Assembly: GCA_000004695.1 (NCBI GenBank)
Contig: CM000153.2
Location: 3,392,001-3,456,000 of the forward strand
Length of the DNA stretch: 64,000 nucleotides
Direction: 5' to 3'
Source: Dictyostelium discoideum
Taxonomy: Eukaryota
Positions 1 to 64,000 of this stretch are shown piece by piece. The translations under genes were made by a program, and so were the position numbers. Numbering within the stretch: position 1 is the stretch's first letter; each line of letters starts with the position of its first letter. The notes under the pieces are model-generated. The model worked only from the letters and a program-made list of their open reading frames with translations. It searched no databases and was not told where the DNA came from.

Positions 1-108
1 ATGGGGTTACCATCATTGAATAGTTGTCATCCATGTCCACCACCACGTCCAATTTGTCGTCCATGTCCACCACCACCATGTCGTCCAGTACCAAGATGTC
101 ATCATTAA
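1..108 (+). CDS. 3' terminal part (partial at window edge) of a small Cys/Pro-rich protein; paralog of the two complete copies at 571-861(-) and 1304-1774(+)
   Basis: Frame 1 is open from nt 1: ...[29 protein letters not shown], then TAA at 106-108. High nucleotide similarity to 1690-1774 and to the reverse complement of 571-660. Confidence 0.5.
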
Positions 109-570
109 AGTTTAAAATTAATAAATAGATCTTTAATATGTTTGGAATTTAAATAAATAATTTTTCTTTTTAAAAAATATATTCAAACACATTGAATTTG
201 ATTTTAGAAAATTTACTACCAATAAAACTAATGATAATAAAATTCTTTTATTAACAAAATTTATTATTAAACAGAAATATAGAATGTATTAGTGATGCTC
301 AAAAAACTGATGATTTAAAATATGTTAGAGAATGGGTTTATTCCTTTGTGAATCAATGTCCAATACATAATCCAACAGTTTTTTTTTTTTTTTTTTTTTT
401 TTTAATCCTAGTCCTAATTTGGGATGTGCCATTGTGACCACTAAATCCATTTTCAATTTATTTCAACAAAGTTTGCAGGGTAAATTAAAAAATATAATAT
501 TTAAAAAAAATAAAATTGCATAGGAAATTTATTTTTAATGAAATTTTTTTATTTTTATTAAAAATCTATT

Positions 571-861
571 TTAATATTTATAATGGCATCTTGGTTCTGG
601 ACGGCATGGTGGACATGGACGACAAATTGGACGTGGTGGTGGACATGGATGACAACTATTCCAATGGTGGTAACCCCATCCCGATGTTTCATTTGAACCA
701 AATGAACCACTTGAACTACCAGTTTCAATTGATGAAACACTTGATTTCAAAGAACCAGTGCTTAATGATGATAATGATGCTAATTTTTATAAATTATTTA
801 TTAATAAAAAAATAAATTTAAATTTTTTTTTTTTAGGAAAAAAACTTACAAAATAGGGTCA
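571..861 (-). CDS. Small (73 aa) Ser-rich N-terminus / Cys-Pro-rich C-terminus protein, 2 exons: join(861..849, 779..571)
   Basis: Exon 1 is ATGACCCTATTTT followed by GTAAGT (rc of acttac at 843-848). Acceptor AG is rc of ct at 780-781; exon 2 is in phase. Product [73 protein letters not shown]. Same architecture as the 1304-1774 copy. Confidence 0.55.
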
Positions 862-1140
862 TTTTAAAATTTTAATAGTTTCTTGTTTAAAAATTAGAGT
901 TTGATTTAATATTTTTTTTTTCTAATTTGGTTACAATTTATAGTTTTTTTTTTCTGAAAAAAAGAATAAAAAAACAAATAATTTTTTAATTTTATTTTTA
1001 AAATCATACTTTTTGTTTTTTCATTTCTATTTTTTTTTATATCAAAAAACTTAAACTCCCCCCCATTATATTTTTCTATTTGACTTGTTATATTATTTAT
1101 TCATAAATGATTACTTGTTATATTAATTATTATTATAAAT

Positions 1141-1186
1141 GGGGCCTTTGGATTTTGAAATATCAAGAATTCTTAAAATAAAAAAG

Positions 1187-1190
<4 letters not shown>
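1141..1190. repeat. 50-bp element GGGGCCTTTGGATTTTGAAATATCAAGAATTCTTAAAATAAAAAAGTCTT followed by poly(A); second copy at 2722-2771
   Basis: Near-identical 50-mer at two places (1 mismatch). Each lies 60-115 bp upstream of an ATG: 1304 for the small Cys/Pro gene, 2833 for the SDR pseudogene. Confidence 0.6.
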
Positions 1191-1229
<39 letters not shown>

Positions 1230-1303
1230 ATTCATAAAATTAAAAAACTATAAAAACAAAAAATCAATTTTTAAAATATTAATTATAAATCAAAAAAAAA
1301 AGC

Positions 1304-1774
1304 ATGAGTATTTTCAGTAAGTATAATTTTTTTAGAAATATTGTAAAACTCAGTAAAATTTGTCATAAATATTTTTAAAAATAATAATAAATAATTAATT
1401 ATAATTATTCCTACAAAATAAATGTTTTAATAATTAAACCACTTTGTTGATCCCCCTAACATGGTGAATTTCTTAATTTCGAAATTTTTGCTCAAATTTT
1501 CCTGTATTTTACAATATTTAAATAAATAAAATAAACTAAATTTAAACCCTTTTTTTAAATAAATATAGGTTCATTATCATCATTATCCACTGGTTCTTTG
1601 AAATCAAGTGTTTCTTCAATTGAAAACGGTAGCTCAAGTGGTTCATTTGGTTCAAATGAAACATCTGGATGGGGTCAACACCACTGGAATAGTTGTCATC
1701 CATGTCCACCACCACGTCCAATTTGTCGTCCATGTCCACCATGCCGTCCTGAACCAAGATGTCATCGTTATTAA
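1304..1774 (+). CDS. Small (72 aa) Cys/Pro-rich protein paralog, 2 exons: join(1304..1316, 1569..1774)
   Basis: ATGAGTATTTTCA then GTAAGTAT donor at 1317; intron to acceptor ...aaatatag (1567-1568); phase-1 junction. Product [72 protein letters not shown], stop TAA 1772-1774. The ORF-track entry 1608..1874 is the wrong frame of the same exon. Confidence 0.55.
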
Positions 1775-1940
1775 ATTTAATAAAGTTTTAAAAATAAATT
1801 TAACCTTTAAAAAAAAAAAGGTATTTTTAGAAAATTGGAAAAGTAGTATTAAAAATTTTTATTGTGTTTGTTAGAGAAAAAAAAATAGTATAAAATACTA
1901 ATAACCAAACAAAAAACAAATGTTTTTAAATATATTTAAA

Positions 1941-2600
1941 TTATTTTGAATTAAAGTCATAGTAAGAAACTTCACCATCAGAAAAACCAGCTAACATTGT
2001 TTCATCATCTATTGATAAACATTCTACGGGTGATAAATTATTAATGGTAGTTAAAAGGTTTGGTTCATTACTACCCTCTAAATTCCATAAACAAATTGAA
2101 TCTTCATCCCTTGTACACATACGTAAATTATTATAGATACTTATTGCTTTAACCTTTGAGGAATGAGATTTTATATTGTGGATGGCAGAACTTGGATTTC
2201 TGATATCCCACATTCTAATGGTCTTATCGCTTGAACCTGTAATCAATTGATAATCATTTAAAAAGTTGAGACAATTAACTGAACCTTTGTGACCATTGAG
2301 AACCAATTCAGTTTTATTTGAGTCTATATCCCATAGCTTAACAGTTTTATAAGTACATGCAATCATACAAAAGTTTTCAAACCTTCCAATTAAAATGATT
2401 AATTTTGGTGTTTTCAATTTCTATCATTTGCAATTCCTGTTCAGTTTCGCTATCATATAGCTTTACGGTATTACTTTCATAAGAGTAAATATCTCTTTTC
2501 ATGAAAATGAAACCATTAGAAACGTAGAGAAAACGTTGTTCTTTTTCAATTTCTTTGTAGCGATATTGTAATGTTGAATTGCACGATTTGAACAACCCAA
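1941..2600 (-). pseudogene. WD40-repeat protein gene fragment, broken into three overlapping frames (probable pseudogene or gene with unresolved very short introns)
   Basis: ORF 1941..2417 encodes WD repeats (TVKLWDI, GHKGSVNCLNF, SDKTIRMWDI, ICLWNL). Upstream continuation (YDSETEQELQMIEIENTKIN) is in a different frame, overlapping at 2377-2417. A 46-bp GTTTGA..AG intron could join them but is shorter and less canonical than other introns here. No credible start codon. Confidence 0.4.
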
Positions 2601-2707
2601 TCTAATGATACCATGCATAAATAAACAATATGAGAATATCTGTTGAAAGTTTAGTAAAATTATCCGTTTCAAATGAAATAACTGAACTTGCACCACATCT
2701 AGTTTAT

Positions 2708-2771
2708 GGGGGGGGGGGGGGGGGGCCTTTGGATTTTGAATTATCAAGAATTCTTAAAATAAAAAAGTCTT
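2708..2771. repeat. G18 homopolymer (2708-2725) fused to the second copy of the 50-bp element (2722-2771)
   Basis: 18 consecutive G, extremely atypical for this genome, immediately followed by CCTTTGGATTTTGAATTATCAAGAATTCTTAAAATAAAAAAGTCTT and poly(A). Confidence 0.6.
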
Positions 2772-2832
2772 AAAAAAAAAAAAAAAAAAATAAAAAAAAA
2801 ATTTAAATAAATAAATAAAAAAAAAAATTAAA

Positions 2833-3359
2833 ATGAATTCAATTGAAAATAAAAATAATAAAATTTGGTTAACCACTGGAACATCAGGTGGTAGAAATCA
2901 AAAATCAGGTTTAATAATTAACATTTCCTCCCAAATGGGTTGGGATAATACGCAAAATTTTTCAGCCTACAGTTCAACATAACACGTAGTTAATGCAATT
3001 ACATTATCAGCACAAAAAGAGTTAAACCATTTGGTGTAAATGTAATTTTAGTTAGTCCAGGTTGATTTAAAACTAGTTTCGTAGCTGGTCAACAATCAAA
3101 CTTTCAAGTACCTTCTAAATTAATTGATGAATATTCAACTCAATCATTCATTGATATGTTTAATAAATATTCAACATATTCAAAAGGTCATCCTGAAAAA
3201 GCAGCTGAACTCTTAATTAAATTACCAACAATCGAACAATTACCAAATAATTTATTCATTGGTTCTGGTTCATTATCAGCTGGTAAACAACAATTACAAT
3301 CACATTTATTAGAACCTGAAAAATGGTCTGAAATTTCAATTTCAGCTGGTTATTAAAAA
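2833..3359 (+). pseudogene. Short-chain dehydrogenase/reductase (SDR) pseudogene
   Basis: Starts MNSIENKNNKIWLTTGTSGG (remnant of the TGxxxGxG NAD(P)-binding motif), then jumps straight to the NISS motif, so ~100 codons are deleted. The catalytic motif reads SAYSST*HAVN with TAA where the conserved Lys codon should be. Downstream there is a 1-bp deletion in NHLGVNVILVSPGW and a TGG->TGA change. Only the C-terminal 66 codons (3156-3356) remain open. Confidence 0.6.
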
Positions 3360-3493
3360 TAAAAATCAAATAAAAATAAATAAACTTTTTTTTTTATTTT
3401 TTTATTTTTTTTTTGTAAATAAATAAAAAATAAAATAATAAATTTGGGAAATTCAAAATTTCGTTCGTTTTTCTTTTTCTATTTTTATTATTT

Positions 3494-3531
<38 letters not shown>

Positions 3532-3636
3532 TAATTTTAAAACGCACAACTGAGCGATTAAATTTTTTTTTTTTTTTTTTTTTTTTTTCCCAAACGCTAA
3601 CTGAAAACATTAGCACTAAATAATAATAAAAAGATT

Positions 3637-4818
3637 ATGTATGAGACAGAAGAAGACCCAACTACATCAAATGTAGCAACAACAAATAATGAAAAAACAG
3701 CATCAACAGCAGCAACAACAACAGAACCAGTTAAAAAAGTAACAGAATTTATGAGAGTTCAAAGATTATTTAGACAAGTTACAAAATCAGCAAATGGAAA
3801 GAATATACCTAAAGAAAAAAGAGAACCAATTGATTATTCACCAGTTTTAGATTTTCATAATTTAGAGAATAATACAGAAGAGAATAAAAAGTTAATAATT
3901 GATTGTACATCAAATGTAACGACCCATGATTTTGAATTCAATAGGGATACAGAGTTTTATTTACATCCAAGAGAATGGAAAGTTTATGGGTTACAAGGTT
4001 ATCCAGGATTTTATTTCATTAAATCACCATTTACAGCATCACAACAAAAGAAATGGATTAAACATGCATTAGAAGATTATGCAGATCCACCAAATAATAA
4101 CAATATCACCTTATTCCATGGTCCAATAAAGAATCTTTGGAAAAATGGTGAAAAAGAATTAATCAATGAAGAATTAAAGAGTCAAGGTAAACATGATGAT
4201 GATGAAATTGAACAACCAACAAGACCATTAGATAAAAATGGTGAACCATTACCAACCTATCGTCAACTTTTAGATAAATTAGCTTGGTCAACATTGGGTT
4301 ACCAATATCAATGGACACCAAGATTATATAGTGAGGAATTCTATGAGGAATTCCCTGACGATCTTCAAGAATTGGTTCAAAAGATTGCAATTGCAACTAA
4401 ATTCGATCCATATGTTGCAGAGGCCGCAACCGTTAATTTCTACTCTGAAGATTCAATTATGGGTGGTCATTTAGATGATGCCGAACAAGAAATGGAGAAA
4501 CCAATCATTTCAATTAGTTTCGGTAGTACTGCCGTATTTTTAATGGGTGCTGAAACTAGAGATATCGCTCCAGTTCCTCTATTCATTCGTAGTGGTGATA
4601 TAGTGATTATGGGTGGTAGATCAAGATATTGTTATCATGGTGTGGCTAAAATTGTTGAAAATTCTTTTGATCTTGGTTTAATCGATGAAAATGATGATCA
4701 AGATTTAAAATATAAAATTCAATGGTTAAAAGAAAAAAATAGAAGAGTTAATATAAATACAAGACAAGTTTTTAAAGTTCCAAAATTAGGTGGTAAATTA
4801 ATTAATAAAAATGAATAA
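3637..4818 (+). CDS. AlkB-family Fe(II)/2-oxoglutarate dioxygenase, ALKBH1-like (nucleic-acid demethylase)
   Basis: Single 393-aa ORF with real ATG. Conserved block [17 protein letters not shown]...[16 protein letters not shown]...[19 protein letters not shown] carries the HxD...H iron-binding triad and the Arg pair typical of AlkB/ALKBH1. Confidence 0.7.
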
Positions 4819-4933
4819 TAATTATTTAATAATTTTAAATTTATAATAAATTATTTTTGTATATTTATTATTTATATTTATTTGTTTAGAAAAAAAAAAA
4901 AAAAAAAAAAAATTTATAATTCTTTTTTATTAT

Positions 4934-6208
<1,275 letters not shown>

Positions 6209-6559
6209 TTTTTTTTATTTTATTATTTAATCAAAAATGAAAAAAGTTATTCGTTTTTTTTTTTTATGAATGAAAAAAAAAAACCTTTTTTTTTTTTTCA
6301 AATAAAATTTAATTTTAAATTTTTTTAAATTGTTATGCAATGGAAATTTTAAAAAAGTTATATATTTAATATGTATGGATTTAATTTTATTTTATTTTAT
6401 TTTTTTGGGAAAATTATTTTAAATCTAATTTCCAAAAAAATAATTAATTAAATATCACTAAAAAATGAGTTAGTTAAATAATTTTATTTATATAAAATTT
6501 TTTTATTTAATTTTTATTTATTATTTTTTTTTTATTTTTTTATTTTTTTTATTTTTAGT

Positions 6560-7972
6560 TTAATTTAATAATTTAATTGAACTTTCTCTAACTAATTGTA
6601 AGATTTCTTGTAATTCTTTTTTAGAGAAAATTGAATACCATCTGAATCTTTCATTTGCAATTTGATTGCATAATTGTGAACTCTTTTGAATTGAACCTAT
6701 ACCAACTAAAATTGTATATAATGATTTGAAAAGTGAAGGAATACATTTCTTTCTAATTAAAGTGACTTCATGACCACTTTGATCATCTTCACTGAATAGA
6801 CCAATTTGATTCTCCAAAGGACATAACCAACCAGTTTTAATGATAGAACGAATTGAAACGATAGCTTCTTTACCAAAGTTTATATTATTTTGATTCCATT
6901 GACCATAAACATCATCATATTCTTTCTTTCTTCTTTCAATATCTAATTTTTCAGCATATGATTCATTACCTCTTAATCTAAATGCAATTGATGAATTAAT
7001 TATTGAATTATTTATAATATTATTAAAACTATTATTATTATTATTTATATAATTATTATTATTATTTAAAGATTGTGGTAAATAATTTGAAATTTTTGGT
7101 TGATTTGAATAATTTTGTAACCAAAGATTAATACGAATATTTGCAGTTATATAATTTTCCCAATCTCTAAATTCTTTAATGATATTATTGGTATCGGATT
7201 CATTTAATGGACTTTGTTGTTTTGCAATCATTACAATATCTTTTGGTAATGATTTTAATAATTCACTTGCAGCACCATACTTATTCAAAGAGATGAAATC
7301 ACGAAGTAATAAATTCGATTGAAGTATTGCTTTAATTAATAATTGTTTTTCAAAGCATAACCATTGGATTGAATTAATTTTAACTAAATCATCTTGTGTT
7401 GTTATACTACTATCTTGATTAATAATTGTATTTGTTAAATTTGGTGTTGTGGTAGTGTTGGTGTTAGTAGTAGTTTCAGTTGTTGATGCTTTAGTAGTGG
7501 TAGTTGATTTATTCTTTGGTTGTTTATTTTTATTAATAGTTGTTGCAAATCCAGTGAATTCTAAATTTTCAAAAGAATTTGAAGTTGTATTAATTGAACC
7601 AGAAGTAATAGTTTTAACAACGGATTGAGCAATCTCTTGAGTATTTAAACCAAACTTTTCAGCCAATACTAATAATTGTTGTCTTTGATTTGGATCAATA
7701 ATATTAACTAAAAATCTAGAATAAACATCAACTTGTAATGATTCATTATTTAATAATGATGTATACAATGCAACCAATTCATATTGTTGACTATTAATTA
7801 AATGTTGAACATATTCATTGATAACTATATTCTCTGGACAATCTTCACTTGTTGATATTAATTCATATTGTTCTCTCTTTCTAAAAAATAAAATTAATAA
7901 TACTGCAAATCTATTAAATTCTGGTGTTTTATTTCTTTTTTTAAATAAAAAAAAAAAAAAAAAAAGAGTTAA

Positions 7973-8051
<79 letters not shown>

Positions 8052-9875
8052 AAACTTACTTTAATAATAAATTTGGTAATGAATTAAATAAAATTGAATA
8101 ATCATCAGCAATTATTAATTCTTGAATTTGATGATAAGGATTTTCAGATTGATTTTTAATTTCAATTTGAGAGGTATTATTTTTTAAAATTTCCAAGATA
8201 TCTTTTGGTGTATTAATTTGAGAGATACAAGTTGAAGGTGGTGAATCGATATCTTCTTCAATGGATAGAGGTGATCTGTAAGGTTTTAATTCACGATATA
8301 AAGATTCATCGTAGAGTACACGAAGATAACACCAAAAGTAGTCATACCAATTCTTTTGAATTGGTAGAGTTGCCTCTAAATTACCACATAACAGACCATA
8401 GATTGCACGTTCATATTGATCATTTGAATTCTTTGAGATGTTTAAACAATTGGATTTCCAGAGGTTGAAATAAGGATTACCAATACTATGCTCACCTTGA
8501 TAATAGTTCAACCCAATCAAAGTTTGTGCTCTCCAAAATTGGCCTACATTTGTGCAATATTCAGCAGCACCCACTCTATCACCAGCTCTAAGGAAACTCC
8601 AAACGGTTTTCAAGAATCTCGATTGATTCTTTTCATCATCTTTATCGATTGGTTTATTTTGACGCGACATTGCATCTGGGTCCAACTCTGACACCATTTG
8701 ATTATTGGTTAGCATTGTGATGGAATTGGATTTCTTTAATTTGATTAATGTGTACTCCCAAAATACTGCATCATTATCATTGAGTTCAACTTGTGATGAC
8801 ATCTCTTCTAACCATTCTAAAAGTATTAAATTCTCACGTAATTTATGATCTTTTTTAATTAAATAATTGTAAACTTGAACTTGATTAGGTTGAGAGATAT
8901 CAATCTTTTCCTTTTGATCAATACTTCTTTGTATATCCCTATACTCATAAAGTTTCTTTAAAATTGACCATGTATCTTTCTCCATTTGATAATTCTTTAA
9001 TTGTTGTTCTTTTTGTTTTCTATTATTTTGCATGTAAAATAATTTATTACTTTCATCATCATTTATTGAATTAATTCTATATATATATATATTTAAAATA
9101 GAGATATATTAGTTTTTTTTTTTTTTTTATATCTATCTATCTTCCTATATATTTATCTGTCTAACCCTCTTTCTTTCTCTCTCTCTATATATATATATAT
9201 ATAATGTAACTTACTTTGCTTGAGATAATTTTAAAAATGTATCAGATAATTCTATTGGTATTAAATGAGGATCATCATTTAATTTTGGTTGTAATTCATA
9301 TTCTAATGTATTATGATAAATGGTATCATCAGTTCTACTCTTATCATTAAATATATTATTGAATTGATTTTCATCTTCTTCCATTTCCATTTGATTATTT
9401 TGTAATTGTTGATTATCCATTTCAAACTCTTGTTCATTATTATTATTATCATTATCATTATTAACTTCCATATTATTATTGTTATTATTAATAGTATTAC
9501 CAAACAATGAATTACCAAATTGATTATTATTATTATTATTATTATTAAAATTAATTTGTGTATTTCCAAATATTCCTCCATCTCCTTTAACCAATGTATT
9601 ATTATTATTCATATTATTATTATTATTTACAATACCACTAAATTCATCTTCATTGTTATCATCTGGTAAAATACCTATAAATAAATAAAAAAAAAAAAAA
9701 AGTTTATTTTAAATTAGTTTTAGAGTAAAGGGGGAAATTATTATTATTATATATGCCTTGAAAACTTACTAAAGTCGAATTTATTATTATTATTAAATGG
9801 TTGTGTACTAAAAAAGTCATCATTATTGTTACTATTTAGGTTATTACCTAAATTCCATTTAAAATTTTCTGACAT
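6560..9875 (-). CDS. Nuclear pore complex protein, Nup107/Nup84 family, 4 exons: join(9875..9770, 9674..9215, 9076..8060, 7880..6560), ~967 aa
   Basis: Exon 3 contains the Nup107 signature SFLRAGDRVGAAEYCTNVGQFWRAQTLIGLNYYQ...GNPYFNLWKSNC. Exon 1 (MSENFKWNL...) ends at a GTAAGT donor (rc acttac 9764-9769). Exon 2 (rc of ORF 9211..9612 extended upstream) encodes an N/Q-rich, FG-containing N-terminus (GGIFGNT, NQFGNSLFGNT) and ends at GTAAGT (rc 9208-9214). Intron 2 is 9077-9214, with acceptor tatag. Intron 3 is 7881-8059, with donor rc acttac at 8054-8059, and contains an (AAAT)n repeat. All junctions keep frame with the ORF-track pieces 8056..9033 and 6560..7777. Confidence 0.55.
7971..8053. 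repeat. (AAAT)n microsatellite inside intron 3 of the nucleoporin gene
   Basis: About 20 tandem AAAT units. Confidence 0.85.
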
Positions 9876-9953
9876 TTTTATAGTTTTGTTTGATGAATAC
9901 CACACGTTTTCTTGAAACGATTGTGTCTATTATTCTTAAACGATGATCATCAA

Positions 9954-10006
<53 letters not shown>

Positions 10007-10162
10007 AAAATTTCATGAATGCTTTTTTCAAATTTTTTTTTTTTTATTTTTATTTTTTTTAAATTCCAATTATTATTTTTTTTTTTTTGCAACCAAATAT
10101 GGTTTTATTCCCGATAATTATTGAGATCCTGAAATCCTGAAATCCAAAACATTTTTTATTAA

Positions 10163-10308
<146 letters not shown>

Positions 10309-10387
10309 AGAATTTGATTTAATAATATTCTAAAATTTTTTATTTTTTCTTTATTTTTATACAAAAATCCAAAAAAAAAAAAAAAAA

Positions 10388-10511
10388 TTAAGAATTTTGT
10401 AATCTATTTCTATGAAGTTTGAGTTGTTGTGAAAGTTGTAAATCAATTGATTTTTGTTGTTCAATTTCTTGTTGTTCTATAGTTAAATTTGGATTAATTT
10501 GGTCTAATTCT

Positions 10512-10549
<38 letters not shown>

Positions 10550-13235
10550 TTCATCATTGCTTCCATCTATATAATAGAATTTATTAATCTTTTCTCTGCA
10601 AAAGAAGCAAGTATTCTTTGTTAATAAATGAAGGATAATACAATGATGACAAGATCTATGGTTACATGGTAAGAATTCAGTATCTTCTGTCGATGAATAG
10701 CAAATAGTACACATTTGTTCCTCTTCATCAGTGGTTATGATTTTATTTTTATTCTCTTTCTCTTCTTCATCATTTAAACGATTGATTGATTTAAAGAATT
10801 CTATTAATCTTTCCCTTACAATTGGATTCAAAACTTTGTCACTTTCAACTATATTTTTATTATTGCTTAATGAAGATGATGAAGAAGATGAGGATGAAGA
10901 TGATGAAGAAGATGAAGAAGATGAAGAAGATGAAGGCAATCGTAATGACGATGACGATGGATCATCGTTGTCTAAATTTTCAAGTAAGGTTATCATTAAC
11001 TCTCGGAAACTATCACTAATATCATCATTATTATCGTCATCGTCTTCATTTAATAGATTTAAAATTTCGTTTTCATTTTCATCTACATGTTCATCTACAT
11101 GTTCATTTCTTTCTAAAAGTTGTTGCTGTTGTTGTTGCTGTTGTTGAAGCTGCTGTTGTTGATGTCTTTGTCTTTGTTGATGAATTCGTTGTTGTTGTTG
11201 TGATTTTTTCTTTTCTTTTGGAAGTTGGTAGTTACTACCATTAAGTGGTAGTTCATCCAAAACTTTTAAAATTTCATCAAGTTCAATCTTTTTAATTGAT
11301 TTTGCGAACGAAAGTTTGGATTTTGGTTTATATTGACTGAAATAATAAATAGATGGTAATAACTTATAAAACAATTTAACAAATTTCATTTTTCCACCAT
11401 CTGAAACTAAACTAATCTTTTCGAATATATACAAATAAAATTGACCAGTTATCATTAAAAATGTTTCATCCTCTAAAATTGAATGTGCCATTTTTTTACT
11501 TAAATATGTCAATAACTTTTAAATAAAAAAAAAAAAAAAAATTAGTATTATTATTATTTTTATTAATAATTATTAATTATTAATTTATTATTAACATTTG
11601 TTATTATTTACTTACATGAATTAATTTTTTATTTTGTGGTATTTGTGCAAATAAACTTTTTAATAATTTTAATAAGTAAATTCCATGATCTTGAAATAAA
11701 TCTTCAATATAATTTAAAAATGGTGGTAAAGAAGCATCGAATAATATTGTGAAAATTGTTAAATCCCAAGTACCAAGATTGATGAATAAATCTTTAACCA
11801 TTGGTTGAAATGATGGTAAATTATGAACTAAAGCCAAAAAATTCTTTTTCTTTAAAAGTTCTGCAATTGCTAATAAAACCTTTTGTGAGACAGTTCTATC
11901 TACTATATGATTATTTGCACGAAACAATAAAGAGATAAAAGTAATAGTAGTTCTTAAATTGCTTGGATTTGTAAGTAACGATAAATCAGACACTGAAAAG
12001 TATGAAAACACTGAAATTGTAGTTGAAAAAAAGTGATCATAAATATAATTGAAATAATCCTTATTTGGATGTAAATACACTCTATTTAAAAATCTAACTA
12101 AAAATCTAAACATTAACCAAATATTATCTGTTGAAATCATCTCTTCACTAATCTCTTTTTTAAGTGATCTAAATCTTAATCCTTCAAAGCTTAATGCTTT
12201 CATTAATCGTTCCTAAAATTAATATATTAATTAGTATTATTATTTTATCTTTTTTTTTTTTTTTTTTTTTTATATTTATAAATACATACATGAGTTAAAC
12301 CCATAAAGAAATAATGTAATAAAGTTGTAGCATGAGAATCAATTTTTTCAAATTGTTTGCATATACTAATATCGAATAAATTGATTAGAATTTCCAATAA
12401 TGATAAAGTTTTATTATCAATTGTTTGATCTGTTGCTGCTGCTGCTGCTGTTGAGGAATCAATTAATGACGATGATGATTTAAAATTTGAAGTTTTTAAA
12501 AGATGAGAGAGTACACCACCTAATCTTTGTCTATTTGGTGAATCAAATTCTTTTGCAACTAAATAACTCATTGGTATTCGATCGACTTGTTTTTCATCTA
12601 AAAGGAATGGTTCTAAATATTCTGCCAACATATTGAAAAGACCAAATAAAAATGTGAATGGATATTCTTCATTTGGTTTACCACTTGCTTTGGATTTTTC
12701 ATGATTCAATTCTAAATTTACAATTCTAACTAACCAACTCTTTAATAGATCATATAAATCATTATCAAATAATGGATGCCCTTTACTTGTTAAACAAAAT
12801 TTAAGAATTTCTTTTTGAATTGATATTCTTTCTATATTGTTATCAAAATCTGATGTAGTTCTCTGTTTAAAAAAAAAAAAAAAAAAAAATTAGTAAATTA
12901 ATTTTTTTTTATTTTTTTTTTTTTTTTTATATGTATATACATACAACTTCTCTTGAAAAATTATCTTCGCTTACTAAAACTGATTCTCTTGAAAATATAT
13001 AATCTAAAATTAAAATATTATTATGATCTAATAAAAAGTATTGTAAAGTAACATTATTTTGTAAGAATCTAAAGAATAATTTTAATGGTTTAGTTGAAGA
13101 ATTTGGTGTTGGTCTACAATGTATTGTAATAGTTGAGAATATTTGCTTCATTAATGATATAAAAAGAGATTCCTAAAAATAAAAATAAAAAGTATTATTA
13201 TTATTTATTTTTCTAAAAATATCAAAATTTCCTAT

Positions 13236-13312
<77 letters not shown>

Positions 13313-14459
13313 TAATCTATATTTATAATATAATAATAAAAATAAAAATAATAATATTTACTGTTAAATTTAAATTCAAAGCTTCGATTATATCATCTAC
13401 TAAATTAAAATGTTGATAAAATGAAGAAACTAAAATTGATTCGACTGTATATAAAGTTAAATTTGAAACTAAAATTGGTGTTAACCAAGATAATATATCT
13501 CTATATCCTGATCCATAAATTGACTTTTTAAAAGTAAAAAAAAAAAAAAAAAAAAAAATCATTAATATAAAATGAATATTAAATTTCAAATAAATAATAA
13601 TTATAATTATAATTATAATTATAATAATAATAATAGTAATAATAATAATAATAAAATATATGATACATACTAAAATCTCTTTTGAACTTATTACTCTTAA
13701 AAATACAGATACTAAATATTGAACTCTATTTGAATTTTCTAAATTCTCTTCAACTATTGGTTTAAATCCTTTGATTTTAAATGCTAATGGTCTACCACCA
13801 AAATTTGGTTGTGCAACTGATGATTCCAATACAATATAAGGTATGTAAAATATTGTTGGCTCATCATTTTTAGTTTCTTCACCATTAGTTATAGTTTCAT
13901 TGTTACTACTACTATTATTATTATTATCATCATCATCATTATCTATATCTTTAATATTAATTGTAATTTCTTCTCTTGAGATTTCTTTACCATTTGAAAA
14001 GAATGATATTTTTGGTTTATATTTATTGGTAGCATCTATAGTGCATGTGAAAATGATACCATCGGGTCTTGGTATTGATAATTTTTTAACACATAATTTA
14101 ACGACTGTATAGGATTTGGGTAATAACTTTGGAAATGGTTTCTCTTTGGTTTTACATATTGCCCAACCAAAATTAAGTCCATTAGTTCTACTCGGTATTA
14201 AATCATACATCCACTTACCTGAACTAATTGGTCTCATCGTTGATGTAAAGACACCAAGTTTTGACATCTCTGGAAACAATATAGTCTTTGGTACATCATA
14301 TATCTCTTTAATTGGGTATTGTTTCTCTAAATATGCTATAAATGCTTTAAATACTTTTACTGAATCTCCAGCAAGTTGAATTGTAATATTGTTACCATTA
14401 TTATTTTTATTATTGTTATTATCATTGTCATTATCATTATCATTATAATTATCATTATA

Positions 14460-14540
<81 letters not shown>

Positions 14541-14627
14541 GTCTTTGTCTTTGGTATACAGATTTAAATCAATATCCAATCTATTTAATATATCAAAATT
14601 AAATATTTTTTTATATAAATAATCCAT
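10388..14627 (-). CDS. Large C-terminal RING (C3HC4) finger protein, putative E3 ubiquitin ligase; 6 exons: join(14627..13671, 13523..13362, 13172..12945, 12862..12290, 12212..11616, 11515..10388), ~1214 aa
   Basis: The ORF-track pieces 13323..14627, 12927..13151, 12245..12709, 11604..12203 and 10388..11512 are all on the minus strand. They connect in frame through GTATGT/GTAAGT/GTAAAT donors and AG acceptors. Introns are 13524-13670, 13173-13361 (contains (GAT)n), 12863-12944, 12213-12289 and 11516-11615. C-terminus has CTICYSSTEDTEFLPCNHRSCHHCIILHLLTKNTCFFCREKI (C-x2-C-x11-C-x-H-x2-C-x2-C-x9-C-x2-C), preceded by poly-Q, poly-S and acidic tracts. Real ATG at 14625-14627 with A-rich upstream. 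The N-terminal 1000 aa could not be assigned to a family. Confidence 0.5.
13236..13312. repeat. (GAT)n / (ATC)n microsatellite, intronic (RING gene intron 2)
   Basis: About 25 perfect ATC units on the plus strand. It lies between donor GTAAAT (13361) and acceptor ttttag (13173-13174), so it is predicted to be spliced out. Confidence 0.7.
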
Positions 14628-15429
14628 TTTTTAAAAATAAGTGGTTTGTGTATTTGGTTTACACTATATATATATGATATATATGTATATATATATTTTT
14701 TTTAAAAAAAATTTTAATGAACAAAACAAAAAAAAAAAAAAAAAAAAAAAAATTAATTAAAAAAAAATAAAAAAAATAAAAAATAATTTGTGAAAAAAAA
14801 AAAAAAAATTAATAAAAAAATATTAATATTGATAAAAATAAAAAATAAAAATATTCTCTTTTTTTTTTTTTTTTAAATTTTCTTTTTTTTTTTTTTTTTT
14901 TTAGTATATATAATTCTTTGGGAGAAGGTGAATCACTAGTGAAGAAGAAGAAAAAAGAAAACAATTAAAAAAGTTTTAAATTCAAATCAATATTAATCAA
15001 TAGCATCATTGACTAGTCATGATATCCATCAGTTAATAATACGATCACTTGAGTGAAAACTTTGAAATTTATATCAATCAAATCATGTGATTTCTTTATC
15101 ATTAAATGATAATTAATGGTAGCCAAGTACAATCAATACAGGTAATATTAATGTTTGTAAACAATAGATACAGAGATGATTACAACAACAACCATAATAA
15201 TTACATCAATAACGGTACCAACAACTACAATTACATTAATTGAAGCTAGCGTTAATAGTTCATTAAAGATTTGCTCAACATTATTTAATCCACCAAAATA
15301 GTAGTAAGTGGATCAACAATCAAAAAATCACCCCTTAAATTTTATGTAAATGTTGTTCAAAAAGTCAAATTTTAACAAATTATCCAAAATCAAATTCAAT
15401 GACGTAAAAATAGCAACAATAATAATAAT

Positions 15430-15519
<90 letters not shown>

Positions 15520-16173
15520 TAAATAATAAATAATAAATAATAAATAAAAAATAAAAAAAAGTAAAATGAATAATGAAAATTATAAATCTAAAAAACTTAT
15601 AACACTAAAAATAATTACAAACATTCGAATGTGTTTTTTGTTTTTTTATTTTATTTATTTGAATTGATAATTGAATTCATTTGATATTTTTACACATTAA
15701 TCAATGGAAATGGTGCAACATTAATAAATGATGGATTTTATTATAGAGTTCCTTGCTTTTTATTATTAATTTTTTTTTCAAAGTGTAATTTCTTTGTTGA
15801 CTTTTTCTTTTTATAACTAAACTATTTCAATTCAGATTCGGTCCCAAAAAGGATTTTTTAAAAAAAAATTATATTTAAAAAATAAAAAAGGGGTAAAACG
15901 GGTTTATTTTTTTTTGAATTTGGAGGAAAAAATAATTATTTAATTGAGTAATCACTTAATCTGTATCATCATTTTTATAATTAAAAAACAATTATAAAAA
16001 TTTTATAATAAAAAATAAAGAACAAATCAGGATAAAATTCAATAAAAAATTAAAATTTATTAAGTTTTGATCAACAGATAAAGAATAACAAATAAAAAAC
16101 GACTTTCCTAAAAAAGGATTTTTTTTATTTTTTTTTTTTTTTATTTTTTTTTTTTTCCCTTTTTTTTTTTACA

Positions 16174-16262
16174 TTACCATAATTGTATTAAAACTTTTTT
16201 TATTACCAAAATTGTATAAAAAAATTTTTTATTACCAAAATTGTATAAAAACTTTTTTTTTT
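16174..16262 (+). promoter_or_regulatory. Three tandem ~29-bp units TTACCA(T/A)AATTGTAT(T/A)AAAA(A)CTTTTTTTTA, ending 64 bp upstream of the ATG at 16326
   Basis: Direct triplication seen at 16174-16202, 16203-16232 and 16233-16262; position is consistent with a promoter-proximal element. Confidence 0.4.
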
Positions 16263-16325
16263 AATAATAATCATACACACACACAATAAATAAAAATTCC
16301 AATCCAACAATAATAATTTTAAAAA

Positions 16326-16751
16326 ATGATAATTGAATGTAAACCAGTTTTTAAATCCAACAGAAATTTATATATTTTTTTAGTTATTATTTTAATTTCA
16401 TTTTTTATTACATTACTTATATTTCTACCAAATATATTAAAAATTATTTTCACCTCAGTTTATTATATATTTTATGGTCTTTATTTAATAATGTATCTTT
16501 TAGCTTGTATAGCATTAGTATTCTCATGGTTATATGTTTTAATTTGTATAGAGGATTTAATATATATTTTTTATGATATAATAACAACAATATCAATAAA
16601 TATTTTTCAGTTTATTAAGTCGATCCCAAATAAAACAATAGTAAAAATAGAAATAAAAAAAAGGGAAAATATATATTATGATAGTGATAATTACTATCAT
16701 GAATATGCAAGTTCAAATTTGATGGAATATAAAAGAAAGGGTAGATGGTAA
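16326..16751 (+). CDS. Hypothetical multi-pass membrane protein (141 aa). The same frame stays open for 32 more codons after the TAA, to 16850
   Basis: ATG 16326-16328. Hydrophobic stretches FLVIILISFFITLLIFL, IIFTSVYYIFYGLYLIMYLLACIALVFSWLYVLICI. TAA at 16749-16751 is followed in frame by YYPNHPSRSISKSSSKYSDSSISSGSRLNEL, then TAA at 16848-16850. Confidence 0.45.
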   Translation: MIIECKPVFKSNRNLYIFLVIILISFFITLLIFLPNILKIIFTSVYYIFYGLYLIMYLLACIALVFSWLYVLICIEDLIYIFYDIITTISINIFQFIKSIPNKTIVKIEIKKRENIYYDSDNYYHEYASSNLMEYKRKGRW

Positions 16752-16856
16752 TATTACCCAAATCATCCAAGTAGAAGTATTAGTAAAAGTAGTAGTAAAT
16801 ATAGTGACAGTAGTATCAGCAGCGGTAGCCGGTTAAATGAATTATAATTAAGTTTT

Positions 16857-17076
16857 TCAAAGTTATCAACACTATTTGTCATTAAAACTGTACTCAGTTG
16901 CAAATTTCAATTTACCATAGACATACAAAGTTATCAACACTATTTGTCATTAAAACTGTACTCAGTTTGTTTCAAATTTCAATTTACAAAAGACATACAA
17001 AGTTATCAACACTATTTGCCCAATTTGTAAATTTAAGGGAAAGGGACATACAAAGTTATCAACACTATTTGTCCTT
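16857..17076. repeat. Tandem array of 4 units (50-75 bp) sharing the core ACATACAAAGTTATCAACACTATTTG(T/C)C
   Basis: Core copies start near 16857, 16921, 16993 and 17046. Units 1 and 2 also share ATTAAAACTGTACTCAGTT..CAAATTTCAATTTAC. The array lies in the 3' flank between convergent genes 16326(+) and 17194-17475(-). Confidence 0.6.
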
Positions 17077-17193
17077 TGAAAAAAAAATTAATTTCTAAAT
17101 TAAATAAAATAAAGTTAAAGTTTTCATTTAAAGTTTAAATTTTTTATTTTTTTATTTTTATTTACATTTATTTATACAATTTTATTTTTATTT

Positions 17194-17584
<391 letters not shown>

Positions 17585-17925
17585 GTATAATTTTTTTTTA
17601 TTTATTTATTTTTTTTTATTTATTTATTTATTTATTTATTTACAAATTTTAAAATAATAATACAACATGTAATTTTTAAGAGTTATTTTTATTTTACAAA
17701 ATTATTAAAAAAAAAAAAAAAAAACAACAAAAAAAAAATTAGAAAAAAAAAAAAATAATAATAAAATGAAATCACTGAATTGTTTCAAATTATTTTTAAA
17801 AATAACCCCTACGGTTTTTATTATAACCATTTTGATCAAAATTTTTTTTTTTTTTTTTTTTTTTTTTCGAAGTAAAAAATAATAATAATACAACAGAATT
17901 GATTTAAAATAATCTCTTTTTAAAT

Positions 17926-21089
<3,164 letters not shown>

Positions 21090-21186
21090 TTTTTGTTTAA
21101 AAGGAAACTTTTTTTCTGATTTTAAATTTTATCGAAATGTATTAAGTGCATTTTTTTTTTTTTTTTTTTAAAAAAAATAAGGTCTG

Positions 21187-21242
21187 TTTTTTTATTTTTT
21201 ACAAAAACGACGGTTTTTTTTTATTTTTTACACAAACGACGG
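21187..21242. promoter_or_regulatory. Direct repeat of T-rich block + ACA(A/C)AAACGACGG, ~100 bp upstream of the FG-GAP/EGF gene start codon
   Basis: TTTTTTTATTTTTTACAAAAACGACGG (21187-21213) and TTTTTTTTTATTTTTTACACAAACGACGG (21214-21242). The GC-rich AACGACGG core stands out in the A/T desert. Confidence 0.35.
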
Positions 21243-21587
21243 TTTTTTTTTTTTTTTGTGACAAAGATATTTTTAAAAAATAAATATCTTTTATTTTGGT
21301 TGAATTTTAAAATAATCACATGATAATTTCTTTAAATTTTAATTTTTTTTTAAAAAAAAAAAAAAAAAAACAAAACTTTTATTTAAATAATCATTTTAAT
21401 TTTAAAACAAAAAAAAAAAAAATTAGAAAATAACTTTTGTAAATAAAAAATAATCTTTTTAATAAAATCAATCCAAAACATTATTTAAATTAAACCAAGA
21501 TAAAAAATTTTTAAAATAGATTTCTAATTTTCATAAAATAATATCCAACAATTTTTGACATTCGATCGTTTGCCAGATTTTCAAATG

Positions 21588-21639
<52 letters not shown>

Positions 21640-21751
21640 ATTGTTTTATAAAAAATTGGAAAATATCTTTTTCCATAAAATTTGTTATTTGATTAAATAT
21701 AATTACAACTTTATTTATTTATTTACAAATTTTAATACCATATTTTTTATT

Positions 21752-21789
<38 letters not shown>

Positions 21790-21813
21790 TTTTTTTTTTT
21801 TTTTTGTTTTTGT

Positions 21814-22983
21814 TTACTTATTGCTATCACTTCTAGCTCTTAAAAGTCTAACGAAAATATTTAAAATATCTAAAAAGAGATCAATTGAAACTCTAATGTA
21901 ATCTGGTTTACCTTCTTGAAAAGTTTTGACAGCATTGTGAGTATCTAAAGCAGTTAAACCAGTGAATAAAGCAAGACCAAAATAGAGATCAAACTCTTGA
22001 GCGAAACGGGTGAAAGTATTCTCACCCATCATTATTGAAGTACCAATTGAAACCAAACCCAATCCGAAAAGACCAAACAAGCTACCATAGAGTATTGGTT
22101 TATATTTGGTTAAACTATCAGGTTTCATCTTTAATGCAGCAAAAGCACTACCACCAGTAACGAATACACTTAAAGCTGCGACCCCCAAAACTGTAGATAC
22201 TGGTAGTAATCCGAAAGCGGGTGATAGTGAAATTCCATTGAATACACAAAATGAAACGAATGCCATTTTATGTAACGTTGAATAATTGGCAACTGTAATT
22301 GGTATAACCGATTTACTGAATTCTTCAAACTCTATTACACTTTTACCACTTTTATCAACACTTTTTAAAATTGGTTTCTTTACACTATTATCCAATGGAC
22401 CATCCCAAATGGTGTCATAAGTTGTATATGTAGGTTGTTGCATATTGCAAAGTATTAAGGACAACATTGATCCGCCAACTCCCAATCCCAATGCGGTTGG
22501 CAACGATTGCGGACTACCGACCATCAATTGGGAAAATATTAAACCTGATAAAATTGTACCAGCGAATGCAATTGCAGTTGTAATATAAACATTCTTTAAA
22601 AATAATTTTAAACCAATATTTGTTTTAATTAAATGGAAATAATCATCATAATCTTTTTTTAATAATAAAAAATTACTATCTTTAATTATATCCGAAAAAG
22701 ATGGATTTCCGAATGGTGTTGTTTTACCATAATTTCTATTATTTAAAAAATTATTATTTTTAAAATAATTTTTATTTGAAATTAAATTATATTTATTTTT
22801 AAAATTTAATAAGGTATTATTATTACTATTAATATTAATATTATTATTATTATTATTATTACTAAAAAATTTATTATTATTATTGACTTCACCAACAATA
22901 ATATTATTATTAATTGGTAGTTGTGTTAAATTTAAATAATTCTTTTTAATTTTTAGAATGTTACGAAAATTTGAACTTAACAT
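21814..22983 (-). CDS. Bax-inhibitor-1/TMBIM family protein, GHITM (TMBIM5)-like, probably mitochondrial
   Basis: 389-aa single ORF, real ATG. N-terminal basic/hydroxylated presequence-like MLSSNFRNILKIKKNYLNL, poly-N linker, then 7 predicted TM helices. C-terminal BI-1 family signature ...DTHNAV...DYIRVSIDLFLDILNIFVRLLRA. Confidence 0.6.
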   Translation of the reverse strand: MLSSNFRNILKIKKNYLNLTQLPINNNIIVGEVNNNNKFFSNNNNNNNININSNNNTLLNFKNKYNLISNKNYFKNNNFLNNRNYGKTTPFGNPSFSDIIKDSNFLLLKKDYDDYFHLIKTNIGLKLFLKNVYITTAIAFAGTILSGLIFSQLMVGSPQSLPTALGLGVGGSMLSLILCNMQQPTYTTYDTIWDGPLDNSVKKPILKSVDKSGKSVIEFEEFSKSVIPITVANYSTLHKMAFVSFCVFNGISLSPAFGLLPVSTVLGVAALSVFVTGGSAFAALKMKPDSLTKYKPILYGSLFGLFGLGLVSIGTSIMMGENTFTRFAQEFDLYFGLALFTGLTALDTHNAVKTFQEGKPDYIRVSIDLFLDILNIFVRLLRARSDSNK

Positions 22984-23233
22984 GTTAATTTTTTTTTTTT
23001 AATTCAATTATTATAAATTAATTATGAAATAAAAAATAAGAAAAAAAAATTTAAATGGAAAAAAAATAAAGGAATGGAAAAAAAAAAAATTAACAAAAAA
23101 TAAAAAAAAAATAAAAAAAAAATAAAAATTTTGAAAAAAAGATGTCACACACACTCAGATAGATTTGCAAAAAATTTGGATTTTTCAAATAAATGTAAAA
23201 AAAAAAAAAAAATTAAAAAAAAAAAAAAAATTT

Positions 23234-23269
<36 letters not shown>

Positions 23270-23703
23270 AAATTTAAAAAAAAAATTAAAATTCAAAAAA
23301 AAAAAAATCACACACCACAACATTTTATTTTTTTTTAGACAGTCTTGATATAAAGATATAAATAAATAACTAAAGATATAAATAAATATATAGATAATAA
23401 AAATAAATTTAAAAATAGAATTTTTTTTTTAAAAAAAAAAAAGAAAATAAAAGAAAATAAATAATAATAAATAATAATAATAATAATAATAATAATATTA
23501 ATTTAATTTAATTTAATAAATAACAATAATAATTATAATAAGCAACAAAATTTTATTATAAGAAAACTTTTTTTATTATTTTTTTTTTTTTATTTTCTTT
23601 TTTTTTATTTCAAACATCATTTAAATAGAAAATTTTATAAATTATATATAAAGTAAAATAAAAATAAAAAGAAAAGACATTATTAATATAAAAAAAAAAA
23701 AAA

Positions 23704-27613
<3,910 letters not shown>

Positions 27614-27728
27614 ATTAAATTTTTTAAAAAAAAAAAAAAAAAAAATTAAAAAAAGAAATTAAATTATTGTAAATTATTTTAAACTAATAAATAAATAAAT
27701 AAATAACAAATTTATTATTAATTAATTA

Positions 27729-27998
<270 letters not shown>

Positions 27999-28007
27999 AA
28001 TTAATCA

Positions 28008-29017
<1,010 letters not shown>

Positions 29018-29520
29018 TAAAATTGAGGATAATAAAAATTTGGTTATATCACAAAATATCCTTCTTCTACAATTTTATCTTGCATTCCATATAGCCAATG
29101 GTTCAATGATCCATTGTTTGCTCATGATAAAAATGGAAGATCCAGAAAAGGTGGTCTTCAAGATCTTTCTTCTCAAATTAGATCTGGTCAATTATTCATA
29201 GATAGAAGAGTTGGTGATTCTGTCATTGCTCAAACTCAAAATGTTGATAGTTTAAGAAAAAATTTTAATCAACTTCAACTACAACTCTAAATGCTCCACC
29301 AGCTATTAAAATTGAATTACCTTCTCAATCAATTTTAAAACCATCAGTTCATTTAAAAAATAAATTAAACTTTTTTAAAAAAAATAAAAAAAAATAAAAT
29401 AAAAAATAAAAAAAAGAAATTAAATTATTGTAAATTATTTTAAACTAATAAATAAATAAATAAATAACAAATTTATTACTAATTAATTAATTAATTATGA
29501 CTTATTATTATTATTAATAT
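29018..29520. pseudogene. Mosaic of decayed duplicate fragments: dienelactone-hydrolase exon-2 5' piece (29018-29093, minus orientation), formin fragment (29094-29122), frameshifted copy of the formin 3' end and its 3' flank (29123-29520, + orientation)
   Basis: 29018-29093 is ~85% identical to 30296-30372. 29094-29122 matches 27105-27135. 29123-29400 aligns to 27378-27640 with ~10% substitutions and two 1-bp deletions. 29400-29520 matches the formin 3' flank 27640-27740. A further partial copy of that flank sits at 29625-29700. Confidence 0.55.
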
Positions 29521-29734
29521 TTATAATACTCTTTTAAATAATTCAATTAAAAAAAAAAATTTTAAAAAAAAAAAAAAAAAAAGAATAAAAAAAAAAAAAA
29601 GGAAGTAATAAAAAAAAAAAATTAAAGAAATTAAATTATTGTAAATTAATAAATAACAAATTTATTATTAATTAATTAATTATGATTTATTATTAATTAA
29701 TTAATTATTATTTACTATTATTTATTATTATTAT

Positions 29735-30586
<852 letters not shown>

Positions 30587-30804
30587 TTATTTTTTATTTT
30601 TTATTTGTATTGGATAACAATGAACTAAAAAAAAAAAAAATCAAATTTATAAAAAAAGGTCTGTGAAAATAAAAAAAAAAAAAATAAAAAAAAAATAAAA
30701 AAAAAAAAAGTCAAAATATCTAAAATTGACACCTGATCCAAAAAAAAAACTATGACCTAAAGTCAGTGTTGTTAATTAAAAAATCATTCTTTTTTTTATA
30801 TTTG

Positions 30805-30984
30805 TTTTCATAACAAAAAACATCATTAATCACGAGATTTTTTTTATTTTTTTTAAATTGTTTTTTATTTTCCAATATTTTTTTTTTTTTTAAAATTTTC
30901 ATAACAAAAAACATCATCAATCACGAGATTCTTTTTATTTTTTTTAATTTATTTATAATTTCCAAGTTTTTTTTTTTTTTTTAA
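30805..30984. repeat. Tandem duplication (2 x ~90 bp) of TTTTCATAACAAAAAACATCAT(T/C)AATCACGAGATT(T/C)TTTTTATTTTTTTTAA... in the divergent promoter region between the hydrolase (-) and MetRS (+) genes
   Basis: Unit 1 is 30805-30896; unit 2 is 30897-30984; ~90% identical, head-to-tail. Confidence 0.6.
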
Positions 30985-31028
30985 TTCTCTATTTTATTTT
31001 AGTTTTAAAACTAATCGATATAAGGTTA

Positions 31029-31059
<31 letters not shown>

Positions 31060-31689
31060 ATAAATATATTATAACTATTAAATATTTATTTTTATTTTTT
31101 ATTTTTTTCTATCATGCATTGATTTTGATACGAATGGAATTAAATTAATTAATTGTTCCATCATTTTTTTTTTCAATAATGAAAAAAAATAGAGCACTTA
31201 AATACACAAAATGAAAAAAAAAATGAATATAACCATTCTGTTTTAGAATATTTTTTTTTCCATGATCAAAAATTTTATTTTTATAACTTAGTTTATCATT
31301 TTTTGTAATTGTTTTTTTCTTTTGAGGGAATATATTTTATATAAAAAAAATAATTTCTAAAAAAAAACTAAAAAAAATTGAAAAGATTAAATTTGTATAT
31401 TTTTTTTTTATTTATTAAATTTGGATGTTTGAAAAAATAAAATTAAAAAAACAAATAAAATAAAATAATCCAGATTTAATTCATTAATTTTTTGATTTTT
31501 AAGATAATAAAAATTAAAAATAAAAATTTAAAAAAAAAAAGGTAATTTCGCCTAATCATTTTTAAACAATAAAATAAATAAATGAAAATAGGAAATTAAA
31601 AAAAAACTTATAATAAAAAATAAAAAATAAGCCACAAAACATTTTCAAGTCAATTTTTTTTTTTTTTTTTTACAAATTTAATCTATTTC

Positions 31690-31724
<35 letters not shown>

Positions 31725-31739
31725 ATCACCTTTAAAAAA

Positions 31740-33574
31740 ATGTTGAAACTTTTAAAACAAATTTCAACAACCTCAACTTTTAAAAAACCATCATCAATAA
31801 ATAATGGATTTATTAATATAAATTTATTTAAAAATTATTGTACATCAGTTAAACAAGAAGATAAAAAAAAAGTATTAATTACAACACCAATCTTTTATGT
31901 AAACGGCCCACCACATATTGGTCATTTATATTCAGCATTACTTGGAGATGCATTAGGTAGATGGAATAGATTTATTGGAAATGATACATTGTAATATTTA
32001 TCACTCACACACACACTCAATCACTCACTCAGACACACAAACACAATTATTATAATAATTAATAATTAATAATTAATATATTAATTAAATTTAATAGATT
32101 TATGACAGGTACAGATGAACATGGTAGTAAAGTTGATGAAGCAGCAAAAAAGAATGGATTAAAAACAATTGATTATTGTGATAAAATTTCAAATAGATTT
32201 AGAGAGTTATTTGATAAAGCAGATATAAAATATGATGATTTCATTAGAACCACTGAACCAAGACATAAAGAAGCAGTTACTGCAATATGGAATCGATTAC
32301 TTGAACGTGGATATATATATAAAGGTGTTTATAAAGGATGGTATTGTACATCTGATGAATCATTTTTAACAGATGATCAAGTTACAGAAGGAATGTCGCC
32401 AATTACACCACAGAATCCAATTAGTAAGAAATGTATGATAAGTTTAGAGTCTGGACATGAAGTAAACTGGATTGAAGAGGAAAATTATATGTTTAAATTA
32501 TCAGAGTTTTCAAAAACCATTGAAAATTGGTTTGAAGAGGTTAAACCAATTTTCCCAGCAATTCACGTCAATTTATTACGTTATATGTTAAGCCAAGGCA
32601 TTAAAGATCTTTCAATATCAAGACCATCATCTAGAATCCCCTGGGGTATAGAAGTACCAAATGACCCATCACAAACCATTTACGTTTGGTTAGATGCTTT
32701 AACAAACTATTTAACAGTTACAGGCTACCCAAATGTATCACCAAATTCATCACAATCGCATTGGTCCAATGCAACTCACATCATTGGTAAAGATATTATA
32801 AAATTTCATTCAGTATATTGGCCAAGCTTTTTAATAGCAGCAGATTACCCACTTCCAAAATCAATTATATGTCATGCCCATTGGACTGTAAATCGTGAGA
32901 AAATGTCAAAATCTCGTGGAAATGTAGTTGACCCATTCTTGGCTATTGATAATCACGGTTTGGAATTAATCCGTTATTTCCTCTTGAAAGGCGGTGGTTT
33001 AGAGAATGATGGTGATTGGTCAGAACATGAATTGGCAGTTCGTTTTAAATCGGATTTAGCCGACACCTATGGTAACCTAATCTCAAGATGCACTGGTAAA
33101 GCATTGAATCCATCTGGTGAGTGGCCAAAATCAGTCACTGACACCTCACTATTCACAATGGATGATCAAAAATTAATTGAAAATTCTTCAATCCTAGTTA
33201 AATCAGTTTCGACACATTATGATCGTGGTGATTTCAAAAGTGGTATTTTCGAAATTATGACATTCCTCTACGAATGTAATCTCTACGTTCAAAATCAAGC
33301 ACCATGGAAATTAGTACCAAAACCAAATCGTGTTGGTTCTGACCTCATTAGATTAAATACCATCATCTATATTGCAATTGAAATGATTCGTATCACTTCA
33401 TTACTCTTATCACCAATTATACCAACTTCTTCAAATTTAACTTTAAATTATTTATCAATTCCATTAGAAAATAGATCAAATCCTTCAAATTTTAAATTTG
33501 GTTATAATTATCATCAAAATCAAAATAATTTAAAATTACCAAAAGAAATTTTAATTTTATTTCATAAAAAATAA
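31740..33574 (+). CDS. Methionyl-tRNA synthetase, mitochondrial-type (class I aaRS); 2 exons: join(31740..31990, 32098..33574), ~575 aa
   Basis: N-terminal presequence-like [20 protein letters not shown] motif as [27 protein letters not shown] donor at 31991, acceptor aatag at 32096-32097 (phase 2). Exon 2 has TGTDEHG and the KMSKS motif ([14 protein letters not shown]). Its short length and lack of C-terminal extension fit an organellar MetRS. Confidence 0.8.
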
Positions 33575-33658
33575 ATAAATAAATAAATAATAATTTTTTA
33601 TTTTTTTTATTTTAATATTTTTTTTTTATTTTTATATTTTTTTTTATTTTATTTTATT

Positions 33659-34687
33659 TTATTCTTTCTTTTCATTTGATTTACCATTTTCAATATCACC
33701 ATCAACAGAATTAAAATAATCTAAATTTAATTGATTTAATTCATCATCAGGTACAGCGATAACACCTGTAACTTCACTTATCCAATGCATTAACATTCTT
33801 TCAATACCACCTTTTAATGTTGCTTGACTTGATGAACATGATGAACATGTACCTTGTAATTGTACCATAACAATACCATCTTTAAAACCCATATATTTAA
33901 TATTACCACCATCTTCTAAAACTGTTGGTCTAATTCTAGTTTCAATTAATTCTTTAATCATTGCTACAACTTCATCATCTTCTGGTAATATCATTGTATC
34001 TGCATTAATATTACCTAATGATGGATCTGATAAAATTGGTAATCCTGAATGATAAAAATCAATAATTGTACCATAAATTTCTTTTTTTTTATTAAAATAA
34101 ATAAAAAAGTATTAGTAATTTCATTCATTCAATAACAATAATAATATATTTAATATAAACTTACGAGGTTTTAAAATTGACCATTCATGTTCAGGATATT
34201 TATTTACTGAAATGAAATCAGAACTAAAGAAAACTCTATTAACACCATCCAATTTAAATAAATTATTAGCTAATGGTGATTGTTGTGATGTTTTAAAATC
34301 ACTGAAATCTATAATTTGACCTTCTTCTAAAACTTGAACACCTGGTATAAACTTTAAACTATCTGGATTTGGTGTTGTTTCTGTTTGAATGAAAATACTA
34401 TTATTCTTTTTAGTTTCACCTTCATCTTCTGACTTTTTAAAAAAATCATCTATTAAATCTTTTGGTTTACTTTCATTATTATTATTATTATTATTTGTTG
34501 TACAATAAAATCTATTATTATTATTTATGTTATTATATATAGTTTTTTGTGTATTATTATTATTATTATTTTCATTGAAAAACGATTTACTTGTTAAACA
34601 TTTCATATTATTTGAACCTCTATTAAAAGTTGATAATGATAATGAATTTATTCTTTTAACATTATTTCTTAATTGATTAATTATCAT
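33659..34687 (-). CDS. NFU1 iron-sulfur cluster scaffold protein (mitochondrial); 2 exons: join(34687..34156, 34080..33659), ~317 aa
   Basis: Exon 1 gives the Nfu N-terminal domain ([24 protein letters not shown] ... EHEWSILKP), then GTAAGT (rc acttac 34150-34155). Acceptor aaaaag is rc of ct at 34081-34082; the phase-1 junction gives [18 protein letters not shown], as in human NFU1. Exon 2 has the NifU C-terminal domain with the CxxC motif ([23 protein letters not shown]). Confidence 0.8.
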
Positions 34688-35764
34688 TTTATTCTATATA
34701 TATATATATAATGTATGTATGAATTTGTGTTTTATATTTTTTTTTTTTTTTTTTTTTTTCTAAAAATTAATGAAAAAAAAAATCTGTTTTTCGTTTGCTT
34801 TTGATTTTTTTTTCTTTTTTTTAAAATAAAAACACCAAAAAATAAAAAAAAAATAAAAAAAAAATAAAATTAAATTTTAATTAATTAATTAAAATTTTCT
34901 AAAAAAGAACGAAAAAAAATAATTTTCTAAATTGGAATTCATTATTTTATTTTTATTTTTTTTTTATTTCTATTTTTATTTTAAAAAATATACTATTTAG
35001 ATAAACAAAAAAAAAAAAAATAAAATCAAAAAAAAAAAAAAAAAAAAAAAAGGATTTGGGAAATTTAATATACCATAAATAACATTTTTCTATTAAAACT
35101 TTAAAAAAAAAATTTATACAATTGTAGAAGTTGAATTAAAAAATCTGTGGGTATCTGAATACTTTATTTTAAATTTAGTTCCAATAGAGCAAATCCGATT
35201 CCCTAGAAAAACTTTAACATATGGTTTAAATCCTGACCAGAGTTTCCACTTAAGTTGGTTCTCCATTGTTTTACATTTTTCTGAAAATTAAAAAAAATTA
35301 AATTAAAAAAAAAAAAAATTCTTGTTTCTTTAAATATTAAATTTCATGAACACATAAAAAATAATAAAAATACTAAACTACCATTCCTTAAGAATTTGGT
35401 CTCACAAATAATAAATTAATTAATTTTTTAATTTCTTATTTATTTTTTTAATATTTTAAAATTAATAATAATAAATTTTTTTAAAATTCTTTTTTTTTTG
35501 TCTTAGTGTAATAAAATTGGGTGTATTTAAAATATGACATCAGATATTTTTTTTTTCCAAACATAAACTTTTTTAAGACAAAAAAAAAAAAAAAATTAAA
35601 GAATCAAAAGAAGCATCATTCTTAAAAAATCTAAAAAAAAAACCGAGTGGTCATTTTTTTTTTTTTTTTTTTTTTTTGTTTAAATTTTATTTTAATTACT
35701 TTTTTTTTTTTTTTTTTTTTTTTTCATTGATAAATAAACAAATTAATAAATTAATAAATATTAA

Positions 35765-36337
35765 ATGGATATTAAAGAAATTGTTGGTGATTATAATTCA
35801 TTTTTAGATACAATTTTTGAATTATTAATTAAAGGTGGTTTTAAAGAGAATGAATTAAAAGAATTACCAATTGATCATATTTGTTATAGAGTTAGTACAA
35901 ATGAATTTTATAATGAAAAAAAGGAACAGTTAAATCAATTGGGTGAATTATTAGTTGAGACTGAAATTGGTGGTAGAATGATTTCAACCTTTAAATTGAA
36001 TAAACCAATTCAATATAAGGATAAATCAATACCATTAATCGAATTACCAGCACCAAAAAAGAATAGAATCAACTATGACGGTTTAGAACACATTGAAATG
36101 GTTATCAATGAACCATTCCAATCATTTGTTGATAATCATCCATCACCAATTGATGAAAATTTAAAATTCAATTGGGTATTACACGCTTTAAACAAAGATA
36201 TCAATCCTGACGTAGAATGTGAATTCATAGATCCACGTATTAAAAATGAAATTAGAACTATCAGTGTTAAATTTCATCATCAATCATTAGAAGAAGTTGT
36301 AAAATATGAAATACAATTATTAAAAGAAAATAAATAA
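35765..36337 (+). CDS. YecM-like protein (bacterial-type predicted metal-binding enzyme, VOC/glyoxalase fold)
   Basis: 190-aa single exon. Matches the E. coli YecM pattern: DHICYRVSTNEFYNEKKEQLNQLGELLVETEIGGRMISTFKL (YecM: DHISLRCHQN...GELLSENMINGRPICLFKL), DGLEHIEMVINEP (YecM EGWEHIEIVLPGD), IRTISVKFHHQSLEEVVKYE (YecM TTIKFHPWSIEEIVASE). Codon usage is fully host-like. A C11 homopolymer follows the stop (36360-36371). Confidence 0.6.
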   Translation: MDIKEIVGDYNSFLDTIFELLIKGGFKENELKELPIDHICYRVSTNEFYNEKKEQLNQLGELLVETEIGGRMISTFKLNKPIQYKDKSIPLIELPAPKKNRINYDGLEHIEMVINEPFQSFVDNHPSPIDENLKFNWVLHALNKDINPDVECEFIDPRIKNEIRTISVKFHHQSLEEVVKYEIQLLKENK

Positions 36338-36529
36338 AATTTAAAAAATTCACACACATACCCCCCCCCCCACAACTCAAAATAAAATTATTTCTTTTTT
36401 CTATTTTTTTATTTTTACAAATTAATCAATTTAATGATAATAAAATAAAATAATAGTATTTTAAAAATAAAATAGCTTTTTTTTATATATTATAACGTCT
36501 TTTATTTAAAAAATAATAATAAAAAGTGC

Positions 36530-36638
36530 TTAACGGAGTCTACGAGCTTCACGTTCAGTTTCCTATAGTGTATTGTATTTTTTTATAAAAATTAATGATA
36601 TGGTCAGTAAGAAATTGAAAAAATAAACTTTTTATGAA

Positions 36639-36685
<47 letters not shown>

Positions 36686-36877
36686 AAAACTTACGAGTAA
36701 ACATAAGATATCGTCTTTTCTGACTGGACCTTTAACGTTTCTTAATAAAGTTCTTTCTTTACCTTGGGCAGTACCTAAAAACTCAACACGGACTTGAGTG
36801 ACGGCACCACGGGAACCAGTACGGCAGAGTACTTCGGTAACTTTGGCTAATTGAACGGTTTCAGTAGCAGCTGTGTT
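36530..36877 (-). CDS. rps28: 40S ribosomal protein S28 (eS28), exons 2-3 resolved: join(36877..36695, 36562..36530). The short first exon with the ATG was not located
   Basis: rc translation [61 protein letters not shown], then GTAAGT (rc acttac 36689-36694) and acceptor tatag, then [10 protein letters not shown]. This matches the eS28 core ...[21 protein letters not shown]...[27 protein letters not shown]. Strongly C/G-ending codons are typical of highly expressed genes. The upstream acceptor tttag (rc 36878-36879) implies a further 5' exon. Confidence 0.7.
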
Positions 36878-38178
36878 CTAAAAATTTAAATACAAATTTT
36901 TTTTTTTTGAGTCAGTATTCGGTTTTTTATTTTAAGGTTTTTTTTTTTTTTGTGAATTTTTTATTATGATAATAATAAATTTTTTTTTTTTTAAAAAAAA
37001 AAATGCAATGGTTTTGTTTATTAAAGATGAATCTAACCTGTATCCAATTTCTGATCAATTATTTTTGCTATAAAAAAATCTGTTATTTATTTTTATTTTT
37101 TATTTATTATTATTATTATTATTATTTTTGCTAAATTAAATCTGTGTTGTATTTGTTGACCATTGTGAAACTCTATTTGTTTTTAACATTTTTTTTTTTT
37201 TAATTATTATTGGACACTTTGTTTAAATTAATTTTTTTATTTTTTTTTATTATTATTATTTTTTTTTTTTTATTTATAAATCATCTTTTCTTCAAATGAA
37301 ACAAAACCATTGAACATTATTCCTTTTTATTTATTATTATTTACTTTATTTTTTTTTTTATTGTCAAAAAAAAAAATTAAATAAATAATAAAAATATTCA
37401 CATAGAAGAAATAACACACACCATTTTATTATACTGTTAATGCGAAAAAGAGAAAAAGGAAGAGTAAAACTTTGAAAATACGAAAATTTGGGGTTGGCCA
37501 AAAAAAAAAAATAAAAAAAAAATTTGAAAATATTAAAAAAAAAATTAGTTTTTTTGTGTAAATTTTTTACATAACTTTTATTGAGTTTTACTCAACGATT
37601 ATTTTTATTTTTTTAATTTTTTTCCAATTTTTTTTTTTTTTTTTTTTTTTTTCTTTTTTTTTTTTTTATGGACTTGTTTTAGACTTGATTATTTAACTTT
37701 AAACAAATTCTTTTTTTAAAACAAAAAATAAAAAAAAAAAAAAAAAAAAAAATTTAAAATAAATGATTAAAAACAAAAAAAACAAAAAAGGATTAAGAAA
37801 AATAAAAAAAAAAATATTTCATTAATAACTCTTTTAAATCCATTTTTTGAAATTATTTCTTTCAAATTAATTAATTTTTTTATTTTCATGAATTTCATCT
37901 TATTACAATAAATTCTTTTTTTTTTAATTTTTATTATTTTATAATTTTTGTTAAATATTTTTTTTTTTATTTTCGATATTGAAAAAACCGAATGTCAGAT
38001 TTTTTAAAATCAACCTTTGATTTGATTTGATTTTAATTTATTTTTTAATTTATTTTTTTATTTTTTTTTTTTTATTTTTTTTTATTTTCCCAAATCTTGA
38101 TGTATTGCTATTTATATTATTAATTTATGCAAATATTAAAGTATAAAAAAGGTTATTTTCTTTATATTTTTTTTTTTT

Positions 38179-38216
<38 letters not shown>

Positions 38217-38499
38217 AAGAACTGAAGTGGAAATTTTTATTTTATTTTTTTATTTTATTTTTTTATTTTATTTTTTTTTTTTTTTTTAATTAAATGATTA
38301 TTTTTTTTTTTTTTAAATTATTATTATTATAATTCTCCCTTCTTTTAAATTTGTATTAAAAATTAAATATACCACTTCACACATTTTTTTTTTTTTTAAA
38401 AAAAAAAAATATTTATTATACTTTTTTTTTTTTTCTTTTTTTTTTTTTTTTCTTTTTTTTTTCATTATTTTTTATTTTTCAGCAAACTGCGGACGGACT

Positions 38500-38532
<33 letters not shown>

Positions 38533-38702
38533 AAATCAAAAAACATCATCATACACGATTCCACTCAACGAATCACAAACCATATAATCTCACTCATCAC
38601 ACACATTAAATATTTATCAACATCCTTTTTAAATACAATATTATTAATAATACGCAATCAATAGTTTGTTAGTTTAGACTATAGAAAAAAAAAAAAAAAA
38701 AT

Positions 38703-38806
38703 AAACAAACAAACAAACAAACAAACAAACAAACAAACAAACAAACAAACAAACAAACAAACAAACAAACAAACAAACAAACAAACAAACAAACAAACCA
38801 AACAAA
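38703..38806. repeat. (CAAA)26 microsatellite ~40 bp upstream of the mitochondrial-carrier gene ATG
   Basis: Perfect AAAC/CAAA tetranucleotide run. Confidence 0.9.
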
Positions 38807-38844
38807 AGATAAACACAACACACACAATTATATATAACAAGAAA

Positions 38845-38865
38845 ATGTCAAACAACAACAACAAC

Positions 38866-38930
<65 letters not shown>

Positions 38931-40486
38931 TAAAAATAATAATAATAATATAGATTCATCAATTAAAGAAAAGAAATTAAAAGAATGGTTTGATAAATTT
39001 GATGTAGATAAAGATGGATCACTAGATAGTAATGAATTAAAAAAAGGTTTTAAATTACACGCAAATATTGATATGAAGGATGTAAGTATACTATATAATA
39101 TATGTAGTATATTGTATCTTTTTATTTTGATTAATTTTTATTAATTTTAATTTTATTTTTATTTTTATTTTATTTTATTTTCTTTTTAAAAAAAAAAAAA
39201 AGGAACAAATTACAAAAATGATGGAGAGAGCAGATTCTAATAAAAATCATAGAATTGAATGGGATGAATTTTTAAAGGTAGCATCAGATAGTTCATCACC
39301 TGAAATTGAGGATATTGCAGAACATTGGTTACAATATTCAACCAAACCAATCGTTCATGCACCAGCAGATGTACCAAGTTGGAAATTATTATTATCGGGT
39401 GGTGTTGCAGGTGCAGTCTCAAGAACTTGTACTTCACCATTGGAGAGATTAAAGATTTTAAATCAAGTTGGCCATATGAATTTGGAACAAAATGCTCCAA
39501 AATATAAAGGTAGAGGTATCATTCAATCTTTGAAAACAATGTATACCACCGAAGGTTTTATAGGTTTCTTTAAAGGAAATGGTACAAATGTCATTAGAAT
39601 TGCTCCATATTCTGCAATTCAATTTCTATCATATGAAAAATATAAAAATGTAAAACAAAAAAAAACAAAAAAAAACAAAAAAAAACAAAAAAAAACAAAA
39701 AAAAACAAAAAAAAAAAAAAAACAACAAATTTACTAATGATTGTTTATTTTTTTTTTTCATTTATTTATTTATTTATTTATTATAGTTTTTATTAAATAA
39801 TAATGATCAAACACATTTAACTACATACGAAAATTTATTTGTTGGTGGAGCAGCTGGTGTAACATCACTTCTTTGTACATATCCACTAGATTTAATTAGA
39901 TCAAGATTAACAGTACAGGTTTTTGGTAATAAATATAATGGTATTGCAGACACTTGTAAAATGATCATTAGAGAAGAAGGTGTTGCTGGTTTATATAAAG
40001 GTTTATTTGCATCTGCTTTAGTAAGTAAATTAATTTAAAATCATAATCATTAAATAAATAAATAAATAATTAATTAATTTTATTATTTTATTATTTTAGG
40101 GTGTAGCACCATATGTAGCAATTAATTTTACAACTTATGAAAATTTAAAGAAAACATTTATACCAAAAGATACAACACCAACAGTAGTTCAATCATTGAC
40201 ATTTGGTGCAATTTCAGGTGCTACTGCACAAACACTTACCTATCCAATCGATTTAATTAGACGTCGTCTTCAAGTTCAAGGTATTGGTGGTAAAGATATT
40301 TTATATAATGGAACATTTGACGCATTTAGAAAGATTATTCGTGATGAAGGTGTATTAGGTTTATACAATGGTATGATACCATGTTATCTCAAAGTTATCC
40401 CTGCAATCAGTATCAGTTTTTGTGTATACGAAGTTATGAAAAAAATATTGAAAATCGATTCAAAGAAAATTTCATATCAATCTTAA
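38845..40486 (+). CDS. Calcium-binding mitochondrial carrier (EF-hand + mitochondrial carrier domain; SCaMC/APC-like); 4 exons: join(38845..39081, 39203..39649, 39787..40020, 40100..40486), ~434 aa
   Basis: Exon 1 is poly-N then the EF-hand [19 protein letters not shown], with GTAAGT at 39082. Exon 2 has a second EF-hand-like region and the first carrier repeat ([29 protein letters not shown]), with GTAAAA donor at 39650. Exon 3 has PLDLIRSRL and GTAAGT at 40021. Exon 4 has [13 protein letters not shown]. All junctions are phase 0. Confidence 0.75.
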
Positions 40487-40647
40487 GCCTGGGACTTTAT
40501 CATTATTATTAATTTTTTTTTTTTTTGTAAAAAAAAAAAAAAAAAAAAATCCAAGAAAAAAAGAAAAAAAACAAGAATAACAAAAAAAAAAAAAAAAAAA
40601 AAAAAAAAAACAAACTTTAATTTAATAATTTAAAAAAAAACAATAAC

Positions 40648-40721
<74 letters not shown>

Positions 40722-41097
40722 AAATAGTAATAATATATTTAATCAATAATTTTATTGAACCCTCTAAATGCGAAGATTTTTTTTTTTTTTTTCCTCAAAA
40801 AAAAAAAAAAAAAGAAACAAATACAAAAATCAAATAAAAAAGAATTTACAAATATTAAATATGTTGGACTATTTGGCGCTCTTTTTTCCATTTTCCCACC
40901 ATTAATTTCATTTTTTTTTTTTTTAAAAAATTTGTTTATTTTTTTTAATTTTTTTTAATTTTTTTTTAATTTTTTTTTTTAATTTCTTCTTCTTTAATTT
41001 TAAGCATTAGGATAATAATAATAATTATAATAATAATAATTTATACAATATTATATAAACTTTTTTTTTCTTTTGTTTTATTCAAAACAACATATTT

Positions 41098-41165
<68 letters not shown>

Positions 41166-41246
41166 AAATACATAAAATTAAAAAAAAAGAAATATTGTAA
41201 ATAGTTTAAAAAAAAAAAAAGAAATATATATATATATATATATAAA

Positions 41247-42746
41247 ATGAATTCAAATTATGAAACAGCAGAATTAGAACAATTATTAAGTTTAAATGCA
41301 CCATTAGAAAATGTTGAAGCAAGATGGCAAAGAAAAGCAAGACAAAATAATAGTAATACAAACAATAATAATGGTAATAATGGTGGTGATAGATTTATAC
41401 CAAATAAAATGAATATAGATATTGGACATTTTAATCTTACTAAAGAAAATTCAAACCCAAATCCAAATGCAATAAATAATAATTCATCAACATCAACATC
41501 AACAACAGCAACATCGTCAACAACTAATAATATAGAATCAACACTTTATAAAGATACATTAGCAAATCAATTATTTGAGAGTAATAGTGGTGATTTAGAA
41601 TCAAAGATTCTTTCATTTAAATCAAAAGCACCCGTTGGTAATGTATCATCATCAACCAATTCATTACGTGTACTCTATAGTCAAAATCAAGTTGGTAGTA
41701 CACCAACCGACCAATCATTAAAGAAACAATTTCGTCAAATACCACAACAACCAGAACGTATATTGGATGCACCAGATATTGTCGATGATTATTATTTGAA
41801 TCTACTCGATTGGAGTAGTCAAAATGTAATTGCAATTCCATTGGGTCAAACGGTTTACCTTTGGAATGCAACCACTAGTGAAATTCAAAGATTGTTTCAA
41901 GTGGAGCAACAAGACGATTATATTACATCACTTCAATGGACAAAAGATGGTAACTATTTAGCCGTTGGTACCAATAGTTGTACCATTCAATTATGGGATG
42001 TCGCTCATACCAAGAAGGTACGTGAACTTCGTGGTCACGCGGGTAGAGTTGGTGCTTTGGCATGGAATGATTATATTTTAAGTTCAGGTTCATCCGATAC
42101 CAATATCTTCAATCATGATGTACGTGTACAAAATCATCATGTCTCAACATTGTCAGGTCATTCTCAAGAGGTTTGTGGTCTTAAATGGTCACATGATGGT
42201 GGCCAATTGGCTTCGGGTGGCAATGATAATATCATCAACATTTGGGATATCAATTCTGAGAACTTTGAAACACCAGCTCATACATTTGAACAACATACTG
42301 CTGCCGTTCGTGCATTGGCTTGGTGTCCTTTTCAACCAAATTTACTCGCTACAGGTGGTGGTGCTGCCGATCGTACCATTCGTTTTTGGAATACAATTAC
42401 TGGTGTTTGCTTAAATACTGTCGATACAATGTCACAGGTTTGTTCTATTCAATGGTCAACTACCTATCGTGAATTGGTTTCAAGTCATGGTTACTCTCAA
42501 AATCAACTTTGTGTTTGGAAATATCCCTCAATGGTAAAATGTGCTGAACTCACTGGTCATACTTCAAGAGCTTTACACACTGCAATATCACCCGATGGTG
42601 AAACTGTAGTTTCTGCTTCTGCCGATGAAACTCTTCGTTTTTGGAGAGTATTTGAAAAAGAAAATAAACTTCCAACTGCTAATCGTAAATCAAAAGAAGT
42701 TTCTGATGGTTCAATGATGAGAAATATAAATTCTTTAATTCGTTAA
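41247..42746 (+). CDS. cdc20: Cdc20/Fizzy-family APC/C co-activator (WD40)
   Basis: 499-aa single exon. C-box DRFIPNK near the N-terminus, seven WD40 repeats, C-terminal IR tail (...NINSLIR*), and the conserved RILDAPDIVDDYYLNLLDWSSQNVIAIPLGQTVYLWNATT block. The short N-terminal region favours Cdc20 over Cdh1. Confidence 0.7.
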   Translation: MNSNYETAELEQLLSLNAPLENVEARWQRKARQNNSNTNNNNGNNGGDRFIPNKMNIDIGHFNLTKENSNPNPNAINNNSSTSTSTTATSSTTNNIESTLYKDTLANQLFESNSGDLESKILSFKSKAPVGNVSSSTNSLRVLYSQNQVGSTPTDQSLKKQFRQIPQQPERILDAPDIVDDYYLNLLDWSSQNVIAIPLGQTVYLWNATTSEIQRLFQVEQQDDYITSLQWTKDGNYLAVGTNSCTIQLWDVAHTKKVRELRGHAGRVGALAWNDYILSSGSSDTNIFNHDVRVQNHHVSTLSGHSQEVCGLKWSHDGGQLASGGNDNIINIWDINSENFETPAHTFEQHTAAVRALAWCPFQPNLLATGGGAADRTIRFWNTITGVCLNTVDTMSQVCSIQWSTTYRELVSSHGYSQNQLCVWKYPSMVKCAELTGHTSRALHTAISPDGETVVSASADETLRFWRVFEKENKLPTANRKSKEVSDGSMMRNINSLIR

Positions 42747-42985
42747 CATAGTATTAATACAAAAAAAAAAAAAAAAAAAAATATAATCAAAATCAAAATT
42801 ATCAAAAAAAAAAAAAAAAAATCAAAAATTTGTATTATAAATATAGATTCAATGGTCGGTTCCAAGTGTACAGTTTTATCATTTTCTCCTCTTTCGAAAT
42901 CCTCAATTTCAATTCCAAAAAAAAAAAAACAAAAAAAAAATTTATACATAAAAGGTTAATCTAGGAGATTTTCCATTTCTTAAAT

Positions 42986-43025
<40 letters not shown>

Positions 43026-43352
43026 TGGTTTCTTAAACTGGAAATAAAAAATAAAAATAAAAATAAAAATAAAAATAAAAATAAAAATAAAAAAAAAAGA
43101 TAAAATAATAAAAACTTTAAAAAAAACAATTAATATCTAAAATATTTATTTTTAGATCAATTATAAAATCTGGATTTCCAAATTAATTAAAGTGAACTAT
43201 TTTTGTAATGTTTTTTTTTTTATTTTAAAAATTGTTTTTTTTTTTTTTATGACACTTTTATTTTTTACTTTTTGTTTTTTTAAAATTTTTTCATTTTTTT
43301 AATTTTTTTTTTTTTTTTATTTTTCATTTTCATTAATTATATATTTGGGAAA

Positions 43353-43559
43353 ATGAATCACAACAGAAACAATATAAATTTAAATAAAGTAATGGATGAA
43401 GAGAAAATGTTACAAAAATATCAACAATCATTCCTTAAGGGGTTAGTTCAAGGTGTAGCTTATGGTGTTGGTCTTGGTATATTTTCACTTTTTTGGAATA
43501 AATATTTTAGAAGGGTATTCGTTGAATATTTCAAAATACCCGCACACCTTTCAAATTAA
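43353..43559 (+). CDS. Small (68 aa) single-TM protein with a GxGxGxG-type glycine zipper (MICOS Mic10-like?)
   Basis: MNHNRNNINLNKVMDEEKMLQKYQQSFLKGLVQGVAYGVGLGIFSLFWNKYFRRVFVEYFKIPAHLSN. Not AT-run driven; flanked by normal intergenic sequence. Confidence 0.35.
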   Translation: MNHNRNNINLNKVMDEEKMLQKYQQSFLKGLVQGVAYGVGLGIFSLFWNKYFRRVFVEYFKIPAHLSN

Positions 43560-43972
43560 TAAAAACAAACCCTACCCACAATATTCGCAAACTTACCTCA
43601 TTTGAATTAAATACGCATATTTATATGTTTATATATCCTTTTTATTTAAAAATATCAAACCAACCAATCAATTAACCAATTAACCAATTAACCCAATATA
43701 TCACCTTTGTTCCAAATCAAAATTAATTAACGAAAAAAAAAAGACAAAGAATTAAAACAACATCAAAAGTTGTAACACAAATCAAAAAAAAAAAATAAAT
43801 AGGTTGATTACAATTTTCTTAAAAAAAAAAAAAGGTTGTTTATATAATGTTTTTTTTTATTTATTAATTTTTAATTTTATTTTTTTATTTTGTAATGTAC
43901 ACCTTTTTCTTTTAAATATTCTATCTTTTTGCGATTGAAAAAAACACAATAAGTGTTAATTCGCCATGAAGT

Positions 43973-44013
<41 letters not shown>

Positions 44014-44030
44014 CTAAACAGAATGGAAAT

Positions 44031-44219
44031 AACCATTCCATTAAAATGGTTTGAATCAATAAAAATGAATATTAATAAAGGGATTGGTTTTTTTTTTTTT
44101 TTTTTTGACTTTGTTTTTTGTTTTGTTGTTTTTTTTTTTTTTTTTTTTTTTTAGTTTTTAAAATAAATGGAAATAACCATTCCATTAAAATGGTTTGAAT
44201 CAATAAAAAATGAATATTA
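44031..44219. repeat. Two copies of a 55-bp palindrome-containing element GGAAATAACCATTCCATTAAAATGGTTTGAATCAATAAAAA(A)TGAATATTA, separated by T-runs
   Basis: Copies at 44031-44085 and 44165-44219 are ~98% identical. Each contains the inverted repeats GGAATGG..CCATTCC and CCATT-AA-AATGG. Located between the convergent 3' ends of genes 43353(+) and 44262(-). Confidence 0.6.
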
Positions 44220-44261
44220 CATTCTATTGGATAGTTAGTTGATTTTCTTTTTTTTTTTTTC

Positions 44262-45972
44262 CTAGAAACCACCATATTCTGGACCATCAGTTGGTTTTGG
44301 AATAAGTCTGCTTGATTCAGTGTTAACGATTTGTTTCTTTGATTTTTTATAACTAACATATTTCCAAATTACACCAATACCAATTAAAACGATAGCAGCA
44401 CTTCCAAAACTTACGATATATAACCATTTATTTGCAGAGCAACCAGAGGAACCAGAATTTGAGGAGAAAAACAATTGACAAGAATCTGGAGATATTGCAC
44501 CATTTGTGCAGTATTTATCTTGTGGACAACTAAAAGGTGCAGCCATACCAGAGTTTGGACAATATGAACCATCTGGACATTTTATACAATCTTGAATTGA
44601 AGAACCACCAGAGTTTGGATTATATGAACCTGGACTACATTCAAGACAATAGGATTGACCTTGGAATGAGTTGAAAGTACCAGCAACGCAAAGTGAACAG
44701 AATGATGAGGGTTTGTATGAATAAGAGCCAACACCACATTCGACACATTTACCTTTGAATGAATAGGCACCAGGATCACATTGAACACATTCTGTATGGT
44801 CATCATTACTAGTGTAGCCTGCATCACATTCCAAACATTCACTTGATCTATTACCCAATGTTATTGAACCATCTGGACATGGTAAACATTCACTTGCACC
44901 GCTACTTGAAGTGGTGCCTTGAGTGCAACTAAGACATTCAGTGGATCCGATTGCATTTGAATAAGTACCTGCATCACATTGTTGACAGAATTTAGTCTCT
45001 ACACACCCACCTTTAATACTACATTGTGAACATTCTGTAATTGATTCATTTGCAAAGAATCCTAAATCACATAATGTACAATCTTGATTTGGTGTTGGTG
45101 ATGGAGTTGTTGTTGGTGTTGGTGATGGTGTTGGTGATGGTGTTGGTGATGGTGTTGGTGATGGGGTTGGTGATGGTGTTGGAGATTTAGTTGGTGACGG
45201 GGTTTCAGTTGGTTTGGGTGTTGGTTCTTCGCTGCTACTATTTTTGCTACTACTATTATTATCAGTGCTGCTATCTTCACTGCTACCTTTATGACCTTCG
45301 CTACCGCTACCTTTACTATCTTCACTTCCTTTACTATCCTCACCACTACTGCTACCTTTATGACCCTCACTACTGCTACCTTTATGATCCTCACTACTAC
45401 TACCCTTATGATCCTCACTGCTACCTTTACTATCCTCACTGCTGCTCTTATGATCACTACTTCCTTTATTATCTTCGCTGCTACTGCTATTATGATGATG
45501 ATTATCACTTGAGCTATTTGTTGAATTACCACCATTATTTTCATGTGATGAAGAGTTTGTTGGTTTTATACTACCACTACCACTACCACTACCCTCTGAA
45601 TCTGATTTACCACCAGCACTATCACTATTGGTGTTAACTGGTAAATCTTTATTTAATCCATCATTTATTCTATTATTATTATTATTATTAATGTTATCCA
45701 ATTCTGAAATTGATATTTTAATCTTTTTACCATGAACTAAAACTAAATTTATATATATATATATACATTTTTTTAAATTTATATTATATAACTTGTTAGA
45801 GTTTATTTTTATTTTATTTTAATAACTCTTCCCTCTAACCCTCTCTTCCTTTTCTTCTTTTTCTTGTTTTTAATTAATAATTTAAATACATACCATTGTT
45901 ATCAATTGAATGGCTCAATAATAAAGATAAAAGTAAAGTAACAAATAGAATTTCTAAAAAATACTTCCTCAT
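44262..45972 (-). CDS. Secreted/type-I membrane protein with signal peptide, acidic-basic S/G/K/H/E/D repeats, Pro/Thr linker and Cys-rich (ephrin-receptor-like / TNFR-like CxxC...GxYS) repeats; 2 exons: join(45972..45894, 45736..44262), ~517 aa
   Basis: Exon 1 is MRKYFLEILFVTLLLSLLLSHSIDNN, ending at a GTATGT donor (rc acatac 45888-45893). Acceptor ttttag is rc of ct at 45737-45738, phase 1, in frame with ORF 44262..45701. Repeats (KGSSEDH)n, (PTPS)n. About 9 units like CxxCxxGxYS (CQQCDAGTYSN, CLECDAGYTSN, CVQCDPGAYSF, CVECGVGSYSY, CLECSPGSYNP, CIKCPDGSYCP). TM helix IVSFGSAAIVLIGIGVIW. Confidence 0.6.
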
Positions 45973-47403
45973 TCTATTTTAACTTTTTTTTTTTATTTTT
46001 TTTTTATATACATAAACTTTTATTCTTACAAATTTTTTTATTATTATTATTATTGTTTGTTTTGTTTTGTTGTATTTTATTTTGATTTGTTTTTTGTTTT
46101 GTTTTTTTTTTATTTTTTTATTATGAATTATTTTAATAAATAGATAATATTCGTATATTACTAGTGGTATGAAACAAAACGCATATATTACAATAATATT
46201 AAAAAAAAAAAAATAAAACAAAATAAAAAAAAAAAAAAACAAAAAAACTAAGAAAGATATTCACAAAACGTGAAAATTTAAAAAAATAAAAAAAAAAAAA
46301 AAAAAAAAAAGTTTGAGGAAAAAAAAAAAAAAAAAAAAAAAATAAAAAAAAAACAAAAAAAAAAAAAATAAAATTTAAAAAGTTTACTAGTTTTGTTTTT
46401 TATTTTTTATTTTTTTTTTTTTCTAGAAAATAATGCTATATTGTTATTTATTACTGTTTATATTTTTAAACTTATTATTATTTTTTTTCTTTGTTTATGA
46501 TGTATTTTGTAAAAAAAAAAAAAAATAAAAAAAAAAAATAAATAAAAAAAAAAAAAAAACAATTTTTATTTTTTAAAAATATTATTAATAGAAAAAACAC
46601 AATTTTTTTTTTTTCTGCTTCACACACCAACACCAAAACATAATACACACACCTCAATTGATTTATTATTATTTTTATTGTTTATAATTATTTCTTTCCA
46701 ATTATTTTTCCTCAAACAATTTTTTATTATTATTTTTATTTTTTTTTTGTGTGTGAAAAAAAGAAATAATTTGTATTTTAATTCATTTTTTTTTTTGTTA
46801 TAAAAAAAAATAATTATACGAATTTGGAAGAAAAAAAGAAATCGAAGTTTTAACAAAGTAAAAAAAAAATATTTCCAAAATAAAATAAAAAATTACCAAA
46901 AATATTCGAGTGTTAGACTTTTTATTGCACAAAGAAATGGAGAGGTTTTGATATTGATAAAATTCATCCAGTTATGGATATATATATATATATATATATA
47001 TAAATAATATTCAAATTAAAATAAATTAATGGAAAAAATGAATATCCAAATAACTATTTTTTTTTTTTTTTTCCAAAATAAAATAAATTTAAACAAATTC
47101 TTACTTTTTTTATGATTTGTGATGAAGAATATTCTTACTTTCTTTTAAATATAATTCCTAAAAAATATAATTATTTCTTTTTTTTCTATTTTTTTTTTTT
47201 TTATTTACAACTAAGAAAATATTCAAAGAATTTTTTTTTTAATCAATTTTAATTCTTAAAATAAATGAGAAAAAAAAAAAAAAAAAAAAATTTAATTTTT
47301 CAACTTTATTTCACAAGATTTTTTTTTTTGTTTTTAATAACTGGCTTTTTTTCATAAGATTTTTTTTTTTTTTTCACTATATTTTTTAGAAATTAGAAAC
47401 AAA

Positions 47404-48564
47404 ATGGAAACAAATAATGAAATTTCCACAATTTTAGATTTATTCCCAAATTTAACAATTAAACAAGCAACAGATTGTTTAAAAACTTGTAATAATAATA
47501 TTGAACAAACAATTAATTATTTAGTAGAGAATATTGATATTGTTACATCAGTAAATACAAAAGTTGGTAGTGGTAATATTAAAAGTACTGATGATATAAT
47601 TAATAATTCAACAACCACAACAACAACATTTAAAACTGAAGAAGATATTGAAAATGAAAGATTATTTAAAGAATTTATGGAAAATGAATTAAAACAATCA
47701 GAAATTAAAAATTCAAGTAAAACTCATTTATGTATGGTTTGTTATTGTGAATTGCCAATAACCGATTTTTATATCCTAGATGAATGTAATCATAAATATT
47801 GTAATCTCTGTTTAAACACACATTATACAATGCAAGTACGTAGTGGATACAGTGACCTAAAATGCCCAATGCCAACATGCAGATACAAACCGACCTATGA
47901 AGAAGTCCAACATATTCTATCAAAAGATTATTTTGAAAAGTATGATAAAATCTTAGTAAATGTTCATTTAAATAAAGATAAAAACATTCGTTATTGTCCA
48001 GAAATCGATTGCGGTGCTGCAATTATCATGCCATCAGATAATAATAATTCAACAACTCAATCTGTAGAATGCTCAAATCAAGAATGTAAATCATCATATT
48101 GTTTAAATTGCAGAGAGCCATCGCATAGCGGTCTCACCTGTGAGCAATATGAAACTGCCAAATTAGAATTAGCAGAGTTAATGGAAATTGAAGAAAATCA
48201 AATGACCTTCAAGCAAAGATTAATGGAGTTATTCAGTCAAGGTGATGCAAATTCCATACTCTATGATAAAACTCCACCAAAAAGAGTAAGAAATAGACTT
48301 TTCTTTCTCGCCAAAAAATGGGGTAGATATGTCAATACCGATAGAATTCACGAATTACAAGTATCAGCATCAACTTTAAAATGGGTTCTTGAAAATACAA
48401 AAATATGTCCAACTTGTAAAATTATTATTGAAAAAATTGATGGTTGTAATAGTATGGATTGTGTTTGTGGTACAAACTTTTGTTTTGGTTGTGGTGTTAA
48501 AAGAACTGAACATACTGCCAAAAGATTCCCATGTTATGATCCATATTATTATGATTCTTATTAA
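47404..48564 (+). CDS. RBR-type (RING1-IBR-RING2) E3 ubiquitin ligase, Ariadne-like, with N-terminal CUE/UBA-like segment
   Basis: 386-aa single exon, real ATG. RING1 is CMVCYCE...CNHKYCNLCLNTHY...CPMPTC. IBR is YCPEIDCGAAI...CSNQECKSSYCLNCREPSHSGLTCEQY. RING2 is CPTCKIIIEKIDGCNSMDCVCGTNFCFGCG. Confidence 0.75.
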   Translation: METNNEISTILDLFPNLTIKQATDCLKTCNNNIEQTINYLVENIDIVTSVNTKVGSGNIKSTDDIINNSTTTTTTFKTEEDIENERLFKEFMENELKQSEIKNSSKTHLCMVCYCELPITDFYILDECNHKYCNLCLNTHYTMQVRSGYSDLKCPMPTCRYKPTYEEVQHILSKDYFEKYDKILVNVHLNKDKNIRYCPEIDCGAAIIMPSDNNNSTTQSVECSNQECKSSYCLNCREPSHSGLTCEQYETAKLELAELMEIEENQMTFKQRLMELFSQGDANSILYDKTPPKRVRNRLFFLAKKWGRYVNTDRIHELQVSASTLKWVLENTKICPTCKIIIEKIDGCNSMDCVCGTNFCFGCGVKRTEHTAKRFPCYDPYYYDSY

Positions 48565-48714
48565 TAATAAAAAACAATTTTATTTTACAATATTATTAAA
48601 GTTTTATATAAAATTTTATTTATTTATTTATTTAATTATTTAATATTATATAATATTATTTTATTTATTTGTTATCACTTTTTTTTTTTTTTTTTTTTTT
48701 TTTTATATTTTGAT

Positions 48715-51406
48715 TTAAATACCAACAATTGATTTTAAAAATATTGAAGATAAAATTTTACCCATTTTCTTTTTATTATCGGCTAATTGTATGAATGGAT
48801 GTTTTAATAATTCTTGAGCAGAAGGACGTTTATGAGGATCCATTTGCAAACATTTATTGATGATATCGTGGAATTCATCACTCCATTTATGAGGATCTTC
48901 AAAGGGATCTTTAATACCTTCAGAGCCTACCATAAACATAGTTTTGATTGGATTTTTACGGAGTTTATTATTTCTATTTGCCAATTCCAATAAACAGATT
49001 GCAGTTGACCAAATATCACAAGTGTAACCATGTTGTTTTTGTTGAATCATCTCTGGTGGCATCCAAATTGGGGAACCACACATTCTGATACGTTCACCTT
49101 TGGAAAGGTTAGCACAAAGTCCGAAATCGATTAATTTAATCTCACCACTGGTGGTCATCATAATATTTTGAGATTTAAGATCACGATGCACCAATTGAAT
49201 GCCATGTAAATAGGCTAGACCTTGTAAAACCTCCCTTGCAACATAAGCGATATTACTCTCTTGGAATGGATATTGATTGGAGGCCTCGGCCAATGTACCA
49301 CCCTCCATAAACTCCATAGCAATCCAAACTTCATCATGAAGCATATGAGAATTATAGTAAGTGATAATGTTTGGATGATTCGTGAATTCCAATACTCGAA
49401 TTTCCTTTACATTGAATTTCTTCTCCTTCTTTCTAACATGTGGTAACTTTTTAATGGCGATTCTAGATTTAGATTTATCCATATTGTTTCTCACTAAATA
49501 TACAGTACCAAATCCACCCTTTCCAACCTTTTCCCTAAACGTATAAAGTTTCTTCATCTCATTTGTTGGTTTCTTACAAATTTGGTCAAATGGTCTCTTA
49601 TAGAATGATTTTGCAACTACCATTTGTCCTGAACCTGCTGGATCCAATATCATTGGTGGTGTACAATTACCACAAACATTACCAACATTATAATATTTTG
49701 GTTTATCTGGTAAATTGGTTGGATCACTTGAATAAAATCTTTGCTTTGTATGAAAGTGTAATAATGATAATATAATTTCAAAATGTTCATCAACCGACTC
49801 TTGTTTAATATCCCATGTTTTAACCATAGTTTTATATTCATCTGGTAATGATTCAAAATTTGGTGAAATAATTGTTTTTGAATTTTTCATTCTATCTGAT
49901 CCATCATCATAATTTTCAATTAATTCTTGATCCATTAAATTTGTAATTGGATTATGATTTTGATGTTGTGAATTTGGTTCATTTGAATTATTATTATTAT
50001 TATTATTATTACTATTATTATTATTATTATTATTATTACCATTTTTACTACCATTACTACCATTACTTAAATCATTACCACCATCTGGTGATGTAGCATT
50101 TAATTCTGCAATTTGTTGTTTTTGTATCTTTTGAATTTGTTCCATATGATGTTTATATAATTCAGCTGGTGGTATATTCTTTAATGCTAATTGATGTTCT
50201 TTTTCTCTTTCTTCTCTTTCTTTTTCTTCTTTTGCTTCTCTAGCTTCTCTTTCTTTTTTACTTTCTTTCTTTTCTTTAATTTTTTCAACTTTTTCTTTAT
50301 TATTATTATTATTACTACTTTCTTTATCCATTTTATTAAATAATTTTTTTAATAAACCAACTTTATTTTTTGGTTTAATTGATGTTGGTGATGTTATTCC
50401 TGATGAATTATTTTTAGATGTTGATTCAATTTGTTCACTATTATTTGAAGATGAAGTAGTTGTAGTTGTAGTAGTTGTAGTAGTAGTAGTTGGTGGTGTT
50501 GTTGTTTGTAAATTTGTAAAAGAAATATTATTTGAAAAAATTGTAGTTTTCCTCTTTGATGACATATTATTATAATAATAAGATGTTATATCATTTATTA
50601 ATGTACAAGAATCAACTTTTTCAAAGTGTGAATGTTTTTTTGAAGTTCCAAAGAAATCATTATATCCAATTAAATCATGTGCTTGTGGTAATGAAAATAA
50701 TTCATACTTTATAAAATAGATTGATGCTAAAACTAATCCAAAACAACATTCTTGAATTACAACTGGTTGTGTTGGTGTTCTACCTAATATTAATTGTGAA
50801 TATTGTTCAAAACTTTTTGCAATTGATAATATATCTTCATCTGATTCAAATTCAATAATTTGATAAGAAAAATACTTTTTTTTTTTTTTAAAAAAAAAAT
50901 AAAAATAAAAAAACAACTATTATTAGTATATATATAAATTTAAATTTTTTCAAAAATATTATTATTATTGTTATTATTATTACTTTTTGAGTTTTTTCAT
51001 CAATTTCTAAATGTGGTTCGGGAAAACCTAAAATTCTAATTTTTTCATTTTCTTCAAATTTTAAATATTGATTTGACATTAATGCTCTGATATCACCAAC
51101 ATATAAACAACTATACAATTCACGTAATGGTGATAAAGCATCAGATAAACTTAATAATGGTAATGGTGTTATGTTTCCTTCTGATGGTGTATTCACTTCA
51201 CTATTATTTGTAATTACACCACTACCACTAATATTCAATGATTTTAAACTTGTAATGCTATTACTTAATGTATTCAATTGTTCATTATTATTATTACTAT
51301 TACTACCATTATTATTATTATTGTTGTTGTTGCTATTAGTTGTAGTATTATTATGACTACTTGCTACAGTAATTGTAATATTATTTAATGTACTATTATT
51401 ATCCAT
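48715..51406 (-). CDS. STE20-family serine/threonine protein kinase with C-terminal kinase domain; 2 exons: join(51406..50984, 50874..48715), ~860 aa
   Basis: Exon 1 is MDNNSTLNN...EIDEKTQK, with GTAATA donor (rc tattac 50978-50983). Acceptor aaaaag is rc of ct at 50875-50876, phase 0. Kinase motifs: [33 protein letters not shown]20 signature GSPIWMPPE. Long Lys/Glu coiled and poly-N/T linker regions lie upstream. Confidence 0.7.
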
Positions 51407-51431
51407 TTTTTTTTTTTTTTTTTTATTATAC

Positions 51432-51463
<32 letters not shown>

Positions 51464-52312
51464 TTTTACACTAAATATAAATGAAATTATTAATAAAATG
51501 TATTATTTTAAAAAAAAATTTTTTTTTTTTTTCCCTCTTTCGTAAGAGTTTATTTAATAAATTATTAAATATAGAAATACAGTGGGAAGGTATTAAATAC
51601 AGTGATGAAAAAAAAAATACAAAATTAATTTTTTTAATATATATTAAAATAATAATAATAAATTAAAAAAACAAATTATTATTTTTTTTTATTTTATTTT
51701 TTTTTTTTTTTTAATAAAATAAAATAAAATAATAACAATAATAAATTAAATTAAAAAAAAATGAAAATAAACTCTGAACAAAAAATATCAAAAAATGGTG
51801 TGTATTTAATATTGTACTACTGTGTATTTTTGTGCGTGTTTGTGTTGTGTTTGTTATATATGTGGTGTGTTATTGATTTATATAAATATAAATGTTTATA
51901 TATATATATTAAATTAAATTAAAATATATATTAATAAATTAATTTTTTTTTTTTTTTTTTTTACTTTGTTTTGATTTGTTTTGGTTTGCTTTTATTTTTA
52001 TTAAACTATTTTTATTTTTTATTTTTTTATTAAAATTATGAACCAACCAGAGACTATTTTTATTTTTTTTTTTTTTTTATTTTTTATTTTTTATTTTTAA
52101 ATCGGTAAAATAATAACTGAAAAAGTGATTAATGTGAGATATTTTTAAAGTGTGGTGTGATTCGAGTGATTACTCTCTATCATTTAATAAAGTAATAAAA
52201 AAATTAATTAATTAAAAAAAAAAAAAAAAAAAATGTATAGAAATAAAAAAAAAAAAAATGATAATATTAAAAAAAAATAAAATAAAAAAATAATACAAAG
52301 TGAGTTTGTGTG

Positions 52313-52360
<48 letters not shown>

Positions 52361-52382
52361 TCCCCCTAAAAATAGAAATGTG

Positions 52383-52433
<51 letters not shown>

Positions 52434-52806
52434 CTTTGAACTTAAATTTTGTGATTGAATGGTGCTATTGTTAATTATGATAAATATAAAAATATCTTTA
52501 CTTTTTATTGTTAATTTTAATTTACTATTATTATTATTTTTTTTTTTATTATCATTTTTTTTTTTTTTTTTTGTTTAATTTTTTTTTTTTTAATATTTTT
52601 TTATTTTTTTTTTTTAATTTTACCTTTTATTACTGTTTTTTTTTTCCCTTAAATATTTTTTTCAATTTTAAAAAAATAAAAATTAAAACCAATCAATCGA
52701 TGTTTTAGTTATAATTTGAGACCTAAATAATATTACAACTAAAAAATTGGTTGAAAGGCCCTTTGATAAGCCCCAAATTCTTTTGAAAGTTTGGTGGTTT
52801 TTAATT

Positions 52807-52846
<40 letters not shown>

Positions 52847-52857
52847 TTGTTTTCCCC

Positions 52858-52891
<34 letters not shown>

Positions 52892-52980
52892 AAAAAATTA
52901 ATTAAAATAAAAAAAAGATATTTTATAAAATTTTTAAAAAAAAAAAACGTTAATCTCAGATTTGTGACCACTTTTTTTTC

Positions 52981-53012
<32 letters not shown>

Positions 53013-53106
53013 TACTAAACAGTGTTTTGGGTTGAATAAAAAAAACTTTTCCTATTTTATTTCTTTTTTTTTTTTTTTTTTTTTTTTATACACATTTGGG
53101 CTTTCA

Positions 53107-54377
53107 CTAATTATTATTACCATAATTAATATTATTGTTGTTGACAAAATTATTATTATTGTTATTATTATTATTATTATTATTACTATTATTTCTATTG
53201 TTATTTTTGTTGTTTCTACTATTGCTATTTCTATTACTGCTATTCCTGTTTACATTATTATTATTATTATTATTATTATTATAAATATTATTATTATTAT
53301 TGAAATCATTTTGTCTTTTAATTTCAATTGATTCTAATTCTTTATAGAGTTCGTATTCTCTTGGTGTTAAAGAGGAGGGAGTTGGAATATCTATGACAAA
53401 GTTAACACGACAAGATCCAGTTTTTCCACCTTTTGAATCCTTAAAACCTAAATTTGGTATGGTTGTATAGTAGTTATCATGTTTATTATTTACATCTGAG
53501 AATGGTGGAATTGTGATACGATGTTGTTTACCATATATAGTGATGATATTTATAGATGCACCAAATATCGATTGAGTTACACCAATATGTGTATTGATAA
53601 TAACATCATTTGAATTTGGAATTCTCATAAATTGATCACTGTTTTCAACTCTCATTATTGCTGTTATACGATATTCGTCCATTGTCGATTGATTGAAATT
53701 TACTGAAAATTCTAATTCTTGTTTCTCTTTATCTTTTATACCTGCCGGTATTAATAGTTCATCTCTAACCATACTTTTAATTTGACCACTTCCGTTACAT
53801 TGACTACAATTATTATTGTTATTATTGTTATTGTTATTATTATTATTATTGTTATTATTATTACCATTTGGTAAATTTGAGGATGACGAATTTGGAGTTA
53901 TTGGTGGCGATGAACCTGATGATGATATTGGTTGAATTTTTGTACCTTTACCTTCACAATCTCTACATGTAAAACCTGAAAATACACCACTTCCATTACA
54001 TAAATCGCATGATATTATTTTAACTTTATTTCCACTATTTATTCCTCCATTATTACCATTGCTGACTCCACAATTATTACTACTATCTCCGCCATTACTA
54101 CTAATATTTCCATGACATTGATTACATTCCCTATATACTGGTATTGATAATTGTTTTTCACAACCAAAAACACTCTCCCTAAAAGTAACATCAACAACTA
54201 CCTTTTGTTTAAAAACACTCGGTGCTCTATTCGATGTTGGGTATAACAATGAATCAATAGGCGATAAAGGTGGAGAAAAAGAGGGTGATGGTGGTTGTGA
54301 TGCCCTATTATTTATATTATTATTACTATTACTATTACTATTGATATTACTATTACCATTGCAAGTATTGCTGTTGC

Positions 54378-54474
<97 letters not shown>

Positions 54475-55452
54475 GTTGTTATTATTGTTGTTATTATTGT
54501 TGTTATTTCCATAGTTATTACCATGGCTATTATATAAATTAGCATTATTATTGCTATTAATATAATTGTTATTGTTATTATTATTGTTATTATTATTGTT
54601 ATTATTGTTATTATTGTTATTATTGTTATTATTGTTATTATTGTTATTATTGTTATTATTGTTATTATTGTTATTGTTATTATTATTGTTGTTGTTATTA
54701 TTGTTATTATTGTTGTTAAAACCATTCATATTATTGATTTGTCTTCTATGCATTGCATGAATATGTTGAACAGTGTCATGCATACTATTATGAAAAGAAA
54801 AAGGGTCAGAGAATGAAGAATGCATTTGTTGATGCATATTATGGTGATGTTGATTTAGATGGGCTTGGTGAATGTTGTGGTGATGTTGTGAATGAGAGTT
54901 TGAAAACATAAAAGGTGAACCAAAGGGTGGAGGTGGAGGTGAAGGTGAAGGTGAAGGAGTTGTATGTGTAAAGAAATTTGAAGAACTAGCTTTAAAGAAT
55001 TGATTAAATATATCAAAGAAATTCGAACGTCCAAATTGATTATGCTGACTAAAGAATTGATCGAAATTATCGAAATTATTGTTATTATTATTATTGTTAT
55101 TGTTATTATTATTGTTGTTGTTATTATTGTTATTATTACTACTACCACCACCACCACCACTACCACCACTATTATTATTACTACTATTATTATTATTTCC
55201 TCTATTTCTATTATTTCTATTAAATAAAAGATTATCATATTCATATTTCTTTTCGGAATTGGATAATATTGAATATGCTTCTGTAATTGATTTAAATTTT
55301 TCTTCAACATCTAATTCGTTACCGATATTTCGATCAGGGTGATATTTTAGTGCTAATCTTTTGTATGCTTTTTTTATAACTTCAACATCTGTAACTGTTC
55401 TTTCAATTTCTAAAATTAAGTAATAATCTGGTAGTTCATTATTATAGTTCAT
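53107..55452 (-). CDS. DnaJ/Hsp40 type-I co-chaperone (J domain + Gly/Asn-rich region + CxxCxGxG zinc-finger + C-terminal substrate-binding domain), heavily expanded with poly-Asn/His tracts
   Basis: Single 781-aa ORF, real ATG. J domain [34 protein letters not shown]. Zinc-finger repeats [33 protein letters not shown]-terminal [21 protein letters not shown]. The exact C-terminal end is uncertain because of the terminal low-complexity tail. Confidence 0.7.
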
Positions 55453-55650
55453 TTTGTGATTGTACGTTTTTATATATATATATATATATCTTATAATATA
55501 GATGTATTTAATAAAATTAATATTTATTTATTTATTTGTTTTTTATTGTTATATTTAAATAAATAAAATTTTGTGTGTCTTTTTAAATTTTTTAATTTTC
55601 AAAAAAATTTTTTTTTTTTTTTTAATTTTTTTTAATTTTTTTTTATTTTA

Positions 55651-55688
<38 letters not shown>

Positions 55689-55800
55689 GAATTAAAATTT
55701 AATTAAATTAAATAGAACGTTTTTATTATTATTATTATTATTATTTATTATTTATTATTTATTATTTATTATTATTATTTCGTTTTTTACTGTCTCAATG

Positions 55801-55889
55801 ATTTTGCTCTATTAAGTTATTGTTTTAGTTTTTGTATATTAAAATTTTAATAAAAAAAAAAATAAAACAATAACTTAATAGAGCAAAAT
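55801..55889. repeat. Perfect 27-bp inverted repeat (ATTTTGCTCTATTAAGTTATTGTTTTA ... TAAAACAATAACTTAATAGAGCAAAAT) with 35-bp spacer, intergenic
   Basis: Left arm 55801-55827 and right arm 55863-55889 are exact reverse complements, predicting a long hairpin/cruciform. Lies between the DnaJ gene start (55452) and the next gene start (56354). Confidence 0.7.
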
Positions 55890-56353
55890 TTAAAAAAAAA
55901 AAATAAATAAATTTTTTTTTTTTTTTTTTAATTTGTATTGACAAAGAGATATATATTTGCTCAAAAACAATTATTTTGTACAAAACAAGAATCTTTTTTT
56001 TTTTTCAATCAGTTCTTAATAAATTCTCCAAAAACACTGTCTTTTTTTTTAGTTGACTTGAAATTTTAAATTTTTATTTTATTTTATTTTTAATTTTTTT
56101 TTTTTTTTTTTTATTTTTTTTTTTTTTTTTTATTTTTTGAAAATTAATTAAATTTTTAAAAAAACCCACACTCTCGCATAAAAAAAAAAAAATAAAAAAA
56201 TATTTTATTAGTAAAATTTTTATTATTAAAATAAAAACAAACAATTAAAATCATAAATAAATAAATAATAATATCAAACATTTTGAACTTAGAAAATTTT
56301 CATACAAAAAAGATAAAAAGATTAGAGAAGAATAAATAGAAAAAAAAAAAAAG

Positions 56354-56757
56354 ATGCAACCAAACAATGGTTTCAACCTAAAGGTTGTTTATGCAGAAAA
56401 TGGTTATAGTTATACAATACCAGTAAACCCTTCTATTTCGTATGTATTCACTCCAAATACTCTCTCCCCTCTCATCCATATAATAAACAAATTATTTAAA
56501 TAATTACTAATTTGTTTAAAATTTAAAAATTTAAAAATAATTAGAATTGAAGATATAAAACATTCATTAGCCAATGCAACAAATCTTCACGTTAGTGACC
56601 AAATTTTATTATCGGATAAAACACATATAGCACCAAAAGGAACACTTGAATCATATGGTATTATTGTAAGTTTAATATAATCAATAGTTTTTATTTTTAT
56701 TTTTTTTTTTTTTTCTCAAAACCATCAAAAAAATAAAAATTAATTCTCATTTTTTTA

Positions 56758-56795
<38 letters not shown>

Positions 56796-57256
56796 AGATA
56801 AAGAGATTTATTTATATAATAGAAGAATTTTAGAAAATTTAAAATTAAAACCAGAAGAAATTGAAATTTCATTTAACGAATTTAGAAAAAGTAATTATAT
56901 TTTTTTTATTTTTTTTTTTTATTTTTTTAAATTGAAGATTAGGGAAAAACTAATTTTCTTTATTTTTTTTATAATATCTATAGTTCCAAAAACTCAAGCA
57001 CAAGGTTTACACGAACTTGAAACATCACAAAATTTATTAAATAAATTATATGCTATGGAATATTATTTGAATAATCATTTAATTGGAATAAAGTATATAA
57101 AGGACGAATTTGAAAAAAGATTATTAATATGTCAAAATTTCCAAAGTGATATTCACCATCAAAAGAGAGCATTAAATGCTGCCAATTATTCATTTTTTGA
57201 ATATAGAGAGTATGTTTAATTTATTTATTATTGAAAATATCTTCAATTTATTAATT

Positions 57257-57340
<84 letters not shown>

Positions 57341-58148
57341 ATTATTATTTTTAGAAATTTAATAAAGACAGCAAATAAATCATTTAAAGATTTTAGAAAT
57401 TTATTACCAAATTATGATTCAATATTATCATCATTTGAAATGGATATGAATAAATTGAAACAAATTAAATTACATGACTCATTGAGAACAAATAATTTAA
57501 CAGTTTTAGCTGATTGTATACCAGAGGGTGCTTTTAGAAATTGGTATAAACATTTAAAAGAAGAATTTAGTAAAGTAAAATTAAAAGTATCTGATACTGA
57601 AGGTCAATTAGCAATTTCAACAAAGAGTAGTGATATAGAATTAAAAAAGTTTGATGCTATAAAGTAAGTAATAATTAAATTAAAAAAAAAAAAAAAAAAA
57701 AATAGAATTTTATAAAATAAAACAAATTTATATTAATATTTAACAATTGTTAAATTATAGTATGAATGAACTTTCAAATAGAATGTTAATTTTAAAGGAA
57801 CACTTTGAGAGAGTTAAAACAACAGCTCAATCATTTTCTTCAAGTATGTAGATAATAATAATAATAAATGTTACAAAGATAGCCTATTAACAATTTTTTT
57901 ATCATTACTTTTATTAGATTATGAAAAGATTAAACAAACATTAAGTCAAGCTAGATCAATGAATGATTCAAATAGATTATCATCAATGTTATTAGGGTTT
58001 TTAGATATAAAAAGACAACAAGACGAAAGTTTTAATTTTTGCTCAAATAATCAAACTGCATTTGATGCAATAACTTATATTTATCAAACAAAGGTAATTT
58101 TAAAATTATATATATATATATATATTATTTAATTTAAACAATAGTTTA

Positions 58149-58203
<55 letters not shown>

Positions 58204-58789
58204 GAATTTTATGAATTCAAATGTATATAGCCATTTAAGATCAATTTCAAAGTTTCAAAATAATTTAAGTATTTTAAAAGATTTAATTTCAAATAGTAAT
58301 GATATGATTTATCATTTTCAAGTTGATTTCATTCAATTGGAAATCATTCATAGATTACCACAAACCTATGAAGAGTCATTGAATGAAATTGGTAGAAGAA
58401 AGAAATTTGGTAATACATTAACAACCTCATTCAATAGATTTATTGAATCACTTAAAATGATTAAAGATGATGAGAATCAAAAGAGACAAATATTCTTTGA
58501 TCAATACCTTAAATATATACCAATTAATTCATTCAATGGTTTAAAAGAAAATATACCAGATTTTAATTTTAATTTACCACCAATTGATACAAATCTACCA
58601 AATTTAGGAAATAGTTTAGTCAATAATAATAATAATAATAATAGCTTAGGTAGCGGATTTAGTGGTGGTAGTGGTGGTAGTAATGGTTCAAATGAAGATG
58701 ATGGTTTTACTGTTATTGATAATTTAACTGATAATTTTAATAATATTTTTATGAATAATAATAATAATAATAATAGTGGTAGCAATGAC

Positions 58790-58823
<34 letters not shown>

Positions 58824-61192
58824 GTAATAGTAGTAGTAATGGTAGTAATAATAATAATAATTTTAATAATAGTTTAATTAATAGTAATATAAATAATAGT
58901 ATTAATAATCTTGGTACAAAGAAATTATTAAATGATTTAGAGAAATCACAATTTGAAAAACAACAATTAGAGATGAAATTACAAACTACCTTTTTAATGG
59001 CATCAAAAACTGAAGAGAAATATAAGGATCTATTAGAGAAATCAAAGATTTTCAGTGAAGGATATTTAGAGAAACAAAATGATGAAGTAAAGAGAATTGA
59101 AGAGTTAAAGAAAGAATTAGAGGAAAAGAAAAGAGAGATCTCATTGTTATCAAATGAATTGGAAAAAGTATCAGAGGATAAATTAGCAAATCAACAAATC
59201 ATCGTCCAATTGCATGATGAAAAAACCACATTAACCAATGAGATTGAATCATTAAATCAAGAGATTGAAAAACGTAAAAAAACCATTGATGACTATCAAT
59301 CTGAACTTCAACTTAAAGAGTCAACCTATAAAGAACAAATGTCAAGTGCTGTCGGAGATTTCAATGAAAAGAATAATGAAATTGAAAAATTACGTCAAGA
59401 GATTATAAAATTACAAGATACAATCGATTCATTACAACAAAAGATTTCAATATTAGAGTTGGCCAATGAAGCTAGTCAAAAGGAGAACGAACAATTGGTT
59501 GTAAAGAATGGTCAATTAGAGTTAACAATTGATGAGTTAAATTTGAAATCCAATGATTTATTAGCTCTTATTACGAAATTAAAAATGGAGAATGAGTTGG
59601 CATTGGAGGAATTAAGACAAACTCTTCAACATATCTCTGATGAAAATCAAACTTTAAAGGCTGGTTCAACTTCACAATCGGATGAATTACTTGTAAAAAC
59701 TATGCATTACAATGAAACCAATAAGAAATTACAAGATGAAATTAAAGATTTAACCAAAAATGGTGAGTCATTAATTCAACAAATTAAATCATTACAAAAA
59801 GATATCGCTCAATTAAATGAAACCAATGAAACATTAACAACAAAAAATAAGGATTTACAACAACACACCGAGTCATTAGAGAAGGAGATAATCGTATTAA
59901 AAGATTCAAATTTAGATAAAGAAAAACTATTAGATCTATTACGTAAAGAGAATGAAAAATCCGATCAAACCTCAAGTGGTAATATTAAACGTGTTGAAGA
60001 ATTAATGAAAGAATTGACCATTAGTAAAAATCTATTCATTGAAATCAATCAATCAAAAGATTCATTACAGAGAGAGATCATTGATTTAAAGAATAAAATT
60101 GAAAACGATAAAAAGATATTTCAAGAACAAGGAAATGAAGTTGAAAAATCAAATGAAAAAATCACTGAACTCAATGTATCACTCGATAGAATCACTAAAG
60201 AGAATTTAAATTTCAAAGACACTGTAAATAAATTAACAATCAATAATTCAAACCTTGAAAAAGAAGTTGATACTCTAAAGTTTAAAAACAAAGAACAACA
60301 AGAAATCGCTTTGAAAATGAAAGAATTATTTGTACAATTAGAGACAAAGAACGGTCAATCTCTACAAGAGATCAAAACAAAAGAAAACGAAAATAATAAT
60401 TTGAAATCAGAGGTTCAAACATTGTTATTGGAAATGGAAAAATTAAAAGGATTCGATGAGAAAAATTCAAAAGAACTTCATGAATTACAAAATTATTTCA
60501 ATGGATTAGAGGAAGAAAATGATAAATTGAAAAAAGAAAATAAAGAACATCAAGTAAACATTCAATCATTAAAAGAAAACATAAAGAATGAAAAGAGTAT
60601 GCATAAGAAAGAAATGGAAACTTTGGCTGAAAAGGAGAAAACATTGGAAGAAAGAGAGAAGCAATTGATTGAAAAGGATAAGATCATCGCAGATTTACGT
60701 TTGAAATCTCAACAATCCAATTTAATGCCAGAGGTTCAATCACTTAGAAATGTTATTTATGAACTAACAAAAATCATCAATCCAAGTGCAAAGGAACCTA
60801 TGGATGGTAATTCTATCGTTAACTATGTAAATAAGATTACCATCGAACAAATGTTACAAAATCAACAATTGTTAGAGCGTGTTACAACCTTGGAGAATCA
60901 ACAAGCAATTGAACATTCACAAAGTGCATTACTCTCAAATTTCACTCATGATCGTATTGCCATTTTCCATAAAAATAAAAATGGTTTCTATGAAGCTATT
61001 AATATTGATTCTCCAAATTATTTCCTTTCACAACTCTCATATGATCAATACACTCAAGAAATGAAAAATGCTTCAATTATCTTTGGTACAATCATTAATA
61101 TTGATACTAAAATCGCTGGTGATTCTGAATCATTTGGATGTTTACCTGGTACTGAAATTTGTGAAGTTTTAATTAGTAAATTAGAAAATTAA
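56354..61192 (+). CDS. Autophagy scaffold of the FIP200/RB1CC1-Atg11 family (N-terminal ubiquitin-like domain, long coiled coil, C-terminal Atg11/claw-like domain); 8 exons: join(56354..56439, 56545..56665, 56794..56890, 56984..57209, 57355..57663, 57761..57843, 57918..58093, 58205..61192), ~1361 aa
   Basis: Exon 1-3 product MQPNNGFNLKVVYAENGYSYTIPVNPSIS|IEDIKHSLANATNLHVSDQILLSDKTHIAPKGTLESYGII|KDKEIYLYNRRILENL resembles the FIP200 N-terminal UBL (..IFLFNKEMIL). Donors GTATGT/GTAAGT/GTAATT and AG acceptors keep frame with ORF-track pieces 56932..57219, 57176..57667 and 58211..61192. About 700 aa of heptad-rich coiled coil. C-terminal ...FTHDRIAIFHKNKNGFYEAINIDSPNYFLSQ.... Confidence 0.55.
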
Positions 61193-61351
61193 TTAAAAAA
61201 TATATTTATTATTAAATAATTTAAAAATACTTTTTTTTTTTATTTTTTTTTCTAAATAATAATAATTAATAATAAAAATAAATAAATAAAATAGTTTGTT
61301 TTAAATTTGTATAAATATAAATTTTTTTTATTATTTAGGAGTTTTTTTTTT

Positions 61352-62713
61352 TCAATTTAATTGATTTAAAAAATTTAAATTTTTATAACCTTGTTTAAAA
61401 CATTGAATTAAAGTTTCATGAATACCTTCATTACCTTTATCTCTTGTTAATGAAGCAAAGGTTTTTACAGATTTAAAATAATTATTGCCATTTTCAGATT
61501 TATTTAAAGGTGGAGTTTGTTTAATTATATAATTTAATAATGATTGTCTTGGTCCAATTTCAATGAAACAAACATTTCTACCAAGATTAGAGTTTTCAAT
61601 ATGTTGGAATACATTTTTTATACCCAATGCTAATCTTGCTTGATCACGTAAATTTTCAAATACATATTCTTTGTTAATGTAAAAATCTTTATTAAATAAA
61701 GTACCCTTTACTGTTGAAATATGGTGAATATCTGCTTTTGGTGGATATGATTTAAATTGTAATTTCATCATATCATCATAGAGACAATCTTGACAAGAAT
61801 GATGAAATGCAGTTGGAATTGATAAAACTTTTGTGTTGATTGATTCAAGTTTACATTGCTCAACGATTTGCTCCAATTCAACTTTATCACCACCAATTGT
61901 AACATTTGAAGGTGATAAAATGCAACAAACTTCAACTGATTTGAATTTTGTGCAAAATTTCTCTTGAAATTCTTCATTACCTAAATCTACCCATATCATT
62001 CCTTTTCCAGTTCCAAATGTTTTTTGTTGAGATTTTCCTCTATTGTAAATAACATAACAAAGTGTTTCTAAATCTTGAATCATACCACTTGCATAGCTTG
62101 CAACTATTTCACCAAATGAATGTCCAAATACTATCGTTGGTTTTAAACCCCAATGTTCTGTAAATAATTTATAGATTGAAATTTGTGATATTAATAAAAT
62201 ACTTTGAGTTATCATTTGATTTGTGTTTAATTCTGGATCAAATTCATCTTTATATTGTCTAACTTTTTCAATAGTTGAAAAACCTAAATAGATTTTCATT
62301 ATTTCATCGATTTTATCCATAGTCTCTCTGAATATTGGCTCACTATTATATAATTCAAATATTAATGGATTAAATTGTGCTCCTTGTCCTGAAAATAAAA
62401 AAACGATACACGGTTCTTCCTCTTTAATAATATTTTTTTCATTTTCCAATAGTTTTGATGATAACGGTGCTGATGAATTGGATAAAGATAATAATTCAAC
62501 TTTTTCTTCAAATTCAATCCAATTTTTTGCTGATATAAATATATTATCTTTATTTATTTCATTAGAATTATTATTAATAGTTATTTGTAATTTTGCAAAT
62601 TCTTTAAAACTATCTTCATTTGGTCCTTTATGTTTTTTTATCAATTCTTTAATATTCTCATCCTTTGGAAATGATATTAAATATTGTTTATTTAATAAAT
62701 TATTACAAATCAT
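61352..62713 (-). CDS. Stand-alone acyltransferase (malonyl-CoA:ACP transacylase-like) protein resembling a polyketide/fatty-acid-synthase AT domain
   Basis: About 453 aa from the first ATG (MICNNLL...). AT-domain motifs FLFSGQGAQF and nucleophile GHSFGEIVASYASG, with downstream conserved YN and HH positions. No KS or ACP module is contiguous: A-rich intergenic sequence follows on both sides. Confidence 0.55.
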   Translation of the reverse strand: MICNNLLNKQYLISFPKDENIKELIKKHKGPNEDSFKEFAKLQITINNNSNEINKDNIFISAKNWIEFEEKVELLSLSNSSAPLSSKLLENEKNIIKEEEPCIVFLFSGQGAQFNPLIFELYNSEPIFRETMDKIDEIMKIYLGFSTIEKVRQYKDEFDPELNTNQMITQSILLISQISIYKLFTEHWGLKPTIVFGHSFGEIVASYASGMIQDLETLCYVIYNRGKSQQKTFGTGKGMIWVDLGNEEFQEKFCTKFKSVEVCCILSPSNVTIGGDKVELEQIVEQCKLESINTKVLSIPTAFHHSCQDCLYDDMMKLQFKSYPPKADIHHISTVKGTLFNKDFYINKEYVFENLRDQARLALGIKNVFQHIENSNLGRNVCFIEIGPRQSLLNYIIKQTPPLNKSENGNNYFKSVKTFASLTRDKGNEGIHETLIQCFKQGYKNLNFLNQLN

Positions 62714-62899
62714 TATTTTTCGCACAAAAAAAAAACAAACTTAAATAAAAAAAAAACAAAAAAAAAAAAAAAAATATTTTATACCAAAAAAAAAAAAAAT
62801 ATCTAAAAAAAAGTGTCACAATCACAAAAAAAAAAAGATTCCATAAAAATAGTACTAAAAATTAGGTGTAAAAAAAAAAAAAAAAAGAAAAGAAAAAAA

Positions 62900-63428
62900 T
62901 TAAAATTCTTTGTTTATTAAATTTTCATTATCAAAATTTTCTTCATAATAATAATTATTATTTTTAAAAAAAAAAACATTATCAATATCACCAACCACTT
63001 GAACTTCTTTAAAATGTTCAAAGTCTGATTCACCATCAAATGATTCTCCACCAACTGATAAATCATCAGCACCACTGCTATCATCACCATCATCTTTATT
63101 TTTTTGATTTATATTTAAATTTTTAGGGAAAACTTGAGAAAATTTAGCACTTGTAAAATCATCACCAAATTGTGATGTTTTCACTTTTTTTTTTCTTTGA
63201 TAGCGTTTCTCTAATAATATTAAAACTCTTTTCTTTAAATTATATTTATAAATTAATAAACCAATTACCATTAAAATAAAAAGTATTAAAAAAGCCATTA
63301 AACCAATAAAAATATGAGAGTCTATTAAGTTTTCAACTTTATGATGATTATGGTAATGATGGTAATGGTGGTGATGATGATGATGGTGAATGAAATTATT
63401 GGGTTTATTATTATTATTTTTATTATTA

Positions 63429-63526
<98 letters not shown>

Positions 63527-63985
63527 ATTATTATAATTATAGTCGCTTGAAAAATTATTTGAATTTAAAATTTTTGATTTACTTGAAATTAAACCTTGAA
63601 AATCACAATTTAATTTTGAAAATTGATTGGAATAAACTTCTATAATTATTGACTCTATATCAATAGAGTTATAATATGGATTTGTTAATTGATCAGAACC
63701 TTCAAAATTATTTATAAGGAATGATCTCTCTATATCACTTTGGTCTCCAAGTTCATTATTATTATTTATATTACCACAAACATTGTTATTATTATTATTA
63801 TTATTGTTATTATTATTACTAATATTTTTATTATTATATTTTTTATTACTATTTACAACTAATTTTAGTATTGGTTTTATTGGTTTTATTGGTGACGATG
63901 GCTGTTGTTGTGGTTGCTGGAATTGGTTTTCTTTTAACAATGATGTTTCAAAAAGAGAAACAGATTTAGAGGATGTGAAATCCAT
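62900..63985 (-). CDS. Hypothetical single-pass membrane protein with poly-Asn and His-rich ([16 protein letters not shown]) juxtamembrane tracts
   Basis: 361-aa ORF, real ATG at 63983-63985. TM helix IFIGLMAFLILFILMVIGLLIY followed by a basic stop-transfer KYNLKKR. Acidic C-terminal tail with DDGDDSSGADDLSVGGESFDGESDFEHF. Confidence 0.4.
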
Positions 63986-64000
63986 AATTATAAATTAAAT

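Follow-up and report, generated by a model that had tools for sequence, protein, structure and literature searches.

Positions 1-1774 of the 64-kb stretch of DNA analysed (hereafter, the window) very probably represent a part of Dictyostelium discoideum chromosome 4 with two intact genes, transcribed divergently, and what is left of the 3' end of a third, dead copy. The three copies, called A, B and C, are the only ones in the window, and B and C are oriented head to head. The features are as follows.

1..108, forward strand: pseudogene remnant, the 3' end of copy A; its tail can be read only in a frame that is out of step with the sequence upstream of it in the same copy
862..850, reverse strand: coding part of exon 1 of copy B (DDB_G0285567), ATGACCCTATTTT, encoding M T L F, with its last base opening codon 5
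849..780, reverse strand: intron of copy B, 70 nt, phase 1, GTAAGT...TTAG, 7% GC
779..571, reverse strand: exon 2 of copy B, including the stop codon (573..571); splicing of 862..850 to 779..571 gives 73 aa
863..1303, no strand assigned: spacer between the start codons of B and C, 441 nt, 13% GC
1141..1221, forward strand: 81-nt element (GGGGCCTTTGGATTTTGAAATATCAAGAATTCTTAAAATAAAAAAGTCTT plus an A run) at the distal edge of a conserved ~350-nt promoter block of B-type copies
1304..1316, forward strand: coding part of exon 1 of copy C (DDB_G0285569), ATGAGTATTTTCA, encoding M S I F, with its last base opening codon 5
1317..1568, forward strand: intron of copy C, 252 nt, phase 1, GTAAGT...ATAG, 17% GC
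1569..1774, forward strand: exon 2 of copy C, including the stop codon (1772-1774); the spliced product has 72 aa

The spliced genes of 72-73 aa that an earlier note on this DNA had proposed at B and C match annotated proteins exactly: the product of copy B is letter-identical to that of AX4 gene DDB_G0285567 (73 aa; XP_638130.1), and the product of copy C to that of DDB_G0285569 (72 aa; XP_638131.1 / Q54N12). CDS lengths in a published table agree with the 222 nt (B) and 219 nt (C) found here. For both genes we likewise confirmed the 13-nt first exon (ATG plus 10 nt), the intron interrupting codon 5, and the intron size range of 70-250 bp, the measured lengths being 70 nt in B and 252 nt in C. 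The coordinates proposed for C were right, while those for B were one base off, exon 1 being 862..850 instead of 861..849. Two descriptions need correcting: 'split-start-codon' is a misnomer, since the start codon is intact and it is codon 5 that is split, and the open reading frame track does not mis-frame B and C but has the correct frame, with the start placed at an internal TTG and exon 1 missed.

In both genes, exon 2 codes first for a Ser-rich stretch and then for a Cys/Pro/Arg/His tail; without splicing, the frame of copy B ends at a stop after 9 codons. Between B and C, identity is 92% across exon 2 and ~14 nt of the 3' end of the intron, and the two cannot be aligned elsewhere. The 13-nt exon of copy B recurs in paralogues L002, L001B, L001A, and L003, and the whole structure (13-nt exon, phase-1 intron, second exon) is common to four further copies besides B and C. 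Copy C belongs to the MSIF...CHRY subtype, and neither its intron nor its proximal promoter can be aligned with those of B-type and A-type copies. The proposed splicing of B and C is based on annotation, conservation in six copies, and cDNA evidence at the level of the family; look-ups of exact products in assembled RNA-seq (P0001, which is copy B; P0002, which is copy C; P0008; and P0010) returned zero records.

Because the copies are short, of low complexity, and located in a very AT-rich region, and because B and C are uncalled in one automatic annotation (GCA_054883475.1), they might be taken for chance open reading frames or repeat debris rather than genes. This reading is virtually impossible, being already refuted by the identity of the products to curated AX4 models, by published RNA-seq values above 30,000 TPM for each gene, by base composition, which steps sharply at exon/intron borders (40-46% GC in exons, 7-17% in introns, and 13-18% in spacers, so that composition marks the boundaries), and by conservation, in that six copies keep their splice sites and frame despite diverged introns and flanks. 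The genes are thus real, but they are already known: both are annotated, the 13-nt exon architecture was described in 2008, and the burst of expression of the clade in cup cells was described in 2018.

Of the three genes claimed by the earlier note, B and C stand, while copy A is a pseudogene remnant. Alignment of the three copies shows that A is without one G in the Trp44 codon (TGG) that every other copy has; with this 1-nt deletion, the family frame runs into a TGA at 17-19. The ATG at position 1 arises by chance from the sequence GGA TGG GGT, and the window contains no first exon for this copy. At locus L004, which is 99.78% identical to window 1-14834, copy A also has a TAA at codon 17, and upstream of it neither an ATG-plus-GT first exon nor a promoter was found. 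Judged on its sequence, copy A is no gene. Locus L001 was considered as the orthologue of the window and rejected: only a 1.2-kb block containing A and B aligns (85%), nothing in the window matches the 9 kb downstream in L001, and L001 and L004 differ in their called upstream genes. It is treated here as a putatively paralogous or rearranged locus.

Given the head-to-head geometry of B and C, the 441-nt spacer between them may act as a shared divergent promoter. Its only G/C run of at least 5 bases is a C7 at 1058-1064 (G7 on the sense strand of B). All five B-type and A-type promoters, two types that are otherwise unalignable, have a G6-7 run 192-202 nt before the ATG; relative to copy C, the same box is at -246. 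The 81-nt element is 96% identical to window 2722-2801 and recurs upstream of B-type copies at L001, L002, and L004, with zero matches expected by chance.

We are confident that copies B and C, together with remnant A, belong to a Cys/Pro-tailed, cup-cell-specific clade of the hssA/2C/7E (sigN) family, of which beiE is a fellow member. Eleven AX4 genes form a single 90%-identity cluster, which bears out the suggestion of a recently duplicating paralogous family. The suggested link to HssA/2C/7E was also correct, the 13-nt first exon being a published hallmark of that family: in sigN family genes, the first exon carries 13 nt of open reading frame, one intron follows, and the second exon carries the remainder; 89 of 96 family genes have such a first exon (Vicente 2008, PMC2257962). 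B and C have this exon-intron arrangement and, at 73 and 72 aa, products under the family limit of 120 aa. In having a 13-nt exon, one phase-1 intron, and products of <120 aa, they resemble sigN/hssA/2C/7E (HssA/B-like, UPF0512; Vicente 2008, PMC2257962; Shimada 2008); the family N-terminus M-[TSA]-[IL]-F-x-S-[IL]-S-S-[IL]-S with a Ser-rich stretch up to GWG is common to the window clade, as are head-to-head pairs, clusters, and expression only in development. Head-to-head pairs duplicated as units are themselves a family hallmark (PMC2257962; PMC6198379).

The closest described relative is beiE (DDB_G0276687; Kin et al. 2018, BMC Genomics 19:764, PMC6198379), whose full-length identity is 99% to B and 93% to C. 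Its group has the same gene structure and expression profile as the window genes (hr24 only, >30,000 TPM in cup), and with no substantive difference from it, the window genes are members. Kin 2018 (PMC6198379) and Forbes 2022 called beiE 'hssA/7E/2C related'; the product field is empty for both window genes in the tables of Kin 2018 (PMC6198379). The clade differs from canonical family members in its C-terminal half, which in those is Gly/Cys-rich (e.g., ...GGCGGGCGGGSN...RRCC at the L001 neighbours) and in the clade is a Cys/Pro tail; the Gly/Ser/Cys-rich half of sigN, hssA, and UPF0512 was not found, the clade tail being Pro/Cys/Arg/His-rich. It also differs in timing, canonical members being on from ~10 h in prestalk cells and the window clade at the very end, in cup cells (PMC2257962, PMC6198379).

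At the protein level, the likeness to the family lies in the N-terminal module. The Pfam model PF05710 ('Coiled'; gathering cut-off 21.4 bits) scored 20.2 bits with B and 18.5 bits with C, both below the cut-off and over residues 1-37 only, and it matched residues 1-37 in 10 of 10 cluster members at or just below threshold (best E-value 3.5e-4). At L001, the clade copy lies next to canonical hssA-type genes that share its first exon; there the B-like copy passes with 22.5 bits, and its canonical neighbours score 26.7 and 14.4 bits. BLASTP of a clade protein against a canonical neighbour gave an alignment confined to residues 1-37. Sequence searches found no relatives outside D. discoideum: a word-indexed search of 5.8 billion clusters matched only the clade's own cluster, whether the query was the full protein or its N-terminal 46 residues; phmmer against 1.84 billion representatives brought in just three further proteins, all tandem-repeat junk; and the only hits in the PDB by sequence were antibody light-chain noise. 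SRCP1, which suppresses polyglutamine aggregation, has 88 aa and is not known to carry a Cys/Pro tail. PMC8554618 places this small D. discoideum protein, rich in Ser, in the large class of developmentally regulated small proteins to which the clade also belongs; it is likened to the clade by description only.

The protein consists of a Ser-rich N-terminal module (residues 1-40), common to the wider hssA family, and a clade-specific tail (residue 41 to the end) with six invariant Cys, ~10 Pro, 4-5 Arg, and 4 His. The Cys are spaced C-x2-C-x6-C-x2-C-x2-C-x5-C-H, and all six are invariant in ten proteins; the tail has a pI of ~9 and repeated RP/PRP motifs, residue 41 and the C-terminal end vary, and differences in tail length are whole CCA codons. 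Trypsin would give few usable peptides from the tail. Among the 15 pairs formed by six copies, dN/dS was 0.05-0.51 in every one and synonymous changes exceeded replacements in most; such values argue that the encoded protein matters. AlphaFold2, run with a ten-sequence alignment, gave a mean pLDDT of 59, a pTM of 0.17, and almost no regular secondary structure, and the clade protein is predicted to be disordered. The earlier note had suggested a small secreted or structural protein. Judged by its Kyte-Doolittle profile, the N-terminus appears to be without a hydrophobic core of the kind typical of a signal peptide: the 9-residue maximum (residues 5-7) is 1.1-1.2, Leu/Phe being scattered among Ser. 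Forbes 2022 likewise listed beiE without a domain and without a signal peptide; two paralogues bear the GO label 'extracellular region', of unknown evidence type. In the accessible part of the supplement to a 2026 life-cycle proteome, the sole mention of beiE is in a STRING edge list. A frame-shifted GGT run, when reverse-complemented, gives a CCA run. Derivation of the Pro/Cys tail from an inverted or frameshifted canonical Gly/Cys tail was considered and rejected, local alignment being no better than in codon-shuffled controls, of which 324 and 307 out of 500 attained the antisense score.

Transcripts of the clade are absent until the last hours of culmination. Published TPM values, which for near-identical short paralogues are affected by multi-mapping and length normalisation, are 430 at hr24, 31,877 in cup, 493 in spore, 96 in stalk, and 4 in vegetative cells for DDB_G0285567, and 986, 33,706, 553, 175, and 4, respectively, for DDB_G0285569 (PMC6198379 supplement 5). 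Before 24 h both genes are at ≤7.5 TPM, with prestalk and prespore values of 0-0.5, and both fall in the cup-specific k-means cluster 6 along with beiE, whose promoter-lacZ fusion stained the upper and lower cup (PMC6198379). The eleven AX4 paralogues sum to ~312,000 TPM in purified cup cells, a figure subject to the same effects. In cdl1a- fruiting bodies, which are without cup cells, read counts were 0/1/0 versus 1/17/3 and 2/31/7 in wild type (adjusted p 0.38 and 0.08).

It may be that many near-identical copies are kept for output (dosage) and that the product acts in bulk as protein. Cup cells hold the spore mass on the stalk, and in or around them the proline-stiffened six-Cys tail would then do the work, by forming cross-links through disulfides or metals. 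We put forward this cross-linking role of the Cys/Pro tail tentatively, as possible rather than probable. Keratin-associated, small proline-rich, and sperm mitochondrial capsule proteins are small, Cys/Pro-rich constituents of the cross-linked matrix of terminally differentiated animal cells, and their genes are tandemly amplified, with very high output in terminal differentiation. Their likeness to the window clade is one of analogy only, with no sequence relationship, and the organism and cell biology differ.

Other roles would leave the peptide irrelevant or put the tail to different use. That the transcripts act as RNA is suggested by their extreme abundance and by the finding that a frame-shifted hssA construct still suppressed a STATa hypomorph, which pointed to an RNA effect (reported in PMC6198379); no peptide evidence for the clade was found in the accessible part of the 2026 proteome supplement. 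We nevertheless think this highly improbable in view of the dN/dS values, below 1 in 15 of 15 comparisons, the excess of synonymous changes in most pairs, tail indels that are always whole codons, the invariance of the six Cys across ten proteins, and the fact that copy A, the sole copy to lose its frame, has lost exon 1 and promoter too. An intracellular metal or redox buffer, in which CxxC...CxxCxxC...CH and His chelate Zn or Cu or absorb oxidants, would fit the six invariant Cys and four His of the tail and the want of an evident signal peptide, but is unlikely: Cys make up only ~8% of the protein (6 in 72-73 residues), the aromatics (several Trp/Tyr/Phe, plus His) and abundant Pro are atypical of metallothioneins, AlphaFold2 gave no compact fold, and Pfam gave no metallothionein or zinc-finger match up to E 10, PF05710 being the only hit. 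The clade proteins therefore lack the high Cys content, the paucity of aromatics, and the model match that mark metallothioneins.

A released defensive peptide, whose cationic Pro/Arg/Cys tail would shield the spore droplet from microbes, accords with the pI of ~9, the 4-5 Arg and the RP/PRP repeats set on a conserved Cys scaffold, with the variability of residue 41 and the C-terminal end, and with a family that is lineage-restricted, multi-copy, and fast-turning-over. Expression during and after spore maturation in cells that bound the sorus (PMC6198379) and the 'extracellular region' label on two paralogues point the same way. Against this, the N-terminus appears to have no hydrophobic signal-peptide core (9-residue maximum 1.2), Forbes 2022 gives beiE no signal peptide, searches of Pfam, with phmmer, and of PDB found no sequence match to known antimicrobial families, and dN/dS gives no sign of positive selection; resting on resemblance only, this role is very unlikely.

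Returning to the tail itself, one speculative view is that it is a young, D. discoideum-restricted addition to the old hssA module, amplified to ~10 active copies for a cup-cell-specific task, be it a disulfide- or metal-cross-linked material holding the sorus mechanically or a released, Pro/Arg/Cys-rich antimicrobial coat of the spore droplet; we rate this as improbable. Short two-exon genes of this type are missed by open reading frame tracks, and were missed by one recent automatic annotation. The clade is apparently confined to D. discoideum, and cup cells are themselves an evolutionary novelty of group-4 dictyostelids. If the view of the tail as a young addition were true, it would be a case of lineage-specific gene birth tied to a lineage-specific cell type.

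The window has a GC content of 22.5%, and across its 64 kb only three stretches encode the family motif. Two of these, copies B and C, are intact two-exon genes, laid out as follows (window positions).

1304-1316, forward strand: copy C exon 1, ATGAGTATTTTCA, with GTAAGT directly after
1317-1568, forward strand: copy C intron, GTAAGT...ATAG
1569-1774, forward strand: copy C exon 2
862..850, reverse strand: copy B coding first exon, ATGACCCTATTTT
849..780, reverse strand: copy B intron, 70 nt, GTAAGT...TTAG
779..571, reverse strand: copy B exon 2

Both introns are phase 1, falling after base 1 of codon 5; the start codon, which the earlier note described as split, is intact in both genes. That note correctly called B a gene, with positions one base off. 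Spliced, B (222 nt, 73 aa) and C (219 nt, 72 aa) have the feature lengths listed in the PMC8808424 table, and their products exactly match D. discoideum AX4 DDB_G0285567 (XP_638130.1, Q54N13) and DDB_G0285569 (XP_638131.1, Q54N12), respectively, both on one 5.45-Mb record. Exons have a GC content of 40-46%, versus 7-17% for introns and 13-18% for spacers; unspliced read-through meets stop codons within 9-24 codons, and AATAAA lies 5-12 nt past each stop codon. B and C are 92% identical across exon 2 and ~14 nt of the intron 3′ end, the rest being unalignable.

The third supposed gene, copy A (1-108, forward strand), is a dead copy. It is missing a G in the Trp44 codon that B, C, and all other copies retain, so that the family frame terminates at TGA (17-19); the apparent ATG at position 1 arises by chance within GGA TGG GGT. 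A look-up with the adjacent single-exon gene (3637-4818) retrieved a second version of the locus (L004, assembly GCA_054883475.1), with 99.78% identity to window 1-14834 and a further 6.4 kb of upstream sequence. There, TAA replaces Ser17 of copy A, no ATG-plus-GT first exon was found, and the upstream side adjoins the 3′ end of a large adh_short/EGF gene. The defects in both versions reduce the locus from the three genes originally claimed to two genes and one pseudogene remnant, in the order A-> <-B C->. The B and C sequences are identical in L004, where the assembly's gene calls skip both (6954-7245 and 7684-8150, corresponding to 571-862 and 1304-1774 in the window).

B and C belong to a 90%-identity cluster in which all ten distinct sequences are from D. 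discoideum and 90-99% identical to B. Eleven AX4 genes account for nine of them, and another D. discoideum assembly supplies the tenth, P0009. Six Cys are invariant in all ten, and the Pro count before the fifth varies from 2 to 4 via CCA-codon slippage. Residue 41 (codon at 658..656, reverse strand, in B and 1677-1679, forward strand, in C) is Y, Q, N, H, or S by paralogue, although its flanking residues, in the invariant GWG and HHW, are constant. No relatives beyond this cluster were found among 5.8 billion clusters or 1.84 billion representatives, a PDB search gave no meaningful match, and a look-up found no assembled RNA-seq contigs encoding the products on record. Tiny two-exon genes of this hssA-like family are under-annotated, so their apparent absence from the proteomes of other species carries little weight.

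The relation to the hssA/2C/7E family guessed in the earlier note proved right: the N-terminal module and gene architecture are those of that family, and the C-terminal tail is specific to the Cys/Pro-tailed clade. The family's Pfam model, PF05710, matches residues 1-37 in all ten cluster members, with B (20.2 bits) and C (18.5) under the 21.4-bit cut-off. At another D. discoideum locus (L001, assembly GCA_054859355.1), the B-like copy scores 22.5, one canonical neighbour 26.7, and another only 14.4. At L001 the Cys/Pro-tailed clade is in physical linkage with the classical family: an intact convergent A-like/B-like pair adjoins three canonical hssA/UPF0512-type genes that have the same 13-nt first exon (MAIF/MSIF...) and encode ...GGCGGGCGGG...RRCC products. 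Features of this region are listed below (L001 positions).

11966..11600, reverse strand
12276-12630, forward strand
13712 onward, forward strand

In BLASTP of C against a canonical neighbour, residues 1-37 alone align (45% identity), which alone is not significant. A derivation of the tail from its Gly-rich counterpart by inversion or frameshift was not supported when tested. Vicente et al. 2008 (PMC2257962) counted 96 sigN-like genes encoding proteins <120 aa, and proposed that head-to-head gene pairs duplicate. L001 and the window share only a 1.2-kb A-B block (85% identity), so this block seems to have moved or duplicated as a unit.

Both genes are already annotated, and belong to a published family and a published cup-specific clade. 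Kin 2018 (supplement 5) places both among cup-specific genes (cluster 6), with the following TPM values.

DDB_G0285567: before 24 h ≤1.5; hr24 430; prestalk/prespore 0/0; cup 31,877; spore 493; stalk 96; vegetative 4
DDB_G0285569: before 24 h ≤7.4; hr24 986; prestalk/prespore 0.5/0; cup 33,706; spore 553; stalk 175; vegetative 4

The eleven AX4 paralogues total ~312,000 TPM in cup cells, an approximate figure given multi-mapping and length normalisation; ten are high, and DDB_G0276685 has just 82. Forbes 2022 (PMC9117722) describes beiE (DDB_G0276687), a 99%-identical paralogue of B, as cup-specific, confined to D. discoideum, hssA-related, and domainless, and records no signal peptide for it in a table that does so for some other genes. 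The transcription factor Cdl1A is required for cup cells and many cup genes (PMC8808424); reads there were 0/1/0 in cdl1a- for both genes, versus 1/17/3 (DDB_G0285567) and 2/31/7 (DDB_G0285569) in wild type, the log2 fold changes of -4.4 (adjusted p 0.38) and -5.3 (0.08) being a trend only.

There are three promoter/intron types, with only low-complexity matches between them: B-type (window B, L002, L001B; 91-96% identity over ~320-355 nt upstream), A-type (L001A, L003; 90% over 365 nt), and C-type (window C). A-type and B-type promoters alike carry a G6-7 run 192-202 nt 5′ of the ATG. It corresponds in the window to C7 at 1058-1064, placed centrally in the 441-nt B/C spacer, with the ATG of C 246 nt away. 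By its title, Shimada 2008 described the hssA family as GBF-dependent. The C7 run is a putative regulatory G-box, and B and C may share a bidirectional promoter.

At the distal edge of the promoter block that B-type copies conserve is an 81-nt element (GGGGCCTTTGGATTTTGAAWTATCAAGAATTCTTAAAATAAAAAAGTCTT plus an A run), which recurs solo 1.5 kb downstream after an 18-G run (2708-2725) very unusual in this genome. Between its two direct copies are copy C and a WD40 fragment; the element may represent a duplication boundary or the 3′ end of a retroelement. Immediately 3′ of copy C, the sequence resembles a mosaic of incomplete gene duplicates, among them a WD40 fragment of 194 aa and another fragment that is short-chain-dehydrogenase-like and interrupted by stops. 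This second fragment shows 93% identity to the 5′ part of the large adh_short/EGF gene that flanks the window upstream; that gene has a ~90% paralogue within the window. Long AAT/AAC-type codon repeats (poly-Asn tracts in ORFs) cross-match each other and L004; these are typical of the genome and have no connection to B and C.

81-nt element: window 1141-1221 and 2722-2801; L001 11376-11408; L002 3683-3715, reverse strand; L004 7528-7560 and 9102-9134
Duplicate patchwork and related gene copies: window 1935-2612, reverse strand; 2826-3349, forward strand; ~17767-22016, reverse strand; L004 2410-6095
AAT/AAC-type repeats: window 5236-5391, 24796-24921, 27777-27965, 54371-54486

The product (~7.9 kDa, pI 8.6) has an acidic, 40% Ser segment (residues 1-40) and a tail of pI ~9 with 10 Pro, 6 Cys, 4-5 Arg, and 4 His. 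AlphaFold2 gave pLDDT 59 and pTM 0.17 with regular secondary structure essentially absent; the tail scored somewhat higher (pLDDT 74-80), still almost without such structure. No hydrophobic core strong enough for a signal peptide is present at the N-terminus (Kyte-Doolittle maximum 1.2), yet two paralogues carry the GO term "extracellular region", of unspecified evidence type. A released defensive peptide, Pro/Arg/Cys-rich, seems improbable, and a metal or redox buffer is slightly less so.

Among six copies (window B and C, the L001 A-like and B-like copies, L002, and L003), Nei-Gojobori dN/dS was 0.05-0.51 in all 15 pairs (dS 0.04-0.31), and tail length varied by whole CCA codons. Both the dN/dS values and the whole-codon indels oppose an RNA-level role such as that reported for hssA, which we likewise regard as improbable. 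We tentatively prefer a role for the protein itself, a possibility that stands ahead of these three: many copies would be retained for output and the product would work in bulk, its six-Cys, proline-stiffened tail perhaps cross-linking via disulfide or metal.

Follow-up and report, generated by a model that had tools for sequence, protein, structure and literature searches.

The closest described relatives of the gene reported here are bacterial YecM proteins. The YecM protein of E. coli, for which a structure is available (PDB 1k4n), is a small, single-domain protein. Shorter bacterial forms of 160-176 aa are annotated as 'VOC family protein' or 'predicted metalloenzyme YecM'. Many bacterial members are fused to DUF4269, Peptidase_M15/VanY, HAD or CYTH. 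Across 60 long bacterial forms, DUF4269 is by far the commoner fusion partner (32 proteins), and Peptidase_M15 or VanY is found in six, including one from a member of the Bacteriovoracaceae. Enzymes of the vicinal-oxygen-chelate (VOC) superfamily coordinate their metal through His and Glu side chains of paired beta-alpha-beta-beta-beta modules. Public databases already contain the D. discoideum protein and its domain, so the gene has been catalogued before. A preliminary description of the locus regarded it as a bacterial-type YecM gene whose product aligns with enterobacterial YecM, belonging to an essentially bacterial family and possibly acquired by ancient horizontal transfer.

The locus

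The window analysed here is a 64,000-nucleotide stretch of Dictyostelium discoideum DNA with a GC content of 22%. The gene and its surroundings comprise the following features.

31722..33574, plus strand: methionyl-tRNA synthetase (MetRS), upstream host gene with an intron (ORFs; Pfam labels in the locus of another strain, L084, and in that of P. violaceum, L079)
33659..34687, minus strand: Nfu/NifU, upstream host gene (ORFs; Pfam labels in L084 and P. violaceum L079)
35765..36337, plus strand: intronless CDS of the YecM family and VOC fold, 190 codons plus TAA, product XP_638147.1 (Q54MZ6) (ORF list)
35876..35878, plus strand: His38 codon (DHICYR motif, first beta-strand), candidate metal ligand (invariant in alignments A1, A2 and A6)
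36089..36097, plus strand: His109-Ile110-Glu111 codons (EHIE motif), with His109 and Glu111 as candidate metal ligands (invariant in A1, A2 and A6)
36230..36256, plus strand: residues 156-164 (DPRIKNEIR), shortened remnant of a dictyostelid-specific loop insertion (alignments)
36275..36277, plus strand: His171 codon (KFH motif, last beta-strand), candidate metal ligand (invariant in A1, A2 and A6)
36361..36371, no strand: C11 homopolymer, a length-variable simple repeat in the 3' flank, 23 nt past the stop codon
36877..36695 and 36562..36530 (36530..36877), minus strand: rps28, downstream host gene, two exons seen (sequence reading)

The ORF begins with ATG, ends with TAA and encodes a 190-aa product identical to XP_638147.1/Q54MZ6 of strain AX4 (P0040). 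Because the single ORF yields the RefSeq protein exactly, the gene has no intron, in agreement with its first description; the end given there, 36371, is the last C of the downstream C-run rather than the end of the gene, whose CDS stops at 36337. The A/T-biased, host-like codon usage described earlier was also confirmed: GC3 is 0.141, compared to 0.147 +/- 0.038 for 24 long ORFs of the window, and the GC content of the gene is 25%.

Both flanks consist of AT-rich intergenic DNA typical of Dictyostelium, and the neighbours are genes for MetRS, NifU, rps28, a mitochondrial carrier and Cdc20. Between the rps28 exons lies an intron with many A and TA runs, and the conceptual peptide scores 102.4 bits against Pfam Ribosomal_S28e. 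The YecM gene sits at this locus in separately assembled genomes of two D. discoideum strains, in two assemblies for D. citrinum, and also in P. violaceum, where the order MetRS–NifU–YecM is likewise found. Apart from the bacterial type of the family, nothing favours bacterial contamination or an assembly artefact over a true amoeba gene, and this reading is refuted by the host composition of the gene, by the Dictyostelium-like DNA and eukaryotic genes on both sides, and by the presence of the locus in independent assemblies of two species and in P. violaceum. Comparison of the D. discoideum and D. citrinum genes gave a dN/dS of 0.11-0.15; the gene is under purifying selection and functional.

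The C11 homopolymer had been singled out as unusual, and base composition alone would predict only about 5e-6 runs of this kind in a window of 22% GC. Its rarity, together with its position 23 nt after the stop codon, might suggest a functional element, such as a signal at the 3' end or for regulation, or else a remnant of transfer. However, the run is not conserved: in another D. discoideum strain (L084) it is a C7 preceded by a CA repeat, and in both D. citrinum assemblies it is replaced by a T-run within flanks that can still be aligned. The window also holds further G/C homopolymers (G18 at 2708..2725 and C7 at 1058..1064). A functional role is therefore extremely improbable, and the behaviour of the run fits that of a slippage-prone simple repeat.

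Family, fold and subfamily

A search of the Pfam models confirmed the YecM family: PF06185 matches residues 4-182 of the protein over positions 3-180 of its 180-position profile (E 3e-45, 154.6 bits; gathering threshold 25 bits). The lengthwise alignment to E. coli YecM claimed earlier also holds, with residues 3-182 aligned to 14-189 of 1k4n (E 7e-14). The AF2 model of the protein has a pLDDT of 94.8, and its best fold match in the PDB is again 1k4n (TM 0.71-0.73, E 8.8e-12); methylmalonyl-CoA epimerase, HPPD and glyoxalase rank next. Family and fold assignment are thus solid. Of the motifs quoted in the preliminary description, DHICYRV, EHIEMV and the C-terminal block VKFHHQSLEEVV are present, but the amoeba protein has GGR (EIGGRMISTFKL) where NGR was given, the latter being the E. 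coli form.

Residues invariant across the eukaryotic and bacterial members are D37, H38, R42, Y49, E65, G70, R71, H109, E111, N147, F170 and H171; among these, H38, H109, E111 and H171 are invariant in each of the three alignments A1, A2 and A6 (17-60 members). His38 is a candidate metal ligand because of the VOC fold.

An enterobacterial affiliation of the protein was not borne out. All six NCBIfam equivalog models for PRK11700 (NF008678-NF008683) gave 48-76 bits against cut-offs of 201-391, and whichever of the tested dictyostelid proteins served as query, E. coli YecM came at rank 423-431 of 431 relatives. Enterobacterial YecM therefore represents the wrong subfamily for comparison. The best labelled matches, at 40-47% identity, come from Bacteriovoracaceae/Bdellovibrionota, Saprospiraceae/Flavobacteriales, Sericytochromatia and CPR bacteria, and the gene contexts of the labelled bacterial matches are bacterial. 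With each of the dictyostelid proteins tested, more than 80 sequences, mostly of prokaryotic type, score above any labelled sequence from chytrids or marine protists. Judged by its sequence, the D. discoideum protein belongs to the short-form YecM subfamily.

Distribution of the family

An exhaustive search for YecM relatives returned 927 representative clusters at E<=1e-3. Among the listed relatives, those with a named source or a checked gene context are mostly prokaryotic, so the earlier view of an essentially bacterial family stands in part; it has to be modified because the gene also occurs in five chytrid genera, in a marine-protist clade (MMETSP/EukProt) and in two further eukaryotic sequences (P0054/P0198 and P0091), as well as in Dictyostelia. 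These eukaryotic occurrences are found in genuine eukaryotic settings. In Phlyctochytrium, YecM adjoins Vps5 on a 1.28-Mb scaffold; one of the two further sequences is a YecM–PA28 fusion with spliceosomal-type introns, read by manual splicing of GC-rich DNA (L085); a Rho/Rac gene neighbours another eukaryotic YecM locus; and YecM is carried by MMETSP and EukProt transcripts. Neither a spliced leader nor another marker was found in the eukaryotic sequence L081, and the proteins retrieved include no annotated, spliced version of the PA28 fusion. Animals, plants and Dikarya were absent from the listed matches, where the only eukaryotes named are dictyostelids and chytrids, and no named amoebozoan outside the dictyostelids was seen there. 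Searches for viral relatives, by sequence in IMG/VR and by structure in BFVD, found none. A plasmid vector was considered and rejected: the plasmid matches are enterobacterial yecM only, at about 30% identity, in mostly very large and probably chromosomal records.

Within Dictyostelia, the gene is present in at least eight named species (D. discoideum, D. citrinum, D. firmibasis, D. dimigraforme, D. purpureum, T. lacteum, C. fasciculata and P. violaceum) belonging to the genera Dictyostelium, Cavenderia, Tieghemostelium and Polysphondylium. At the site of the loop insertion, of which D. discoideum retains the shortened remnant, D. purpureum, T. lacteum, C. fasciculata, P. violaceum and the EukProt sequence P0309 have the pattern 'L[TS]xQDKLxxxxP...RT' in common; in the bacterial short forms, one or two residues occupy this site. 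Because at least eight dictyostelid species have the gene, and given the shared insertion, the synteny, the host-like GC3 and the dN/dS of 0.11-0.15, any transfer would predate crown Dictyostelia. This bears out the earlier suggestion that a transfer, if there was one, must be old; the MetRS–NifU–YecM order in P. violaceum is part of the case.

Phylogeny and origin

Trees were built by three distance methods (NJ) with 100-391 taxa and about 160 columns. Dictyostelia were monophyletic with 81%, 87% and 89% support, and each eukaryotic group alone received 25-89%. In contrast, bootstrap support was 0% for monophyly of all eukaryotes, 0% for Dictyostelia with chytrids, 2% for Dictyostelia with the P0054/P0198–P0091 pair and 6% for Dictyostelia with the marine clade. 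Of the 89 bootstrap trees with monophyletic Dictyostelia, 54 gave them a sister group made up entirely of bacteria and nine one made up entirely of eukaryotes. In the best tree, the sister group comprises two CPR MAGs and one gammaproteobacterial MAG, a placement that may be a long-branch artefact. Any specific clade joining Dictyostelia to other sequences had 0-1% support. With such backbone support, from distance methods and about 160 columns, nesting of Dictyostelia in a particular bacterial clade is not demonstrated. The phylogeny called for at the outset thus sets Dictyostelia apart as a group from other eukaryotes, but its deep nodes, nearly devoid of support, name no donor and do not formally exclude an older eukaryotic presence.

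Such a presence would mean that an early eukaryote or early amoebozoan already had a YecM gene, whatever its first source, and that vertical descent preserved it in Dictyostelia, chytrids, part of the marine protists and a few further groups while all the rest lost it, without any lineage-specific transfer. The occurrence of YecM in at least five separate eukaryotic lineages, in the eukaryotic contexts described above, speaks for this history, as does the finding that P0054/P0198 and P0091 score among the best relatives for five of six dictyostelid proteins compared; the backbone is also too weak for eukaryote monophyly to be formally rejected. However, the eukaryotic groupings gained 0-6% where the single groups gained 25-89%. 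The alignment has no signature column uniting Dictyostelia with other eukaryotes, and loop insertions at the same site in different eukaryotic groups are not homologous. Given also the very many independent losses that would be needed, with animals, plants and Dikarya missing from the listed matches, we consider this history rather unlikely. Should P0054/P0198 or P0091 turn out to be amoebozoan, the acquisition would have to be dated before Dictyostelia, or the gene would have been inherited vertically.

The same two top-scoring sequences could instead point to transfer between eukaryotes, from a chytrid-like or protist donor that had itself been supplied by bacteria, and the YecM gene or YecM-coding part is free of introns in all three eukaryotic genomic loci read. 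Yet their high scores may merely mirror short branches, and Dictyostelia do not group with the pair (2%), the chytrids (0%) or the marine clade (6%). Moreover, the YecM part of the PA28 fusion is closest to P0091 (54.5%), followed by Sericytochromatia, a Nanoarchaeota MAG and other sequences at 45-50% identity, and its top 15 matches include no dictyostelid. Transfer between eukaryotes is therefore quite improbable.

We infer that a bacterium was most likely the source of the gene and that the dictyostelid stem lineage acquired it ahead of the crown radiation, in an event that would be independent of the YecM genes of chytrids and marine protists. After the transfer, it would have taken on the base composition of its host and gained the lineage-specific loop insertion. 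As a whole, we consider it probable that this is a functional, vertically inherited short-form YecM gene encoding a metal-dependent enzyme and transferred from a bacterium before crown Dictyostelia. The original proposal of an ancient horizontal transfer is supported in part, with respect to family, integration, amelioration and age, but it has to do without supported nesting in a bacterial donor clade and without a family confined to bacteria. [quoted passage not shown] The case is plausibly an ordinary instance of ancient transfer that opens no long-standing question.

Proposed function

The product is a small, vertically inherited dictyostelid protein of the YecM family and VOC fold, and is predicted to be cytosolic since it has no obvious N-terminal targeting sequence. 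A divalent metal would most likely be bound through His38, His109, Glu111 and His171, and possibly Glu65, in the cleft of the curved beta-sheet, and the reaction on a small-molecule substrate might be that of an isomerase, epimerase or lyase; both metal binding and type of catalysis are predictions. The database name 'dihydroxybiphenyl dioxygenase domain-containing protein' is a superfamily label that carries no evidence of dioxygenase activity and overstates what is known of the protein. Among Pfam models, only YecM matches it at E<=1, and none for dioxygenases or glyoxalases does. Our literature searches found neither a publication tying YecM (PF06185, DUF991, 1k4n) or Q54MZ6/XP_638147 to Dictyostelium or to a function, nor expression data for the D. 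discoideum gene. No conserved bacterial operon context was found that might serve as a functional clue; recurrent neighbouring genes for a DEAD-box helicase, RF3 and an RlmL-like methyltransferase were considered as a functional linkage and rejected, as they look like Bacteriovoracaceae synteny. The patchy spread of the family among eukaryotes (Dictyostelia, chytrids, marine protists and the YecM–PA28 fusion) could be used for working out its function.

Because predatory and epibiotic lineages dominate the nearest labelled carriers, and because YecM is fused to Peptidase_M15/VanY in some bacteria, short-form YecM can be imagined as half of a module, typical of organisms living on other bacteria, that processes cell-wall material of the prey (D-Ala-D-Ala) or detoxifies compounds made by it. 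Bacteria-eating dictyostelids might have taken it over from a bacterium of this kind, perhaps along with a Peptidase_M15 dipeptidase. We regard this as a very doubtful speculation. The taxon list of the nearest labelled carriers is biased by the search pattern used, DUF4269 far outnumbers Peptidase_M15/VanY among the fusion partners, the bacterial neighbourhoods showed no conserved operon, and chytrids, which carry YecM too, do not eat bacteria. A prey-processing module would suit Bacteriovoracaceae, Bdellovibrio-like groups, Micavibrio, Saprospiraceae and CPR epibionts. A Peptidase_M15 dipeptidase is already among the Dictyostelium candidates for horizontal transfer listed by Eichinger et al. 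(2005), as quoted in bioRxiv 10.64898/2026.03.01.708701.

Comparison with known systems

Earlier bacterial-type candidate domains for horizontal transfer in D. discoideum (Eichinger et al. 2005, to the extent quoted in the same preprint) resemble the present gene in that they too belong to mostly bacterial families, are ameliorated and lie in ordinary amoeba genome.

Compared to E. coli YecM, the amoeba protein has the same Pfam family and fold, is likewise small and single-domain, and shares the equivalents of H38, H109, E111 and H171 (DH, EHIE and KFH), which are kept in the pairwise alignment. The two differ in that identity is only about 27-30% and in that the amoeba protein, as a member of the short-form subfamily, has two additional loops. 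VOC enzymes (methylmalonyl-CoA epimerase, glyoxalase I, HPPD and extradiol dioxygenases) show a remote likeness in fold, with Foldseek E values of 1e-4 to 1e-3 and TM scores of 0.35-0.45 normalised to the query, the range for HPPD and glyoxalase being 0.24-0.45; they are likely mechanistic analogues of the amoeba protein, although no Pfam glyoxalase or dioxygenase model matches it at E<=1. The nearest counterparts are the bacterial short forms, which align over the full length and have the same invariant residues as the amoeba protein but lack the dictyostelid loop insertion. Unlike the many bacterial YecM domains that are fused to other domains, the amoeba protein is a stand-alone domain.

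The YecM-family gene and its 3' flank

The AT-rich window (22.5% GC) carries three features around the gene:

35765..36337, forward strand: YecM-family coding sequence, one unbroken open reading frame of 190 codons from ATG to TAA
36361..36371: C11 homopolymer, read from the sequence, 23 nt 3' of the stop codon
36530..36877, reverse strand: rps28 (ribosomal protein S28e; Pfam, 102.4 bits), convergent with the YecM-family gene

The product matches D. discoideum AX4 XP_638147.1 (EAL64635.1; UniProt Q54MZ6, named 'dihydroxybiphenyl dioxygenase domain-containing protein') at 100% identity. The two agree residue for residue, so the window is of strain AX4 and the gene is one that had already been annotated; it is without introns, as the preliminary description stated. 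The span of 35765-36371 proposed there has the correct start, but the coding sequence stops at 36337, and 36371 is the last C of C11. The protein is length polymorphic among D. discoideum strains (proteins P0001 and P0040-P0044). The AX4 form, of 190 aa, ends in ...LLKENK* (window 36310..36337); other strains have forms of 191-194 aa, and the 194-aa form (P0001; L084 5540..5585, from a second strain) ends in ...LLNENKQNK* and has an additional Asn within SPINDENL.

The C11 run, singled out earlier as unusual, is indeed highly improbable by base composition, but it is not conserved: its counterpart is C7 after a CA repeat in another D. discoideum strain and a T-run in D. citrinum, where sequence farther downstream still aligns well. 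Other G/C homopolymers occur in the window (G18 at 2708..2725 and C7 at 1058..1064). We read C11 as a putative slippage-prone simple repeat of the 3' flank. In neighboring rps28, of which two exons were recognized, the intervening intron (36563..36694) is nearly all A-runs and TA repeats; the gene was missed by the gene caller in the second D. discoideum strain (L084) and in D. citrinum (L082, L083).

The product belongs to the YecM family but not to its enterobacterial subfamily

The sole match in a Pfam search was PF06185 YecM (154.6 bits, E 3e-45, profile positions 3-180 of 180); no glyoxalase or dioxygenase model was matched. E. coli YecM (1k4n) is the only solved structure related by sequence (E 7e-14), aligning over residues 3-182 versus 14-189, in agreement with the lengthwise alignment claimed initially. 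All of the YecM motifs quoted at that stage are found, except that GGR replaces the NGR of E. coli. Residues D37, H38, R42, Y49, E65, G70, R71, E93, P95, P97, H109, E111, N147, F170, and H171 are invariant in eukaryotic and bacterial members. An AlphaFold2 model built from a 17-sequence alignment (mean pLDDT 94.8, pTM 0.89) has 1k4n as its top PDB match (E 8.8e-12, TM 0.71/0.73), followed at far lower similarity by methylmalonyl-CoA epimerases, HPPDs, and glyoxalases. The predicted fold is vicinal-oxygen-chelate (VOC), and the 'dihydroxybiphenyl dioxygenase' name is, judging from sequence, a superfamily label only.

The resemblance to enterobacterial YecM did not hold at finer resolution. All six NCBIfam PRK11700 equivalog models, which are based on gammaproteobacterial YecM, scored 48-76 bits, below their cut-offs of 201-391; plasmid-database matches were enterobacterial yecM at ~30% identity; and E. 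coli YecM ranked 423rd-431st when six dictyostelid queries were compared by BLAST with ~430 family members. Comparison with enterobacterial YecM leads to the right family but the wrong subfamily. The closest matches are 'short-form' proteins of 160-176 aa, with 40-47% identity over the full length. A GTDB species-genome scan, in which the choice of peptide pattern skews the set of taxa, found short forms in Bacteriovoracaceae, Bacteriovorax, Halobacteriovorax, other Bdellovibrionota, and Oligoflexia, as well as in Saprospiraceae, Flavobacteriales, other Bacteroidota, Sericytochromatia, several CPR phyla, Micavibrio, and a few Pseudomonadota. Two of the best matches were inspected, and both lie in ordinary bacterial gene neighborhoods.

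An old and constrained host gene

The gene's GC3 of 0.141 is typical of the window (0.147 +/- 0.038 for 24 long ORFs), bearing out the A/T-biased host codon usage noted before. Its neighbors are eukaryotic: methionyl-tRNA synthetase (MetRS) and Nfu/NifU lie upstream, and downstream come rps28, a mitochondrial carrier with EF hands, and Cdc20. The locus recurs in another D. discoideum strain and in two D. citrinum assemblies, and Polysphondylium violaceum keeps the order MetRS(+), NifU(-), YecM(+). Compared with window 31722..36337, an HSP70-like gene adjoins YecM in D. citrinum (L082, L083) instead of MetRS-NifU; since the more distant P. violaceum has the MetRS-NifU-YecM order, this implies that the region was rearranged locally on the way to D. 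citrinum.

Orthologs are present in D. citrinum, D. firmibasis, D. dimigraforme (93%), D. purpureum (58%), Tieghemostelium lacteum (52%), Cavenderia fasciculata (49%), P. violaceum (46%), and a EukProt sequence (49%). A loop insertion, L[TS]xQDKLxxxxP...RT, is common to the last five and lies ahead of the final strand; D. discoideum and D. citrinum retain a shortened version of it, DPRIKNEIR. The dN/dS between the latter two species, 0.11-0.15, indicates purifying selection. The YecM-family gene thus genuinely belongs to the host, is old, and is functional. If, as is generally held, the deepest dictyostelid split separates Cavenderia from Dictyostelium, the gene is older than the dictyostelid crown group, for which published age estimates are several hundred million years. 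Together with the host-like GC3, this distribution agrees with the earlier view that any transfer would be old.

Other eukaryotes carry YecM

The family had been described as essentially bacterial. It is mostly so, but it also occurs in chytrids, a marine-protist clade, and two further eukaryotes. The chytrid carriers are Clydaea vesicula, Lobulomyces angularis, Phlyctochytrium arcticum, Geranomyces (two proteins), and Gorgonomyces haynaldii; in Phlyctochytrium the gene has no introns and lies near a Vps5 gene on a 1.28-Mb scaffold. The marine-protist clade comprises MMETSP/EukProt transcripts and related metatranscriptome proteins (P0077, P0118, P0176, P0311, P0313, P0316, P0320, P0321, P0330, and P0343; locus L081). 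Several members have additions of a eukaryotic kind: an N-terminal hydrophobic segment, probably transmembrane, together with a weak DUF1653-like region, or else ankyrin repeats (P0311) or an MsrB/SelR domain (P0343). P0176 has GLDFVGF instead of the EHxE motif and may be catalytically dead.

In a 60%-GC eukaryote (L085 2238..~3700; L086, L087), the YecM frame runs without a stop, in frame, into proteasome activator PA28, as seen in three independent Logan assemblies. Removal of four GT..AG introns (50-63 nt) yields a 408-aa YecM-linker-PA28 protein (YecM 115, PA28_N 21.1, and PA28_C 193.6 bits). We are not aware of any earlier description of a VOC-fold enzyme fused to an 11S proteasome activator. 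In a 43%-GC eukaryote (L088 2367..2966, encoding P0091; L089), the YecM gene adjoins that of a CAAX-terminated Rho/Rac GTPase. The PA28-fused YecM and P0091 are reciprocal closest relatives (54.5% identity), and both fall within the top five matches of all but one of the six dictyostelid queries.

Phylogeny and the transfer question

Neighbor-joining trees were built from HMM-aligned match columns (~160) with 100-200 bootstraps per run, using Kimura, Scoredist, and ML distances, the last from a Gonnet-derived rate matrix with gamma rates. Dictyostelia were monophyletic at 65% with five species and at 81%, 87%, and 89% with seven. The marine-protist clade received 79%, the pair of PA28-fusion YecM and P0091 61-76%, and the chytrids together 25%. 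Of the 89 replicates in which Dictyostelia were monophyletic, 54 gave them a sister group of bacteria only, 26 a mixed one, and 9 one of eukaryotes only. Deeper nodes all had negligible support, and these trees name no donor.

A less likely but possible alternative to a dictyostelid-specific transfer, given the weakness of the deeper nodes, is that YecM in eukaryotes stems from an older presence. No replicates grouped all eukaryotes (0%), and Dictyostelia joined the chytrids in 0%, the PA28-fusion/P0091 pair in 2%, and the marine clade in 6%. Screening of alignment columns found no state common to Dictyostelia and other eukaryotes against bacteria. Ancient horizontal gene transfer (HGT) into dictyostelids, as first proposed, is thus plausible and partly supported: the family is mostly bacterial, and the dictyostelid genes form a single ameliorated clade with no affinity to other eukaryotic carriers. 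The proposal is weakened by a eukaryotic distribution patchier than was assumed and by a tree backbone without support. As for viral vectors, neither viral contigs nor predicted viral structures yielded any relatives. The HGT-candidate domain list of the D. discoideum genome paper (Eichinger et al. 2005), as far as it is quoted in a 2026 D. giganteum preprint (bioRxiv 10.64898/2026.03.01.708701), includes Peptidase_M15 and does not include YecM. Public databases already contain both the gene and its domain, and a further candidate ancient HGT is unsurprising for Dictyostelium.

Putative function and comparison with known systems

The invariant His, Glu, Arg, and Tyr set is located on the cleft-forming strands of the YecM/VOC fold. 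By analogy with the VOC superfamily, His and Glu ligands would hold a divalent metal that activates a small-molecule substrate. We have a weak preference for isomerase-, epimerase-, or lyase-type chemistry rather than that of a dioxygenase, because methylmalonyl-CoA epimerase is the nearest structural analogue after YecM. No N-terminal targeting sequence is obvious by eye, and a cytosolic location is therefore assumed.

Among 60 long bacterial forms scanned, the fused domains were DUF4269 (32), Peptidase_M15 (D-Ala-D-Ala dipeptidase; 5), HAD phosphatase (5), CYTH (5), and VanY (1), with single fusions to NUDIX, GNAT, metallophosphatase, ABM, and pseudouridine synthase domains. These partners point to small-molecule metabolism but to no single pathway, and no conserved operon partner was found among 75 prokaryotic loci. 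Peptidase_M15, being both a fusion partner and a Dictyostelium HGT candidate on the list as quoted, offers a lead toward co-transfer.

The amoeba protein shares family and fold with E. coli YecM but differs from it in subfamily, at ~27-30% identity. Its bacterial short-form relatives, at 160-176 aa compared with 190 aa, lack the dictyostelid loop insertion. Apart from YecM, its nearest structural analogue is methylmalonyl-CoA epimerase, at much lower similarity.
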